This document shows, in pieces, positions 1-64,000 of a stretch of 64,000 nucleotides of DNA. The DNA is from an uncultured Acidobacteriota bacterium (lineage in GTDB: Bacteria; Acidobacteriota; Vicinamibacteria; Fen-336): NCBI GenBank assembly GCA_963818355.1, contig CAWFSB010000033.1, forward strand, positions 18,266-82,265. Direction: 5' to 3'. The translations under genes and the position numbers were made by a program. How positions within the stretch are numbered: the first letter of the stretch is position 1; the number at the start of each line of letters is the position of its first letter. The notes under the pieces are model-generated. The model saw only the letters and a list, made by a program, of their open reading frames with translations. It was not told the DNA's origin and did not search any database.

Positions 1-412
1 GCGCGGAAGAAGTCGCCGTCGGCCGCGGCGGGGGAGGGCAGGAGGGCCTCGAGGACGATGACGTGGAGGCCGGTTTCCCTCTCCTCGCGGACCTGCCAGG
101 GATCGCCGGAGGGGAAGCGGTGCCAGCGCGCGAGGACGTCGTCCTCCGGTCGGATCTCGACGCGCGCGTCGCCCCTGTTGGTGTCCACGCGCTCGAGCCG
201 GTACTCGACGCGCCGCGTGCAGGTGCCGTCGCCGTGGATCTGCGTGAAGAGCTCGACGGAGACCCGGTTCTCGAGGCAACCGGTTCCCGCGAGGAGACCA
301 CCGCGACGAGCACGTCGTCCAGGCCCTGCTCGTCGCGGATCTGGACCGGTGGGCGAGACCAGGACCGGGCGGGGCGGGCGTCCGCAACGAGAGACGGGGG
401 ATCGGTCTTCAT
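1..412 (-). CDS. Hypothetical protein, possible lipoprotein (partial, runs off window; probable frameshift near 5' end)
   Basis: Manual minus-strand translation gives LLAGTGC-LENRVSVELFTQIHGDGTCTRRVEYRLERVD..., with a lipobox-like motif. The ATG at 412 is in a different frame. Confidence 0.4.
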   Translation of the reverse strand, partial: MKTDPPSLVADARPARSWSRPPVQIRDEQGLDDVLVAVVSSREPVASRTGSPSSSSRRSTATAPARGASSTGSSAWTPTGATRASRSDRRTTSSRAGTASPPAIPGRSARRGKPASTSSSSRPSCPPPPRPTATSSA

Positions 413-525
413 CGGGGCTTTCCCCGGGGGCTGGACGGACAGGAGAGAGGGAACGGACAACGGACAACGGACGGAACGGATCAGATCTCCATCGGGGGCC
501 GGCTCGGGAACCCCCCTCAGGAGTG

Positions 526-1086
526 TCAGACCTCCATGATCTCCGCTTCCTTCTTCTTGAGGGCCGCGTTGATCTCCTCGATGTGGTGGTCGGTGAGCTT
601 CTGCACCTCGGCGAGGGCCTGCTTCTCGTCGTCCTCGCTGACGTCGTGCTCCTTCAGGAGCTTCTTCAGGTGCTCGTTGGCGTCGCGGCGGACGTTCCGG
701 ACGGCCACGCGGCCCTCCTCCGCCTGCTTGTGGGCGACCTTCACGAGGTTCTTCCGTCGCTCCTCGGTGAGGGAGGGAATCGGGATCCGGATGACCTTGC
801 CGTCGTTCTGGGGGTTGAGGTCGAGGTCGGAGGTGCGGATGGCCTTCTCGATCGCGGGCAGGAGCGAGGGGTCCCACGGCTGCAGGGTGATGAGGGTCGG
901 GTCGGGGACGGAGAGGTTCCCGACCTGGTTGAGCGGCGTCGGGGTCCCGTAGTAGTCCACGCGGATGGTGTCGAGCATCGCGACCGACGCCCGGCCCGTC
1001 CGCATGGTCCCCAGCTCGCGGAGCACGGTGTCCACGGTGCTCCGCATGCGGCTCTTCGCGTCGGCGACCATCGGCTTCAGAGGCAT
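526..1086 (-). CDS. frr: Ribosome recycling factor
   Basis: Motifs RTGRAS, YYGTPTPLNQV, IRIPIPSLTEERRK; follows pyrH. Confidence 0.98.
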   Translation of the reverse strand: MPLKPMVADAKSRMRSTVDTVLRELGTMRTGRASVAMLDTIRVDYYGTPTPLNQVGNLSVPDPTLITLQPWDPSLLPAIEKAIRTSDLDLNPQNDGKVIRIPIPSLTEERRKNLVKVAHKQAEEGRVAVRNVRRDANEHLKKLLKEHDVSEDDEKQALAEVQKLTDHHIEEINAALKKKEAEIMEV

Positions 1087-1088
1087 CG

Positions 1089-1817
1089 TTACTCCTTGAC
1101 CAGGGTCCCGATCCTCTCGCCCTGGACGACCCGGCGCAGGTTCCCCTTGCGCTTGAGGTCGTAGACGATGATCGGGAGGTGGTTGTCCATGCAGAGGGAG
1201 ATGGCGGTGCTGTCCATCACCCGCAGCCCTTTCTGCAGCACCTCGAGGTAGGTCAGGCGGTCGAACTTCTTCGCCTTCGGGTGCTTCATGGGGTCGGCGT
1301 CGTAGATGCCGTCCACCTTCGTGGCCTTCAGGATGACCTCGGCCTTGATCTCCATGGCCCGCAGCGCGGCCGCGGTGTCGGTGGAGAAGTAGGGGTTCCC
1401 GGTGCCGGCGGCGAAGATGGTGACCCGGCCCTTCTCCATGTGCCGCATGGCGCGGCGGCGGATGAAGGGCTCGCAGACCTCCTGCATCTCGATCGCGGAG
1501 AGGACCCGGGTGAAGACGTCAGCCCGCTCGAGGGCGTCCTGCAGGGCGAGGGCGTTGATGACCGTGGCCAGCATGCCCATGTGGTCCGCGGAGACGCGGT
1601 CCATGCCCTGGGCGTTGTCGGACACCCCGCGGAAGATGTTGCCGCCCCCCACCACCGCCGCGATCTCGAGGCCCATGTCGTGGACCTCCTTGATCTCGGT
1701 GGCGAGGTAGTCGGTGAAGTTGCGGTCGATCCCGAACGTCTTCTCCCCGAGGAGAGCCTCCCCCGAGAGCTTGAGGAGGATGCGCTTGTAGGTGAGGGCC
1801 TTCTTGGTGCCGGGCAT
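1089..1817 (-). CDS. pyrH: UMP kinase
   Basis: Motifs [34 protein letters not shown]. Confidence 0.98.
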
Positions 1818-1880
1818 TGAGGTCCTTCCCCGCGGCTCGTCCCGGCCCCCCGGGGGAGGCCGGGCGTGCCAATGTTACAC

Positions 1881-2510
<630 letters not shown>

Positions 2511-2614
2511 GAGTTCTTCTTCCTTCGGAATGTCCGTTCGTGGAAAGCCCCGGGGGCCGATTGGGCTTGCCCGGGGCGTCGGACGTCTCCCGGGCCCTCG
2601 CGGGCCCGGGCTCG

Positions 2615-3442
2615 TCAGGCGGTCGGGGTGGCTACCGGGCGCGCGGCGCGCCGTACGGGCTCGGGCGCGGCACCGGCCACCGTCTCCGCCAGCTGCGCTT
2701 CGCGCAGGCCGCGGCCGGCGAGCACGGCGTCGGCCACCTTGCCGGCGAACAGCCGGATGGCCCGCAGCGCGTCGTCGTTGCCCGGGATGGGCACGTCCAC
2801 CTCGTCCGGGTCGCAGTTCGTGTCGAGAACACCGATCACCGGGATCTTCAGCTTGCGCGCCTCGGCGACGGCGATCGCCTCGAGGCGGGTGTCGATGACG
2901 AACACGGCGTCGGGCACCGACTTCATGCCCTTGATGCCGGTGAGGTTCTTCTCGAGCTTCTCGCGCTCCTTGTCGAGGCCGGCGAGCTCCTTCTTGGTGA
3001 GCCGCTCGCGCTGCGCCTCCTGCGGGCCGGTCAGCGTCATCTCGAGGTCGCGCAGCCGCTCGAGGCTGCGGCGCACGGTCACGAAGTTGGTGAGCAGCCC
3101 GCCGAGCCAGCGCTCGGTGACGAAGGGCATGCCGCAGCGCTTCGCCTCCTCGGCGATCGCCTCCTGCGCCTGGCGCTTCGTGCCGATGAACATGACGTTC
3201 TTGCCCTGGCTGGCCAGCTCCTGCACGAACTGCAGCGCCTCCTGCAGCAGCTTGTGGGTCTTCTGCAGGTCGATGATGTAGATCCCGTTGCGCTCGCCGA
3301 AGATGTACTGCTTCATCTTCGGGTTCCAGCGGCGGGTCTGGTGCCCGAAGTGGACGCCCGCCTCGAGCAGGTCCTTGATGCCGACGCTCGAGGCGACGGC
3401 TCCCGCCTCGGGGGCGGGGGTGGGAACGGTGGTGTCGGACAA
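2615..3442 (-). CDS. rpsB: 30S ribosomal protein S2
   Basis: Motifs [31 protein letters not shown]. Confidence 0.98.
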
Positions 3443-3527
3443 GTACGGCCTCCTTACGGTGTCAGCCCCGGGTCGCAGACGGACGCCCGGGGCTTTCCGG
3501 CCCCTCGCGGGGCTCGAAGTGAAACGA

Positions 3528-3929
3528 CTAGCGCTTGCTGAACTGGAACCGGGCGCGGGCGCCCTTCTGCCCGTACTTCTTGCGCTCCTTGATCCGCGCG
3601 TCGCGGGTCAGGAAGCCGGCCTTCTTGAGCTTGCCGCGCAGCTCGAGATTGAACAGGCACAGCGCGCGCGAGATCCCGTGTCGGATCGCGCTCGCCTGCG
3701 CGACGACGCCGCCGCCGTGGATCGTGGCCACGACGTCGAAGCGGTCGTTCGTCTCGGTGACGGAGAAGGGCTGCTTGACGACCTGCTTCAGGGCTTCGAT
3801 GCCGCCGAAGTACTCGTCGAGGCCGCGGTCGTTCAGCTGGAAATCGCCCGTTCCGGGGCGGAGGTGAACGCGGGCGACCGAGGTCTTGCGCTTCCCGGTT
3901 CCGTAGTACTCGAGGGGTGTGGTGCTCAA
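3528..3929 (-). CDS. rpsI: 30S ribosomal protein S9
   Basis: Motifs [13 protein letters not shown] and ERKKYG...QFSKR. Confidence 0.98.
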
Positions 3930-3946
3930 GGCTTCTTTGGCTCCTG

Positions 3947-4375
3947 CTACGGGTTGAGCGGCAGCGGCTTCTGCGCCTGGTGCGGGTGCTTCGCCCCGGG
4001 GTAGACCTTCAGCTTGAGGAACATCGCGCGCCCCAGCTTGGTCTTGGGCAGCATCCCCCGCACGGCATCCTCGACGATCCGGGCCGGGTTCTCCTTGCGG
4101 ACGTCGCGGGCCTGGCGAGTCTTGAGCCCGCCCATGAACCCGGAGTGGGTGTGGTAGGCCTTGTCCGTCTCCTTCCGCCCGGTCAGGACGATCTGGTCCG
4201 CGTTGATGACCACGACGTGGTCACCGGTGTCGAGGAACGGTGTGTAGGTCGGCTTGATCTTGCCGGAGAGGACGTTCGCCACGGTGGCGGCGATCTTGCC
4301 GAGCACCTTGCCGCTCGCGTCGATCACGAACCACCGCCGGTCAAGGCCGTCCGCCTTGGGAATGTAGGTCGGCAT
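3947..4375 (-). CDS. rplM: 50S ribosomal protein L13
   Basis: Motifs [37 protein letters not shown]. Start taken as MPTYIPK at 4375. Confidence 0.97.
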
Positions 4376-4430
4376 CCAGTCAGTACCTTTCGCCCCGCGC
4401 GCGACTTGGCGCAGGCTCGCAAACCCTGCA

Positions 4431-4459
4431 TTTTTATGGCATTTCACCCCGTCTGTCAA
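4431..4459 (-). promoter_or_regulatory. Sigma70-type promoter of the rplM operon
   Basis: Minus strand TTGACA-N17-TAAAAA(T), about 55 nt upstream of rplM. Confidence 0.7.
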
Positions 4460-5267
4460 GGGGCCGGCGGTGGCGCAGGGCCGGCAACTCCCGCCGGAGC
4501 CGCTCCAGCCGCTCGAAATCGAGCTCGGCCAGCGCAAAGCCCTCGCCGTCCGGCACCTGGGCGACCACCGCGCCCCACGGGTCCACGATCATCGCCTGCC
4601 CGTGAGACGTGCGCCCGCCGCCGTGGTGTCCCACCTGCGCCGGGGCGAGCACGTAGGCCAGGTTCTCGATGGCGCGGGCGCGCATGAGGACCTCCCAGTG
4701 CGCCTTGCCCGTCCGCTCGGTGAACGCGGAGGGGATGCACAGCACGCGGGCCCCGCGGCGCGAGAGCTCGCGGTAGAGCTCCGGGAAGCGCAGGTCGTAG
4801 CAGATCGAGAGCCCGACCGTGCCGAGGGTGGTCGGGACCGTCACGATCTCGTCCCCGGGCACGACGGACCTCGACTCCTTCAGGTGCTCCATGCCCGGCA
4901 GGTCGATGTCGAAGAGGTGGATCTTGCGGTAGACCGCGAGCGTCGCCCCGTCGGGCCCGAGGAGGACGCTCGTGTTGCGGACCCGCGAGTCGCCGGGGAC
5001 GCGCTCGGGAAGAGAGCCCGCGAGCAGCGTGACGCGCGTCCGGCGGGCGAGGGCCGACATCCGGCGCAACCAGGGGCCGTCGAGGTCCTGGGGCTCGGGC
5101 ACGGGCTCGCCCTCGGAGCGGAGGAAGGCGAAGTTCTCCGGGAGGCCGACGAAAACGGCCCCGCGCGCCGCCGCCTGCTCCACGAGGCCTTCGGCGGCGG
5201 TGAGGTTGCGCTCCACGTCGGTCGTGGAGGTCATCTGCACGACGGCCGCGAGGGCCCGCGCGCTCAC
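4434..5267 (-). CDS. Carbon-nitrogen hydrolase (Nit1/deaminated-glutathione amidase-like)
   Basis: Glu-Lys-Cys triad motifs [22 protein letters not shown]; also [17 protein letters not shown] start overlaps the nth stop. Confidence 0.92.
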
Positions 5268-6105
5268 TTCGCCGGCCCCCGGCGCCCCGGTCCTCTCCCG
5301 CCGGGCCCGGGGCGGCCGGACCGGGGAAGCGGGGGGCGTCGCGCGAGCCGCGGGGTCGGCACGGGGCGTGCGCGACGCCGGGCCGCGGCGGCGGGCTTCG
5401 CCGCGCGCCCCGCTCGCCGGTCGCGCGGCGGCTCGTCCGAGGCCCAGGCCTGCCGGCTGGGCCAGGCGCACTCGGCGAAGAGCGGGCACACGCCGCAGGC
5501 CGGCCGGCGGGCGTCGCAGACCTTGCGGCCGTGGAAGATGACGAGGTCGGTCGTCCGCGTCCACCGCTCGCGGGGGACGAGCGCCATGAGCTGCGCCTCG
5601 ACGTCGACCGGGTCGTCGCCCTGGGCGAGGCCCAGGCGGTTCGTCACGCGCAGCACGTGCGTGTCCACCGCGATGCCCTCGGCGACGTCGAAGGCGTGGC
5701 CGAGGACGACGTTCGCGGTCTTGCGGCCGATGCCGGGCAGCGGGACGAGGGCGGCCATGCTCCGCGGCACCTCGCCCCCGTGGCGCTCGACGAGGCCCCG
5801 CGCGAAGCCGGTGATGCTGCGCGCCTTCGCCCGGTAGAAGCCGGTGGAGCGGATGATCTCCTCGACGTCGGCGAGCGGGGCCCTGGCCAGCGCGCCGGCG
5901 TCGGGGTAGCGCTCGAAGAGGAGGGGCGTGACCTTGTTGACCCGCTCGTCGGTGCACTGCGCGGAGAGGATGGTGGCGACGGCGAGCTCGAAGGCGCTGC
6001 GGTAGGCGAGCGCGCAGCGGGCCTCGGGGTGCGCCTCTTCCAGGAGGTCGAGGACGCGGGCCGCGCGCTCGGGCGTGACACGGGGCTTCGTCTTGCGGGG
6101 GGCAC
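5264..6105 (-). CDS. nth: Endonuclease III (probable 1-nt indel in C-run just after the GTG start)
   Basis: Motifs ATILSAQCTDERVNKVT, HhH LPGIGRKTANVVL, VDTHV, and 4Fe-4S CxxxxxxCxxCxxxxxC. Confidence 0.93.
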
Positions 6106-6114
6106 GGCCGGATT

Positions 6115-7206
6115 CTACCGCGCGTGGCGCAGGGCCGGGGCGGAGGGGAAGAGCGGGGCCTGCGACGTCGGCGGGTCGAGGCGCGCGAGGCGCACCTGCA
6201 GCGCGCGGACGTCCTGGGCCGGGTCGAGCAGCGGGTCGAGTATCGCGCGCACCCGCGCGGCGATCGCGTCCTCGTCGGCGAGGCCGGGGCTGAAGGCGTC
6301 GCTGCGCCGCACGGCGTCTGTCGCGCGGCGCACCTCGACGGCGATCGCGCGGGCGGCGAGCCGGAACGGCTTCAGCCGCCGTGCCACCCGCCGGGCCAGG
6401 GCGTCCGCGATCTCCTCGAGCGCGCGGCGGTCACTGCGGCGGTCGCGGATCGTGGCCTCCTCCTGCAGGAAGGCGGGGGGCGCGGCGAGTGCTATCGGAG
6501 GCTCCTGCTCCCCGCGCGCGGCGGCCCGGAGGTGCTTCGCCGCCGCCGCCCCGACGGCGGTGGCCAGGGCGGCCTCGTCGCACTCGGCCACCTGGCCGAT
6601 CATCGTGAGCCCCGCCTTCGCGAGCGCCGCCTCGAGGTGGGGTGGCGCGCCGAGAGTGGAGACCGGCTTGCCCGCGAGGAAGGAGTGCTCGTAGCCGGGA
6701 AGGACGACCAGGAGCCCCCGCGGCTTCGCCCACGCCGAGGCGATCCGGGCCGCGAGGCGCGAGGAGGCGAGGCCGAGAGACGCGTCGAGGCCGAGGCGGC
6801 GCTGCAGCTCGTCGCGGATGGTCTCCGCCGCCCGAACCGGCGGCGGGTCGCCGGGCCCCTCCGCCGTCAGGTCCACGAAGGCCTCGTCCGCGGAGGGCCG
6901 CTCCACGCGCCGGCTCGCCGCGAGCAGGACGGCCGTCACCTCCTCGCTGTGGCGGCCGTACGAGTCGAGGTCGCCGCGGCGGAAGGCGGCCTCGGGACAG
7001 ACGAGGCGCGCCTGCGCCATGGGCAGTCCGACCCGCACCCCGGCCTGCCGGGCCTCGTCGCTCACGGCGGCCACGACGCCCATCCCGCTGCCGTCGCCGC
7101 CGATGACGACCGGCCGGCCGCGCAGGGACGGGTCGAGGCTCCGCTCCACCGAGACGAAGAACGGGTCGAGGTCCACGTGCAGGACGCTGCGCCTTCGCTC
7201 CTTCAC
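6115..7206 (-). CDS. dinB: Y-family DNA polymerase (DinB-like, partly degenerate motifs)
   Basis: Motifs LHVDLDPFFVSVE, SADEAFVD, AKPRGL; C-terminal little-finger-like region. Confidence 0.8.
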   Translation of the reverse strand: MKERRRSVLHVDLDPFFVSVERSLDPSLRGRPVVIGGDGSGMGVVAAVSDEARQAGVRVGLPMAQARLVCPEAAFRRGDLDSYGRHSEEVTAVLLAASRRVERPSADEAFVDLTAEGPGDPPPVRAAETIRDELQRRLGLDASLGLASSRLAARIASAWAKPRGLLVVLPGYEHSFLAGKPVSTLGAPPHLEAALAKAGLTMIGQVAECDEAALATAVGAAAAKHLRAAARGEQEPPIALAAPPAFLQEEATIRDRRSDRRALEEIADALARRVARRLKPFRLAARAIAVEVRRATDAVRRSDAFSPGLADEDAIAARVRAILDPLLDPAQDVRALQVRLARLDPPTSQAPLFPSAPALRHAR

Positions 7207-7259
7207 GCTCCCAGTGTAGGGGAGGGGCGGGGCAGGGGAGGTCCGGAAGTCGGCCGGCC

Positions 7260-7568
7260 TCAGTTGGTCGGGCCCTTGGGCGGGGCGAAGGACTCCTGGT
7301 ACAGGCGGAAGTTGTCCTGGAGGGCGGCGATGAGGCCCGGCACCATCTGGACGGGGACGACGACCCGCGCGCGCACCGGCGCCCTCACCAGGTGGGTGGA
7401 CTGCGCCTCCTTCACCTGCTTCTCGCCCAGGGGCAGCATCTCGCAGAAGGTGAGGGTGAAGTCGAAGGGCGAGTTCTGGATCGCGCAGAAGTTGCTGTAG
7501 ACCCGGGGGACGCTCGAGTCCTCGTCCGGCACCACGGTGAAGTTCAGCTGCGCCTTTTCCTCGGCCAT
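7260..7568 (-). CDS. DUF3467-like small protein
   Basis: VYSNFCAIQNSPFDFTLTF...ARVVVP...LIAAL...YQESF pattern. Confidence 0.7.
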   Translation of the reverse strand: MAEEKAQLNFTVVPDEDSSVPRVYSNFCAIQNSPFDFTLTFCEMLPLGEKQVKEAQSTHLVRAPVRARVVVPVQMVPGLIAALQDNFRLYQESFAPPKGPTN

Positions 7569-7704
7569 CGGTCAGCCTCCGAGGCCGAGTGTAACCCGGG
7601 GGCTGCCGGCCGTCACCGGCCTTCGACGGGGCCTGCGGGTGCGGGGGACGAGGAGAGAGGGAAGGAGGATGGTCAGGTCGACCGCGCTTCGCGCGGGCCG
7701 TGCG

Positions 7705-8310
7705 TCAGTACTTGCGCAGCACACCGATGACGACGCCCTGGATGCGGAGGCGGTCCTGGTCCACGAAGATCGGCTTGAGCCGCGCGTTCGCGGGCTGCAG
7801 CCGCACCTTGCCGCCGCCCTCGCGGTACATCTTCTTGAGGGTGACGTTCTCGCCGTCGAGAAGGGCGATCACCATCTCGCCGTCCCGCGCGGTGCGCCGG
7901 TTCTCCACGATCACGTAGTCGCCCTCGCGGATCTGCTCCTCGATCATGGAGTCGCCCTTGACCTGCAGGACGTACGTCTCGGCGCGCTTCACCATGTCCT
8001 GGGGCACGAAGATGGTCTCGCTGGCGGTGATCGCCTCGATCGGCGAGCCCGCGGCGACGCGGCCGAGCAGGGGCAGCTCGACGGCCCGGACCGTGACCTC
8101 GGTGGGCACGAGCTCGAGGGAGCGGCTGCGGTTCCAGTCCCGCGTGACCAGGCCCTTCTTCTGCAGGTTGGTCAGGTGCTTGTGGACGGTGGCCAGCGAG
8201 CGCAGGCCGAAGTGCTCGGCGGTCTCCTCGATGGTGGGCGCGTAGCCCTTGCGCTCGATGAACCGGTTCAGGAAGTCCAGGATCTCCTTCTGCCGGCGCG
8301 TCATGTACAT
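7705..8310 (-). CDS. lexA: SOS repressor LexA
   Basis: N-terminal HTH (TRRQKEILDF..GYAPT), Ala-Gly cleavage site (GRVAAGSPI), catalytic Ser (VKGDSMI) and Lys (VTLKK). Confidence 0.97.
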   Translation of the reverse strand: MYMTRRQKEILDFLNRFIERKGYAPTIEETAEHFGLRSLATVHKHLTNLQKKGLVTRDWNRSRSLELVPTEVTVRAVELPLLGRVAAGSPIEAITASETIFVPQDMVKRAETYVLQVKGDSMIEEQIREGDYVIVENRRTARDGEMVIALLDGENVTLKKMYREGGGKVRLQPANARLKPIFVDQDRLRIQGVVIGVLRKY

Positions 8311-8330
8311 GGGCCTTCTCCTCGATGGAG

Positions 8331-8359
8331 AAGGTAGGCGAAAATCAGGCGAAAGTCAA
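8331..8359 (-). promoter_or_regulatory. lexA promoter with a direct-repeat operator in the spacer
   Basis: Minus strand TTGACT-N17-TACCTT. Plus strand AGGCGAAA at 8336-8343 and 8347-8354. Confidence 0.7.
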
Positions 8360-9259
8360 TCCTGGCGCGGCTCTCGAGCGGCGGAGGCGGCACGACGGCC
8401 GGCGGTCGCCGGACTTCGGAGCGGCGGGGTTGCGCCTCCGGCTTCGGGGCGGACGGCCGATGCAGGAGGACGTGACGACTCGCGTCGGACGGACGACTGG
8501 CGGCCGCTCATGCCGCGTCCCCGAGAGGCCGCGTGCCGGGCGCCCACGGGGCAACCGGCAGGACGACGCCCCCGCCCCAGCCCCATCCGCCCCACCCCAG
8601 CCCCAGCCATAGGGGATGCCGCCGTCGACCGGCTGCGCCGCGGACTCGGCCTCCCGGGCCCGCGCCTCGGCCTCCCGGGCGCGCGCCTCGGCCTCCCGCA
8701 CCCGCAGCCCGGCCTCGCGGGTCTCGCGCTCCGAGGCCTCCTCGGCCGCACGCTCGCGCACCAGGGCCTCGTGCTCGGCCGGCGTGACCCAGCGTCCCTC
8801 GAACGAGACGTAGCCGCGAGCGCGGTAGGCCTCGTCCTCGCCCATCCAGGTGCCGTCCAGCTCGACCCGCCCGAGGGCGGCGTTCGCCTCGGGAGTGCGA
8901 GGGGTCGGCGGCCAGGACTCGCTGCCACGCTTCACGCGACTGCGTCAGCAGGTCGCGCTCGGCGGCCCAGCGGGCGAGCGCGGCCCAGCCCTCGACGTCG
9001 CCCGGCTCGAGCGCCGTCGGCGCGCTCGTGGTAGGCCTCGAGGGCGGAGCGGCCCTCCACCACCTTCTCCACGAGGGCCATGGACAGGGTGACGCGCCCG
9101 GGACCGGTCTCGACGACGATCGCGGTCGCGCGTTCTCTCGACGATGACGCCGCTGACGCGCCCGCCGCTCCGGAGGAGGATCTCGTCGGAAGAGGCGGTG
9201 GCTGCCGCAAGACCGGCCGTCACGAGGGCGATCGCCGCTCGCCGCCTCAGCCTGCCCAT
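8345..9259 (-). CDS. Secreted hypothetical protein (frameshifted; 3' end uncertain)
   Basis: Signal peptide followed by DEILLRSGGRVSGVIVE, then ALARWAAERDL and RARGYVSFEGRWVTPAE with a coiled-coil REAEARA repeat, split across frames. Confidence 0.6.
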
Positions 9260-9460
9260 GGGACCCTCCTGCTCGGACTATGCGCTCCACTCCGTCCTAC
9301 AGCAAGCACCGTACCGTGACGGGCCGCCCGTAAGTTCTTGAGGCACAGTGGCGAGCGTCCGGGGCCCTGTCCCCGTCGGCGCGTCACCCGGTGACACCGG
9401 GAGAGGGCAGCCGGGATGGACTTGCGCGGCCGCACCGATCAGAATCGGCCGGTTCCGCCG

Positions 9461-11603
9461 ATGCCCTCCCGAGAAACCACCGCCACCGTGCTCGGCGCCT
9501 GCGGGATCGCGATCCCGGCGCTGCTGGCCGCCGGCGGCGCGGCGGCCCGTCCCGGGGGGGCCTGGCAAGGCGTGCCGGGCTGGGTGGCGGCCGCCGCCAT
9601 TCTCGCCGCCGCGGCGCGCTGGTCCTGGCCCTCCATCGAAGAGGATCGCTCGCGGCTTGCGCCGGCCTCCTGCTCCCCGTCGGGCTCCTCCTGGCGGGGG
9701 CGCCGCTTGCGGGTGTGCGGGCTCTGTCCGGGCCGCCCCTTCTCGCGCTGGCGCTGGCGGGCGTCGCGATCGCGATCGCCGGCTCGGGGCTGCGGCTGCC
9801 CCGGATGCTCTTTCTGCCTCTCGCCTTCGCCGTCCTCGTCACGGCGGCCGGCCGGACGCACGCGCGGGTCGGGCCGGAGGGAGACGAGCCGCACTACCTC
9901 ATGGTCGCCGAGAGCCTCCTCCGCGACGGGGACCTCTCGCTCGAGCGCGACTACGCCGAGGGCCGCTACACCGCCTTCCACGACGCGCCGCTCGCACCGC
10001 ACTTCCGGGTGCGGGGGAAGGGCGGGGCGATCCACTCGCTCCACGCGGTCGGCCTGTCGGTCCTGATCCTCCCCGCGTGGGCGCTGGCCGGCTACGCGGG
10101 CGTCACCGTCTTCATGGCGCTCCTCGCGGCGCTCGTCGCGCTCGAGGTGCGCGAGTGGGTGCGCGAGCTGACCGGGCGCGACGGGCTGGCCGACGCGGCC
10201 GGCTGGGCGTTCGCGCTGTCCCCGCCCCTCGTCCACTACGCCGGCCTCGTGTTCACGGAAGTGCCGGCGGCGCTCGCCCTGTCGTTCGGCCTGCGCCACG
10301 CGCGGCGAGCCGACCTCGGCCCGGCCGGGGCCGCGGCCGTCGGCCTCGCGGCGGCGGCCCTGCCGTGGCTGAACGTCCGCTACGCGCCGCTCGCCGTCCT
10401 CGTGGTGGCGCACGCCCTGTGGCGGCACCCGCGCGCGCGCGTCGCCCTGGCGGCCCTCGCGCCGGCCCTCGTGTCCGCCGCTGGGCTGCTGGCCTACCAC
10501 CAGGTGCTCTACGGCTTCTGGGACCCGCGGCGCGTCTACGGGCGCCGCCCGGAGCTCGCGCTCTCGACCCTCGCGGAGGGCCTCCCCGGGCTGCTGCTCG
10601 ACCAGGAGTTCGGCCTGCTCGTGTACGCGCCGGTTCTCGCGCTCGCGCTGCCGGGCTTCGCGCTTCTCTGGCGCCGCGATCGGCGACTGGCAATCGTCGC
10701 GGCCGCGGCCGTCGTGGCCGTGCTGCTGACCGCGGGCACGTGGCCGATGTGGCGGGGCGGCTTCAACCCGCCCGCGCGCTTCCTGGTGCCGATCGCCCCC
10801 CTCCTCGCGGTCGCGGTGGCGATCGTCTGGGACCGGAGGGGGCTCACCGCGGGCGCCTCGCTCCTCCTCGGCTGGACGCTGTGGACCGGCCTCGCCGGCG
10901 CGCTCGACCCGCAGCTCGTGCACCGCGATCGAGACGGGACGGCCCCCCTCTTCCGGCAGCTCTCCGGGGCCCGGGAGTGGACCGGCCTCCTGCCGGCGTT
11001 ACGTGCTGGCCGACCCCGACCGGCACCGGCTCGGGGCCCTATGGGCGGTGGCGATCCTCGCCGCGCTGCCGTGGCGCGCCCGGGCGGTGACGGCGCGACG
11101 GGTCGGCCGCAGCGGGCCTCGGGCTCGTCCTGGCCGCGCAGGCCGCCGCGGCGGTGACCCGCGCCCGCACCGACGACCGCGACGCGGTCCGCCTCGTCGG
11201 CCGATCGGCCGTCAGGCTGCCGGGCTGGAGCCTCGACCCACGAGTGAGCGCGGAGTGGTCGCCGGAAGCGCTGGGCTGGGGGCCGGTCTACGAGCCGCAC
11301 CGTGCGCCCGACGGGGCCGAGGTCGGCCGTCGTCTCCCGCTGCCGGCGGGGCGGTACCGGCTGGCCCTGCGGGGCGAGACCCTGTCGCCCGACGGCGCCG
11401 GCCCTCCGCTGGTGGTCGAGCCGGACCGCGCCGGGGCGCCGCTGCGGATCTCCCCGACCCGGCCCGCCTCCTCGGGCTGGGAGGCCGACTTCGAGGTGCG
11501 GCCGGGGGAGCGGGCGGTCAGCTTGCGACTCCGGGGGGGAGGGCCGATCCTCTTGAAGGGCCTGAGGCTCTCGGTTCAACCCGAGGGCCGGGGTCCGGTC
11601 TAA
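9461..11603 (+). CDS. Polytopic membrane protein, GT-C (PMT/ArnT-like) glycosyltransferase candidate (frameshifted)
   Basis: Many transmembrane segments; GDEPHYLMVAESLLRDGD in the first loop; WRGGFNPPARFL. Confidence 0.6.
11575..11603 (+). promoter_or_regulatory. Putative ECF sigma-dependent promoter
   Basis: TTCAAC-N17-GTCTAA, followed by an SD (GAGGAGG) and the first gene of the ECF cassette. Confidence 0.5.
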
Positions 11604-11626
11604 CCGTTCGAGGAGGAACGACAAAC

Positions 11627-12175
11627 ATGCGCGTTCAGCGGTTGGCGGTGGCAGGAGTCCTGATGGTGGCCGGGGCCGTCGGAGTCGTGGCGGCGCAGGA
11701 AATGGGCCCCGGGCGGCGACAGGGGCGGCCCGATCCCGCGGCGATCCAGGCCGAGCTGGGCCTGAGCCCGGACCAGGCGGCTCAGCTGAAGAAGCTCCGG
11801 GACGACGGTCGGAAGCAGGCCATTCGGCAGCGCGCCGACCTGGCGATCGCCCGGATCGAGCTCCAGGAGGCGATGGACGCGCCCAGCGTCGACGACAAGC
11901 TCGTCGCCGCCCGGGTGAAGGCGGTGTCCGACCTGCAGGCCTCCTCGCTGAAGGCGCGGACCGACCAGCGGATGGCGATGCGCCGGCTGCTCACCCCCGA
12001 GCAGCAGGAGAAGATGAAGCAGCTGATGCGGCAGGGACGCATGGAGCGAGCCGGCGCGCGGCCGGGGCGCGGGCCGGGCCGCCCGGGGTCGCAGGGGATG
12101 CGCCCGCCCGCGGGGCCCGGCGGGCCCTGGTCGGACGAGATCGACGACCAGCCCGAGTCCGAGCCGCAGCGGTGA
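11627..12175 (+). CDS. Periplasmic Spy/CpxP/ZraP-family protein
   Basis: Signal peptide; ELGLSPDQAAQL and LLTPEQQEK (LTxxQ) motifs. Confidence 0.85.
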   Translation: MRVQRLAVAGVLMVAGAVGVVAAQEMGPGRRQGRPDPAAIQAELGLSPDQAAQLKKLRDDGRKQAIRQRADLAIARIELQEAMDAPSVDDKLVAARVKAVSDLQASSLKARTDQRMAMRRLLTPEQQEKMKQLMRQGRMERAGARPGRGPGRPGSQGMRPPAGPGGPWSDEIDDQPESEPQR

Positions 12176-12780
12176 CGAGCCCCACCCTCGCGCTCCCGTT
12201 CGGCCTGGCCGCGACCGCGGCCTCCGGCGGGAGCGCGGCTTCGCCGCGCGAGGCCGAGCGGGAGGCGATCGAGGCCTGCCGGCGTGGCGAGCGCGAGGCG
12301 TTCGATCGCCTCGTCGAGCAGTACCAGCGCGACGTCTACCGGCTGTGCTACCGGTACGTGAACGACCACGAGGACGCGAACGACCTGGCGCAGGAGGTCT
12401 TCATCAAGGCCTGGCGGGCGATCGGCCGCTTCCGGGGCGAGAGCGCGTTCTCGACGTGGCTGTACCGGATCGCGGTGAACGCGTGCCTGAACTTCCGCGC
12501 GCTGCGGCGGCCGCTCACGCAGGAGCTGCCCGAGACGCTGGCGGACCCGGTCCCGCTGGCGGCGGCGCGCGTGGAGCGGGACGACGAGGCCCGGCGCGTG
12601 CGAGCGGCGGTCGGCCGGCTCCCCGAGAAGCAGCGCGCGACGCTGATCCTCAAGATCTACCACGAGCTCACCCACGAGGAAGTCGCGGAGATCCTCGGCT
12701 CGACGGTGGGCACGGTGAAGGCGAACCTCTTCCACGCCCTCGGCAATCTCCGCAGGCTGGTGGGCGAGGAGAGGAGATGA
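12172..12780 (+). CDS. ECF RNA polymerase sigma factor
   Basis: Motifs DANDLAQEVFIKAW, FSTWLYRIAVN, and region 4 EVAEILGSTVGTVK. Confidence 0.95.
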   Translation: MTSPTLALPFGLAATAASGGSAASPREAEREAIEACRRGEREAFDRLVEQYQRDVYRLCYRYVNDHEDANDLAQEVFIKAWRAIGRFRGESAFSTWLYRIAVNACLNFRALRRPLTQELPETLADPVPLAAARVERDDEARRVRAAVGRLPEKQRATLILKIYHELTHEEVAEILGSTVGTVKANLFHALGNLRRLVGEERR

Positions 12781-12784
12781 GGCG

Positions 12785-13325
12785 ATGACGCGGCACCTGT
12801 CGGACGAGTCGCTCCTGAGGCTGGCGCAGGGCGACGGCGCGGAGGCCGAGTGCGCGCACCTTTCGGCCTGCGGGCGTTGCGCCGGAGCGGGTCGAGGAGG
12901 CGCGGGCGGGGCTCGCCCTCGCGCGCCGGGCCGACGTGCCCGAGCCCTCGCCGCTCTACTGGGAGGCGATGCGCCGCAGCGTCGGGCGGAGGATCGCGGA
13001 GGAACCCCGGCGTTCGCCGCGCTGGGCGTGGCTCGCGCCGATCCTGGCCACCGCGGCGGCGGTGGCGGTCGTGGCCCTGACCACCGGTCGCGCCCACGCG
13101 CCGGTCGCGCTCCCCGGGCCGACGCTGCCGGCCTGGTCGGCGCTGCCGCCGGCCGAGGACGACGTCTCGCTCGGAGTGCTCGAGGCGGTGGCCGTGGCGG
13201 ACGGGGACCTGGGGACGGACGACGAGGGGCGCGGCGTCAGCGCGTTCCTCGCGGGCCTCTCCGACGAGGAGTACCGGGCGCTCGCGGATTCACTCCGCGA
13301 GGCCGGCAAGGGGGGTGAGTCGTGA
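12785..13325 (+). CDS. Membrane-anchored zinc-binding (ZAS) anti-sigma factor (frameshifted)
   Basis: HLSACGRC (HxxxCxxC); a single transmembrane helix WAWLAPILATAAAVAVVAL in the next frame. Confidence 0.75.
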
Positions 13326-13846
13326 TCTCGAGGGTTCTTCTGACGCTCGTTCTGGCTCTCGGCGCCGGGGGCGCTCGCGCCGTGGCACAGGAGGACGCGC
13401 CCGCGGCCGGGGACCGGCCCGCTCGCGACGAGGCGTTCAAGATGGTCGACGCCTACGTCATGAGCAATCTCCAGGAGAGCCTCGGCCTCGACGACGCGCA
13501 GTTCGCGAAGGCGATCCCCCTGGTGAAGAGGCTGCAGGGCGACCGGCGCGCGTACATCCTCGAGCGGAACCGCATGGTGCGCGAGATGCGGCGCCTCCTG
13601 CGCCAGGGGGGCGCGAGCGAGACCGCGGTGCTGGACCTGCTGAAGCAGGTGAAGGCCCTCGACGTGGACGGCCCCGCGCAGACCCGGAAGAACCTCGACG
13701 CCCTCGACGCCCTGCTCACCCCGCTGCAGCAGGCGAAGTACCGGGTTCTCGAGATGGAGGTCGAGCAGCGCATGCGGGAGCTCATGAACCGGGTGCGTCC
13801 GCGGCAGGCCCCGCGTCCGGGCGAACGGCAGGGCGCGCGCGAGTAG
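13322..13846 (+). CDS. Periplasmic helical protein, Spy/heavy-metal-sensor-like
   Basis: Signal peptide; ESLGLDDAQ and LLTPLQQAKY. Confidence 0.7.
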   Translation: MISRVLLTLVLALGAGGARAVAQEDAPAAGDRPARDEAFKMVDAYVMSNLQESLGLDDAQFAKAIPLVKRLQGDRRAYILERNRMVREMRRLLRQGGASETAVLDLLKQVKALDVDGPAQTRKNLDALDALLTPLQQAKYRVLEMEVEQRMRELMNRVRPRQAPRPGERQGARE

Positions 13847-13878
13847 AGCGCGCTCGTCTCGTCGTATACTGGCCGCCT

Positions 13879-14952
13879 ATGGCGAGCAGCAAGAAGAAGG
13901 CAGGGGCGCGGGAGGCGTCCGCCCCGACCCCCGGCAAGGCGCGCGGCACGAAGAAGACCACGGCAGCGGGCGCGAAGAAGGCCACGACGACCGGCGCGAA
14001 GAAGCCCGCGGCCGGGGCGAAGAAGCCGGCGGCGGCCGGGGCGAAGAAGCCCGCGGCCGGCGGGGCGAAGAAGTCGGCCCCCGCAGCGAAGAAGCCGGCC
14101 GCGGCGGCAAAGGCCGCAGCGAAGAAGGCCGCGCCCCGGAAGGCGGCGGTCGCGAAGCCCTCGGCCCGGAAGACGCCCTTGAAGAAAGCCGCGCCGGGCG
14201 TGGCGAAGACGGCCGTCCGGAAGACGGTCGCGGCCCGCACGAAGAAGGCCGCGCCGGCGAGCCTGGACCACGCGCCAGGCGGGGTGCCGGGCCTGAGCGA
14301 GGAAGACCAGATCCGGGCGGCGAAGTACCTGCCCCGCGAGCTGCCGAAGCGGCTGTTCGAGGAGGACCGCTTCCTCTTTCCCGAGACCTACGGGGTGAAC
14401 CGCGTGCGCCTCCTGGTGCGCGACCCCGAGTGGATCTTCGCCTACTGGGACGTCAATCCCGCGGCCATGAAGGAGCTTGCCCGGAGCCTCGGCGAGAGGG
14501 GGCTCCAGCTCTCGCGGCTCACGCTGCGCGTGCAGGACCCCGTGAGCGGCGGGTCGAGCGACATCCTGCTGCCGCCCGGCGCCCGCTGGTGGTACATCCG
14601 CACCGACTCCGCGCGGCGGAGCTACCGCGCCGAGCTGGGCGTCACGCTCCCGTCCGGTGCCTTCCGCCGGCTCGCGGAGAGCAACACCGTCGTCACCCCG
14701 CGGGTCGGTCCCTCGCCCCAGAGAGCGCGCCGGCGGATGAGCTACCGCGACGCACGCGACCTGCCGCCGTCCGCCGCCGAGGCGGCCGGGCTGGCGGAGA
14801 CGGAGGCCGGCCTGTCCCCGGAGCCCTGGGCGGCCGAGTCGGTCGACGGCTCGGTCGCGCCCGGCGAGCCCGGGCGCTCGGACCAGGCGGTGCGCGGCGG
14901 GGCGAGCGACGTCTTCCGTCCCGGGGGCGCCAGCGACACCTTCCGGCGGTAG
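13879..14952 (+). CDS. DUF4912 domain protein with histone-H1-like N-terminal tail
   Basis: FPETYGVNRVRLLVRDPEWIFAYWDV...SYRAELG...LAESNTVVTP; Lys/Ala/Pro-rich N-terminus. Confidence 0.8.
   Translation: MASSKKKAGAREASAPTPGKARGTKKTTAAGAKKATTTGAKKPAAGAKKPAAAGAKKPAAGGAKKSAPAAKKPAAAAKAAAKKAAPRKAAVAKPSARKTPLKKAAPGVAKTAVRKTVAARTKKAAPASLDHAPGGVPGLSEEDQIRAAKYLPRELPKRLFEEDRFLFPETYGVNRVRLLVRDPEWIFAYWDVNPAAMKELARSLGERGLQLSRLTLRVQDPVSGGSSDILLPPGARWWYIRTDSARRSYRAELGVTLPSGAFRRLAESNTVVTPRVGPSPQRARRRMSYRDARDLPPSAAEAAGLAETEAGLSPEPWAAESVDGSVAPGEPGRSDQAVRGGASDVFRPGGASDTFRR
13960..14255 (+). repeat. Coding repeats encoding (A/G)AKKP(AA) units
   Basis: Repeated gcgaagaag(c/g)cc units. Confidence 0.8.
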
Positions 14953-14962
14953 GGAAGCCCCG

Positions 14963-16555
14963 ATGCCCGCCGGGTACTGGTGTCCCGTCCTCCACGCCCA
15001 CCTGCCCTACGTCCGGCACCCGGAGTACCCCTCCTTTCTCGAGGAGGACTGGTTCTTCGAGGCGCTCACCGAGACCTACGTCCCGATCCTCCGCGTCCTC
15101 GACGGCCTGCTGAACGACGGCGTCGAGTACCGGCTGACGATGACGCTCTCGCCGCCGCTCGTCTCGATGATGACGGACGAGCTCCTGGTGGGGCGCTACC
15201 ACCGGCACCTCGACAACCTCGTCGAGCTGGCGCGGCGGGAGGTGGACCGGACGAAACGGTGGCAGCCCCAGTTCCACGACCTCGCCTGGTTCTACCTGCA
15301 CGAGTTCTCGGACGTCCGGCGGATCTTCCGCGAGGTCTACGGCTCGAACCTGGTGAGTGCGTTCCGCAAGCACCGGGATGCCGGGAATCTCGAGATCATC
15401 ACCTGCGGCGCGACCCACGGCTTCTTTCCGCTCATGGACCCGGTGCCGCAGGCGGTGCGCGCCCAGGTGCAGGTCGCCGCCGCGCACTACCGCAAGCACT
15501 TCGGCGGCTCTCCCGACGGGATCTGGCTGCCCGAGTGCGGCTACCTGCCGGGCCACGACGTCTTCCTCAAGGAGGCCGGCCTGCGCTTCAGCTTCCTCGA
15601 GTCGCACGGCCTCACGGACGCCCACCCGCGCCCGAGCTTCGGTGTCCACGCCCCGATCGTCTCGCCGGGCGGGATCGTCTTCTTCGGCCGCGACATGGAG
15701 TCCTCCCGCCAGGTCTGGAGCGCGGAGTCGGGCTACCCGGGCGACTTCGACTACCGGGAGTTCTACAAGGACGTGGGCTGGGAGCTCCCGATGGAAGACC
15801 TCGAGGACTTCCTCCCCGACGGGGAGAGGAAGAACCTCGGGATCAAGTACTACCGAGTGACCGGGCGGGGCACCGACCTCGGCCACAAGCAGCCCTACGT
15901 GCGCGCGTGGGCCATGGGGAAGGCGGCGAGCCACGCCGGCAACTTCCTCCAGAACCGCCAGCGGCAGGTGGAGCACCTCGCCGCCGCGGGCGGGCGCGCG
16001 CCGATCGTGGTCAGCCCCTACGACGCCGAGCTCTACGGGCACTGGTGGTTCGAGGGGCCGCAGTTCCTCGACTTCCTGTTCCGCAAGATGCACTTCGACC
16101 AGGACGTGGTGAAGCCCACCACTCCCTCGGAGTACCTCGACCGCTTCGGCGATCTCGAGGTCTGCCAGCCGCCCATGTGCACCTGGGGCGCGCAGGGCTA
16201 CGCCGAGGTGTGGCTCAACGGCTCGAACGACTGGATCTACCCCCACCTCGACGTGGCGGGGGAGCGAATGGTCGAGCTGGCGCGGCGGTTCGAGCACGCG
16301 GGCGGGCTGGAGCGGCGAGCCCTGAACCAGGCGGCGCGCGAGCTCCTGCTCGCGCAGTCGTCGGACTGGGCGTTCATCATGAAGACGAACACCACGGTCG
16401 AGTACGCGAAGAAGAGGACGCGCGACCACGTCGCGCGCTTCGACTACCTCTACCGCGCCCTGACCGGCCAGTGCGCCCTCGAGGAGCCGATCCTGCGGGA
16501 GTTCGAGGAGCGGGACAACGTCTTCCCCGAGATCGACTACCGCGTCTACCGGTAG
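14963..16555 (+). CDS. GH57 family 1,4-alpha-glucan branching enzyme (DUF1957)
   Basis: Motifs LHAHLPYVRHP, GIWLPECGY (nucleophile), PYDAELYGHWWFEG, ARELLLAQSSDWAFI. Confidence 0.93.
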   Translation: MPAGYWCPVLHAHLPYVRHPEYPSFLEEDWFFEALTETYVPILRVLDGLLNDGVEYRLTMTLSPPLVSMMTDELLVGRYHRHLDNLVELARREVDRTKRWQPQFHDLAWFYLHEFSDVRRIFREVYGSNLVSAFRKHRDAGNLEIITCGATHGFFPLMDPVPQAVRAQVQVAAAHYRKHFGGSPDGIWLPECGYLPGHDVFLKEAGLRFSFLESHGLTDAHPRPSFGVHAPIVSPGGIVFFGRDMESSRQVWSAESGYPGDFDYREFYKDVGWELPMEDLEDFLPDGERKNLGIKYYRVTGRGTDLGHKQPYVRAWAMGKAASHAGNFLQNRQRQVEHLAAAGGRAPIVVSPYDAELYGHWWFEGPQFLDFLFRKMHFDQDVVKPTTPSEYLDRFGDLEVCQPPMCTWGAQGYAEVWLNGSNDWIYPHLDVAGERMVELARRFEHAGGLERRALNQAARELLLAQSSDWAFIMKTNTTVEYAKKRTRDHVARFDYLYRALTGQCALEEPILREFEERDNVFPEIDYRVYR

Positions 16556-16558
16556 CCG

Positions 16559-18893
16559 CTACCGCGGGGCGACCATCCACCTCGTGTCGCCGAAGCGGCT
16601 CGGGCTCAGGTAGGCGCCCGACTTCGCCGTCGTGCCGTCCATGTACCAGAGGTAGAGCTCGCCCGTCTTCGGGTGCTGCCAGAGGAAGTCGGGCTTGCGG
16701 TCGCCGTCGAAGTCCGACACCTGGGCCAGGCGCCACTGAGCGTTGCCCGAGGTGTAGGGGGTCAGGTAGCCGCTCGAGGCCAGGGCGAGGCCGTTCATGA
16801 GCCACGCGTAGAGCCCACCGGTCGCCTGGTTGTGCCAGATCACGTCCGGCTTGCCGTCGCCGTTGAGGTCGGCGAGGGCGCGGATCTGCCAGTTCGTGTC
16901 GGCGAAGCTCGTGAGGCCGAGCTTCACGGTCTTGCGCAGGTCGAGCCCGTCCATGAGCCAGACGTGCAGCTCCCGGGTGTCCGGGTCGCTCCACAGCAGG
17001 TCCACTCCGCCGTCGCCGTCGAAGTCGGCCGCGCCCTGGACCTCCCAGTCGGCCTCGGGCGCGGCGCGCGGCGAGAGGTACGACCCGCCGACCGCCACCG
17101 CGCGGTCGAGGAACCAGGCGAACAGCTCGCGCGTGGCGCGGTGCTGCCAGAGCACGTCGAGGCTGCCGTCGCGGTTGAAGTCGCCGAGGGCGCGGATCTG
17201 CCACTTCGGGTCGGCAAAGCTCTCGGGGCGCAGGTAGGAAGCGCCGGTCAGCACCGCGTTCTCCATGAACCACACGGAGAGGGCCCCGGTCGCCTGGTTC
17301 TGCCACAGGATGTCCGATCGCCCGTCGCCGTCGAAGTCGCTGGTGCGCGGCACCGGCCGTCCGGCGCCGATCAGGCTGGCGAGAGCGAAGGCCTCGACCG
17401 CGTGCGACGCTCCCGCCTCGAGGTCGGAAGACACCGTGGTGGTGGTGGTGGGCATCCAGTAGTAGCCGTTCCAGATCCAGCCGCGGAGGTCGTCCGAGGC
17501 GTCGTGCGCCGCCAGCTGGACGATGCCGTCCAGCTGGCGCTCCAGCTGCACCCAGTACGCAGGCTCGTCCCCGTCGACCGGCGACGAGCTGCCGAACCCG
17601 ACCCCGCCGTCCACCGAGCGCGCGGACCACAGACCCGCGGCGTCGGCGTAGACCAGCAGGACGCCGCGGGCGTTCACGATCGGGTCCCAGACGAGGTCGA
17701 ACGGGCGGTTGCGGAGCGGGTCGCCGAAAGTGCCCAGCGTGTGGAACGGCGAGACGGCCCCCCAGGTCCTCGTGGCGCCGTCGTAGGGGACGGTGGTGAG
17801 GCGGCCGGTCGAGCCGGCCGCGTCCCCGATCGCGAGGACCATGTCGTCGCTGCCGGGGTCGGCGGCGAGGCGCAGCCAGCGCACGGTGACGCCAGTGCCC
17901 ATGTCCGCGACCACGGCCGGCGTCGACCAGCCGCCCGCCGCGCGCCACCGGCTCCAGTAGACCTTCTGCCGGTTGCCCCACACCGCGACCGCCTCGCCCG
18001 CGTTCGCTCCCGCCAGGGTGAACTTCAGGTCGATCGCCTCGGTCGGGTGGTAGCTCTGGCGAAGTCGGGAAGCTCAGCACGTACTTCGAGCCCCACGTGT
18101 GGGTGTCGCCGTCCCAGATCATGGCCTCGACCGCCGCCGAGTCCTTCCCGGTGGGGTCGTTCGCGACGCCGAGGAAGCCGATCCGGTTCGTGCCGGGCAT
18201 GGGCGCGAGACGGACCCAGTCGAAGATGTTGAAGGGGTCCTGGATGTTGTTGGCCACGCCCTGCAGGAGCGTGCTGGTGTTCCAGCCGCTCGCTCCGTGC
18301 ACCCAGTACTTCACCGTCTCGTCCGTGTTCACGCCCGCCACGACCAGCAGCTCGCCGCTCTTCTGCTCGTACGCGGCGTCGAAGCCCCGGAAGTCCGAGA
18401 GCCCGTCGACCCCGACGCGGCCGAACGCCTTCGCGTCCCCGAAGGGCGCCCCCGAGCCGTCGTCCCACCTCGCCCCGTCCCAGAACGCGGCGTGAAGGGC
18501 GTCGCGGCCCGAGGGATCGTTCTCCTGGAACACCACGACCTGGCGCGCCCGGTCCGGCCGCGTGCGGGCGACCTTCCAGTGAAGCGCTCCGCCCGCGGAG
18601 GTGAACGGGCCTGCGGCCGCGATCCCCGGCGGCGCGACCCAGGCCCCCGACTGCAGCGTCGTGGCGCGGAGAGGCCGGACGCCGGAGGCCGCCGGCTCGC
18701 TGAACGCCACCAGCGGCGGAAGAGGAGGAGGCAGGGCGGGCGAAGAGGATCTGTGGGGGGGGCGTGGCCTTCGCCGAGGCCCGTGGAGCGACGGACCGAC
18801 CACGCCGAGACCGGCGCGGCGGCGCCGGTCAACAGCGACACGCAAACCGCCAACCCCGCGCTGCTGACAGAAGGACCCGCGTCGCCACGTCAT
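16559..18893 (-). CDS. Secreted FG-GAP/VCBS-repeat protein (frameshifted)
   Basis: Five C-terminal DF(D/N)xDGxxDxxW-type repeats; beta-rich N-terminal region split across frames near 18050. Confidence 0.75.
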
Positions 18894-19163
18894 GTCACAC
18901 CTCCGGCACCGCGGGCGAGAGGGTGCAAGGCGCGCGCCACCGTGGGCTTTCTTCGCCGCGGCCTTGGGCCACCGGGACTTGCCGGAAAAACCGCGAACGA
19001 GAGCCGCGGTGCCGGGGCGGGAATCCGGAACGGAGGCGGGCGCCGTGTGTCAGCTTTCCGGCACGGCCCCGGAATGTGCCTTGTCGCCGGAGCGTGCGCG
19101 GGTGTATAGCTCGCAGGGGGGCGCCCTCGCACGTGCGCGCGACGCCGCCCCCGGGAGGCTCCG

Positions 19164-20021
19164 ATGCTCGCCGTGTTGCGCCGGGCCGCCGTCGCCGGCA
19201 GCTGGTACCCCGCGACGGCGGAGTCCATCGCCGAAGAGGTGGACCGATATCTCGAGGCGGCGGAGCCGGTTTCCGCCCCGGGTCGGCTCGTGGCGCTCCT
19301 CAGCCCGCACGCGGGGCTGCGCTACTCGGGGCCCGTCGCCGCCCACGGCTACGCGCTGCTGCGCGCCCTGGCGGCCGGGCCGGGCCGGGGCGGCGGCGGG
19401 CTCGCGGTGGTGCTGGTGGGGCCCTCGCACCGGGCGGCCTTCGACGGCGTCGCGCTGCAGGCGCGTGGCGCGTGGGAGACCCCCCTCGGGCGGGTCCCGA
19501 TCGACGAGGAGCTGTCGCAGGCGCTCCTCGACGCCGACCCCATCGTGTTCGACGACCCCGACGTTCACCGCGACGAGCACTCGCTCGAGATGCAGATGCC
19601 GTTCCTGCAGCGGCTCGTGCCCGGGCTGCGCATCGTGCCGATGCTCATGGGCACGCAGTCGCGGGACGAGGTCGCGTCCCTCGGGGCGGCCCTCGCGAAG
19701 GCCCTGGCCGGGCGCCGCGCGCTCCTCGTGGCCTCGAGCGACCTCTCGCACTACCAGCCGGCCGCCGTCGCGAACCGGGCGGACGCGGAGGTCGTCGGGC
19801 AGGTGGACCGCTTCGACGAGGCGGCGCTCATGGTGCGCCTCGAGACGCACCACAACGTGGCTTGCGGCGGCGGGCCGGTGGTGTCGGTCATGACGGCGGC
19901 GCGCGCCCTGGGCGCCGATCGCGCGAGGGTGCTGAAGTACGGCGACAGCGGGGACGTGGGGGAGCGGGACAAGAGCCACGTCGTGGGCTACCTGTCCGCG
20001 GCCCTCACCTCGGGCTCGTGA
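19164..20021 (+). CDS. amrB: AmmeMemoRadiSam system protein B (MEMO1 family)
   Basis: Motifs RRAAVAGSWYP, PHAGLRYSG, EHSLEMQMPFLQ, ASSDLSHY, ACGGGP. Confidence 0.93.
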   Translation: MLAVLRRAAVAGSWYPATAESIAEEVDRYLEAAEPVSAPGRLVALLSPHAGLRYSGPVAAHGYALLRALAAGPGRGGGGLAVVLVGPSHRAAFDGVALQARGAWETPLGRVPIDEELSQALLDADPIVFDDPDVHRDEHSLEMQMPFLQRLVPGLRIVPMLMGTQSRDEVASLGAALAKALAGRRALLVASSDLSHYQPAAVANRADAEVVGQVDRFDEAALMVRLETHHNVACGGGPVVSVMTAARALGADRARVLKYGDSGDVGERDKSHVVGYLSAALTSGS

Positions 20022-20593
20022 GCGCGGCCCCCGCGGACGCGATCGCCCGGGCCGGCGAGCTGACGAAAGCGGAGCGCCAGGTGCTCCTGCGGGTCGCTCG
20101 CGAGTCGATCGCGGCGCATTTCCAGGGGCGACGGCCGGCGCTGCCGCCTCCGACCGGCGCCCTGGCCGAGCACCGGGGCGCCTTCGTCACCCTGCACGGC
20201 GGCGACGGCGACCTGCGGGGCTGTGTCGGCCTGATGCGCTCGGACCGCCCGCTCCTCGAGACGGTGGCCCGGATGGCGGTGGCGGCCGCGATCGAGGACG
20301 GCCGGTTCGAGCCGGTCACCGAGGCGGAGCTCGACGGGCTCTCGGTGGAGGTCTCCGCGCTCTCCCCGCTCGGGCCGATCCGCCCGGAGGAGGTCGAGGT
20401 GGGGCGGCACGGCCTCCTCATCGGGAAAGGCGCCCGCCGCGGCGTCCTGCTCCCTCAGGTCCCCGGGGAGCAGGGGTGGGATCGCGAGACGTTCCTCGTG
20501 CACACCTGCCGGAAGGCCGGCCTTCCCGACCACGCGTGGAAGGAGCCCGGCGTCGAGCTCCTCGGCTTCACCGCCGACGTGTTCCGCGAATAG
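20018..20593 (+). CDS. amrA: AmmeMemoRadiSam system protein A (AMMECR1 family)
   Basis: Motifs GAFVTL, LRGCVG, DGRFEPV, GRHGL, GVLLPQV, CRKAGL. Confidence 0.93.
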   Translation: MSAAPADAIARAGELTKAERQVLLRVARESIAAHFQGRRPALPPPTGALAEHRGAFVTLHGGDGDLRGCVGLMRSDRPLLETVARMAVAAAIEDGRFEPVTEAELDGLSVEVSALSPLGPIRPEEVEVGRHGLLIGKGARRGVLLPQVPGEQGWDRETFLVHTCRKAGLPDHAWKEPGVELLGFTADVFRE

Positions 20594-21352
20594 TCAGGGA
20601 CGACTTCCGCCCGCCACCTCGACCACCTGGCCGGTGACGAAGTCGGCGGCCGGCGAGGCGAAGAACAGCACGGCGCGGACCACGTCCGCGGCCCGGCCGG
20701 GGTGCCCGACGGGCACGCGGTCCCCCAGCATCGCGTCCGCCGCCGCCGCCGCCCGGCTCCCGCTCTCGTCCTTCAGGAGGCCGGGGGACACCACGTTGAC
20801 CGTGATCCCGCAGCGCGCCTCCTCGAGCGCGAGGGCCCGCGAGAGCGCGACCACCCCGGCCTTGGCCGCCGAGTAGGCCGCCATCTGCGGCTCGCCCAGC
20901 GTGGCGGCCGCCCCGACCGCCGCGAAGTTCACGATGCGCCCGAAGCGCTTCTCCCGCATGTGGGGAACCGCGAGGCGGCACATGTGGAAGACCGAGTCCA
21001 GGTTCGTGGCGACGATACGCCGCCACTCCTCGGGCTCGACCTCCACCAGGGGGTTCCAGTTGAAGCTGCCCACGGTGTTGACCAGCACGTCGATCCGGCC
21101 CCACTTCGCGAGGGCCTGCTCGACGAGCGCGCTCGCGCCCTCGGAGCCCGAGACGTCGGCGAGGACGGCGATCGCCTCGCCGCCGGCCTTCTGCACGTCG
21201 GCCGCGACGGCCTCGGCGGCCTTCGAGTCGCGGCGGCAGTTGACCACCACGCGCGCTTTCTCCGCCCCCGCGGCGCGAGCGAGAGCGGCGCCGAGGCCTC
21301 GCCCGCTGCCGGTGACCAGGAAGACCCTGCCGCGCAGGCCGTCGTCGTTCAC
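20594..21352 (-). CDS. SDR family oxidoreductase
   Basis: Motifs VTGSGRGLG, YSAAK, ITVNVVSPG, FVTGQVV. Confidence 0.9.
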   Translation of the reverse strand: MNDDGLRGRVFLVTGSGRGLGAALARAAGAEKARVVVNCRRDSKAAEAVAADVQKAGGEAIAVLADVSGSEGASALVEQALAKWGRIDVLVNTVGSFNWNPLVEVEPEEWRRIVATNLDSVFHMCRLAVPHMREKRFGRIVNFAAVGAAATLGEPQMAAYSAAKAGVVALSRALALEEARCGITVNVVSPGLLKDESGSRAAAAADAMLGDRVPVGHPGRAADVVRAVLFFASPAADFVTGQVVEVAGGSRP

Positions 21353-23339
21353 TTGCCGGTCACCCTCATCATCTCCGTGGTGGTGGTCACCCCGCGGAAG
21401 ACCTTCTCGATCGCGGCCTCCTTGAGGGTCCGCAGGCCCTCCTCGCGGGCCGCCTTGAAGATCTCGAGCGAGCCCGCCTGCTGCGAGACGAGCCGCCGGA
21501 TCTTCTCCGTCATGGGGAGGATCTCGTAGACCCCGGTCCGGCCGAGGATAGCCCGTCTCGCGGCAGTGGAGGCAGCCCTTGCCCCGCCGGAAGCGGTAGG
21601 GCTTGAGCTTCTCGAACGGGATCTTCATCGCCGCCGCCTCGGCCTCGGTCGGCGCGTACTCCTCGGGCAGTGCGGGCAGTTCTCGCGGACGAGCCGCTGC
21701 GCCACGACCCCGATGAGGGTCGAGGTGATGAGGAAGTGGGGGACCCCGAGGTCGAGGAGGCGGGTGATCGAGGACGGCGCGTCGTTCGTGTGGAGGGTCG
21801 AGAGGACGAGGTGCCCGGTGAGGGCGGCCTGGACGGCGTGGTCCGCGGTCTCGCTGTCGCGGATCTCGCCGACCATGATGATGTCGGGGTCCTGCCGCAG
21901 CACCGTGCGCAGGGTGCTGGCGAAGGTCACGTCGATCTGCGGGCGGATCTGCACCTGGTTGAAGTCCTCGAAGACCATCTCGATCGGGTCCTCGATGGTG
22001 ACGATGTTCACCTCGGGCTTCGAGAGGTGCTTGAGCACGGAGTACAGCGTCGTGGTCTTGCCGCTGCCGGTGGGGCCGGTGACGAGGATGATCCCGGTCG
22101 GGCGCCCGATGAACTCGTTGAACTTCGGCAGGTCGTGCGGGCGAGAGGCCGAGCTCGTCGATGCTCTTGAGGAGGATGTCGGGGTCGAAGATGCGGAGCA
22201 CCGCCTTCTCGCCGAAGGCGGTGGGCATGGTGCTGACCCGCAGCTCCACCTCGTTCTTCATCCAGCGGAACGGGTGGCCGTTGGTGCCGGTCAGCGCGAC
22301 CGCCCCGTCCACCGTGATCGAGGCGTTCGAGGCCTTGGCCGTGAGCTTGCGCCGCTGCTCCGTGCCGCTCCGGTCGTTCACGAGGATCGTGTCGCCCACC
22401 GAGAGCGGGGCGAAGGGATTGGTGCCCGCCTTGCACTCCACGATCGTCGCGGAGCCCCCGGCCGTCCTGACGTTCGCCGCGCCGTTCATCCACTGCTCGC
22501 GCTTGATGCGGCCGTCCTGGGGGCGGCGCTTCTCCGCGAGGTTCGCGCCGGAGAGGAGCTTGATGCGCGAGACGACGGCCTCGTAGACTCTCTTCGGGAT
22601 GACGTGCACGTCGTGCAGCACCCCGTCGATCCGCAGCCGCACCAGGGTGAGGTTGCGCTTGGGCTCGAAGTGGATGTCGGAGGCGCGCTGCTCGAAGGCG
22701 TAGGCCAGGATGTGGTCGAGGGCCTTGATCACGGGCGCGGCCGCGGGGTCGAGGTCGGTGGCGGCCTTCGAGAGGTGCTCCTGGTTGCCGAGGTCCACCG
22801 TGGCGATCCGGCTCTCGGAGAGCTGCTTCTCCGCGTGCTGGAGGCTGGACTTGAGGTCGTAGAAGCCCTTGTTCACCGCCTCGATGTCGCGCGCGGGTCG
22901 CGACCACGCAGGTCGACGTCGAGGTCCGTGGTGCGCTTGATCTCGTCGATCCAGGCGGTGGGCGCGAACGGGTCGTGCACGGCGATCGTGATGCGCTTGG
23001 CCTTCTTGTCGATGTCGATCGCCACGATGCCGTTGCTGCGGGCGAACGGGCCCGGCGATGGCCTTGGTCACGACGTCGAGGTCGAGGTCGAGCGGGTTGA
23101 TCTTGACGTAGGGCAGCCCGGCGTGCGCGGCGAGGGCCTGGGCGATCTGCGCGTCGCTCGCGACCCCGAGCTGGATGCACCGCCTGCTCGGCGGAGAGGT
23201 CGTTGACCTTCTGGGCGCGGCGGACCTTGTCCGCCTGCTCGGCGGTCAGGACGTTCTGCTTGACGAGCACGCCGAGAAGATCCAGCACCTCTTGCAGGCC
23301 GGTGGGAGGCGCGGTCTTCTTCGTCGCAGGGATGGCCAT
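21349..23339 (-). CDS. GspE/PilB-family secretion ATPase with in-frame insertion (several frameshifts)
   Basis: Motifs RASDIHFEP, RLRIDGVL, EKRRPQDGRI, Walker A GPTGSGKTTTLY, TIEDPIE, LRQDPDIIMVGEIRD, TGHLVLSTLHTN; CxxC...CxxC zinc site. Confidence 0.9.
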
Positions 23340-23461
23340 GGAGCCGCTCTGGTCTGGATTATCGGAGCCGCTTCCACGGGCGTCAACTCGGAGCGAGATT
23401 GAAGGCCGCGTCTGCGCCGTGCTACGGTGGCCACACGTTCTTCTTCCCGGAAGTGAAAAGC

Positions 23462-24376
23462 ATGGCGAAGCGACGCGTGACCCTCATCGGCGTTCCCCTC
23501 GACCTCGGCGCCGGCCGCCGCGGCGTCGACATGGGCCCCTCGGCGTTCCGGGTGGCGGAGGTGGACGCGAAGATCGCGCACCTCGGCCACGAGGTGGACG
23601 ACTGGGGCGACCTGCACGTGAAGATCCCGGAGACGCAGGCCCCCGGCGACCCGCGTCTCAAGTACCTGAAGGAGATCCTCGAGGTCTGCGAGACCCTGCG
23701 CGACCGCGTGGGGGAGGCGCTCGCGGCGGGTGCGACGCCGGTCGTGCTCGGGGGAGACCACTCCGTGGCCATGGGCACGATCGCGGGGCTCGCGCGGCAC
23801 TTCCACCGGCGCAAGGAGAAGCTCGGCCTCCTCTGGTTCGACGCCCACGCCGACGCGAACACCGGGGAGACGAGCCCCACCGGCAACATCCACGGCATGC
23901 CGCTCGCCGCCGTGCTCGGCCTCGGCGCGCCCTCGCTCGTGAACCTGGCCGGCTTCTCGCCGATGGTGGACGGCTCGCGATCGGCGCTCGTCGGCATCCG
24001 GGACGTGGACGTGGAGGAGCGCGCGAACGTGAAGGCCTCCGGCATCGGCGCCTTCACCATGCGCGACATCGACGAGCGGGGCATGCGCGCGGTGATGGAC
24101 GAGGCCATCAAGCGGGCGAGCGCGGGCACCGCGGGCATCCACGTCAGCTTCGACATGGACGGCATGGACCCCGACTACGCGCCGGGCGTCGGCACGCCGT
24201 CGCCGGGCGGGCTGTCCTACCGGGAGGCGCACCTCGCGATGGAGATGCTGGCCGACACCCACAAGGTCGTCTCCGCCGAGTTCGTCGAGACGAACCCCAT
24301 CCTCGACCACCGCAACGGCACGGCGGCGCTGGGGGTGGAGCTCCTCTGCTCGCTGCTGGGGAAGAAGATTCTTTAG
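23462..24376 (+). CDS. rocF: Arginase
   Basis: Motifs GVDMGP, LGGDHS, WFDAHADAN, GNIHGMP, SFDMDGMDP, APGVGTP. Confidence 0.93.
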   Translation: MAKRRVTLIGVPLDLGAGRRGVDMGPSAFRVAEVDAKIAHLGHEVDDWGDLHVKIPETQAPGDPRLKYLKEILEVCETLRDRVGEALAAGATPVVLGGDHSVAMGTIAGLARHFHRRKEKLGLLWFDAHADANTGETSPTGNIHGMPLAAVLGLGAPSLVNLAGFSPMVDGSRSALVGIRDVDVEERANVKASGIGAFTMRDIDERGMRAVMDEAIKRASAGTAGIHVSFDMDGMDPDYAPGVGTPSPGGLSYREAHLAMEMLADTHKVVSAEFVETNPILDHRNGTAALGVELLCSLLGKKIL

Positions 24377-24377
24377 A

Positions 24378-24619
24378 CCTCCCTCGGCGCCCGGTCGAGT
24401 GGGCGCCGAGGGAATCTAGGCCGATCCGCCGGCTCGTTGTGTCCGTTCTCTCTCCATTGTCCGTTCCGGAAAGCCCCGACGAAAGACGGGTGTTGTTCGG
24501 GGAGCCGTAGGAGGCCGGCTTTCCTCGGGGCCTTCCGTAACGGAACGAGGGAGTGACGGAGCCGACGGATCGGCCCAGATTCCCTCGGCGCTCCGACTCG
24601 ACCGACGCGCCTCGGGAGG
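24378..24619. repeat. 242-bp imperfect palindrome (REPIN/MITE-like)
   Basis: About 60-bp terminal inverted arms plus about 30-bp inner inverted arms; left arm contains a perfect 12-bp stem hairpin. Confidence 0.75.
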
Positions 24620-24623
24620 CTGA

Positions 24624-24652
24624 TTGACACCCCCGTATGTCTCTGGTAACTT
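24624..24652 (+). promoter_or_regulatory. Sigma70 promoter for tRNA-Val/thrS
   Basis: TTGACA-N17-TAACTT, 17 nt before the tRNA. Confidence 0.75.
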
Positions 24653-24669
24653 TCGTGTTTCCGGCCGTC

Positions 24670-24744
24670 AGGCGCGTGGCTCAGTGGTAGAGCGCTTCCT
24701 TGACACGGAAGAGGTCGATGGTTCAATTCCATCCGCGCCTACCA
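24670..24744 (+). tRNA. tRNA-Val(GAC)
   Basis: Acceptor stem AGGCGCG/CGCGCCT, D-arm GCTCAGTGGTAGAGC, anticodon arm CTTCC-TTGACAC-GGAAG, T-arm GGTTCAATTCC, encoded CCA. Confidence 0.97.
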
Positions 24745-24808
24745 GCCCACGGGGCTGGACGAGTCGGCCAGAGGAGAGCAACGGACCTGTCATGCTGATC
24801 GAATCCTG

Positions 24809-26645
24809 ATGTCGTCGCCGAGCCCCGTCGAGCCGCTCGACACGACAGGTCCTTCCGGCGAGTCGAAGCCCGCCGATTCCCCGATCGAGATCTACCGCCA
24901 CTCGTCCGCCCACCTGCTGGCCGCGGCGGTGACGGAGCTCTTCCCGGACGCCCAGTGCGGGATCGGCCCGCCGACGGACGACGGCTTCTTCTACGACTTC
25001 CTCGTGGCGAAGCCGTTCACGCCCGAGGACCTCGTCGCCATCGAGAAGAAGATGGCGCACATCGTCAAGCAGAACCGGCCGATCGAGAAGAAGCTCGTCC
25101 CGAAGGCCGAGGCGCTCGAGCTGTTCGCGAAGAAGGGCCAGACCCTGAAGTGCGAGCTGATCGCGGAGAAGTCCGGCGACCCCGTCCAGTGCTACACGAT
25201 GGGCGAGTTCATCGGACTTCTGCCTCGGGCCGCACCTCGCCTCGACGAAGGACATCAAGGCCTTCAAGCTGAAGGCCGAGCCCGCCGCCGCCTACTGGAA
25301 GGGCAAGGAGGGCAACCCGTCGATGCAGCGCATCTACGGGTACGCCTTCTTCACGAAGGAGGAGCTCGACCAGCACCTCTTCCGGATCGAGGAGGCGAAG
25401 CGCCGCGACCACCGCAAGCTCGGCCGCGAGCTCGACCTCTTCTCGATCGCAGGACGAGACGGGGGCGGGGCTCGTGCTGTGGCACCCGAAGGGCGGCTTC
25501 GTCCGCAAGCAGATCGAGGACTACTGGCGCGACGAGCACCTCGCGGGCGGCTACGACCTCGTCTACTCGCCGCACATCGCGCGGCTCGACCTGTGGAAGA
25601 CGAGCGGGCACACCGAGTACTACAAGGCGAACATGTACTCGCCGATCGAGATCGAGAACGTCGAGTACCAGCTCAAGCCGATGAACTGCCCGTTCCACCT
25701 GACGATCTACAAGTCGCGGCTGCGCAGCTACCGCGACCTGCCGTATCGCTGGGCGGAGCTCGGGACGGTCTACCGCTTCGAGCGCTCGGGCGTCCTGCAC
25801 GGCCTCATGCGCGTGCGGGGCTTCACGCAGGACGACGCGCACATCTTCTGCCGGCCCGACCAGCTCGAGGACGAGATCCTCCGCGTGCTCGACTTCGTGA
25901 CGAACATCCTCCGCACCTTCGGCTTCGACCGCTACGACATCTACCTCTCGACGAAGCCGGAGAAGGCGAGCGGCACGCGACGAGCAGTGGGAGGTCGCGA
26001 CGGCGGCGCTGCGCAAGGCGCTCGAGATCGCGCGGCCTGCCGTACCAGGTCGACCCCGGCGAGGGCGTCTTCTACGGGCCCAAGATCGACATCAAGATCA
26101 AGGACGCGCTCGACCGCGTCCTGGCAGTGCTCGACCATCCAGGTGGACTTCCACAACCCGACGCGGTTCAAGCTCGAGTACATCGCCGAGGACGGCAAGG
26201 CCCACCAGCCGGTCATGGTCCACCGCGCGCTCCTCGGCAGCCTCGAGCGGTTCTTCGGCGTGCTGATCGAGCACTACGCGGGGGCTTTCCCGCTGTGGCT
26301 CGCGCCCGTGCAGGCCGTGGTCGTCCCGGTGACGGAGAAGCAGCAGGCCTACGCGCCGGGAAGTGGGCGAGGAGCTGCGCACGCTGGGCGTGCGCGTGCA
26401 CGTGGACGACCGCAACGAGAAGCTGGGCTACAGGATCCGCGAGGCCCAGGTGCAGAAGGTCCCCTACATGCTCGTGGTGGGGGACAAGGAAGTCGAGGCG
26501 AAGAGCGTCTCCGTGCGCCACCGCCAGGCGGGCGACCTCGGACCGCAGGACGTGGCGTCGTTCGGGGCACGCGTCGTCCGCCTCGTCGGCGGAGCGCGCG
26601 ACCCGGGAAGAGGCGCCGGCGCCGAGCGCAGGAGGTGTCTCATAG
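24809..26645 (+). CDS. thrS: Threonyl-tRNA synthetase lacking the TGS domain (multiple frameshifts, likely sequencing errors)
   Basis: Motifs [59 protein letters not shown], spread across frames. Confidence 0.95.
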
Positions 26646-27237
26646 ACAGCAAGACGGTCCGCATCAACGACCGCATCCGGGCGAAGGAAGTCCGGGTGAT
26701 CGACGAGGACGGGTCGCAGCTCGGGATCATGCCCCCCGGCCAGGCGCTGATGCTGGCGGAGGAGAAGGGCCTCGACCTCGTGGAGATCGCGGCCACCGCC
26801 ACCCCGCCGGTGTGCCGGATCATGAACTCCGGCAAGTTCTTCTACCAGCAGGGCAAGCGCGAGGCCGAGGCGCGCAAGCACCAGCGGCACATCAAGATCA
26901 AGGAAGTGAAGTTCCGGCCGAAGGTCGACGAGCACGACTTCGCCTTCAAGCGGCGCAACGTCGAGCGCTTCCTCGCTGGACGGCAACAAGGTGAAGACGC
27001 TCGTGATCTTCCGCGGCCGCGAGATCGTCCACAGCGAGATCGGCCGGGAGATCCTGAACCGCCTGGCGCAGGAGCTCGGGGACACCGTCCTCGTGGAGTC
27101 GCCCCCGCGGCAGGAGGGCAACACCATGGTGCAGATCCTGGCGCCGAAGAAGGAGGCCGTCGCCGGTCAAGCCGAAGCCGAAGGCGAAGAAGCCGCCGGC
27201 CGAGGCCGCCCCGCGCGCCGCCGAGAAGACCGAGTAA
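26642..27237 (+). CDS. infC: Translation initiation factor IF-3 (ATA start; frameshifted)
   Basis: GGAGGTG SD followed by ATA; motifs [40 protein letters not shown]. Confidence 0.93.
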
Positions 27238-27243
27238 GAGACC

Positions 27244-27456
27244 ATGAGAAAGCCCAAGAAGAAGCTGAAGCTCAAGACGAAGCGGGGCGCGGTCAAGCGG
27301 TTCAAGGTGACCGGGACCGGGAAGATCCTGCGCCACAAGTCGATGAAGCGGCACATCCTCACCAAGAAGGCCCCGGGCCGCAAGCGCGCCCTCGGCAAGG
27401 CCGTGCTCGTGTCGGACGCCGACGTCGAGCAGGTGAAGAGGATGCTCCTGGCCTAG
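27244..27456 (+). CDS. rpmI: 50S ribosomal protein L35
   Basis: [19 protein letters not shown]...HILTKK. Confidence 0.96.
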
Positions 27457-27622
27457 AACGGCCTCTCGGGCGGGCGCGAGAGCCCCGCCCGGCGCCCTCG
27501 GGCGCCGAACCCCAAGCCTCGCGAAGAAGGGCAGCGGTCGAGCTGCCCGGGCCGGCGTCGCCGCCTGGAAGAGCGACGGGACGGGCCGATGGGGGCCCGG
27601 GCCAGACGAAGGGACGTCCGTC

Positions 27623-27985
27623 ATGCCGAGAGTCAAGCGAGGAAGCAAGCGCCGCGACAAGCGCAAGAAGCTGCTGTCGCGGGCCAAGGGCTACTTCCTC
27701 GGAAAGAGCAAGCTCTACAAGTTCGCGAAGGAGTCGGTGGACCGCGCGGGCAACTTCGCCTACGTGGGCCGCAAGCGGAAGAAGCGGGACTTCCGCCGCC
27801 TCTGGATCATCCGCATCAACGCCGCGGCGCGGATGCACGAGATGACCTACAGCCAGTTCATGGCGGGCCTGAAGGGCGCGGGAATCGCGCTCGACCGCAA
27901 GTCGCTCGCCGAGATCGCGGCCACCGACATCGCGGCCTTCGGCAAGCTCGTCGAGTCCGCGAAGGCGGCCCGCCCGAGCGCCTGA
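27623..27985 (+). CDS. rplT: 50S ribosomal protein L20
   Basis: Motifs MPRVKRG and [14 protein letters not shown]. Confidence 0.98.
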
Positions 27986-28033
27986 GGCCGGCATCGCGGG
28001 GCGCCCGCGCGGCGGGCGCGCCGCGACCCGCCG

Positions 28034-31174
<3,141 letters not shown>

Positions 31175-31185
31175 GGGAAGGGCAC

Positions 31186-31473
31186 GTGGAAGACAGCTTC
31201 AAGCTCCTCGAGGACAGGATTCACCGCGCGGCGGAGCGCCTGAAGACGCTCTCCGCCGAGGGCCAGTCGCTGCGCGCCGAGCTGGCGCAGGCGAAATCGC
31301 GGGCCGAGAAGGCCGAGCAGGCCCTCGCCGCGGCGGCCGCCCGCGAGGGGTCGGGCGCCGAGGAGGCCAAGAAGGCGGAGGCGCTCGCCCGCGAGGTGAA
31401 GACCCTGACCCGCGAGCGCGAGGAGATCCGCGACCGCATCGAGAAGCTCGTGGGGCTCCTCGAGAGCCTATAA
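31186..31473 (+). CDS. ZapB-like coiled-coil cell division protein
   Basis: About 95-aa coiled coil ending IRDRIEKLVGLLE; lies between pheT and zapA. Confidence 0.65.
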   Translation: MEDSFKLLEDRIHRAAERLKTLSAEGQSLRAELAQAKSRAEKAEQALAAAAAREGSGAEEAKKAEALAREVKTLTREREEIRDRIEKLVGLLESL

Positions 31474-31480
31474 TCCGTCC

Positions 31481-31795
31481 ATGGCGGACAAGCCCAGCCT
31501 CGTCCACGTCGAGATCTTCGGGCAGAGCTACGCGGTCAGGCCGGGGACCGACCCCGGCTACGTCGAGAAGCTGGCCGCCTACGTCGACGAGCAGATGAAG
31601 GACGTGAGCCGCGCGAGCGGGGCGGTGGACAGCCTGCGGGTGGCGGTGCTGGCGGCCCTCAACCTCGCCGACGAGTGCCTCCGCCTCCGCCACGACGTCG
31701 AGGAGGCGCGGCGCGAGTCGCGGGCCGCGGGCACCACGGTGGACGAGGGGATCGCCCGCCTCGCGAAGAAGCTCGGCTCGGCCCTCGGAGAGTAG
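31481..31795 (+). CDS. zapA: Cell division protein ZapA
   Basis: Motifs VEIFGQSY, LAAYVDEQM, VAVLAALNLADE. Confidence 0.93.
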   Translation: MADKPSLVHVEIFGQSYAVRPGTDPGYVEKLAAYVDEQMKDVSRASGAVDSLRVAVLAALNLADECLRLRHDVEEARRESRAAGTTVDEGIARLAKKLGSALGE

Positions 31796-31832
31796 GCTTG
31801 CCCCGGGGACGGGCGGCGACTATCATGCTTTC

Positions 31833-32012
31833 GAGGCTCTCTGCCTTGCCCGTGATGGATACGGCAACCTCGAACCAACGTCTTTCCTGAGGGGGTCCGA
31901 TTCGCCTCGCGGTGAGCATGCCTCCGCGTCGAGGAAGCCTGAAGCGCGGCTCAGGACTCCCACCTGGTGACCCGGTTCAGGGCACCTGCCACACGACAAT
32001 GCGGAGAGCCTC
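31833..32012 (+). ncRNA. ssrS: 6S RNA
   Basis: Conserved position after zapA; promoter TTGCCC-N17-TATCAT (31798-31826); closing stem GAGGCTCTCTGC/GCGGAGAGCCTC; CTCGAACC/GGTTCAGGG pairing; about 180 nt. Confidence 0.85.
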
Positions 32013-32015
32013 ACT

Positions 32016-33077
32016 TTGACCCTCCCCGTCTCGAGAACGCTCGCGCAGACCGGGGAGAAGGCGCTCCTGCGGCACCTCCAGGGGCGCATTCCCACCGCCG
32101 CGGGCGTCCTGGTCGGCCTCGGCGACGACGCCGCCGCCGTCGAGACCTCGCCCTTCACCCTCGTGACCACGGACAGCCAGGTCGAGGGCGTCCACTTCCA
32201 CCGTGACGCGGCCCCGCCGCGGCTCCTCGGCCGCAAGGCGCTGAGCGTCAACCTCTCGGACGTGGCGGCGATGGGCGGCATCGCGCGCTACGCCACGGTG
32301 AGCCTCTGCCTGCCGCCCGACCTCACGGTGGGCTGGGTGGACTCGCTCTACGACGGCCTGCTGGAGCGGGCGGCGGAGTCCGGGGTGGCCCTCGTGGGCG
32401 GCAATCTCACGCGCGCCCGCGACTCGATCGTGGTCGACGTCACCCTGCTCGGCGACTCGGGACGGCTCCTGCTGCGCACCGGCGCCCGGCCGGGGGATCG
32501 CGTCGTGGTGACGGGGCGGCTCGGGGCGGCGGCCCAGGGCGTGCGCCTCCTTTCCGAGGGCGCGCGCCTCGACGAGGACGGCGAGCTCGTCGCCACCGGG
32601 GTGTGGACGGAGTCCTCCGCGCCCGCGGTCCTGGCCTGCCTTCGCGCCCAGCTCGACCCGCGCCCGCCGCTCGCGCTCGCCCGCTCGATCGCCGAGCGCG
32701 GCCTGGCGCGGGCCGGCATGGACATCTCGGACGGCCTGTCGCTCGACCTCGTCGAGATCTGCTCCCGCAGCGGGGTCGGGGCGGTCGTCGAGGCCTCCGC
32801 GGTGCCCGTCGACCCGAGGGCGGCGGGACTCGAGCGCGCGCGGGGCGGCGACGCCCTCTCCCTGGCGCTTCACGGTGGGGAGGACTACCAGCTCCTCCTC
32901 GCCGTCGGCGCGGAGGAGGTCGGCGAGCTCGGCGAGCTCGCGCGGGTCTGGGGGGTCGAGGTCACGGTGGTGGGCGAGTTCGTCTCCGGCGAGCCCGTGG
33001 CGTGGCTGCGCGACGCGGACGGGGAGCGGCCCCTGGCGCCGGGAGGCCACGACCACTTCCGGTCGGGGCCGGCCTAG
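32016..33077 (+). CDS. thiL: Thiamine-monophosphate kinase
   Basis: Motifs GLGDDAA, EGVHF, VNLSDVAAMGG, MDISDGL, GGEDYQLL. Confidence 0.95.
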   Translation: MTLPVSRTLAQTGEKALLRHLQGRIPTAAGVLVGLGDDAAAVETSPFTLVTTDSQVEGVHFHRDAAPPRLLGRKALSVNLSDVAAMGGIARYATVSLCLPPDLTVGWVDSLYDGLLERAAESGVALVGGNLTRARDSIVVDVTLLGDSGRLLLRTGARPGDRVVVTGRLGAAAQGVRLLSEGARLDEDGELVATGVWTESSAPAVLACLRAQLDPRPPLALARSIAERGLARAGMDISDGLSLDLVEICSRSGVGAVVEASAVPVDPRAAGLERARGGDALSLALHGGEDYQLLLAVGAEEVGELGELARVWGVEVTVVGEFVSGEPVAWLRDADGERPLAPGGHDHFRSGPA

Positions 33078-33092
33078 TCGGGGCGGCTGGGC

Positions 33093-33560
33093 ATGCGGTG
33101 GCTGCGCCGGACGAGGCAGATCCTGCTCCACGTCGAGGACAGCCCCTCGCGAGTGGCGCTCGCGTTCGCGCTGGGCGTCTTCATCGCGTTCTTTCCCCTC
33201 CTCGGGATCCACACGGGCCTCGCGATCGTGATCGCGGTCGCCTTCCGCCTGAACAAGGTGGCGATCCTCGTCGGGGCCTGGACCAACAACCCCTGGACGA
33301 TCGCGCCCATGTACACCGCGGGCACGCTCCTGGGCTGCTTCGTCCTCGGCGTGTCGCCCGCGAGCCTCGGGGAGATCGACTGGAGCCTGAGCGGGCGGGA
33401 GTTCTACGCCTCGCTCGCGGCGGGCCTGCGCCCGCTGCTGATGCCCTTCGTCGTGGGCAACCTGCTCCTGGGCGCGGCGGCCGCCGCCGTGTCGTTCCTG
33501 GCCCTGCGCTCTCTCCTGACGCGGCGAGCGCGCACGGCCGCCCGCCTCGAGACGCGGTGA
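33093..33560 (+). CDS. DUF2062 domain membrane protein
   Basis: SPSRVALAFALGVFIAFFP.. and GAWTNNPWT. Confidence 0.85.
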   Translation: MRWLRRTRQILLHVEDSPSRVALAFALGVFIAFFPLLGIHTGLAIVIAVAFRLNKVAILVGAWTNNPWTIAPMYTAGTLLGCFVLGVSPASLGEIDWSLSGREFYASLAAGLRPLLMPFVVGNLLLGAAAAAVSFLALRSLLTRRARTAARLETR

Positions 33561-33568
33561 GAAGTCCG

Positions 33569-35029
33569 TCAGGCCGAGGGGGCGAGCTCGTGGTGGCGCG
33601 TCGTCTTCTGGTAGGCGGCGCCCGCGCGGAGGAGCGTCGCCTCGTCGAACGGGCGGCCGAGAAGCTGAAGGCCGACGGGCAGGCCCGCGGCGAGGCCGCA
33701 GGGGAGCGACAGGCCCGGGAGGCCTGCCAGGTTCGCGGGCACGGTGAAGATGTCGGCCAGGTACATCTGCAGCGGGTCCCCGGTCTTCTCGCCGAGGCGG
33801 AAGGCCGCGGTGGGCGTCGTGGGAGTGGCGATCACGTCGCAGGCCTCGAACGCGGCGTCGAAGTCGCGCCGGATGAGGGTGCGCACCTTCTGGGCGCGGA
33901 GGTAGTAGGCGTCGTAGTAGCCCGACGAGAGCGCGAACGTGCCGAGGATGATCCGGCGCTTCACCTCCGCCCCGAAGCCGAGGTCGCGCGTCTCGCCGTA
34001 GAGGCCCTTCAGGTCGTGCATCCCGGGCGCGCGCCGCCCGTAGCGCACGCCGTCGTAGCGGGCGAGGTTGCTCGACGCCTCGGCGGTCGCGACGAGGTAG
34101 TAGGTCGCGATCGCGTGCGGGAGGTGGGGGAGCGACGCCTCGACGAGGGTGGCGCCTTTCGACTCGAGGGCCTGGAGCGACTCGCGGAATCGGGCCATCG
34201 TCTCCGTCTCGACGCCCTCGGCGAGGAAGGCCCAGGGCACGCCGACCCGGAGGCCCCGGGCGTCCCCGGCGAGGGCCCCGGCGAGGTCGGGGAGGGCCGC
34301 GCTCGCGCTCGTGGCGTCGTGCGGGTCGTGGCCGAAGAGAACCGAGCAGACGAGGGCTGTGTCTTCGACGGTGCGGGCGAACGGTCCCACCTGGTCGAGA
34401 GAGGAAGCAAAGGCCACGAGCCCGTAGCGGCTCACGCGACCCCAGGTCGGCTTGAGGCCCACGACACCGCACAGCGCCGCGGGCTGGCGGATCGAGCCGC
34501 CGGTGTCGGTGCCGAGGGCGACGGGCACCATCCGCGCGGCCACCGCGGCGGCCGACCCGCCCGAGGAGCCGCCCGGCACGCGCCCGGTGTCCCACGGGTT
34601 GCGGGTCGCCTTCCACGCGCTGTTCTCCGTGGACGAGCCCATGGCGAACTCGTCCATGTTCGTCTTGCCGACCACGATCGCGCCCGCGGCCTCGAGCCGC
34701 GCGACCGCGGTCGCGGCGAAGGGCGGGAGATAGCCCTCGAGGACGCGCGAACCGCACGTGGTGGGGAGGCCTTCGACGTGCAGGACGTCCTTGACCGCCA
34801 GCGGGACGCCGGCCAGAGGCGGGGCGGGCTCGCCGGCGGCGAGCGCGGCGTCGAGCCGCCGGGCGCGGTCGAGGGCGCGCTCGGCCGAGACGAGGAGGAA
34901 GGCATCGATCGCGGGCTCGGTCGAGGCGATGCGGTCGAGGTGGCCGCGCACGACCTCCTCGCAGGAGACCTCGCGGGCGGCGACCCGGCCGCGGATCTCC
35001 GAGGCGCTCGTCCCGACGAGGGCGCTCAT
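33569..35029 (-). CDS. gatA: Glu-tRNA(Gln)/Asp-tRNA(Asn) amidotransferase subunit A
   Basis: Motifs [49 protein letters not shown]. Confidence 0.96.
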
Positions 35030-35316
35030 CCCCCCATCACCCGCGGCACGCGGAAGAGCCCCTCGGCCGGGTCGGGGGCTCCCTCGAGCACGCTCTCTCG
35101 CTCCAGGCTTCGCTGCGGCTCGTCCTCGCGGAGAGAGGAGGCGTCTCGCGGCTGGCTCATGGGCGGTACGCCCGCGGTGTCGAGGGCCTGGAGCGACTCC
35201 GCCCAGGCGAGGATCTCCTCGAGCTGACGGGCGAAGAGCCGCTTCTCCTCGTCGGTGAGGGAGAGGCGCGCCAGGCGCGCCACGTGGTCGACGGTTTCGA
35301 CGGTCACCCGGGGCAT
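35026..35316 (-). CDS. gatC: Amidotransferase subunit C
   Basis: Motifs [20 protein letters not shown]. Confidence 0.93.
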
Positions 35317-35368
35317 CAGCGGCTACTTTATACTGCCGGTGCCCGCGGCTGCACCGCGAGGAGGCTCC

Positions 35369-36157
35369 ATGGCTCTCTGCCCTCACTGTCACCACGCACT
35401 GCCCGATTCTCCGGCCGGCCTCTGCCCGAACTGCGGCGGCGACCCGAGACCCGCCTCCGGGCCCCCGCCCTTGCCCCCGGGCCCGGGCCCCGCCGCCGCG
35501 CCGCCTTCGATTCCCTGGGACGCTCGCGACCGGATCGGCCTCGTGAGCGCGCTCGTGGAGACGACGCGGGAGGTGCTGACGAGGCCGAGTGCGTTCTTCC
35601 GCGCCATGCCGGTGGCCGGCGGGCTGGGCTCGCCGCTCCTCTACGCGGTGATCGTCGGCTGGATCGGCCTGGTCGCCTCCGCGTTCTACCAGGCGATCTT
35701 CCGGTCCGTCGTGGGGTCCGGCCTCGGCGCGTTCGGGGCCGAGCGGCCCGAGATCGCGGCCCTCCTGGGCTGGGTCGAAGGCTGGGCCGGCTTCGCGGCC
35801 CAGGCCGTATTCGGGGGCGTGTTCGTGGTGATCGGCGTCTTCCTCGCGGCCGGCATCCTCCACCTCTTCCTGCTGCTGCTGGGCGGGGCGCGCCGCGACT
35901 TCGAGGCGACGTTCCGGGTGGTGAGCTTCGCCCAGGCCACGAGCATCCTCTTCCTCGTTCCCTTCTGCGGCCAGTTCGTCGGCGGCATCTGGACCCTGGT
36001 GCTCTACGTCCTCGGCTTCGCCGAGGCTCACCAGATCGGCCACGGCAAGGCGACGGCCGCGGTGCTCCTGCCGATCGTGCTCCTGTGCTGCTGCTGCGCC
36101 GCGCTCGTCTTCCTCTTCGCGGGAGCGGTCGCCGGGCTCGTCGGGCAGATGCGGTGA
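35369..36157 (+). CDS. YIP1-family membrane protein with N-terminal zinc ribbon
   Basis: CPHC...CPNCG; IPW; [12 protein letters not shown]; FEATFRVV; five transmembrane segments. Confidence 0.8.
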
Positions 36158-36558
36158 TCCGCCTGGCCGCCCGCTCGAGCGCCCCGCCGCTCGGGGCGAT
36201 CTTCGGGGGCATCGGGCTCCTGGCCGCCGCCGCGGTGTGGCTGCTGCGCCTGGACCGCATCCCGCTCACGCTGTGCGTCTTCAAGGGCCTGACCGGCCTG
36301 CCTTGCCCGACCTGCGGCTCCACCCGCGCGCTCGGGCGCCTCTTCGCTCTCGACTTCGCGGGGGCGCTGGCCATGAACCCCTTCACGACGCTCGTGGCGG
36401 TGCTCGTGGCCGGCTGGGCGGTGGCGGACCTCGCCCTCCTGCCCCGGCGACGGGCGCTCGACCTCGAGGTGCCGAAGCCGATCGGCTTCGCCCTGCGCGT
36501 GGCGGCTCTCCTCCTCTTCCTGGCGAACTGGGTCTACCTGATCGCCGCCGGGCGCTGA
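36154..36558 (+). CDS. DUF2752 domain protein
   Basis: [19 protein letters not shown]...ALAMNP. Confidence 0.88.
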
Positions 36559-36594
36559 CGGGGAGAGCGGGCCGTCGCATATACTCGGATCCGC

Positions 36595-37589
36595 ATGGAC
36601 GGAGAAGCGCGCCCCGGGATCTCGATCGTCGTCCCGCTCTACAACGAGGTCCTGAACCTCGAGGACCTGCACCGCCAGCTCACGGCCGCCCTCGAGCCGA
36701 CGGGCCGCTCGTTCGAGCTGGTGCTGGTCGACGACGGGAGCACCGACGGCACGCGGGAGAGCCTGCTCGCGCTGGAGGCGCGCGACCCGCGGGTCCGCGC
36801 GATCCTCCTGCGGCGCAACTTCGGGCAGACCGCGGCCTTCTCGGCGGGCTTCGACCGCTCGCGCGGCGACGTGGTCGTCACCTCGGACGGCGACCTGCAG
36901 AACGACCCTGCTCGACATCCCGCGCCTCGTCGAGAAGCTCGAGCAGGACGACCTCGACATGGTCTGCGGCTGGCGGAGGGAACGCCACGACCCGCTGTCG
37001 AAGCGCGTTCCCTCCTTCTTCGCCAACCGGCTCATCTCGTGGGCGACCGGCGTGCGGCTGCACGACTACGGCTGCTCGCTCAAGGCCATGCGGGGCGAGG
37101 TGGCGCGGGGCATCCGGCTCTACGGCGAGATGCACCGCTTCATCCCGGCGGTGGCCTCGTGGATGGGCGTGAGCCTCGCGGAGGTGCCGGTCAACCACCG
37201 CCCGCGCACCCGCGGGCAGAGCAAGTACGGGATCGGCCGCACGGTGCGGGTGCTGCTCGACCTCTTCACGGTCAAGTTCCTCCACTCCTACGGCACGCGG
37301 CCGGCGCACCTCTTCGGGCTGGTCGGCCTCGCGCTCGGGGCGAGCGGCTCGGCCATCCTCGCCTACCTCGCCGTCCTCAAGATCTTCTTCGACGAGGCGA
37401 TCGGCGGGCGGCCCGCTGCTGCTCCTCGGCGCGCTGCTCTTCCTGACGGGGGTCATTCTCGTCAGCTTCGGCCTGATGGGCGAGCTCCTCGTGCGCACCT
37501 GGCACGAGAGCCAGGGCAAGCCCATCTACGTCGTGCAGGAGCGGCGGCCGGGGAAGAACGGGGAGCCGCGCGCGGCCTCGAGCCGTTGA
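36595..37589 (+). CDS. GT2 polyprenol-phosphate glycosyltransferase (ArnC/GtrB-like; frameshifted)
   Basis: Motifs SIVVPLYNE, VDDGSTD, RNFGQTAA, DGDLQNDP, LHDYGCSLK, GEMHRFIP; two C-terminal transmembrane helices. Confidence 0.9.
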
Positions 37590-38857
37590 CCCGCGTCCTC
37601 TTCCTCGCCGAGTCGTTCCACCCGGTGCTGGGCGGAGGCGAGACCCACGTCCGACGGCTCGGCTCGGCCCTCGTGGCGGCGGGAGACGCGGCCACCGTGG
37701 TGACGCGCCGGGCCGATTCGGCGTGGCCGGCCGAGGAGCGGCTGGACGGCATCCGCGTCGTGCGGGTGCCGCCTCCCGGGCCCGGGCGGACGGGCAAGTT
37801 CCTCATGCTGCCGGCGGCGGTGGGGGCGTTGCTCCGCGAGGCGCCGGGCCACGACGTCGTCGTCGTTCGCGGCACGCGCGTGCTGGGCCTGCCGGGCCTC
37901 GTGGCGTCGCGCGCGTCCGGCGTGCCCGTCGTGATGCAGCCGGAAACGAACGGCGAGCTCAGCGGAGAGGCCTGGACGTGGGGCAAGGCCTGGGCCGGCG
38001 GGCCCGCGGGCCGGCTCGCCACCGCAGCCACGGCCCTGCGCAACCGCTGGCTGCGGGACGCCGACGCCTTCGTCGCGATGTCCCGGGCGATCCGGGACGA
38101 GATGCTCGGGGCCGGCATCCCCGGCGAGCGGATCGTGCTGCTGCCCCACGGGGTGGACACGGAGCGCTTCCGGCCCGCGACGGTCGACGAGAAGCTCGCG
38201 CTCCGGCGCGAGCTGGGCCTTCCGGAGGGCGTCCTGGCCGTGTACTCGGGGCGCCTGCTGCGGGGCAAGGGGCTCGAGACGCTCGTCGACGCCTTCGCCG
38301 CCATCGCCGAGAGGGCGGCCGGCCTGGGCCTGGTGCTGGTCGGCTCGGGCGAGGGCCAGGCCCTCTCGATCGAGGACGAGCTGCGTCGCCGCGTCGCCGA
38401 GCGCGGCCTCGGCGCGCGGATCGCCTTCGCGGGACGGCAGGAGCGCGTGGAGGACTACCTGCGCGCGGCCGACGTCTTCGCCTTCCCGTCGCTGTTCGAG
38501 GCGCTCGGCATTTCCCTCGTCGAGGCGGCGGCCTGCGCCCTGCCCGCCGTCGCCTCCCGGACCGGCGGGATCGTGGACGTGGTCGAGGACGGGGTCTCGG
38601 GACGGCTCGTGGAGCCCGGCGACGTCCCCGCGCTCTCCGAGGCCCTGCTCGGCCTCGCCGGCGACCCTGCCCTGCGCTCCCGGATGGGGCGCGAGGCGCG
38701 CGCCATCGCCCTCGCACGCTTCGACGAGCGCGACGGGGTCGAGCGCTACCGGGCCCTCTTCCGCGAGGTCAGTTCTCCGCGGGCTTCCTCATCCCCGAAG
38801 GCACGTGCTCCTCGTGCAGGTGGAGCTCCTCCTCCATCACCGGCTGCTCGAGCTTGA
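37586..38857 (+). CDS. GT4 family glycosyltransferase
   Basis: Motifs FHPVLGGGETH, PHGVD, YSGRLLRGKG, FPSLFEALGISLVEA. Confidence 0.9.
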   Translation: MTRVLFLAESFHPVLGGGETHVRRLGSALVAAGDAATVVTRRADSAWPAEERLDGIRVVRVPPPGPGRTGKFLMLPAAVGALLREAPGHDVVVVRGTRVLGLPGLVASRASGVPVVMQPETNGELSGEAWTWGKAWAGGPAGRLATAATALRNRWLRDADAFVAMSRAIRDEMLGAGIPGERIVLLPHGVDTERFRPATVDEKLALRRELGLPEGVLAVYSGRLLRGKGLETLVDAFAAIAERAAGLGLVLVGSGEGQALSIEDELRRRVAERGLGARIAFAGRQERVEDYLRAADVFAFPSLFEALGISLVEAAACALPAVASRTGGIVDVVEDGVSGRLVEPGDVPALSEALLGLAGDPALRSRMGREARAIALARFDERDGVERYRALFREVSSPRASSSPKARAPRAGGAPPPSPAARA

Positions 38858-39955
38858 AGGAGAAGTACAGCGCGAGCAGGATGACCGTCAGGAACACCCC
38901 GATGAAGTGGACCCAGAGGTAGCGGGTCACGCTCTCGATCGGGGCCAGGGCCTCGGAGAGGTCCTGCTCGACCGTCACCATCCAGCTCACGTCGGGAATC
39001 TGGTCGATGGGGGAGAAGCCGACGAGGCGGGCGGGCTCGACCAGCACCTCGCGGCCGGATTCGTCCTTGCCCTTCACGTCGGGGATCGTCCAGTAGCCCC
39101 GGCGCGGTCCCGTCCGGCCGAAGATCTGCTCGCCCGGACTCGCCCAGGGGGAAGCCCTCCACGGCGTTGCGCAGCGAGTCGAAGCCCGGGAACGGCACCT
39201 TCAGGATGCGCTCGCTCTCGTCCGAGGCGAGGACCATGCCGTCGGTCGAGCGGATGAGGGAGGCGTGGCCCGTGCGGCCGATGCGCACGGGGGCGAGCAC
39301 CGTGTAGAGATCGCTGGCGTCGACGAGGGCCCGGACGGCCCCGAGCCAGACGTCCTCCCGGTTCCGGACGGGGAAGGCGATCTCGAGGAGATTCACGGTC
39401 GAGCCCGCGGCGCGGTAGAGCTGGCCCAGGTGCACCTCGGGCTCGCCCTCCTGGCGCCGAGAGGTCCTTGAACCACTCGCTCTCGGCGTAGAAGAGGCGC
39501 CCGCCCCGGCTCGACGTGGCCAACACGCGGCCGTTGGTGTCGACGATCTGCACTTGCTTGATCGAGGGGCGCACGAGGCCCAGCGGCTTCAGCCGGGCCG
39601 CGAGCGGCGACTCGAGGAGCGAGGCATTGAGCTTCGCGTCCTTCCCGGAGGCCCAGGCCTGCTCGAGCTGTCGCGCGTCGGCCTCGGGGACGGGGCGCGC
39701 GGGTGCGGCGAGGGCCTGCTGAACGTCCGGGTCCAGGGCGAGGACCCGCAGCTGGACGACGTGCTCGCCCACGTACTGCTCGAGGGCGAGCTTGGTCTGG
39801 ACCGCCCGCTGCTCGAGGCTCACGCCGACCGACTCGCGCAACTGGTTCTTCGCCTGGTTGACGACGATGAAGGACCCGAAGGCGACGAAGGGCATTGCCG
39901 CGAAGAAGAACGCCGTCAGTACCCGGGTGTCCAGGGTGTACCGCTGCTTGGCCAT
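38769..39955 (-). CDS. Two-TM periplasmic Cache-domain sensor without cytoplasmic output domain (frameshifted)
   Basis: TM1; IVDTNGRVLA, SEWF, EIAFPVR, RIGRTGHASLI, SWMVTVEQD; TM2; about 28-aa tail. Confidence 0.7.
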
Positions 39956-40187
39956 GGCTGCCTCCCCTAGAGGGCGAAGAGCCCGGCCGCGACTCTCGGG
40001 GGAGGCCCCCGGGGGCGGCGACCCCGGGAGGGCGTTCCGGGCTCGGTGCCTGCCGTCCGCTACGGCTACGGTGCGCTGGCAGGAGCCTAGGCCGCGGGCC
40101 CTCGCCCCGTCAAGGGAATCCGGCGGCTCAGGGCATGATTCGATCGGCTCACGGCGAACGCGCCGGTGCCCTTACACTCAGGCTCTC

Positions 40188-41168
40188 ATGCGCGTGGCAC
40201 TGACGGGCGCGTCCGGGTACACCGGCGGCCGCCTCCTCGCGGCGCTGCGGGAACGGGGCGAGGACGTGGCCGTCCTCGTGCGCAAGGCGTCCGTCTCCGC
40301 GGCGATCCGCTCGCTCGCATCGAAGGTGGTGGAAGGGGACCTCGGTGACGCCGCGGCCGCCTCGCGCCTCGTCGAAGGCGCGGACGCGGTCGTGCACGTG
40401 GCGGCCGTCTACCGCACCGCCGGCCACCCGGACTCGTACTACCGCGAGATCAACGTCGGCGGCACCGCGAGGCTACTGGAGGCGGCCGTGCGCCAGGGCG
40501 TCCGGCGCTTCGTCCACACGTCGACGGTGGGTGTCCACGGCCACGTCGAGCACCCCCCGGCCGACGAGACCGCCCCTTTCGCCCCCGGCGACATCTACCA
40601 GGCCACGAAGGCGGAGGCCGAGGCCCTGGCCCTCGATTTCCACCGCCGGCACGGCGTTCCCGTCGCCGTGGTGCGCCCGGGCGCCATCTACGGGCCGGGG
40701 GAGACGCGCTTCCTGAAGCTCTTCCGCGCCATCGCGCGGGGCCGCTACGCGATCGTGGGCACCGGCCGCACCTTCTACCACCCGGTCTACATCGACGACC
40801 TGGTGAGCGGGTTCCTGCTCGCCCTGGACCGGCCCGAGGCGGTGGGGGAGTCCTTCCTGATCTGCGGCCCGTCCTACGTGTCGCAGGCGGACCTCGCCGC
40901 CCTCGTGGCGAAGCACACCGGCGGTCGCGTCCTTCCCTTCCGGATCCCCGCGCGCCCGATCCAGTGGGCCGGGGACCTCGTCGAGGCGGTCTGCGTGCCG
41001 CTCGGCCTCGAGCCCCCCCTCCACCGGCGGCGGGTGGACTTCTGGACGAAGAGCCGGGCCTTCACGATCGACAAGGCGCGGCGCCTCCTCGGGTACGAGC
41101 CGAAGGTGGACCTCGACGAGGGGATCGCGCGCACGGCGGCGTCCTACCGGGAGGCCGGGTGGCTCTAG
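40188..41168 (+). CDS. NAD-dependent epimerase/dehydratase (extended SDR)
   Basis: Motifs TGASGYTG, YQATK, RPGAIYGP, YIDDL. Confidence 0.9.
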   Translation: MRVALTGASGYTGGRLLAALRERGEDVAVLVRKASVSAAIRSLASKVVEGDLGDAAAASRLVEGADAVVHVAAVYRTAGHPDSYYREINVGGTARLLEAAVRQGVRRFVHTSTVGVHGHVEHPPADETAPFAPGDIYQATKAEAEALALDFHRRHGVPVAVVRPGAIYGPGETRFLKLFRAIARGRYAIVGTGRTFYHPVYIDDLVSGFLLALDRPEAVGESFLICGPSYVSQADLAALVAKHTGGRVLPFRIPARPIQWAGDLVEAVCVPLGLEPPLHRRRVDFWTKSRAFTIDKARRLLGYEPKVDLDEGIARTAASYREAGWL

Positions 41169-43102
41169 ACGAGACGCCAGCCCCCGCGCAGCGGGACGGG
41201 CACGCGGGCGCGAGGCGGGTGCTCGCGCTCCTGAGCCTCGCGATCGTGGGAACGACGCTCTGGCTGGACCTTCCCCGCGCGTCGCAGGGCGAGTTCTGGG
41301 GCGACGGGGCGACCTACTACGCGATGGCCTGGAGCCTCGCGCGCGACCTCGACCTGCGGTTCGACGCGGGGGACCTCGCGCGCGTCCGCGCGGAGTACCC
41401 GAGCGGCCCGCAGGGGATCTTCTTGAAGCGGGCGAGCGGCGGCCTGACGGTGGATGCCGCGGCCGGGTTCCCGTGGGTGCGGCGGGTGCGCGCCGACGAG
41501 GGGCGGCTCTACTACGCGAAGGCCTTCGCGCACCCGCTGGCCGCGGCCCCGCTCGTGGCCGCCTTCGGGACGCGCGGCCTCCTGCTGGCGAACGGCCTGC
41601 TGCTCTCGGGCGCCCTGTGGCTCGCGTTCTTCGTCCTGCGGCGGCGCGGGGTCGCCCCGTGGCCGGCCCTGTCCACGGCCGTCGCCCTCCTGCTCTTCAC
41701 CGTGACGCCGGTCTACCTGGTCTGGCCCACCCCGGAGATCTTCGGCCTCGCCCTGGTCACGGCGGGGCTCGCCGCCTGGGCCTCCGGCCGGCCGCTCCTC
41801 GCCGCCGTTCTCTTCGGCGTGGCCGGGTACCTGAAGCCTCCGAACGTCCTCATGGCCGCTCCCCTCGGCCTCGAGCCGCTCCTGCCGCGCGAAGGCGAGA
41901 GGCTCACGGGCCCCGGCCTGCGGCGCGGCCTCGGTGAGTCGCTGCGGCGCGGCGGGGTCCTCCTGCTGACCGCGGCGAGCCTCTACGGGGTGAATGCCGC
42001 CATCACGGGTGAGGTCAACTACCAGGGTGGCGAGCGCAAGACCTTCTACGGCCGATTTCCGCTCGACGCGACCGGGGCGAGCTTCGACGACAGCGGCGTG
42101 TGGATGACGACCAACCAGCTGGGCCCCCTCGTGGCCGGCCGCGACGAGGAGAAGGTCACGGTGGCGAGCGGGCCGGCGCGCGACGCGGGCGAGATCCGGG
42201 AGTCGTTTCTCTGGAACCTCGGCTACTTCTGGGCGGGCCGCTTCGGAGGTGCGTTCGCGTACTTCTTCCCGGCGGTGCTGGCGCTCGCCCTCTTCCTCGC
42301 CCGCGGGCCGCGGGACCGCGCGGGCTGGCTGGCGCTCGTCGCGATCTCGCTGTCCTGGCTCGCCTACATCTCCCAGATCCCCGACAACTGGTACGGCGGG
42401 GGCGGCACGGTGGGGAATCGCTACTTCCTGGCGGTGCTGCCGGCCTTCCTGCTCCTGGTGCCGGCGCGTCGCGCGTGGTGGGTGAGCGCGGGGTCCGTGG
42501 TCGCGGCGGCGGTGTTCCTGGCGCCGGTCCTCGCCTCGCCGGTCGCGCACTCGCTCCGGCCCGGGGCACACGCCACCCGTGGAGCGTTCCGGCTTCTCCC
42601 GGCGGAGCTGACGATGCTGAACGACCTCTCCGTCTTCACGGAGACCTGGCGCAAGAAGCGCCCGTTCGGCTTCGTCGGCAACCCGCAGCGGCCGGCCGAC
42701 CCGGATGCCTACTTCCTCTACTTCCTGGACGACGGCACGTTCGGCAAGGAGGAGTGGGCGGGCCGGGCCGGCTTCTGGCTGCGGGGCGGCGCCTCGGCCG
42801 AGGTCGTGCTCCGGGCCTTCGATCTCGCCCCGGTGGATCGGGTCGTCCTGCGCGTGACCGGCGGACCGCTCGGCGACACGGTCACGGCTCGCCTCGGCTG
42901 GGGATCGCGGCGGGTGAGCGTGGGCCCGGGACAGGTGGCCGAGATCGAGCTCCCGGCCGGGCGGGGGCTTCGCTACTACGACACCTACCTCCACGTCCTG
43001 CGGCTCGAGTCGCGCCGCGGCGCGCCGCTCGCGGACGGCCGCGTGGCCGGCGCATTCGTGGACGCGCGGCTCGTCATGGGCCCGCGGAAGGGCGGCCAGT
43101 GA
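41159..43102 (+). CDS. Polytopic membrane protein, GT-C-like (paralog 1)
   Basis: Motifs FWGDGATYYAMAWSLARD, NYQGGERKTFY, PDNWYGGGGTVGNRYFL; many transmembrane segments; C-terminal beta-rich domain. Confidence 0.7.
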   Translation: MALDETPAPAQRDGHAGARRVLALLSLAIVGTTLWLDLPRASQGEFWGDGATYYAMAWSLARDLDLRFDAGDLARVRAEYPSGPQGIFLKRASGGLTVDAAAGFPWVRRVRADEGRLYYAKAFAHPLAAAPLVAAFGTRGLLLANGLLLSGALWLAFFVLRRRGVAPWPALSTAVALLLFTVTPVYLVWPTPEIFGLALVTAGLAAWASGRPLLAAVLFGVAGYLKPPNVLMAAPLGLEPLLPREGERLTGPGLRRGLGESLRRGGVLLLTAASLYGVNAAITGEVNYQGGERKTFYGRFPLDATGASFDDSGVWMTTNQLGPLVAGRDEEKVTVASGPARDAGEIRESFLWNLGYFWAGRFGGAFAYFFPAVLALALFLARGPRDRAGWLALVAISLSWLAYISQIPDNWYGGGGTVGNRYFLAVLPAFLLLVPARRAWWVSAGSVVAAAVFLAPVLASPVAHSLRPGAHATRGAFRLLPAELTMLNDLSVFTETWRKKRPFGFVGNPQRPADPDAYFLYFLDDGTFGKEEWAGRAGFWLRGGASAEVVLRAFDLAPVDRVVLRVTGGPLGDTVTARLGWGSRRVSVGPGQVAEIELPAGRGLRYYDTYLHVLRLESRRGAPLADGRVAGAFVDARLVMGPRKGGQ

Positions 43103-44931
43103 GCGAGCGTCTCGCGCGGATCGCCCTCGGAGTCGTGTCCGGGCTCGTCCTGCTCGCCGCGGTGGCGATCGACCCGCCCCGCGCGTCCGACGGGCGCTTC
43201 TGGAGCGACGGCGCGACCTACCACGCGATGGCGGGTAGCCTCGCCTTCGACGGGGACCTCGAGTTCACCGCCGCCGACCTCGCCCGCGTGCGCGCGTCGT
43301 ACCCCGGGGGGCCCCAGGGCGTCTTTCTCAAGCGAGTGGGTGTCGACTCCGGGGCCCCGCGCCTCGTCTACGCCAAGGCCCTCGCGTACCCGGTCGTCGC
43401 CGCCCCGCTCGCCCGGCTCTTCGGTGTCGACCGCGGCCTGCTGCTCCTCAACGCGCTCGTCTTCGTCGCCGCCCTGTGGCTGGGTTACGCGGAGCTGTCC
43501 CGCTCGTCGGGGGCGGGTGTGGCGGCGGCGGGAGCGCTCGCCGTGCTGGCCGGCGGCGTCGTGCCCGTCTACCTGCTCTGGCCGACGCCGGAGATCTTCA
43601 ACCTGGGGCTTGCGACCTTCGGCCTCGTGGCGTTCCGACGCGGGCGATGGGTCCTGGCCGCCGTGCTGCTCGGCCTCGCGGCGTACTCGAAGCCCACGAA
43701 CCTGGCACTGGCCCTCCCGCTGCTGCTGGAGCCGCTGACGCGGGGCGGCGCGGCCGGGACCTGGCCGAAGCGCGTCATCGAGTCGGCCCGTCGCGGGGCC
43801 GTGGTGGCCGCGGTCGTGGCCGGGGGCTTCGGCCTCAGCTGGGTCGCGACCGGCGCGATGAACTACCAGGGGGGCGAGCGCAAGACCTTCTACGACCGCT
43901 ACCCCTTCGACCCGGGGGTCACCTTCGACTCCGCCGGAGTGTGGATGACGACCGACCACCTGGGGCCGCTCGTCGCCGGCCGCGACGGGGACGAGCCGAG
44001 CGGGCGTGTCGCGCCGCCTCGCGCCCCCGAGGAGCTGCGGCGGTCCTTCGTCCTCAACCTCGGCGCTTTCTGGATCGGCCGTTTCGGCGGCGCCCTGCCG
44101 TACTTCCCCGGGGTCGCGGCGGCGCTGGGACTCTTCCTGCTCGTGGGCCCGCGGGAGAGGCACGGCTGGCTGGCCCTCGCCGCACTCGTCGTGTCGTGGC
44201 TCGGCTACATCCTCCTGATCCCCGACAACTGGTACGGGGGCGGCGGCACGATCGGCAACCGCTACTTCCTCAACCTCGTGCCGCTGGGGCTGCTGCTCCT
44301 GCCGCGGGGAAGGGGCGCCTGGGCCGCGGCCGCCGCCGTGGTCGGCGGCGTGCTCCTCGCGCCGATCCTCGCCGCGCCCGTCCACCACTCGCTGCGGCCG
44401 GGAGACCACGCGACGCGGGCCGCCTTCCGCCTCCTGCCGGCCGAGATCACCATGCTCGGCGACCTGTCGGTGTTCACGGACGTCTGGCGCAAGCGGCGGC
44501 CCTACAACGCGCCCGAGGGCGACCCCGCCCGCCGGCCGCCCGGGGCACCGCCGCCGTACTTCCTGTGGTTCCTCGACGACGGGACCTTCGGCCAGGAGGA
44601 GTCTTTCGGCGCGGAGGGCTTCTGGCTCCGTGGCGGCGACAGCGCGGAGGTCGTGCTGCAGGCGCTCGCCCCCGCGTCGCGCGTGCGCCTCGTCGTGACC
44701 GCCGGGCCCGCGGGGGACATCGTGACCGCCCGGCTCGGGTCCGAGCGCCAGCGGTTGGTCCTGCCCCCGCTCAAGACGCAGGAGATCGTCTTCGACCGGC
44801 CGCGGACCGCTCTCGGGTACTACGGGACGAGCCTGTACGTCCTGCGACTGGGCTCGCGCTACGGGGGGGCGACGGACACGGACCAGAGGACGCTCGGGTC
44901 GTTCGTGCAGGTCGTGCTGCAGGATCAGTAG
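43099..44931 (+). CDS. Polytopic membrane protein, GT-C-like (paralog 2)
   Basis: Motifs FWSDGATYHAMAGSLAFD, NYQGGERKTFY, PDNWYGGGGTIGNRYFL; colinear with paralog 1. Confidence 0.7.
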   Translation: MSERLARIALGVVSGLVLLAAVAIDPPRASDGRFWSDGATYHAMAGSLAFDGDLEFTAADLARVRASYPGGPQGVFLKRVGVDSGAPRLVYAKALAYPVVAAPLARLFGVDRGLLLLNALVFVAALWLGYAELSRSSGAGVAAAGALAVLAGGVVPVYLLWPTPEIFNLGLATFGLVAFRRGRWVLAAVLLGLAAYSKPTNLALALPLLLEPLTRGGAAGTWPKRVIESARRGAVVAAVVAGGFGLSWVATGAMNYQGGERKTFYDRYPFDPGVTFDSAGVWMTTDHLGPLVAGRDGDEPSGRVAPPRAPEELRRSFVLNLGAFWIGRFGGALPYFPGVAAALGLFLLVGPRERHGWLALAALVVSWLGYILLIPDNWYGGGGTIGNRYFLNLVPLGLLLLPRGRGAWAAAAAVVGGVLLAPILAAPVHHSLRPGDHATRAAFRLLPAEITMLGDLSVFTDVWRKRRPYNAPEGDPARRPPGAPPPYFLWFLDDGTFGQEESFGAEGFWLRGGDSAEVVLQALAPASRVRLVVTAGPAGDIVTARLGSERQRLVLPPLKTQEIVFDRPRTALGYYGTSLYVLRLGSRYGGATDTDQRTLGSFVQVVLQDQ

Positions 44932-44963
44932 GCCTTCACAGGACCGCCCGGGGTTCCCGGGCG

Positions 44964-45040
44964 TGTCATTCCGAGGGACGGCCGGCTGGAGCGGGTCCCG
45001 AGGAATCCGCAGTCTCAGCGCCGGCAGGCCGAGCGGATTG
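44964..45040. repeat. REP-like hairpin element (TGTCATTCCGAG...GAGGAATC)
   Basis: Imperfect stem ATTCCGAGGGAC/GTCCCGAGGAAT overlapping an AATCCGC/GCGGATT stem; lies between convergent genes. Confidence 0.45.
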
Positions 45041-45162
45041 CGCCGTCGCCCGGCGAGACGAAGATTCCAGCAAGACAGGTCCTTGCTCGAGGCGACCGGC
45101 GTCTTCCGGTCGTGAGGCGGAAAGGCCCGACGGCGCGACCCGACGCTCTCGGCCGACGGTCG

Positions 45163-45997
45163 TCACGGCGACGGAGACGGCGTCGGCTCCAGGGGACGGG
45201 TCGCCGAGCGGCGATGCCGAGCGACGGCTTCCCGGCCGTAGTCGATCTCGGCCAGGTAGCGGTTGTGGCATTTGCACGCGAGAGCGATGTTACCGACCGA
45301 GTGGTCGCCGCCGTGGCCGAACGGGCGCCGGTGGTGGAACTCGAGCCCCTGGCGCGCCGTGCATCGTCTTCCCTGTTCGTCCTCGTAGCGGCATCGGCCT
45401 CCGTCCCGCTCGTACACGGCTCGCTTCACCGCGGCCGGGATCTGGCGCGTCGTGGGGGAGGTCTCGCTCTGCGACGAGCGTCTTCCTCGGCGTCTGGGTC
45501 TCGGCGAAGCGCCGGGCTTCGAGCCTCTGGAGCTTCTCGGTGACGGCTTGCTCGATGATCGCGCGCCAGGTCGCCGTCGGGCACCGAGGAGCGCATGAGG
45601 GCCCGCAGCCGCTCGAGCTTGTCGTCGAAGCTCGGCGGAGGCGGTGAACTGGACCTTGTAGCGGGCCGGGGCGAGGGGCTCGACCACAGCGGGCCGGGCC
45701 CGGGGAGAGGCCGGCAGCGCAGCCGCTCCCGGTCGGACACCCCGTTCGACGCACTCGCCGGCTGCCGGACTCCGTCCAGACGCAGTTCGACGCCGGCCAC
45801 GCCGCGGCTCCGTCTGGACGCAGTTGGGACTCGCGCGCAGGCACCTCCGTCCGGACGCAGTCCGACGACGAAGCGACCTCGGACGTCCGAAGGCCAGCTC
45901 GGCGTCCGGCGGAGGAATCGTCGTCCCGGCCCGGCGGTCGGGCAGCTTCCGCATCACCGCCGGAGCATCCGGACCGTGGCGTCACCGCGTGCCGCAC
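45163..45997 (-). pseudogene. HNH endonuclease gene, apparently N-terminally truncated and frameshifted
   Basis: RQIPAAVKRAVYERDGGRC..GRRC..LEFHHRRPFGHGGDHSVGNIALACKCHN; VEPLAPARYKVQFTAS; no intact N-terminal domain. Confidence 0.7.
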
Positions 45998-46130
45998 GCG
46001 CGTCCTTCCGAGCCGATCAGCGACGGCTCGCGAAGGGGCTTCCGAATCTTGTCAAGGGGAAAGTGAAGAAAAAGCGAAGCCCAATGTCGGGTCCAGGTGA
46101 GCGACGGCGGTGAAGCCTACGACCCCGCCC

Positions 46131-46751
46131 TCAGGTCGTCTGTTCCTTCCGCAGCAGCGCGTCGAGCCCGCGGCTGATCCGCAGGCAGCGCTCGAGAGCG
46201 TTCGACTCGAGCAGCTTCTGCCGGGCGGAGCCGGTGATCGGCAGGTGCTGGCACGCGAGGTTCACCCAGGACATCGCCTCGGTGGAGCGGCGCTGCTTCT
46301 CGAGGAACGCCCGCAGGTCCGCGTGGGCGTGGAGGTAGCGGGCGAGGGCCTCGACGGCGGGGCCCCACTCGTCGGCCTCGTCGCCCTCTTCGATGGGGAC
46401 CGCCTCCGCGACCAGGACGTCGGTGCCGAGGAGCAGGTCGACGCGCGCGCGGGTGACGCCGTCGAGCTCGGCGCGGTGCTCGAGGGGCGACAGGGAGTGG
46501 ATCTCGCGGACGGCGGCGATGGTGCCGACGGTGTGGAGGTCCCTCGGCGAGGCGGCGTTCTCCCGCCGGGCGAGGGCCAGCAGCTGGCCCCCGCAGCGCG
46601 CGGCGAGCAGGGCAGCGGACACCGCGGCGGGCCGGTCCAGGACCAGGGCGAGCGAGGCGCCCGGGAAGAGGCACGAGTCCTCGAGGGGCAGGACCGGCAG
46701 CAGGCGGGAGCCGGTGACGCGCACGGGGTCCGGGGCGTCCACGGCGCGCAT
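46131..46751 (-). CDS. Stand-alone Lon substrate-binding (LON_N) domain protein
   Basis: Motifs LPVLPL..CLFPG, VGTIA, RQKLLE..ALER. Confidence 0.8.
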   Translation of the reverse strand: MRAVDAPDPVRVTGSRLLPVLPLEDSCLFPGASLALVLDRPAAVSAALLAARCGGQLLALARRENAASPRDLHTVGTIAAVREIHSLSPLEHRAELDGVTRARVDLLLGTDVLVAEAVPIEEGDEADEWGPAVEALARYLHAHADLRAFLEKQRRSTEAMSWVNLACQHLPITGSARQKLLESNALERCLRISRGLDALLRKEQTT

Positions 46752-46752
46752 G

Positions 46753-47943
46753 TTACCGCAGCGCGCCTCCGAAGCGTCGCGCCCATTTGCGGCGCAGCAC
46801 CTCGGTGAGCGTCTCCCGGCCGCGGCCGGGCAGCAGCTCCACGTAGTCCTCGCCGATGCGGGCGATCGCGCGCGGGTCTCCGCCGGGGCGGGTGATGGGG
46901 ATGCCGGGGACCTTCCCGCAGAAGGCCGTCTCGTATCCCGCCTCGATGGCGAGGCGCCGGGCCGTCGGACCCTCCGCGTGCCAGGGGTAGCACAGGTGCA
47001 CGGCGGGCCGCCCGGTCCGCGCCTCGATGAGGCGCCGCGACTCGGCGAGCTCGAGGAGAATGGCCCGGCCTCTCTCGTCGGGGGTCTCGACTCGTCCCGT
47101 CACGCGCGTGCGGCCAAAGGCCCGGCGCAGGCGCGCCTCCCAGTCGGCGCGCAGGAAGAAGCCCTCGCCGCCCGACTCGCTGACCTCGGCCACGCAGGCG
47201 GCCCGCACGCCCGGGTCCTCGTGGTAGCGCAGCTCTTCGGAGGTGCGCGGCGCGGAGCGCAGCAGGGGCGCGCCGAGCGGGGCCTCCTCGCCCATCAGGT
47301 CGCGCTCGCCGGCCCCGAGCAGCGGCTGGTCGAACGCGTCGTACCCGCGGCGGGAGCGGGGGGTGACGAAGCCGGCGAGCTGCGGGCCGGTGTGGACCCG
47401 GGCGTGGCGCAGGGTGTGGCTCTGGAAGTCGAAGAGGCCCGTCCCCGCGAGCGTCTCGATCTCCTCCCAGCACATGAGGGCGCCGTCGCCTTCCTCGCGG
47501 CGGAGGAGGGTCGCGGCGTCCGCGCGCCCGCTCTCGACGTCGTCCCACGTGGGCTCCTTCGTGCCGGGGCGCGACGGGATGCGCCCGGGGACGAGGAACA
47601 CCACCGCCTTCATGCCGTGCCGGCGCAGCAGGGGCGCGGCCACGCTCCAGACCGAGCCGCGCCCGTCGTCGAAGGTGAGGACGACCGCGCGCTCCTCCGG
47701 AGTGCGCTGGCCGCGCAGGACCGCGACGTACTCGTCGGCCGAGAGCGTGACGTAGCCGTTGTCGGCGAGGTGCGAGAGCTTGCGCGAGAACGAGACAGGC
47801 TCGGCGCCGTGGAACACGAAGACGGGCACGTCCCCGCGGGGCAGCTCGCCCCCGGTCACGAAGGGAGGGTAGCGCCCCCGCAGCAGGTCGCGCGGCACCT
47901 CCCAGGCCTCGCGCGCACTGCGACCGAGGCGGCGCAGGGGCAT
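46753..47943 (-). CDS. Polysaccharide deacetylase (CE4/NodB)
   Basis: Motifs VVLTFDDG, FQSHTLRH, HLCYPW. Confidence 0.88.
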   Translation of the reverse strand: MPLRRLGRSAREAWEVPRDLLRGRYPPFVTGGELPRGDVPVFVFHGAEPVSFSRKLSHLADNGYVTLSADEYVAVLRGQRTPEERAVVLTFDDGRGSVWSVAAPLLRRHGMKAVVFLVPGRIPSRPGTKEPTWDDVESGRADAATLLRREEGDGALMCWEEIETLAGTGLFDFQSHTLRHARVHTGPQLAGFVTPRSRRGYDAFDQPLLGAGERDLMGEEAPLGAPLLRSAPRTSEELRYHEDPGVRAACVAEVSESGGEGFFLRADWEARLRRAFGRTRVTGRVETPDERGRAILLELAESRRLIEARTGRPAVHLCYPWHAEGPTARRLAIEAGYETAFCGKVPGIPITRPGGDPRAIARIGEDYVELLPGRGRETLTEVLRRKWARRFGGALR

Positions 47944-47948
47944 GGCCT

Positions 47949-49079
47949 TCAAGCCCTCCCGCCGGAGAGCAGGTCGTCGTAGAAGGCCTGCATCTGATCG
48001 ACACAGGCGCGCACGTCGTAGAGGCGCGAGGCGACGAGCGCCTGCCGGCCGAGCCCCTCGCGCAGGGCGGCGTCGCCGAGGACGCGGTCGAGGCCGCTCG
48101 CCAGGGCCACCGCGTCGGCCGGCGGCACCAGGACCCCCGTGACGCCGTCTTCCAGCACCTCGCGGCAGCCGTCCACCGACGTCGAGACGATCGCCTTGCC
48201 GGCCGCCATCGCCTCGAAGAGCGCGAGCGGCGTGCCCTCGTAGAGCGACGAGATGCAGAAGACGTCGAGGGCGCCGAGGAGGTCGGGCACGTCGGTGCGG
48301 TGCCCGGCGAAGACGAGGCGGTCGCCGATGCCCAGGCCCGTGGCCTGCTCCCGCAGGCCGGCCATCAGGTCCCCATCGCCCACGATGAGCACCCGGGCCT
48401 GGGGCCGGCTCGGCAGCAGGCGTCCCGCCGCCTCGACCAGGAAACGGTGGCCTTTCTGGGCATTGAGGCGGCCGATCGACCCGACGACGAGCGCGTCGTC
48501 GGGGATCCCGAGCTCGTGCCGGACGCGCCGGGCACGCTCGCGGGACGCGGGGGCGAACTCGTCGAGCGGGGCGCCGTTCCAGATGAGGCGGACGCGGTCG
48601 GCAGGCACGAAGCGCTCGCGGACCAGGAACTCGCGCGTCGAGCGGCTCACCGCGATCGCGCCGTCGGTCCGGTGGCGCAGGAGGCGGTCGGCGAGCGCCT
48701 GGTAGGCGGGCATCCGCGGGTCGGCGAAGTGCTCGTGAAGCACCAGCTTCGCCCCGACCGCGCGCGCGGCGAGGCGGCCGAAGTCGGCCGCGGCGTAGCC
48801 GTGAACGTGCAGGATGCGCGCGCCGCGCTCCCGGGCCAGGCCGACGAGGTCGCCCAGGATGCGCGGGTCGAAGCGGCCGCGGCCCAGGTGCCGGACCCCG
48901 ATGCCCTGCTCCTCCAGCCACCGCGTGGCGGGCTCCGGGTGCTTGAGGCCGCACAGCGACACCTCGTAGCGCGCGGGGTCGTAGCGCGGGAACCACCAGG
49001 AGAACAGGCGCGAGACCCCGTGGATGCTCGACCCGCGGACGCCGAACTTGTCGCAGACGTGAAGGACGGGTACGCCCAT
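47949..49079 (-). CDS. GT4 family glycosyltransferase
   Basis: Motifs IWNG, GSIGRLNAQKGH, SSLYEGTPLALFEAMAAG. Confidence 0.9.
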   Translation of the reverse strand: MGVPVLHVCDKFGVRGSSIHGVSRLFSWWFPRYDPARYEVSLCGLKHPEPATRWLEEQGIGVRHLGRGRFDPRILGDLVGLARERGARILHVHGYAAADFGRLAARAVGAKLVLHEHFADPRMPAYQALADRLLRHRTDGAIAVSRSTREFLVRERFVPADRVRLIWNGAPLDEFAPASRERARRVRHELGIPDDALVVGSIGRLNAQKGHRFLVEAAGRLLPSRPQARVLIVGDGDLMAGLREQATGLGIGDRLVFAGHRTDVPDLLGALDVFCISSLYEGTPLALFEAMAAGKAIVSTSVDGCREVLEDGVTGVLVPPADAVALASGLDRVLGDAALREGLGRQALVASRLYDVRACVDQMQAFYDDLLSGGRA

Positions 49080-49084
49080 GGGCC

Positions 49085-50050
49085 TCAGGCGGAGGTGGGG
49101 CCCGCCGGGGCGCCTGGACCCCGGGCCATCCAGGCGATCGCGCCCGACAGCGAGAGAAGGACCATGAGGCCCGCCCCCACGAGCGAGAAGGCGAGGGCGC
49201 TCTCCCGCGGGAGGCCGACCTGGGCGAAGTACACGGTGAACAGCCCCTCGCGCAGGCCCCAGCCGTTGAAGGAGATCGGCACCGCCTGCAGCAGCGAGCA
49301 CAGCGGCACCATCAGGAAGGCCGCGCTCGCCGGGAGCGGGATGCCCAGGCTCCGGGCGATCGCCAGGTAGTAGAGGACCACGAGGGTCTGGAGAAGGACG
49401 CTCGCGAGGCCCGCCATCCAGATGGTCCTCAGCTGCGTGCGGTAGGCGTGCACCGCGCCCTGCACGACCTCGAACTGCTCCCGGGCCCAGCCGATCGAGC
49501 TCAGGCGCGAGACGGACATGAGCCAGCGGGCGGTCCCGGGCCGGAAGAAGATGTAGGCGAGGAAGCCGAAGAGGCCCGCGAGGCCGAGGAGCACCACCCG
49601 CGCCCCGGCGAGGCCGCGGACGGCGGGGGGCGCCAGGAGCCAGGCGACCGCCGCGAGCAGGTAGAGGGCCCCGAACCCCAGGATCCGGTCGATGCCGACG
49701 ACGGCCAGGGAGGTGGCGGTCGAGCCGGTCAGCTTCGAGCTGTCGCGCACGCGCACGATGTCTCCCCCGATGTTGCTGGGGAGGAAGTTGTTGAAGAAGG
49801 TCGCAACCAGGTACGAGGCGGTCAGGTGCCCGAGCGGGGCCGGGGCGCCCAGGGCGCTCAGCAGGATCCGCCAGCGCCAGGTCGCGAGGGCCAGCATCAG
49901 GACGAAGCAGAGGACCGCTCCGAACAGGTCGACCAGGTCCGCCGTTCGCACGCGGTCCTCGAGCGCGTCGAGATCGGTGATGGAGAACAGGTAGACCAGG
50001 AGGGCCAGGCTGATCGCGACCTTGACCCCCAACAGCGCAGGGCGCTTCAT
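49085..50050 (-). CDS. Lysylphosphatidylglycerol-synthase-TM/UPF0104 flippase-like protein
   Basis: Motifs RWRILL, FFNNFLPSNIGGD, DR, PISFNGWGLRE. Confidence 0.85.
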   Translation of the reverse strand: MKRPALLGVKVAISLALLVYLFSITDLDALEDRVRTADLVDLFGAVLCFVLMLALATWRWRILLSALGAPAPLGHLTASYLVATFFNNFLPSNIGGDIVRVRDSSKLTGSTATSLAVVGIDRILGFGALYLLAAVAWLLAPPAVRGLAGARVVLLGLAGLFGFLAYIFFRPGTARWLMSVSRLSSIGWAREQFEVVQGAVHAYRTQLRTIWMAGLASVLLQTLVVLYYLAIARSLGIPLPASAAFLMVPLCSLLQAVPISFNGWGLREGLFTVYFAQVGLPRESALAFSLVGAGLMVLLSLSGAIAWMARGPGAPAGPTSA

Positions 50051-50114
50051 GAGCTAAGACGCCATGCTACAGTACGTTCCGCGGACGCGCAAAACCGAAA
50101 CGGGGCAGCGCAGA

Positions 50115-50891
50115 GTGGCCGAAGACGAGCACGGGGACGAGCGGCGGCAGGTCGGCATCCAGGAAGCGATGGGCCGCGGTGCCTCGCCCCTGCGCAAGTA
50201 CCAGGACCTCGTGATCGGTCGCCGCGGCCTCGGCCGCCTGGTCCTTCACGAGGCGGTGATGCTCGCGAGCTCCTGGGTACCGGGAGCGCTCGGCCTCGTC
50301 CTGCGCAAGCTCCTCTACCCGCTTCTCCTCGGCGCCGTGGGCAAAGGCGTCGTCTTCGGGCAGGGCGTCGTGCTGCGCCACCCGCACAAGGTGCGCCTGG
50401 GCGACGGCGTCACCGTGGACGACCTCGTGGTCCTCGACGCGAAGGGGACCTCGAACCGGGGCATCGACGTGGGCCGCGGCGTCTTCCTCGGCCGCGGCAC
50501 GATCCTCTCCTGCAAGGACGGGGACATCGCGATCGGCGACCACGGCAACTTCGGCTTCCACTGCGAGGTCTTCTCCGGGTCGAGCGTGACGGTGGGCAAG
50601 CACGGCCTCTTCGCGGCGCAGTCCTATCTCGTCGGCGGAGGCCACGAGTTCGAGCGGCCCGAGCTCGCCGTCATCGACCAGCCGCGCTCCTCGAGGGGCA
50701 TCGTCCTCGGGGACAACGTCTGGCTGGGCACGGGGGCGAAGGTGCTCGACGGGGTGCGCATCGGCCGGGACGTGGTGGTGGGCGCCAACGCGGTCGTGAA
50801 CGCGGACCTGCCCGACGGGGCGATCGCGGCCGGGGTCCCGGCCCGCGTGCTGCGGCACCGGGCGGGCACGGAGCCGGCCGGATCCGGCTAG
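50115..50891 (+). CDS. Hexapeptide-repeat O-acyltransferase
   Basis: Left-handed beta-helix repeats; [11 protein letters not shown]...[14 protein letters not shown]. Confidence 0.88.
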
Positions 50892-50925
50892 AATCCGGGA
50901 AGGCCGTCCCCGCGCAGAGGTGCCC

Positions 50926-52557
50926 ATGAAGAAGGTCCTCGAGGAGAAGGAGTCCGTGCCGCGCCCGGCGGTCCCGGACACGCGTTTCACCACGATCTCG
51001 GGGCGGGCCATCGCCCCCGTCTACCGGCCACAGGACATAGCCGGTGTCGATTACGCCCGCGACCTCGGCGACCCCGGGCAGTACCCCTACACGCGCGGCA
51101 TCCACGAGACGATGTACCGCGGCCGGGTCTGGACCATGCGGCAGTTCGCCGGGTACGGCAGCGCCGCCCAGACGAACGCCCGGTTCAAGTACCTGCTCGA
51201 GCACGGCGGGGGAGGGCTCTCGGTCGCGTTCGACCTTCCGACCCTGATGGGGCGCGACCCCGACCACCCGCTCTCCCTCGGCGAGGTGGGCAAGTGCGGC
51301 GTCGCGGTGTCGTCGCTCTCGGACATGGAGACGCTCTTCGAGGGCATCCCCCTCGACCAGGTCACGACGTCGATGACCATCAACTCGCCCGCGGCCATGC
51401 TCCTCGCCTTCTACATCCTCGTGGGGGAAGAGCAGGGCGTGGGGCCGGAGAAGCTGGCCGGCACCCTGCAGGCGGACATCCTCAAGGAGTTCATCGCCCA
51501 GAAGGAGTACATCTACCCGCCGCGCCCCAGCATGCGGATCGTGGTGGACATGATCCGCTACTGCACGGAGCGGATGCCGAAGTGGAACACGATCTCGATC
51601 TCCGGGTACCACATCCGCGAGGCGGGGTCGACGGCGGCGCAGGAGCTCGCCTTCACCCTGCGCGACGGGATCGAGTACGTGCAGTGGTGCGTCGACGCCG
51701 GCCTGGACGTGGACAGCTTCGCCCCGCGCCTTTCCTTCTTCTTCAACTCGCACAGCGACTTCTTCGAGGAGATCGCGAAGTTCCGCGCGGCGCGGCGGAT
51801 CTGGGCGCGCACGATGCGGGAGCGGTTCAAGGCGAAGAACCCGCGCTCGTGGATGCTGCGCTTCCACACCCAGACGGCGGGGGTGAGCCTCACCGCGCAG
51901 CAGCCCTACAACAACGTCGTGCGCACCGCGCTCCAGGCGCTGGCCGGCGTCCTCGGCGGGACGCAGTCGCTGCACACCAACTCGCTCGACGAGGCGCTGG
52001 CGCTGCCGACCGAGGAGGCGGTGACCATCGCGCTCCGGACGCAGCAGGTGATCGCGCACGAGTCCGGGGTCGCGAACGCGGCCGACCCCCTGGGGGGCTC
52101 GTGGCTGGTCGAGCGTCTCACGAACGACATCGAGGCGGAGGCGCTCGAGTACTTCCGCAGGATCGACGAGATGGGCGGGATGGTGGTGGCGGTCGAGCGC
52201 GGCTTCCCGCAGCGCGAGATCCAGGAGTCGGCCTTCCGCTTCCAGCAGGCGGTGGAGCGCAAGGAGAAGATCATCGTGGGCGTCAACGAGCACGTGATGG
52301 AAGAGGCGCCCTTCCCGATCCTGTACATCGACGAGCAGGTGGCGGGGGAGCAGGTGGAGCGCGTGCGGGCGCTGCGCCAGCGCCGCGACCACGCGCGCGC
52401 GACGCGGGCGCTCGCCGACCTCAGGGCCGCCGCCCGCGGGACGGACAACCTCATGCCGCCCATCCTCGAGGCCTCGAGGGCCTACGCCACGGTCGGCGAG
52501 ATGTGCGACGCCCTGCGCGAGGTCTTCGGGGAGTACCAGGAACAGCCGATCTTCTAG
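50926..52557 (+). CDS. icmA: Acyl-CoA mutase large subunit with isobutyryl-CoA mutase (IcmA)-type residues
   Basis: Motifs [55 protein letters not shown]. Confidence 0.75.
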
Positions 52558-52577
52558 CAACCGGTTATCATTCCCCC

Positions 52578-52991
52578 ATGACCGAGATCGCCACCCGTCG
52601 CATCAGGGTCGTCATCGCGAAGCCGGGTCTCGACGGCCACGATCGTGGGGCCAAGGTGATCGCTCGCGCGCTGCGCGACGCGGGCATGGAGGTCATCTAC
52701 ACGGGGCTGCGCCAGAGCCCCGAGCAGATCGTGGCCGCCGCCGCGCAGGAGGACGCCGACGTGATCGGCCTGAGCATTCTCTCCGGGGCCCACCTGCCCA
52801 TCTGCCGGCGTGTCGTGGAGCTGCTGCGGGAACGCGGGATGGACTCCGTCCGCGTGTTCGTGGGCGGGATCATCCCGAACCAGGACATCCCGGAGCTCAA
52901 GCAGCTCGGCGTGAGCGACGTGTTCCTGCCCGGGGCGTCGACCCAGGACGTGATCCGGGTCATCGGACAGGGCGCGGCCGAGCGCGCCTGA
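52578..52991 (+). CDS. icmB: Acyl-CoA mutase cobalamin-binding small subunit
   Basis: Motifs [26 protein letters not shown]. Confidence 0.8.
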
Positions 52992-53014
52992 TCGGCCTCA
53001 TTCCCGCTAACTCG

Positions 53015-53043
53015 TTGACAGGCGGGAGGGAAGGGTCTATCTT
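53015..53043 (+). promoter_or_regulatory. Sigma70 promoter of the RomR-like gene
   Basis: TTGACA-N17-TATCTT. Confidence 0.7.
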
Positions 53044-53128
53044 GGGCCGAATCGCACCGGCGCCCCGCGAAGCGGGAGCGCAGGGGAGCGGCGTGCGCGG
53101 CTGACGTTAGCCTGGGGGCCAAGAGGGG

Positions 53129-55024
53129 ATGGGCAAGAAGATCCTGCTCGCGGACGACAGCATCACGATCCAGAAGGTCATCGAGCTCACCTTCTCGGAC
53201 GAGGACTTCGACGTCATCACCGTGGGCAACGGCCGACTCGCCCTCGAGAAGCTCCCCGAGGTCCGTCCGGACATCGTGCTGTGCGACATCATCATGCCGG
53301 AGAAGGACGGGTACGAGGTCTGCGAGCAGATCAAGACGAACCCCTCCACCTCTCACATCCCCGTCCTGCTGCTGACCGGGGCCTTCGAGCCCTTCGACCA
53401 GGAGAGGGCGGCCCGCGCCGGCTACGACGGTTCGCTCGCGAAGCCTTTCGAGCCCGAGACGCTCATCGCGAAGGTGAAGGACCTGCTCGCGAGGGCCCCC
53501 GTGCGAGCGTCGGCCCCGCCCCTCGTGCGCCCGGCGCCCGTGGCGGCGCCCGTGCCCCCGCCGGCCGTGCCGCCACCGGCGGTGCTGCCCTTCCAAAGAC
53601 CCGCGCCGGCCGCGCCCGCCCCTCCGCCCTTCGTGATGCCGGCCGCCGCGGCGCCCCGCTTCATCCCCGACGAGCCGTTCGGCGGCCTCGAGGACTCGGC
53701 CTTCGAGGAGTCCTCGGCCCCGACCGATGCCTTCGCCCCGATGACGGAGGAGGAGTCGGCGACCCTGCTCGCGCCACCCGCCCCCGAGTCTGCGCCCGCC
53801 GACGCCGCGTCGACCGTGATGTTCCGAGCCGGGGACCTTCCCTGGAACGTCGAGCCCGCGCCGGCGCCTCCAGCGCCTGCGTTCGCGGCGATGCCCGAGC
53901 CCGTTCCCCCCGCTCCCCCGTTGCGAGAGCCCGAGCCGGTGTTCGCTCCTGAGGTGACCGAGGTGGGCGAGGTGACCGAGGAGCCCGCGGTCTTCGAGGA
54001 GGTGCTCGAGGAGGACCTCGATTTCGGAGCGCATGGTTTCGAGCCGGAGCCGCACGTCGAGCGCGCCGACATCGCGACTCTGCCCCCGGTACCACCGGAA
54101 GACGAGGGGGGGGTGACCGGGGCCTTCGAGCCACTGCCGATCCTCGAGCCCGAGCCTGCGCCGGCATTCGAACCCGAGCCTGCGCCGGTACTCGAGCCTG
54201 AGCCTGCGCCGGCGTTCGAACCCGAGCCCGAGCCCGTATTCGAGCCCGAGCCGGTCTACCAACCGGAGCCCACGCCGGCGTTCGAACCCGAACCCGTCTT
54301 CGAACCCGAGCCCGCGCCGGTCTACCAGCCCGAGCCCACGGCAGCCTTCGAACCTGAGCCCGAGGCCGTCTTCGAACCGGAGCCCGCACCGGCGTTCGAG
54401 CCGGAGCCCGTGCCGGTCTACCAGCCCGAGCCCACGCCGGCCTTCGAACCCGAGCCCGAGCCCGTCTTCGAGCCGGAGCCCGCACCGGTTTTCGCGCCGG
54501 AGCCCGCGCCGGTCTACCCGCCGGAGCCCGCGCCGGTCTACCAGCCCGAGCCCACGCCGGCCTTCGAACCCGAGCCCGAGCCCGTCTTCGAGCCGGAGCC
54601 CGCACCGGTCTACGCACCGGAGCCCAGTCCGCCTTCGAACCCGAGCCCGAACCCGTCTTCGAGCCGGAGCCCACGCCCGGTCTTCGCGCCCGAGCCCGCG
54701 CCCGTCTTCGCGCCGGAGCCCGCGCCCGTCTTCGCGCCCGAGCCGGCGCCGGTCTTCGAGCCCGAGCGCGCACCCGTCGCGGCGGAGTCCTTCGCCGACG
54801 TGGCAGCCGCCGTGGCCGTGCCTCCTCCGGCGCCGCCACCGCCGTCCGAGGCGGCCGCTTTCTCGGTGCCGGTGGAGATGGTCGAGAAGATCGCCCAGCG
54901 GGTGGTCGCGCAGATCTCCGAGAAGGCCGTGCGCGAGATCGCCTGGGAGGTGATCCCGGACCTCGCGGAGGCGCTGATCAAGCAGGAGATCGAACGCCTC
55001 AAGGCCGAGCTGCAGAAGACCTGA
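53129..55024 (+). CDS. RomR-like protein: receiver domain, Pro/Glu-rich disordered linker, helical C-terminus
   Basis: [28 protein letters not shown]; C-terminus [24 protein letters not shown]. Confidence 0.85.
54145..54770 (+). repeat. Coding tandem repeats of (F/Y)(E/Q/A)PEP(E/A/T)Px units, mostly 24 nt
   Basis: Roughly 25 imperfect copies of ttcga(a/g)cc(c/g)gagccc-type units. Confidence 0.9.
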
Positions 55025-55141
55025 GACGAAGGCGCGCGACCCCGCGGACGACGCGCCCCCGAAGCGGCGTGGTAGGCTCGCCGCTCGGCCCGAGCGGCGC
55101 GGGCGTCCGGCCGTGCACCCCGTGACAGGAGGAGCGAGACG

Positions 55142-57791
55142 TTGAGCATCACCATCGATCCGACCACCCTGAGCAGCCATTTCGAGCCGAAGGAGGCCGA
55201 GGAGCGGTGGGAACGCCTCTGGCGCGAATGGGAGGTGCACCGCTTCGACGAGAACGACCGGGGGCCGGCGTACGTCATCGACACGCCGCCGCCGACCGTG
55301 TCGGGCTCACTGCACGTCGGGCACGTCTTCAGCTACACGCAGACGGACGTCCTCGCGCGGCACCACCGAATGCGCGGCAAGAACGTCTTTTACCCGATGG
55401 GCTGGGACGACAACGGCCTGCCGACCGAGCGGCGCGTCCAGAACTTCTACCACGTGCGCTGCGAGGCCCACGCGCGCTACGAGCCGGGCCTCGACCTCGC
55501 GATGGCCGACGACGCGGGCCGCAAGCAGCCGCCCCGCCGGATCTCCCGCGCGAACTTCATCGAGCTCTGCCTCGCTCTCACCGCCGAGGACGAGAAGGCC
55601 TTCAAGGCCCTGTGGCAGCGCCTCGGGCTCTCGGTGGACTGGCGGCTCGAGTACTCCACGATCAACGAGCGCAGCCGTCGCACGGCGCAGTCGAGCTTCC
55701 TGGACCTGCACCGCAAGGGGCAGGTGTACCAGGTCGAGGCGCCGACCCTGTGGGACGTGGACTTCAAGACCGCGGTGGCCCAGGCCGAGGTCGAGGACCG
55801 GCCGCAGAAGGGCGCCTTTCACCACGTTCGCTTCGGGGTCGAGGGCGGCGGGAGCTTCGTCGTCGCCACCACGCGCCCCGAGCTGCTTCCCGCCTGCGTG
55901 GGGGTGGCCGCGCACCCCGACGACGCGCGGTACCGGTCGCTCTTCGGGAAGCGGGCGGTGACCCCCGTCTTCCGCGTGCCGGTGCCCATCTTCCCGAGCG
56001 AGCTCGTGGACCGCGAGAAGGGCACCGGCATCCTGATGGTCTGTACCTTCGGCGACGCGACGGACGTGCAGTGGTGGCGCGAGCAGGGCCTCGCCCTGCG
56101 GCAGGTCATGGGCCGCGACGGGCACCTTCTCCCCGTGGAGTTCGGAGGTGAGCTCTTCCCGAGTCTCGATGCCGCGAAGGCGAACGAGGCGTACGCGCAC
56201 CTGGCCGGCCGCACGGTCAAGGAGGCGCAGAAGGCCGTGGTGGAGCGGCTGCGCGACCCGGCCGGGTGCCCTTCGGGCGAGGGCCTCGCCCCGCTGGTCT
56301 CGGAGCCGCAGCCGCTCGAGCACCCGGTGAAGTTCTTCGAGAAGGGCGACCGTCCCCTCGAGTTCATCACCACCCGGCAGTGGTTCGTGAGGATCCTCGA
56401 GCACAAGCAGGCGCTCGTGGAGGCGGGGGAGCGGGTCGCCTGGCACCCGGAGTTCATGGGCCAGCGCTTCCGCAACTGGACGGAGAACCTGAACCTCGAC
56501 TGGTGCATCAGCCGGCAGCGGTACTTCGGCGTGCCCTTCCCGGTGTGGTACCCGGTCAAAGCGGACGGAACGACGGACTTCTCGGCCCCGATCGTCGCGG
56601 ACGAAGCGGCGCTGCCGGTCGACCCGATGACCCACACGCCGCCCGGGTACGCGGAGGGGCAGCGCGACCAGCCGGGCGGGTTCACCGGCGAGGCGGACAT
56701 CTTCGACACCTGGTTCACCTCCTCGCTGACGCCCCAGATCGCGACCGGCTGGACGGAGTCCCCCGAGCGCCACCGGCGCCTCTTCCCGATGGACCTGCGC
56801 CCGCAGAGCCACGAGATCATCCGCACCTGGGCCTTCTATACGATCGTGAAGGCGTGGCTGCACGAGGGGGAGATCCCCTGGCGCGCGGCGGCGATCTCGG
56901 GCTGGGTGCTCGACCCGGACCGCAAGAAGATGTCGAAGAGCAAGGGCAACGTGGTGACGCCCATGCACCTCCTCGACCAGTACGGGGCGGACGCCGTGCG
57001 CTACTGGTCCCTCGCCGCGCGGCTGGGCACCGACACCGCGTTCGACGAGAAGGTGTTCGCGGTCGGCCGCCGCCTGGTGATGAAGGTCTGGAACGCCTCG
57101 AAGTACGCGCTGTCCCAGAGCGCCCCCGACGGCCCGGTCAGCCACCCGCTCGACCTCGGCTTCCTCGCGCGCCTGCGCGACACGGTGGCGAAGGCGACTC
57201 TCGCCTTCGACGACCTCGACTACGCGGGGGCCCTCGACACGGTCGAGCGGCTCTTCTGGTCCGGCTACACCGACAACTACCTCGAGCTGGTGAAGGCGCG
57301 GGCTCGCTCCGAGTCGGACCCCGCGGGTCGCGCCTCGGCGGTGTCGGCGGTGCAGCAGGGGCTCAGCGTGCTGCTGCGGCTGCTCGCGCCGTACGTGCCC
57401 TACGTGACGGAGGAGGTCTGGTCGTGGGGCTTCGCGTCGGCGAGCGGCGCCCGGAGCATCCACCGGGCGCCGTGGCCCTCGGCCGCCGAGTTCGCGGTGG
57501 TCCCGGCGGGGGAGGCAGGGGCGGGATTCGACGCGGCCTGCGCGTTTCTCGACGCCGTCCGGCGGGCGAAGAGCGCCGCGGGCGCGACGGTGGGGCGCCA
57601 GCTGGCGAGGCTGCGGGTCGCCGACCAGCCCGCGCACCTTCGATCTGCTCGCGCCCTGCCTCGGCGATCTCGCGTCGGCCGCCCGCGCCGAAGGCGACGT
57701 CCTCGAGGCTCGCGAGGGAATGGAAGACGGGGCCTTCGAGGTGACCGAGATCGTTCTGGCGGAGAAGCCGCCGAAGACGACCGAGCCCTGA
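55142..57791 (+). CDS. valS: Valyl-tRNA synthetase, archaeal/actinobacterial type (frameshift near 57625)
   Basis: Motifs DTPPPTVSGSLHVGH, GWDDNGLPTE, DWCISRQRYFG, RPQSHEIIRTW, KMSKSKGN. Confidence 0.95.
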
Positions 57792-58582
57792 TGGACCGCG
57801 CCTCCGCCCTCGCGGCGGCGCTCGTCGCGCGGGGCGGGCCCCGATTGCCGGGGGTCTCGTGGCCGGCGTCGATCGACTCGACCAGCAACCGGCTGAAGGC
57901 GCTCGCGCGCGGCGGCGCCCCGGAGTGGACCGTCGTGCTGGCTGACACCCAGACCGGGGGCCGCGGCCGCGAAGGCCGGGCGTGGGTGTCGCCCTCGGGA
58001 GGGCTGTACCTCTCGGTGCTTCTCCGGCCGCGATTCGAGAAGGTGGGTCTGCTGCCCCTCGCGGCCGGCGTGGCGGTGGCGGAGGCGGCGCGCGAGCTCG
58101 GCGTGCGCACCGAGCTGAAGTGGCCCAACGACGTGCTCGCCTCGGGGCGCAAGATGGCCGGGATCCTCTCGGAGGCGGCCTCCGGCCCGGCGGGCGTCGA
58201 GTGGGTGGCCCTGGGCGTCGGCGTCAACGTGGCGCTCGACGCCGCCCGTGTCCCGCCCGAGCTGCAAGGCGGCGTGACGTCGCTCGCCGCGGAGGGGGCC
58301 GCGGACGTGCCCGTCGGCGTGGTGGCGGCGGCGGTGCTGGCCCGGCTGGCGGTCGGCTACGATGCCCTGCGGTCCAACCCGAGCGCGGTCCTGTCGGCCT
58401 GGCGCTCGCACGCGGCGGACTGGTGGGGCCGCCTGGTCGACGTGCGCGTGGGGGAGGCCCCGCTGCGGGGTCGGCTCCTGGAGGTGGACGAGGAAGGGGC
58501 CCTCGTGCTGGAGATCGAGGGTGGCACGAGGCGCCGGCTCTTCTCCGGCGAGGTCACTCGCGTGAGGCAGGCGGCGCGGTGA
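57791..58582 (+). CDS. birA: Biotin-protein ligase (no HTH domain)
   Basis: Motifs IDSTS, QTGGRGREGRAW, LKWPNDV, KMAGIL, GVGVNV. Confidence 0.93.
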   Translation: MDRASALAAALVARGGPRLPGVSWPASIDSTSNRLKALARGGAPEWTVVLADTQTGGRGREGRAWVSPSGGLYLSVLLRPRFEKVGLLPLAAGVAVAEAARELGVRTELKWPNDVLASGRKMAGILSEAASGPAGVEWVALGVGVNVALDAARVPPELQGGVTSLAAEGAADVPVGVVAAAVLARLAVGYDALRSNPSAVLSAWRSHAADWWGRLVDVRVGEAPLRGRLLEVDEEGALVLEIEGGTRRRLFSGEVTRVRQAAR

Positions 58583-59262
58583 GCGTGGTCGGCGCCACCG
58601 ATCCCGAGGCGGCCTACTACCAGGCGGTGGAGGAGTACTTCGTCTCCCGCCGGGGAGATCCCCTCTTCCTCTCGAACGCCGACTGGAACCTCGTGCGGAA
58701 GTGGCGGCTGGCCGGGCTTCCCCTGCGGGTCGTGCTGCGGGGGATCCGCGACGCGCTCGACGCGCACGCGCACGGGTGGAGCCGCGAGCGCAAGGTGGGA
58801 AGCCTCTCCTACTGCGCGCGCGAGGTGGACGCCGCGCGCGAGAGATGGGAGCGGGCGCTCGCCCTCGGGCGCGACGAGGGGCTGGACGCGGCGTCTGCGC
58901 TGCGCGGCTTCGCCACGGACCTCGAGCGTGCGCGGGGGCTCGGCCCCCGCGCACGCCTCCTGGCGGTCGAGCTCGCCCGGGTGGTGCGCGAGCGTGCGGA
59001 AGCAGGGCGCCTCGAGGAGGTCTCCGCCTGGCTCACCGAGCGTGAGGCCGAGCTCCTTGAGGCGATCTCCGCCGACGAGGGACAGGAGCGGGGGAAAGCC
59101 CTCGAGGCCGAGGTCGACGCGGGGCTCGAGCGGTGGCGGGCCCGGATGCCGGCGCGGGTGGTGGACGAGCTGCGCCGCGAGTCGCTGGCGAGGCGGCGGC
59201 TCGAGGCGTACGGGCTCCCGCGGCTGAGTCTCTTCCACCTCGAGGGCGGGGGAGGGCGGTGA
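58579..59262 (+). CDS. Conserved hypothetical protein with a DnaD-like helical N-terminus
   Basis: VEEYFVSRRG..LSNADWNLVRKW..GLPLRVVLRGI..SLSYC; C-terminal YGLPRLSLF. Confidence 0.6.
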   Translation: MSVVGATDPEAAYYQAVEEYFVSRRGDPLFLSNADWNLVRKWRLAGLPLRVVLRGIRDALDAHAHGWSRERKVGSLSYCAREVDAARERWERALALGRDEGLDAASALRGFATDLERARGLGPRARLLAVELARVVRERAEAGRLEEVSAWLTEREAELLEAISADEGQERGKALEAEVDAGLERWRARMPARVVDELRRESLARRRLEAYGLPRLSLFHLEGGGGR

Positions 59263-60575
59263 GGCCGGCCTCGCCGGCCGCCGGCGGGCTCTCTCCCGGC
59301 CAGCTGGTCGAGGCGGTGATCGAGAAGGGCGTCTACCGCGGGCGCGGTCTCGGGCGCGTGGATGGGCGCGTGGTGTTCGTACCGCGGGCTCACCCCGGCG
59401 ACCGCGTGCGCGCACGGGTCACCGAGGTGCACGCCGGCTGGGCCGAGGGCGCCCTCGTCGAGGTCCTGGCCGCCGCCCCGGACCGGCGGGCCTCGCCTTG
59501 CGCGTACGTGCCCCGGTGCGGGGGCTGCTCCTACCAGGATCTCGGCTACGAAGCACAGCTGCGCGTGAAGGAGTGCGTGCTCCTCGAGTCGCTGGGTCGC
59601 GCGGGGGCGCCGTGGGAGGGGCCGGTGGTCGTCCACGCGTCCCCGGAGACCGGTTGGCGGATGCGGGCGTCGCTCCATTTCGCAGCCGGAGACAACGGCC
59701 TGCGCCTGGGGCTGCAACAGGAGAAGACGCACCGCGTGGTGGACGTCCTGGCGTGCCTCCAGCTGTCGGAGCGCATGAACCGCGCCGCTCGCTCGCTTCG
59801 CGACGCCGCCGCCTCGATCCCGGCGCTCGGGCCACGGCTGCGGGGTCTCGACCTCCTGGAGTCGCCGGACGGGGGAACGCTCCTGGCCTCGCTCGAGACG
59901 GCGCTCGCGCCCCACGAGGCGCCTGCCCTCGTCTCCCTGGCCGCGCGCGTGCCGGGCCTCGATGGCTTCGGGGTCGCGACGGGCCCCCGGCTCCAGTGGC
60001 TGCAGGGCGCGCCGTTCGTCGAGGCGAGCGTCCTCGGCGTCGTCCTGAGGGCCCGCGCGCGGTCGTTCTTCCAGGCGAACCGCTTCCTGCTCGAGCCCCT
60101 GGCGCGCACGGTCGTGGACCTGGTGCCGCCGGGGGACGGGCGGGTCGTCGACCTCTACGCGGGGGTCGGCCTTTTCGCAATGCCCCTCGCCGCCCGCGGA
60201 GAGCGGGAGGTGCTCGCGGTGGAGTGGGCGTCGTCGGCCGCCGAGGACGCCCGGTGGGCGGCGCGCCGCAACGGGCTGGAGGCGGTGCGCGTCGTGGCGG
60301 GCGACGTCGCCACGGCTCTCGCCGAGGCGGGCCCGGGGAAGGGGGAGCGCATCGTGCTCGACCCGCCGCGCACCGGCGCGGGGCCCGAGGTGGTGGCGCT
60401 CGTCGCCGACCGCGCGCCCGCGGCGATCGTGTACGTCTCGTGCGACCCGCCGACGCTCGGGCGCGACCTCGCGGCCCTGGCCAGGCGGGGCTACCGGCCG
60501 GACGTGGTGCACCTCTTCGATCTCTTCCCCGACACGTTCCACATGGAGACGGTCGTCCGCCTGCGACGCTCCTGA
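59259..60575 (+). CDS. rlmD: 23S rRNA m5U methyltransferase (TRAM domain + RlmD/TrmA)
   Basis: TRAM domain; CxxxxxCGGC; SFFQAN; DLYAGVG; LDPPRTG; YVSCDP; DLFPDTFHME. Confidence 0.88.
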   Translation: MRPASPAAGGLSPGQLVEAVIEKGVYRGRGLGRVDGRVVFVPRAHPGDRVRARVTEVHAGWAEGALVEVLAAAPDRRASPCAYVPRCGGCSYQDLGYEAQLRVKECVLLESLGRAGAPWEGPVVVHASPETGWRMRASLHFAAGDNGLRLGLQQEKTHRVVDVLACLQLSERMNRAARSLRDAAASIPALGPRLRGLDLLESPDGGTLLASLETALAPHEAPALVSLAARVPGLDGFGVATGPRLQWLQGAPFVEASVLGVVLRARARSFFQANRFLLEPLARTVVDLVPPGDGRVVDLYAGVGLFAMPLAARGEREVLAVEWASSAAEDARWAARRNGLEAVRVVAGDVATALAEAGPGKGERIVLDPPRTGAGPEVVALVADRAPAAIVYVSCDPPTLGRDLAALARRGYRPDVVHLFDLFPDTFHMETVVRLRRS

Positions 60576-60651
60576 CCGGCGATTGTGACGGTTCTCGAAC
60601 CGTCCTGGTCGCGCGGTCCGCCGGGTGCGGTCGCGGCTACCCTCGGCCGCC

Positions 60652-62981
60652 ATGCGTCGCCCGGTCCTCGCACTCGCCACGCCCTTCGGCGTCGGCTGCC
60701 TGCTGGTGGACGGGGAGGCGGGGAGGTCCGAGGCCCTCGTGCTGGTCGGGCTGGCCGCCTTGCTGCTCGGCCTCGCCCTCGCGGCTTCCGGGGGCAGGCC
60801 GGTTTGCGCCGCGCTGGGCGCCGCGGCGCTCGCCCTGGGCACGGCGGCCGCGATCGTCGAGGGACTCCAGCTCGAGGCGGGCGGCCTCTGGCGGCTCGTC
60901 CGGAGCGGCCCCGCGGAGGGCCGTCCGATGCGGGTCGTGGGCGTCGTGCGCGGGGACGCCGTCGAGCGGGACGGTCGGCTCACGTTCGTCCTCGACGCGG
61001 AGGGAACGGAGGTCGGGGGCCGCTTCGAGACGTTCGTCGGGCGCGTCCGGGTGGAGGTCGGCGGCGAGTGGCCGAAGCCGCGGCTGCTCGACGGGCACCG
61101 GGTGGCGGTGTCGGCGACGCTGCGGGCCGCCCGACGGGCCGAGGGTGTCCGCGAGAGCCTGGCCGCCTTCGCGTACTGCAAGTCGGCGCGCCTTCTCGAG
61201 CGCCGCGACCCGGACGGAGGCGGCCCGGTGCGGCGGTGGGCGGCCGCCGTGCGCGAGGGGGCGCGAGGCGCCTTCACCCGCTCCATGCTGGCGGGGACGG
61301 AGCGTGGCCTCGTGCGGGCCATGGTCCTGGGTGACCGCTCGGAGGTCGACGAGACGACCGCCGAGGCCTTCCGGGCCTCGGGGACGTACCACGTGCTGGC
61401 CCTCTCGGGCGCGCAGGTGGCGCTCCTCGCGGGGCTCGTCGTCGGCGCCCTGCGCTGGTTCCGCGCGAGCCCGTGGACGCAGGCCGTGGTCACGGCCACC
61501 GCGATCGGCCTGTACTCGCTGCTGGTGGGGGGCGACGTGCCGGTCGTGAGGGCGGCGCTCATGGCCTCGGCCGTGCTCGCGGGCCGGGCCCTGGAGCTCG
61601 ACGCCGACCCGGCCAACCTGCTGGGCGCGGCCGCGCTCGTGCTGCTCGCCGACCGGCCGGCCGCCGCCGCGGACGTGGGCTTCCAGCTCTCCTTCGGGGC
61701 GACGCTCGGCATTCTCGCGCTGGCGGGCCCGCTCACGCGCGGGGTGCCCCGGATGCCGCTGCGTCTCGACCTGGCGGTCGCGGCCTCCGTCGCCGCGCAG
61801 TGCGCGCTCGCCCCGGTCCTGGCCGGCTGGTTCCACCGTCTCGCTCCCGCCGCCGTCGTCCTGAACATCGCGGCGGTGCCGCTCTCCGGCGCCGTGCTCC
61901 TCGCGGGTCTCGCGGTGTTGCTCGTGGCGCCCCTGGGGCCGGGGCCCGCACAGATCGCGGGCGACGTCGCGTGGGTCGCGGCCCGCGCGCTCCGGCTCTC
62001 GGGCGACCTCGGGCCTCTCGGGCCGTGGCTCGACTTGCGGGTCGCCGCACCGACGTTCCTGGCCGTGGCGCTGCACGCGACCGGGCTCGGTCTTCTCTAC
62101 CGCGGCCGACGAGGCGGCGGGCTGGGTCTCCTGCTCGCGTGCCACCTGGCCCTCGTGGCGGGGCGGATCTCGAGACCGGCGGACGGGAGGCTCCACCTGG
62201 CGGTGATCGACGTGGGCCAGGGAGACAGCCTCCTCCTGCGCTCCCCGTCCGGGCGCAGCCTCCTGGTCGACGCGGGTGGCTCGAGGGACCCCCGCTTCGA
62301 TCCCGGAGAGAGGCGCGTGGCCCCGGAGCTGTGGCGGCAGGGTGTCCACCGCGTCGACGCGCTCCTCGTGACGCACGCCCACCCGGACCACGTCGGGGGC
62401 GCGCCATTCCTGCTGCGTGCGTTCCGCGTGGCGCAGCTGTGGGAAGGGCCCGCGCCGCTCGACGATCCGGCCTGGCGCCGCGTGGACGCCGGGCTGAACG
62501 GGGGCGGAGCCGCCCGCGTGACGGTGGCCGCGGGCGTGAGTGTCGACTGGGACGGGGTCCGGATCTCGGTGCTCGGGCCGCAGCGGCCCCGCCGTCCCCC
62601 CTGCGCGTGCGGAACGAGGACTCGGTCGTGCTCGACGTGGCGTTCGGCGACGTCCACGTCCTGCTCACGGGAGACGTCGCGGGTGAGGCGGAGGACGCCC
62701 TGCGCGTGCCACGCTCGTTCGTCCTGAAGGTGCCGCACCACGGGAGCCGGTCGAGCAGTCGGGGCGCTCTCGTCGCGAGCGCCGGCGCCCGGCTGGCCAT
62801 CGTCTCGGCCGGGGCACACAACCCTTTCGGGCATCCTCACCCGGAGGTCGTCGAGCGCTACCGGCGCTCCGGCGCCCTCGTGCTCCGGACCGACCGGGAC
62901 GGCACGGTGAGGGTCGCCACGGACGGCGAGCGGGTCTGGGTGAGGGTGGCGGGGGAGGGCGAGGAGCGTCGCATCCGCTGA
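60652..62981 (+). CDS. comEC: Competence protein ComEC/Rec2 (frameshift near 62600)
   Basis: Motifs HVLALSG, RAALM, GFQLSF, DVGQGDS, THAHPDHVGG, KVPHHGS, NPFGHP, RTDRDG. Confidence 0.92.
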
Positions 62982-63080
62982 GGAGAGAGCCACTTGTGGT
63001 AAGATCTGCCGGCTGCGGACCGGTGCAGGGGGGATGGCAGGTCGCTCGCGCGCCGCCTGCAGACGGCCCGGCGACCGCTG

Positions 63081-63479
63081 ATGAGCCAGACCGAGAAGCC
63101 GTTCACCGTCAGCGACCGGAGGCACTTCACGCCCGACGGCCGTCCGCGCGACGACGCCGAAGAGGTGGCGACGGCGCCCACGACGCCGGCCGCGCGCGGG
63201 GCCGGTCCACTGCGTTCTTCGGGGGCCCCGGCCGACTTCTCGCAGTTCCTGCTCACCCTCGCCGCCCAGGCGGGCATGCTGTTGAGCGGTGAGGGGCTGC
63301 CCGAGGGGGCCCCACCCGGCGACGCGCTCGAGGGCGCGCGGTCCGTCATCGCCATCCTCGACATGCTGAAGGAGAAGACCGAGGGCCGCCGGACGAGCGC
63401 CGAGGAGGCGCTGCTCGACCAGATCCTCTTCCAGCTGCGGATGGCCTACGTCGAGAAGACCCGGGCGGGGGGCGCGTGA
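63081..63479 (+). CDS. DUF1844 domain protein
   Basis: FTVSDRR; DFSQFLLTL; ARSVIAILDMLKEKT.G; LRMAYV. Confidence 0.8.
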   Translation: MSQTEKPFTVSDRRHFTPDGRPRDDAEEVATAPTTPAARGAGPLRSSGAPADFSQFLLTLAAQAGMLLSGEGLPEGAPPGDALEGARSVIAILDMLKEKTEGRRTSAEEALLDQILFQLRMAYVEKTRAGGA

Positions 63480-64000
63480 TCCCGACTCTCGCGGCCGGCA
63501 TCCTGCTGCTCCTCGCCCCGCCCGCCAGTCGTGGGGCCGGGCCGACGAGCGCGCCGCCGGCGGGGGTGGTCGTCTCCGTGCCGACTCCGGCGCCGGCCGT
63601 GGCGCCGACGTTCGAGGAGCTCTGGTCGGCCTACGTCGAGGCCGACGACGCCGACGACGCCCCGGCCGCCGCGCGCGCGCTACGCGAGATCCGGCGCGTC
63701 CGCATGGAGCGCAACGTCCCGAGCCTCGACACGGTGGGCCTGGGTCTCGTCGAGCGCGGGGTGGCGAAGCTCGACGCGAAGGACCGTGAGGCGGCGGAAG
63801 GGGCCTTCCGGACCGCGGTCGCGCTCGCGCCCGGACTGCCCGACGGGCACGCGGGGCTCTCCGTCGCGCTCCTGAAGAAGGGGCCGTTCGGAGTTGTCCC
63901 GAGCATCGACGCCGCGGTCTCCGGCGTCTCCGCTTTCCTTCCGACCGGTCGCGGGCACCGCAGCGCCCGCGACCTCGTGACGGTGGCCGCCCTCCTCGCG
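63476..64000 (+). CDS. Secreted/membrane TPR-containing protein (partial)
   Basis: GTG start overlapping the upstream stop; signal-like MIPTLAAGILLLLA; TPR-like AAEGAFRTAVALAPGLPDGHAGL; open to the window end. Confidence 0.55.
   Translation, partial: MIPTLAAGILLLLAPPASRGAGPTSAPPAGVVVSVPTPAPAVAPTFEELWSAYVEADDADDAPAAARALREIRRVRMERNVPSLDTVGLGLVERGVAKLDAKDREAAEGAFRTAVALAPGLPDGHAGLSVALLKKGPFGVVPSIDAAVSGVSAFLPTGRGHRSARDLVTVAALLA

Follow-up and report, generated by a model that had tools for sequence, protein, structure and literature searches.

A small all-beta barrel of phage origin was probably captured once into the tip of the N2-domain hairpin of a PilB/GspE-family assembly ATPase, in a small number of uncultured bacteria from sediments, and inherited vertically thereafter. 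This reading, to which a probability of roughly 0.8 is assigned, also takes the short direct repeat around the insert as a coincidence, the frameshifts in the gene as errors, and the barrel as an added lobe on the motor.

The ATPase gene was located at 21349..23339 on the minus strand of the window (the whole 64-kb stretch of DNA analysed) by three-frame reading, tblastn, and NCBIfam and PDB sequence matches, and is PilB/TfpB-like. It starts with MAIPATKK at 23339, stops at 21349-21351 after MMRVTGK, and comprises about 661 codons, allowing for seven single-base indels. All features named below lie on the same strand. RRPQDGRIKREQ (22493..22528) comprises the conserved motif of the N2 domain together with the outgoing, first hairpin strand; EVELRVSTMPT (22220..22252) is the returning strand. 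In the C-terminal ATPase domain, the Walker A motif GPTGSGKT (22054..22077) is out of frame with the insert because of an indel near 22138. Three-frame reading also revealed the Cys pairs NCPHC ... GCLHCRETGY at 21548..21681, a region broken by the indels near 21667 and 21548, which we take to be the tetracysteine zinc-motif region. Together with Walker A and these two Cys pairs, the segments that we presume to be Walker B-like (DPDIIMVGEIRD) and His-box-like (TGHLVLSTLHTND) were all located in the translated frames. A tetracysteine zinc motif is mentioned in an excerpt of PMC5424180.

In the search of the own genome, three pieces of the ATPase (294.5, 62.5, and 31.5 bits) passed the PF00437 (T2SSE) cut-off of 24.9, covering model positions 5-85, 89-139, and 126-370; the protein P0001 scored 90.1 bits against the same model. 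The break in the T2SSE match, from model position 85 to 89, coincides exactly with the insert. An N-terminal MshEN domain (PF05157) is present in the precomputed Pfam annotation of intact relatives such as P0003, and was detected by Pfam scan in the fragment P0019 (E 2.8e-11); it was assigned to the ATPase under study via these relatives, its residues 1-54 being 93% identical to P0003. The intact P0003 falls below the NCBIfam equivalog cut-offs for TfpB (NF053534, 614.5 vs. 850), PilB (TIGR02538, 533.1 vs. 675.65), and GspE (TIGR02533, 513 vs. 630.25), with scores that are lowered because the insert splits each match into two stretches. Having missed these cut-offs, the protein was therefore filed as a PilB/TfpB-like member of the PilB/GspE family, under no named equivalog. 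In the intact relative G002, the gene is surrounded by pheS, rplT, thrS, and genes for an arginase, a GH57 protein, and a sigma factor, with no platform, pilin, or secretin genes next to it. The enzyme is an orphan PilB/GspE-type ATPase, outside any pilus or secretion operon.

The insert, WMNG...GHPFRWMKN (22253..22492), was delimited by alignment, AF2 modelling, and HMM searches as a nested all-beta barrel of 80 codons. Located between the first and the returning strand of the hairpin, it replaces the GG[RK] turn of the N2 domain, the insert-free orthologues reading Q-GG[RK]-E at this site. The in-frame insertion proposed in the first-pass annotation is borne out by the reading frames, the orthologue alignment, and the break in the T2SSE match. 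Its size needs correction: the 76 codons plus a duplicated Trp-Met given there are in fact 80 codons standing in for the three of GG[RK]. That annotation also overlooked the frame pieces of the gene and its seven indels. Sixteen database proteins carry the insert; among them is P0003, intact at 661 aa, with 96% identity over the stretch queried (the insert and a few flanking residues).

The AF2 model of the insert (pLDDT 95.6, pTM 0.84) is an all-beta barrel with five strands of at least three residues. The structure search matched it best to barrels of tail-tube, tail-tip, and tailspike proteins from phages; these matches are weak (Foldseek E 5e-4 at best, Z of 7.2 or less) and may reflect a common arrangement. 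When the insert alone was scanned, Pfam returned only DUF4512 (E 0.077, under the cut-off), and PHROGs gave no match.

Profile searches pointed to the source of the barrel. A profile of four inserts retrieved 209 proteins at E<=1e-3, mostly non-ATPase proteins of about 200-270 aa (hereafter, donors); long repeat proteins among the matches (e.g., P0022 with 12 stretches, P0033, and P0037) were excluded as probable low-complexity or repeat hits. Conversely, an HMM built from 118 such proteins matched the own genome at the insert only (E 7.7e-28, 98.7 bits). The insert corresponds to donor profile positions 52-131 (E 3.5e-28), nested in a jelly-roll body at about positions 20-50 and 135-249; neither this body nor the signal peptide has a match in the ATPase. 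The best donors are 55-56% identical to the insert (median 42% for 224 donors), and the donor family comprises at least 258 clusters. Most donors bear a Sec-like signal peptide, and in a donor model (pLDDT 90.5) the jelly-roll is similar to XepA/YomS and to cement proteins of phages (Z 7-8.6).

Donor genes were found at eight IMG/VR loci and one more. All three annotated loci have head genes upstream and/or tail genes downstream of the donor gene: a major head protein gene lies upstream in L032 and L050, and downstream are an internal virion protein gene in L032, a tail-fibre-assembly match in L050, and tail protein and tail fibre genes in L030. Atlas clusters nearest to the donors consist of 89-100% viruses, and the longest donor contigs are mostly about 48-83 kb, none exceeding 83 kb among the members listed. 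The donors belong to no Pfam (seven members scanned), PHROGs (nine members), or NCBIfam (P0028) family, apart from two stray PHROGs, both of unknown function: phrog_15388 on the C-terminal part of P0027 and, weakly, phrog_36950 on P0030. Against PDB sequences, the donor profile yielded only a chance match (E 1.7). Neither the own genome nor the 301 class genomes searched yielded a free-standing donor gene; two of the latter contain only a 159-aa ORF matching the C-terminal half of the jelly-roll. On the evidence of these profile matches, the insert is homologous to the barrel of phage virion-module proteins, and the ATPase is a domain-level relative of the donor family, not a member of it. The likeness to small beta-domains of phage tail and fibre proteins proposed from the first reading was thus right in substance, since the best fold matches are also phage barrels.

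The barrel is restricted in distribution. Its profile matches only 4 of 301 Vicinamibacteria genomes, all from genus g1. The short turn, free of insert, is found in three outgroups, in six other genera of the family, and in G006, G012, G007, G015, and G013. The paralogous ATPases G019, G021, and G024 were examined as possible carriers and rejected; they have normal short hairpins. When the insert columns were left out of the gene tree, 17 of the 18 insert-bearing rows grouped in one clade (SH-aLRT 88) that falls within the insert-free orthologues of the genus, and none of the outgroups has the insert; the N-flank tree is consistent with a single gain, with a trichotomy involving the insert-free G008. 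Among 224 donors, the 17 inserts in the barrel tree constitute one clade (support 99), sister to the donors P0184 and P0249 (support 87). DNA identity over a 19-kb stretch was used as species marker because rpoB failed (no match at E<=1e-50 in the own genome, matches in 9 of 17 genomes of the genus), and the genomes closest to the own genome (G000) by this measure include the insert-bearing G014 and G004. The base composition of the insert (GC 0.70, GC3 0.99) is close to that of the rest of the gene (0.68 and 0.99).

Taken as phylogenetic evidence, these data indicate a single old capture within one genus of Vicinamibacteria and vertical descent thereafter. The barrel would have been acquired once, in the ancestor of a sub-clade of the genus, by illegitimate recombination that left no trace, and would then have been inherited vertically until its base composition equalled that of the host gene. 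Homologous recombination of the conserved flanks may have moved the barrel between alleles, in one case at most. Indeed, the protein P0012 is a mosaic compatible with recombinational transfer, and this mosaic, the SH-aLRT of 88, and the G008 trichotomy may together reflect a second transfer by this route.

Other histories of the barrel are less easily reconciled with these results. It could be ancestral to the genus or family and have been lost in most lineages, as its full amelioration and the two well-separated sub-clades, united only at SH-aLRT 88, would allow; yet the insert clade lies several nodes deep on the outgroup-rooted tree, few genomes of the class carry the barrel, and many independent losses would be needed, each precisely restoring GG[RK], which makes an ancestral barrel very improbable. 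The opposite direction of transfer, with a barrel born in the ATPase and later taken up by phages, draws on the fact that phages do acquire pieces of host genes and on the rooting of the barrel tree (FastTree, 80 columns), which was set by the analyst and not inferred. With the root placed by hand, the phage-to-ATPase direction rests mainly on diversity and distribution. Both make the reverse very unlikely, the donors being far more diverse and widespread, whereas only part of one genus has the ATPase form, the inserts of which make up one tight clade beside two donors. An assembly chimera at the insert site might be suspected in a metagenome-assembled genome with many indel errors, but is next to inconceivable: the same site is filled in three other species genomes as well as in the database proteins, and contigs of four runs from four studies bridge the junctions (22203-22531 is spanned by X5 record 27, the junctions by X1 records 4 and 5 and X2 record 12).

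The bracketing repeat raises the question of mobility. The first-pass annotation had described an 8-bp direct repeat with a spacing of 228, and the repeat, its spacing, and the quoted peptide were all found again in the sequence. The 5' copy of TGGATGAA (22485..22492, codons Trp-Met-Asn) belongs to the junction, outside the donor-like barrel, the five donor rows listed being gapped at the first three columns of the insert. The 3' copy (22257..22264, Trp-Met-Lys) lies within the last strand of the barrel, which is also present in donors, e.g., ...GHPFTWMKQ. In favour of a mobile mini-domain with target-site duplication, or of a module excisable between the repeats, the 8-mer occurs in the window only at these two places, 228 nt apart from start to start, and removal of one unit keeps the frame. 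Its expected count in the window is 0.26, and two copies were reached by 2 of 100 shuffles; direct repeats of 11 and 10 nt occur by chance in the same 451 bases, and the insert ends carry no inverted repeats. Moreover, the 8-mer adds nothing to the peptides WM-N and WM-K, because Trp and Met have single codons and Asn and Lys codons both begin with AA. All eight aligned insert-free orthologues read CAG GGN GGN CGC/AAG GAG, without TGGATGAA, at the empty site. At the three other filled loci (G014, G004, and G002), the longest words shared end to end measure 7, 6, and 5 nt and are located elsewhere; of 18 insert-bearing sequences, just two show Trp-Met at both ends, the ends of the other insert-bearing orthologues sharing only the two Trp codons. 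These empty and filled sites speak against the target duplication. Likewise, the mobile mini-domain finds no backing in a distribution that fits one old gain, nor in blastn and tblastn searches of the 4.57-Mb assembly (73% complete), where no second copy better than E 0.002 was detected. As for excision, an insert-skipping joint does exist in runs X1 and X2, but it skips 240 nt with nine other letters between, and these letters (reverse complement GGG GGC AAG) are the orthologous GGK turn; a 228-nt excision joint was absent among the joints listed for contigs of four other metagenomes, although contigs cannot prove absence. Mobility and excision are therefore both highly improbable, and the repeat is a chance match, private to this lineage, between the codons of Trp-Met-Asn and those of Trp-Met-Lys; it marks no target duplication and no excision site. 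An intein, already discounted in the first reading, was also rejected: the insert begins with Trp and ends with Lys-Asn followed by Glu, with no Cys, Ser, or Thr first, no His-Asn last, and no nucleophile after. Finally, the gene could be a decaying pseudogene, which would make the insert irrelevant to any working protein in the source organism. Because of seven single-base indels located by DNA alignment with orthologues (at 22138; extra bases near 23176, 23053, 22910, 22890, and 21548; a missing base near 21667), the gene falls into at least seven frame pieces, and so many frame-breaking indels within 2 kb might be real in the source population, the best-matching run containing 46% of the words of the own genome. 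Against decay, ungapped tblastn with the intact P0003 recovered seven frame pieces, each 90-99% identical, and no in-frame stops occur within the true reading pieces. All seven sites are free of indels in the contigs of four other runs, which makes assembly errors the probable cause, and the sister assemblies P0004 and P0005 have the frame broken at other places. Furthermore, several other T2SSE genes of the own genome are also split, and these, the unrecovered rpoB, and the 73% completeness in 61 contigs fit an indel-prone long-read assembly. A pseudogene is accordingly unlikely; the seven frameshifts are most likely indel errors of assembly, and the protein made by the organism is probably intact, with a length of about 661 aa.

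Regarding its role, the captured barrel would give every N2 domain an additional lobe exposed to solvent (six in a hexamer), which would move rigidly with N2 through the ATP cycle and offer a further docking or shielding surface outside catalysis. Pairwise dN/dS is higher for the insert (0.39-0.85) than for its flanks (0.21-0.41), and this faster evolution, as estimated from sequence comparison, could mean that the insert may be a tolerated passenger without function. The same rates would fit a conflict surface. The N2 domain of PilB is bound by Aqs1 of phage DMS3, which breaks up the hexamer, according to an excerpt of PMC13436744. It is conceivable, albeit a long shot, that the captured phage domain has come to play a part in conflict between phage and host at the pilus motor. 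If so, by shielding or altering the N2 surface the barrel could make the motor resist pilus inhibitors encoded by phages; alternatively, a phage protein whose usual target is the donor barrel could dock on it or be decoyed by it.

Motors of the PilB/GspE type are strongly conserved, with accessory domains known chiefly at the N-terminus. The literature searched yielded no account of a PilB/GspE protein with a domain inserted in its N2 hairpin; two candidates for such an insertion turned out to concern other proteins. The presence of a whole foreign domain in the N2 core, with a source traceable to a phage particle protein, makes this a clean natural example of domain capture, and one that crosses the phage-host boundary into an essential-looking motor. 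It also points to the tip of the N2 hairpin as a permissive insertion site, e.g., for tags or engineered domains. In addition, the searches define an unannotated phage family, a jelly-roll with a nested barrel, unnamed in the Pfam, PHROGs, and NCBIfam scans of the sampled members. Two cautions follow from the case: an exact short repeat around an insert can be pure codon coincidence, and the assembly under study carries many indel errors.

Compared with known systems, the ATPase shares with Geobacter PilB an MshEN-type N1 domain, an N2 domain with RRPQDGR, Walker A, and the Cys pairs of the C-terminal domain, with a match (E 1e-118) over both halves of the protein. In contrast, the hairpin loop of Geobacter PilB has six residues (chain 274 to 281), whereas about 82 are found here (query 279 to 362). 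With the donors (e.g., P0028, P0179, and P0184, of about 250 aa), the ATPase has in common a barrel nested inside another domain, but the donors are jelly-roll proteins whose genes lie between those for head and tail in tailed phages. Like inteins and other in-frame selfish inserts, the barrel sits in frame in a conserved enzyme in certain lineages only; unlike inteins, it is kept in the mature protein family, with dN/dS below 1. As a fold, it resembles the P22 coat I-domain and small beta-barrels of phage tailspike, tail-tip, and tail-tube proteins (9n71, 8vjh, 8iyk, 7w1c, and 2m5s), which are often accessory domains in larger proteins; this similarity is at fold level only (Z 5.7-7.2, identity 10-25%). 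PilZ is another small barrel acting on PilB; the PilZ family was absent from the Pfam matches at E<=1, a listing that a distant relation may escape, and from the 50 VIA-align matches listed, and PilZ motifs were not evident by eye. The 'crown' barrels of F1/V1, FliI, and HerA are N-terminal and ring-forming. These crowns offer a further parallel, a small barrel on a hexameric ATPase (Z about 4.9-5.3), but they belong to an unrelated ATPase lineage, whereas the barrel described here is nested in the N2 hairpin.

A PilB/GspE-family ATPase gene occupies 21349-23339 of the minus strand, and its translation reads WMNGAANVRTAGGSATIVECKAGTNPFAPLSVGDTILVNDRSGTEQRRKLTAKASNASITVDGAVALTGTNGHPFRWMKN between RRPQDGRIKREQ on the 5' flank (22528-22493) and EVELRVSTMPT on the 3' flank (22252-22220), all on that strand. 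The first-pass annotation had described an extra stretch bracketed by an 8-bp direct repeat, and this observation was confirmed by the peptide itself, by the two copies of TGGATGAA (22485-22492 and 22257-22264, spacing 228), and by the Pfam T2SSE match, which is interrupted between model positions 85 and 89, precisely at the insert. These are the only two occurrences of TGGATGAA in the window (0.26 expected; 2 of 100 shuffles reached two). The ATPase is PilB/TfpB-like (E 1e-118 against Geobacter PilB structures), with NCBIfam scores of 614 (TfpB), 533 (PilB) and 513 bits (GspE), all under the equivalog cut-offs and each match split by the insert. Its gene neighbours in G002, a relative with an intact gene, are pheS, rplT, thrS, an arginase and a GH57 gene, not a pilus operon. 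Of the sampled words, 32-46% occur in each of twenty public runs of sediment metagenomes, which come from 17 studies and do not include the source of the genome studied here (G000). For four runs, each from a different study, Logan contigs were aligned to the window; they bridge both insert junctions, and one (X5 record 27) covers 22203-22531 without gaps.

Overlooked in that annotation, the ATPase gene of G000 shifts frame repeatedly. Seven single-base indels were found relative to orthologous DNA, six of them an extra base (near 23176, 23053, 22910, 22890, 22138 and 21548) and the seventh a base lost near 21667, and ungapped tblastn with an intact relative returned seven frame pieces at 90-99% identity. 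These frameshifts are most likely assembly errors, because all seven sites read without the indel in the Logan contigs of the four runs and studies, the sister assemblies (P0004 and P0005) break the frame at other places, three more T2SSE-family genes of G000 are split across frames (contigs C22, C44 and C31), and rpoB was not recovered in this genome at E<=1e-50. In the related genome G014, rpoB lies in three frame pieces. The G000 assembly seems rich in single-base indels, and the frameshifts should be kept in mind when reading its gene calls. The likely product of the gene is represented by P0003, an intact 661-aa protein with 96% identity over the queried stretch (the insert and a few flanking residues).

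The insert is genuine, of foreign origin and related to phage proteins. The AlphaFold2 model of its 80 residues (19 aligned sequences) is very confident and all-beta (pLDDT 95.6, pTM 0.84), and its matches in fold searches are dominated by small barrels, namely the P22 I-domain and those in tail-tube, tail-tip and tailspike proteins of phages. Lower scores were obtained by the N-terminal barrels of F1, V1, FliI and HerA ATPases. The best Foldseek matches are weak, to the phage Mystique tail tube in the PDB (E 5e-3) and a baseplate wedge subunit in BFVD (E 5.3e-4), and the best VIA-align Z is 7.2; scores in this range can come from a common arrangement. Far stronger than these fold matches is the sequence evidence for homology to a donor family of ~250-aa phage proteins. 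A four-insert profile matched 209 proteins among 1.84 billion at E<=1e-3 which, after three ATPase fragments, are mostly ~200-270 aa long and matched at about residues 55-135, and an HMM of 118 matched non-ATPase proteins found the insert as its sole match in the six-frame G000 genome (E 7.7e-28). Identity of the insert to donors is 55-56% at best, with a median of 42% across 224 donors. The phage-like beta-domain proposed earlier is borne out in substance.

The evidence indicates that the donor family lives in phages. It was found at eight loci on IMG/VR contigs, plus one found with P0184, and in all three annotated loci the gene lies amid virion genes, with the major head protein upstream in two; downstream are a tail protein and tail fibre (L030:7956-8726), an internal virion protein (L032:7932-8723) or a tail-fibre-assembly match (L050:9923-10753). 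Viruses make up 89-100% of the nearest Atlas clusters; none of the members listed lies on a contig above 83 kb, and for many of them the longest contig is 48-66 kb. Scans of sampled members assigned no family from Pfam or NCBIfam, and PHROGs gave just two stray matches, both of unknown function; no member is named in any source beyond "hypothetical protein". A Sec-like signal peptide is found at the start of most members, which is odd for a virion protein whose gene has head genes on one side and tail genes on the other; it is absent from some forms of ~205 aa, and some of ~355-385 aa are extended at the N-terminus. In the model of member P0028 (pLDDT 90.5), residues ~45-132 form the barrel, nested in a jelly-roll that is similar to XepA, YomS and phage cement proteins (Z 7-8.6). 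When the family profile was run against 301 genomes of the class, the barrel (positions 52-131) was found only in the ATPase inserts of G000, G002, G004 and G014. A 159-aa ORF matching the C-terminal half of the jelly-roll (positions 135-244), without the barrel, occurs in two of the 301, both from another family of the class (L044, G112:C82:16475-16780; L045, G115:C2:443354-443656).

The first-pass annotation had also proposed a mobile mini-domain with target duplication, or an excisable module; duplication, mobility and excision are not supported by the sequences compared, which comprise a search of 40 relatives and alignments of fetched loci. Insert-free orthologues read DGRIKR[DE]Q-GG[RK]-E[VI]ELR (CAG GGN GGN CGC/AAG GAG) without TGGATGAA, and the three other filled loci have no 8-mer in common between their ends, which argues against a target-site duplication. 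The insert is present in three further genomes of the genus, G014 (REH-WIDG...FSWMKN), G004 (REW-WVDG...FRWFKN) and G002 (RER-WEAG...FKWKKKDSD), where the two ends have only the two Trp codons in common, the longest shared words (7, 6 and 5 nt, respectively) being located elsewhere. Of 18 insert-bearing sequences, 2 have WM at each end, those of G000 and its near-copy P0004. Trp and Met have one codon each, and Asn and Lys codons both start with AA; therefore, any WM[NK] pair shares the 8 bases. The 3' WMK is part of the last strand of the barrel and also occurs in phage relatives (...GHPFTWMKQ in P0179), and longer direct repeats (11 and 10 nt) occur by chance in the same 451 bases as the insert. 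The actual change at the site is the replacement of 3 codons by 80. Mobility is disfavoured by the lack of inverted repeats at the insert ends in those 451 bases and of a second copy in the G000 assembly, which is 73% complete. As for excision, the joints listed from the contigs of the four runs include none of 228 nt; one runs from 22252 to 22493, skipping 240 nt with CTTGCCCCC between, whose reverse complement, GGG GGC AAG, corresponds to the GGK turn in co-occurring relatives that lack the insert.

Two other stretches of the window are repeated. That at ~45133-45974 (~840 bp), probably an insertion sequence or multicopy gene, recurs at 76-85% identity on contigs C52, C54 (twice), C35 and C53 of G000, and many copies lie in G014 as well as in further genomes of the genus. 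The gene-sized stretch at ~51065-52541 has a paralogue (~70-72% identity) on another G000 contig, and most genomes in the genus have one as well; it looks like an old duplication.

The most economical reading of the sequence comparisons is that a barrel was acquired from a phage once, long ago, and then descended vertically, with at most occasional spread by homologous recombination. In an ATPase tree of 39 rows, with insert columns removed and rooted on three same-order outgroups, 17 of the 18 insert-bearing rows form one clade (SH-aLRT 88) nested within the genus among insert-free orthologues; none of the outgroups and no other genus of the family has the insert. A tree of the N-flank does not conflict with this but leaves a trichotomy with the insert-free G008. 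In the barrel-only tree (241 rows, FastTree), 17 inserts form one clade (support 99), sister to donors P0184 and P0249 (support 87). The exception to the single clade is the mosaic ATPase P0012, which matches the insert-free G013 up to alignment column 250 (mostly 89-98% identity) and P0015 beyond it, the insert included (94-100%); it arose either by natural recombination that brought the insert into another lineage or by chimeric assembly. Over 19 kb of the window, located 18-37 kb from the ATPase gene, the most similar genome is G014 (81-87%), followed by G009 (80-86%; ATPase orthologue not assembled), G004 (78-81%), G008 (78-82%) and G002 (76-80%), an order that fits insert-bearing species being close kin. 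GC (0.70) and GC3 (0.99) of the insert are those of the ATPase gene. The insert is under weaker constraint than the N2 core, with pairwise dN/dS of 0.39-0.85 against 0.21-0.41 in the flanks, but ten of its residues are invariant across 19 sequences.

The outcome is a variant motor ATPase, an as yet unannotated family of phage proteins and a caution over indel errors in the G000 assembly. Since the barrel is nested in two different host proteins, its two ends would be adjacent, and each of the six barrels of a hexamer would project as an additional lobe from the tip of the hairpin, where the loop of Geobacter PilB has 6 residues (chain 274 to 281). N2 of each chain is packed against the C-terminal domain of the neighbouring chain, with which it moves as a unit (McCallum et al., 2017, PMC5424180); the barrel would ride with N2 through the ATP cycle, most likely as a docking or shielding surface or a tolerated passenger. 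Aqs1 of phage DMS3 is reported to bind a solvent-exposed hydrophobic patch of PilB N2 and to destabilise the hexamer (2026, PMC13436744), which makes a role of the barrel in phage-host conflict conceivable.
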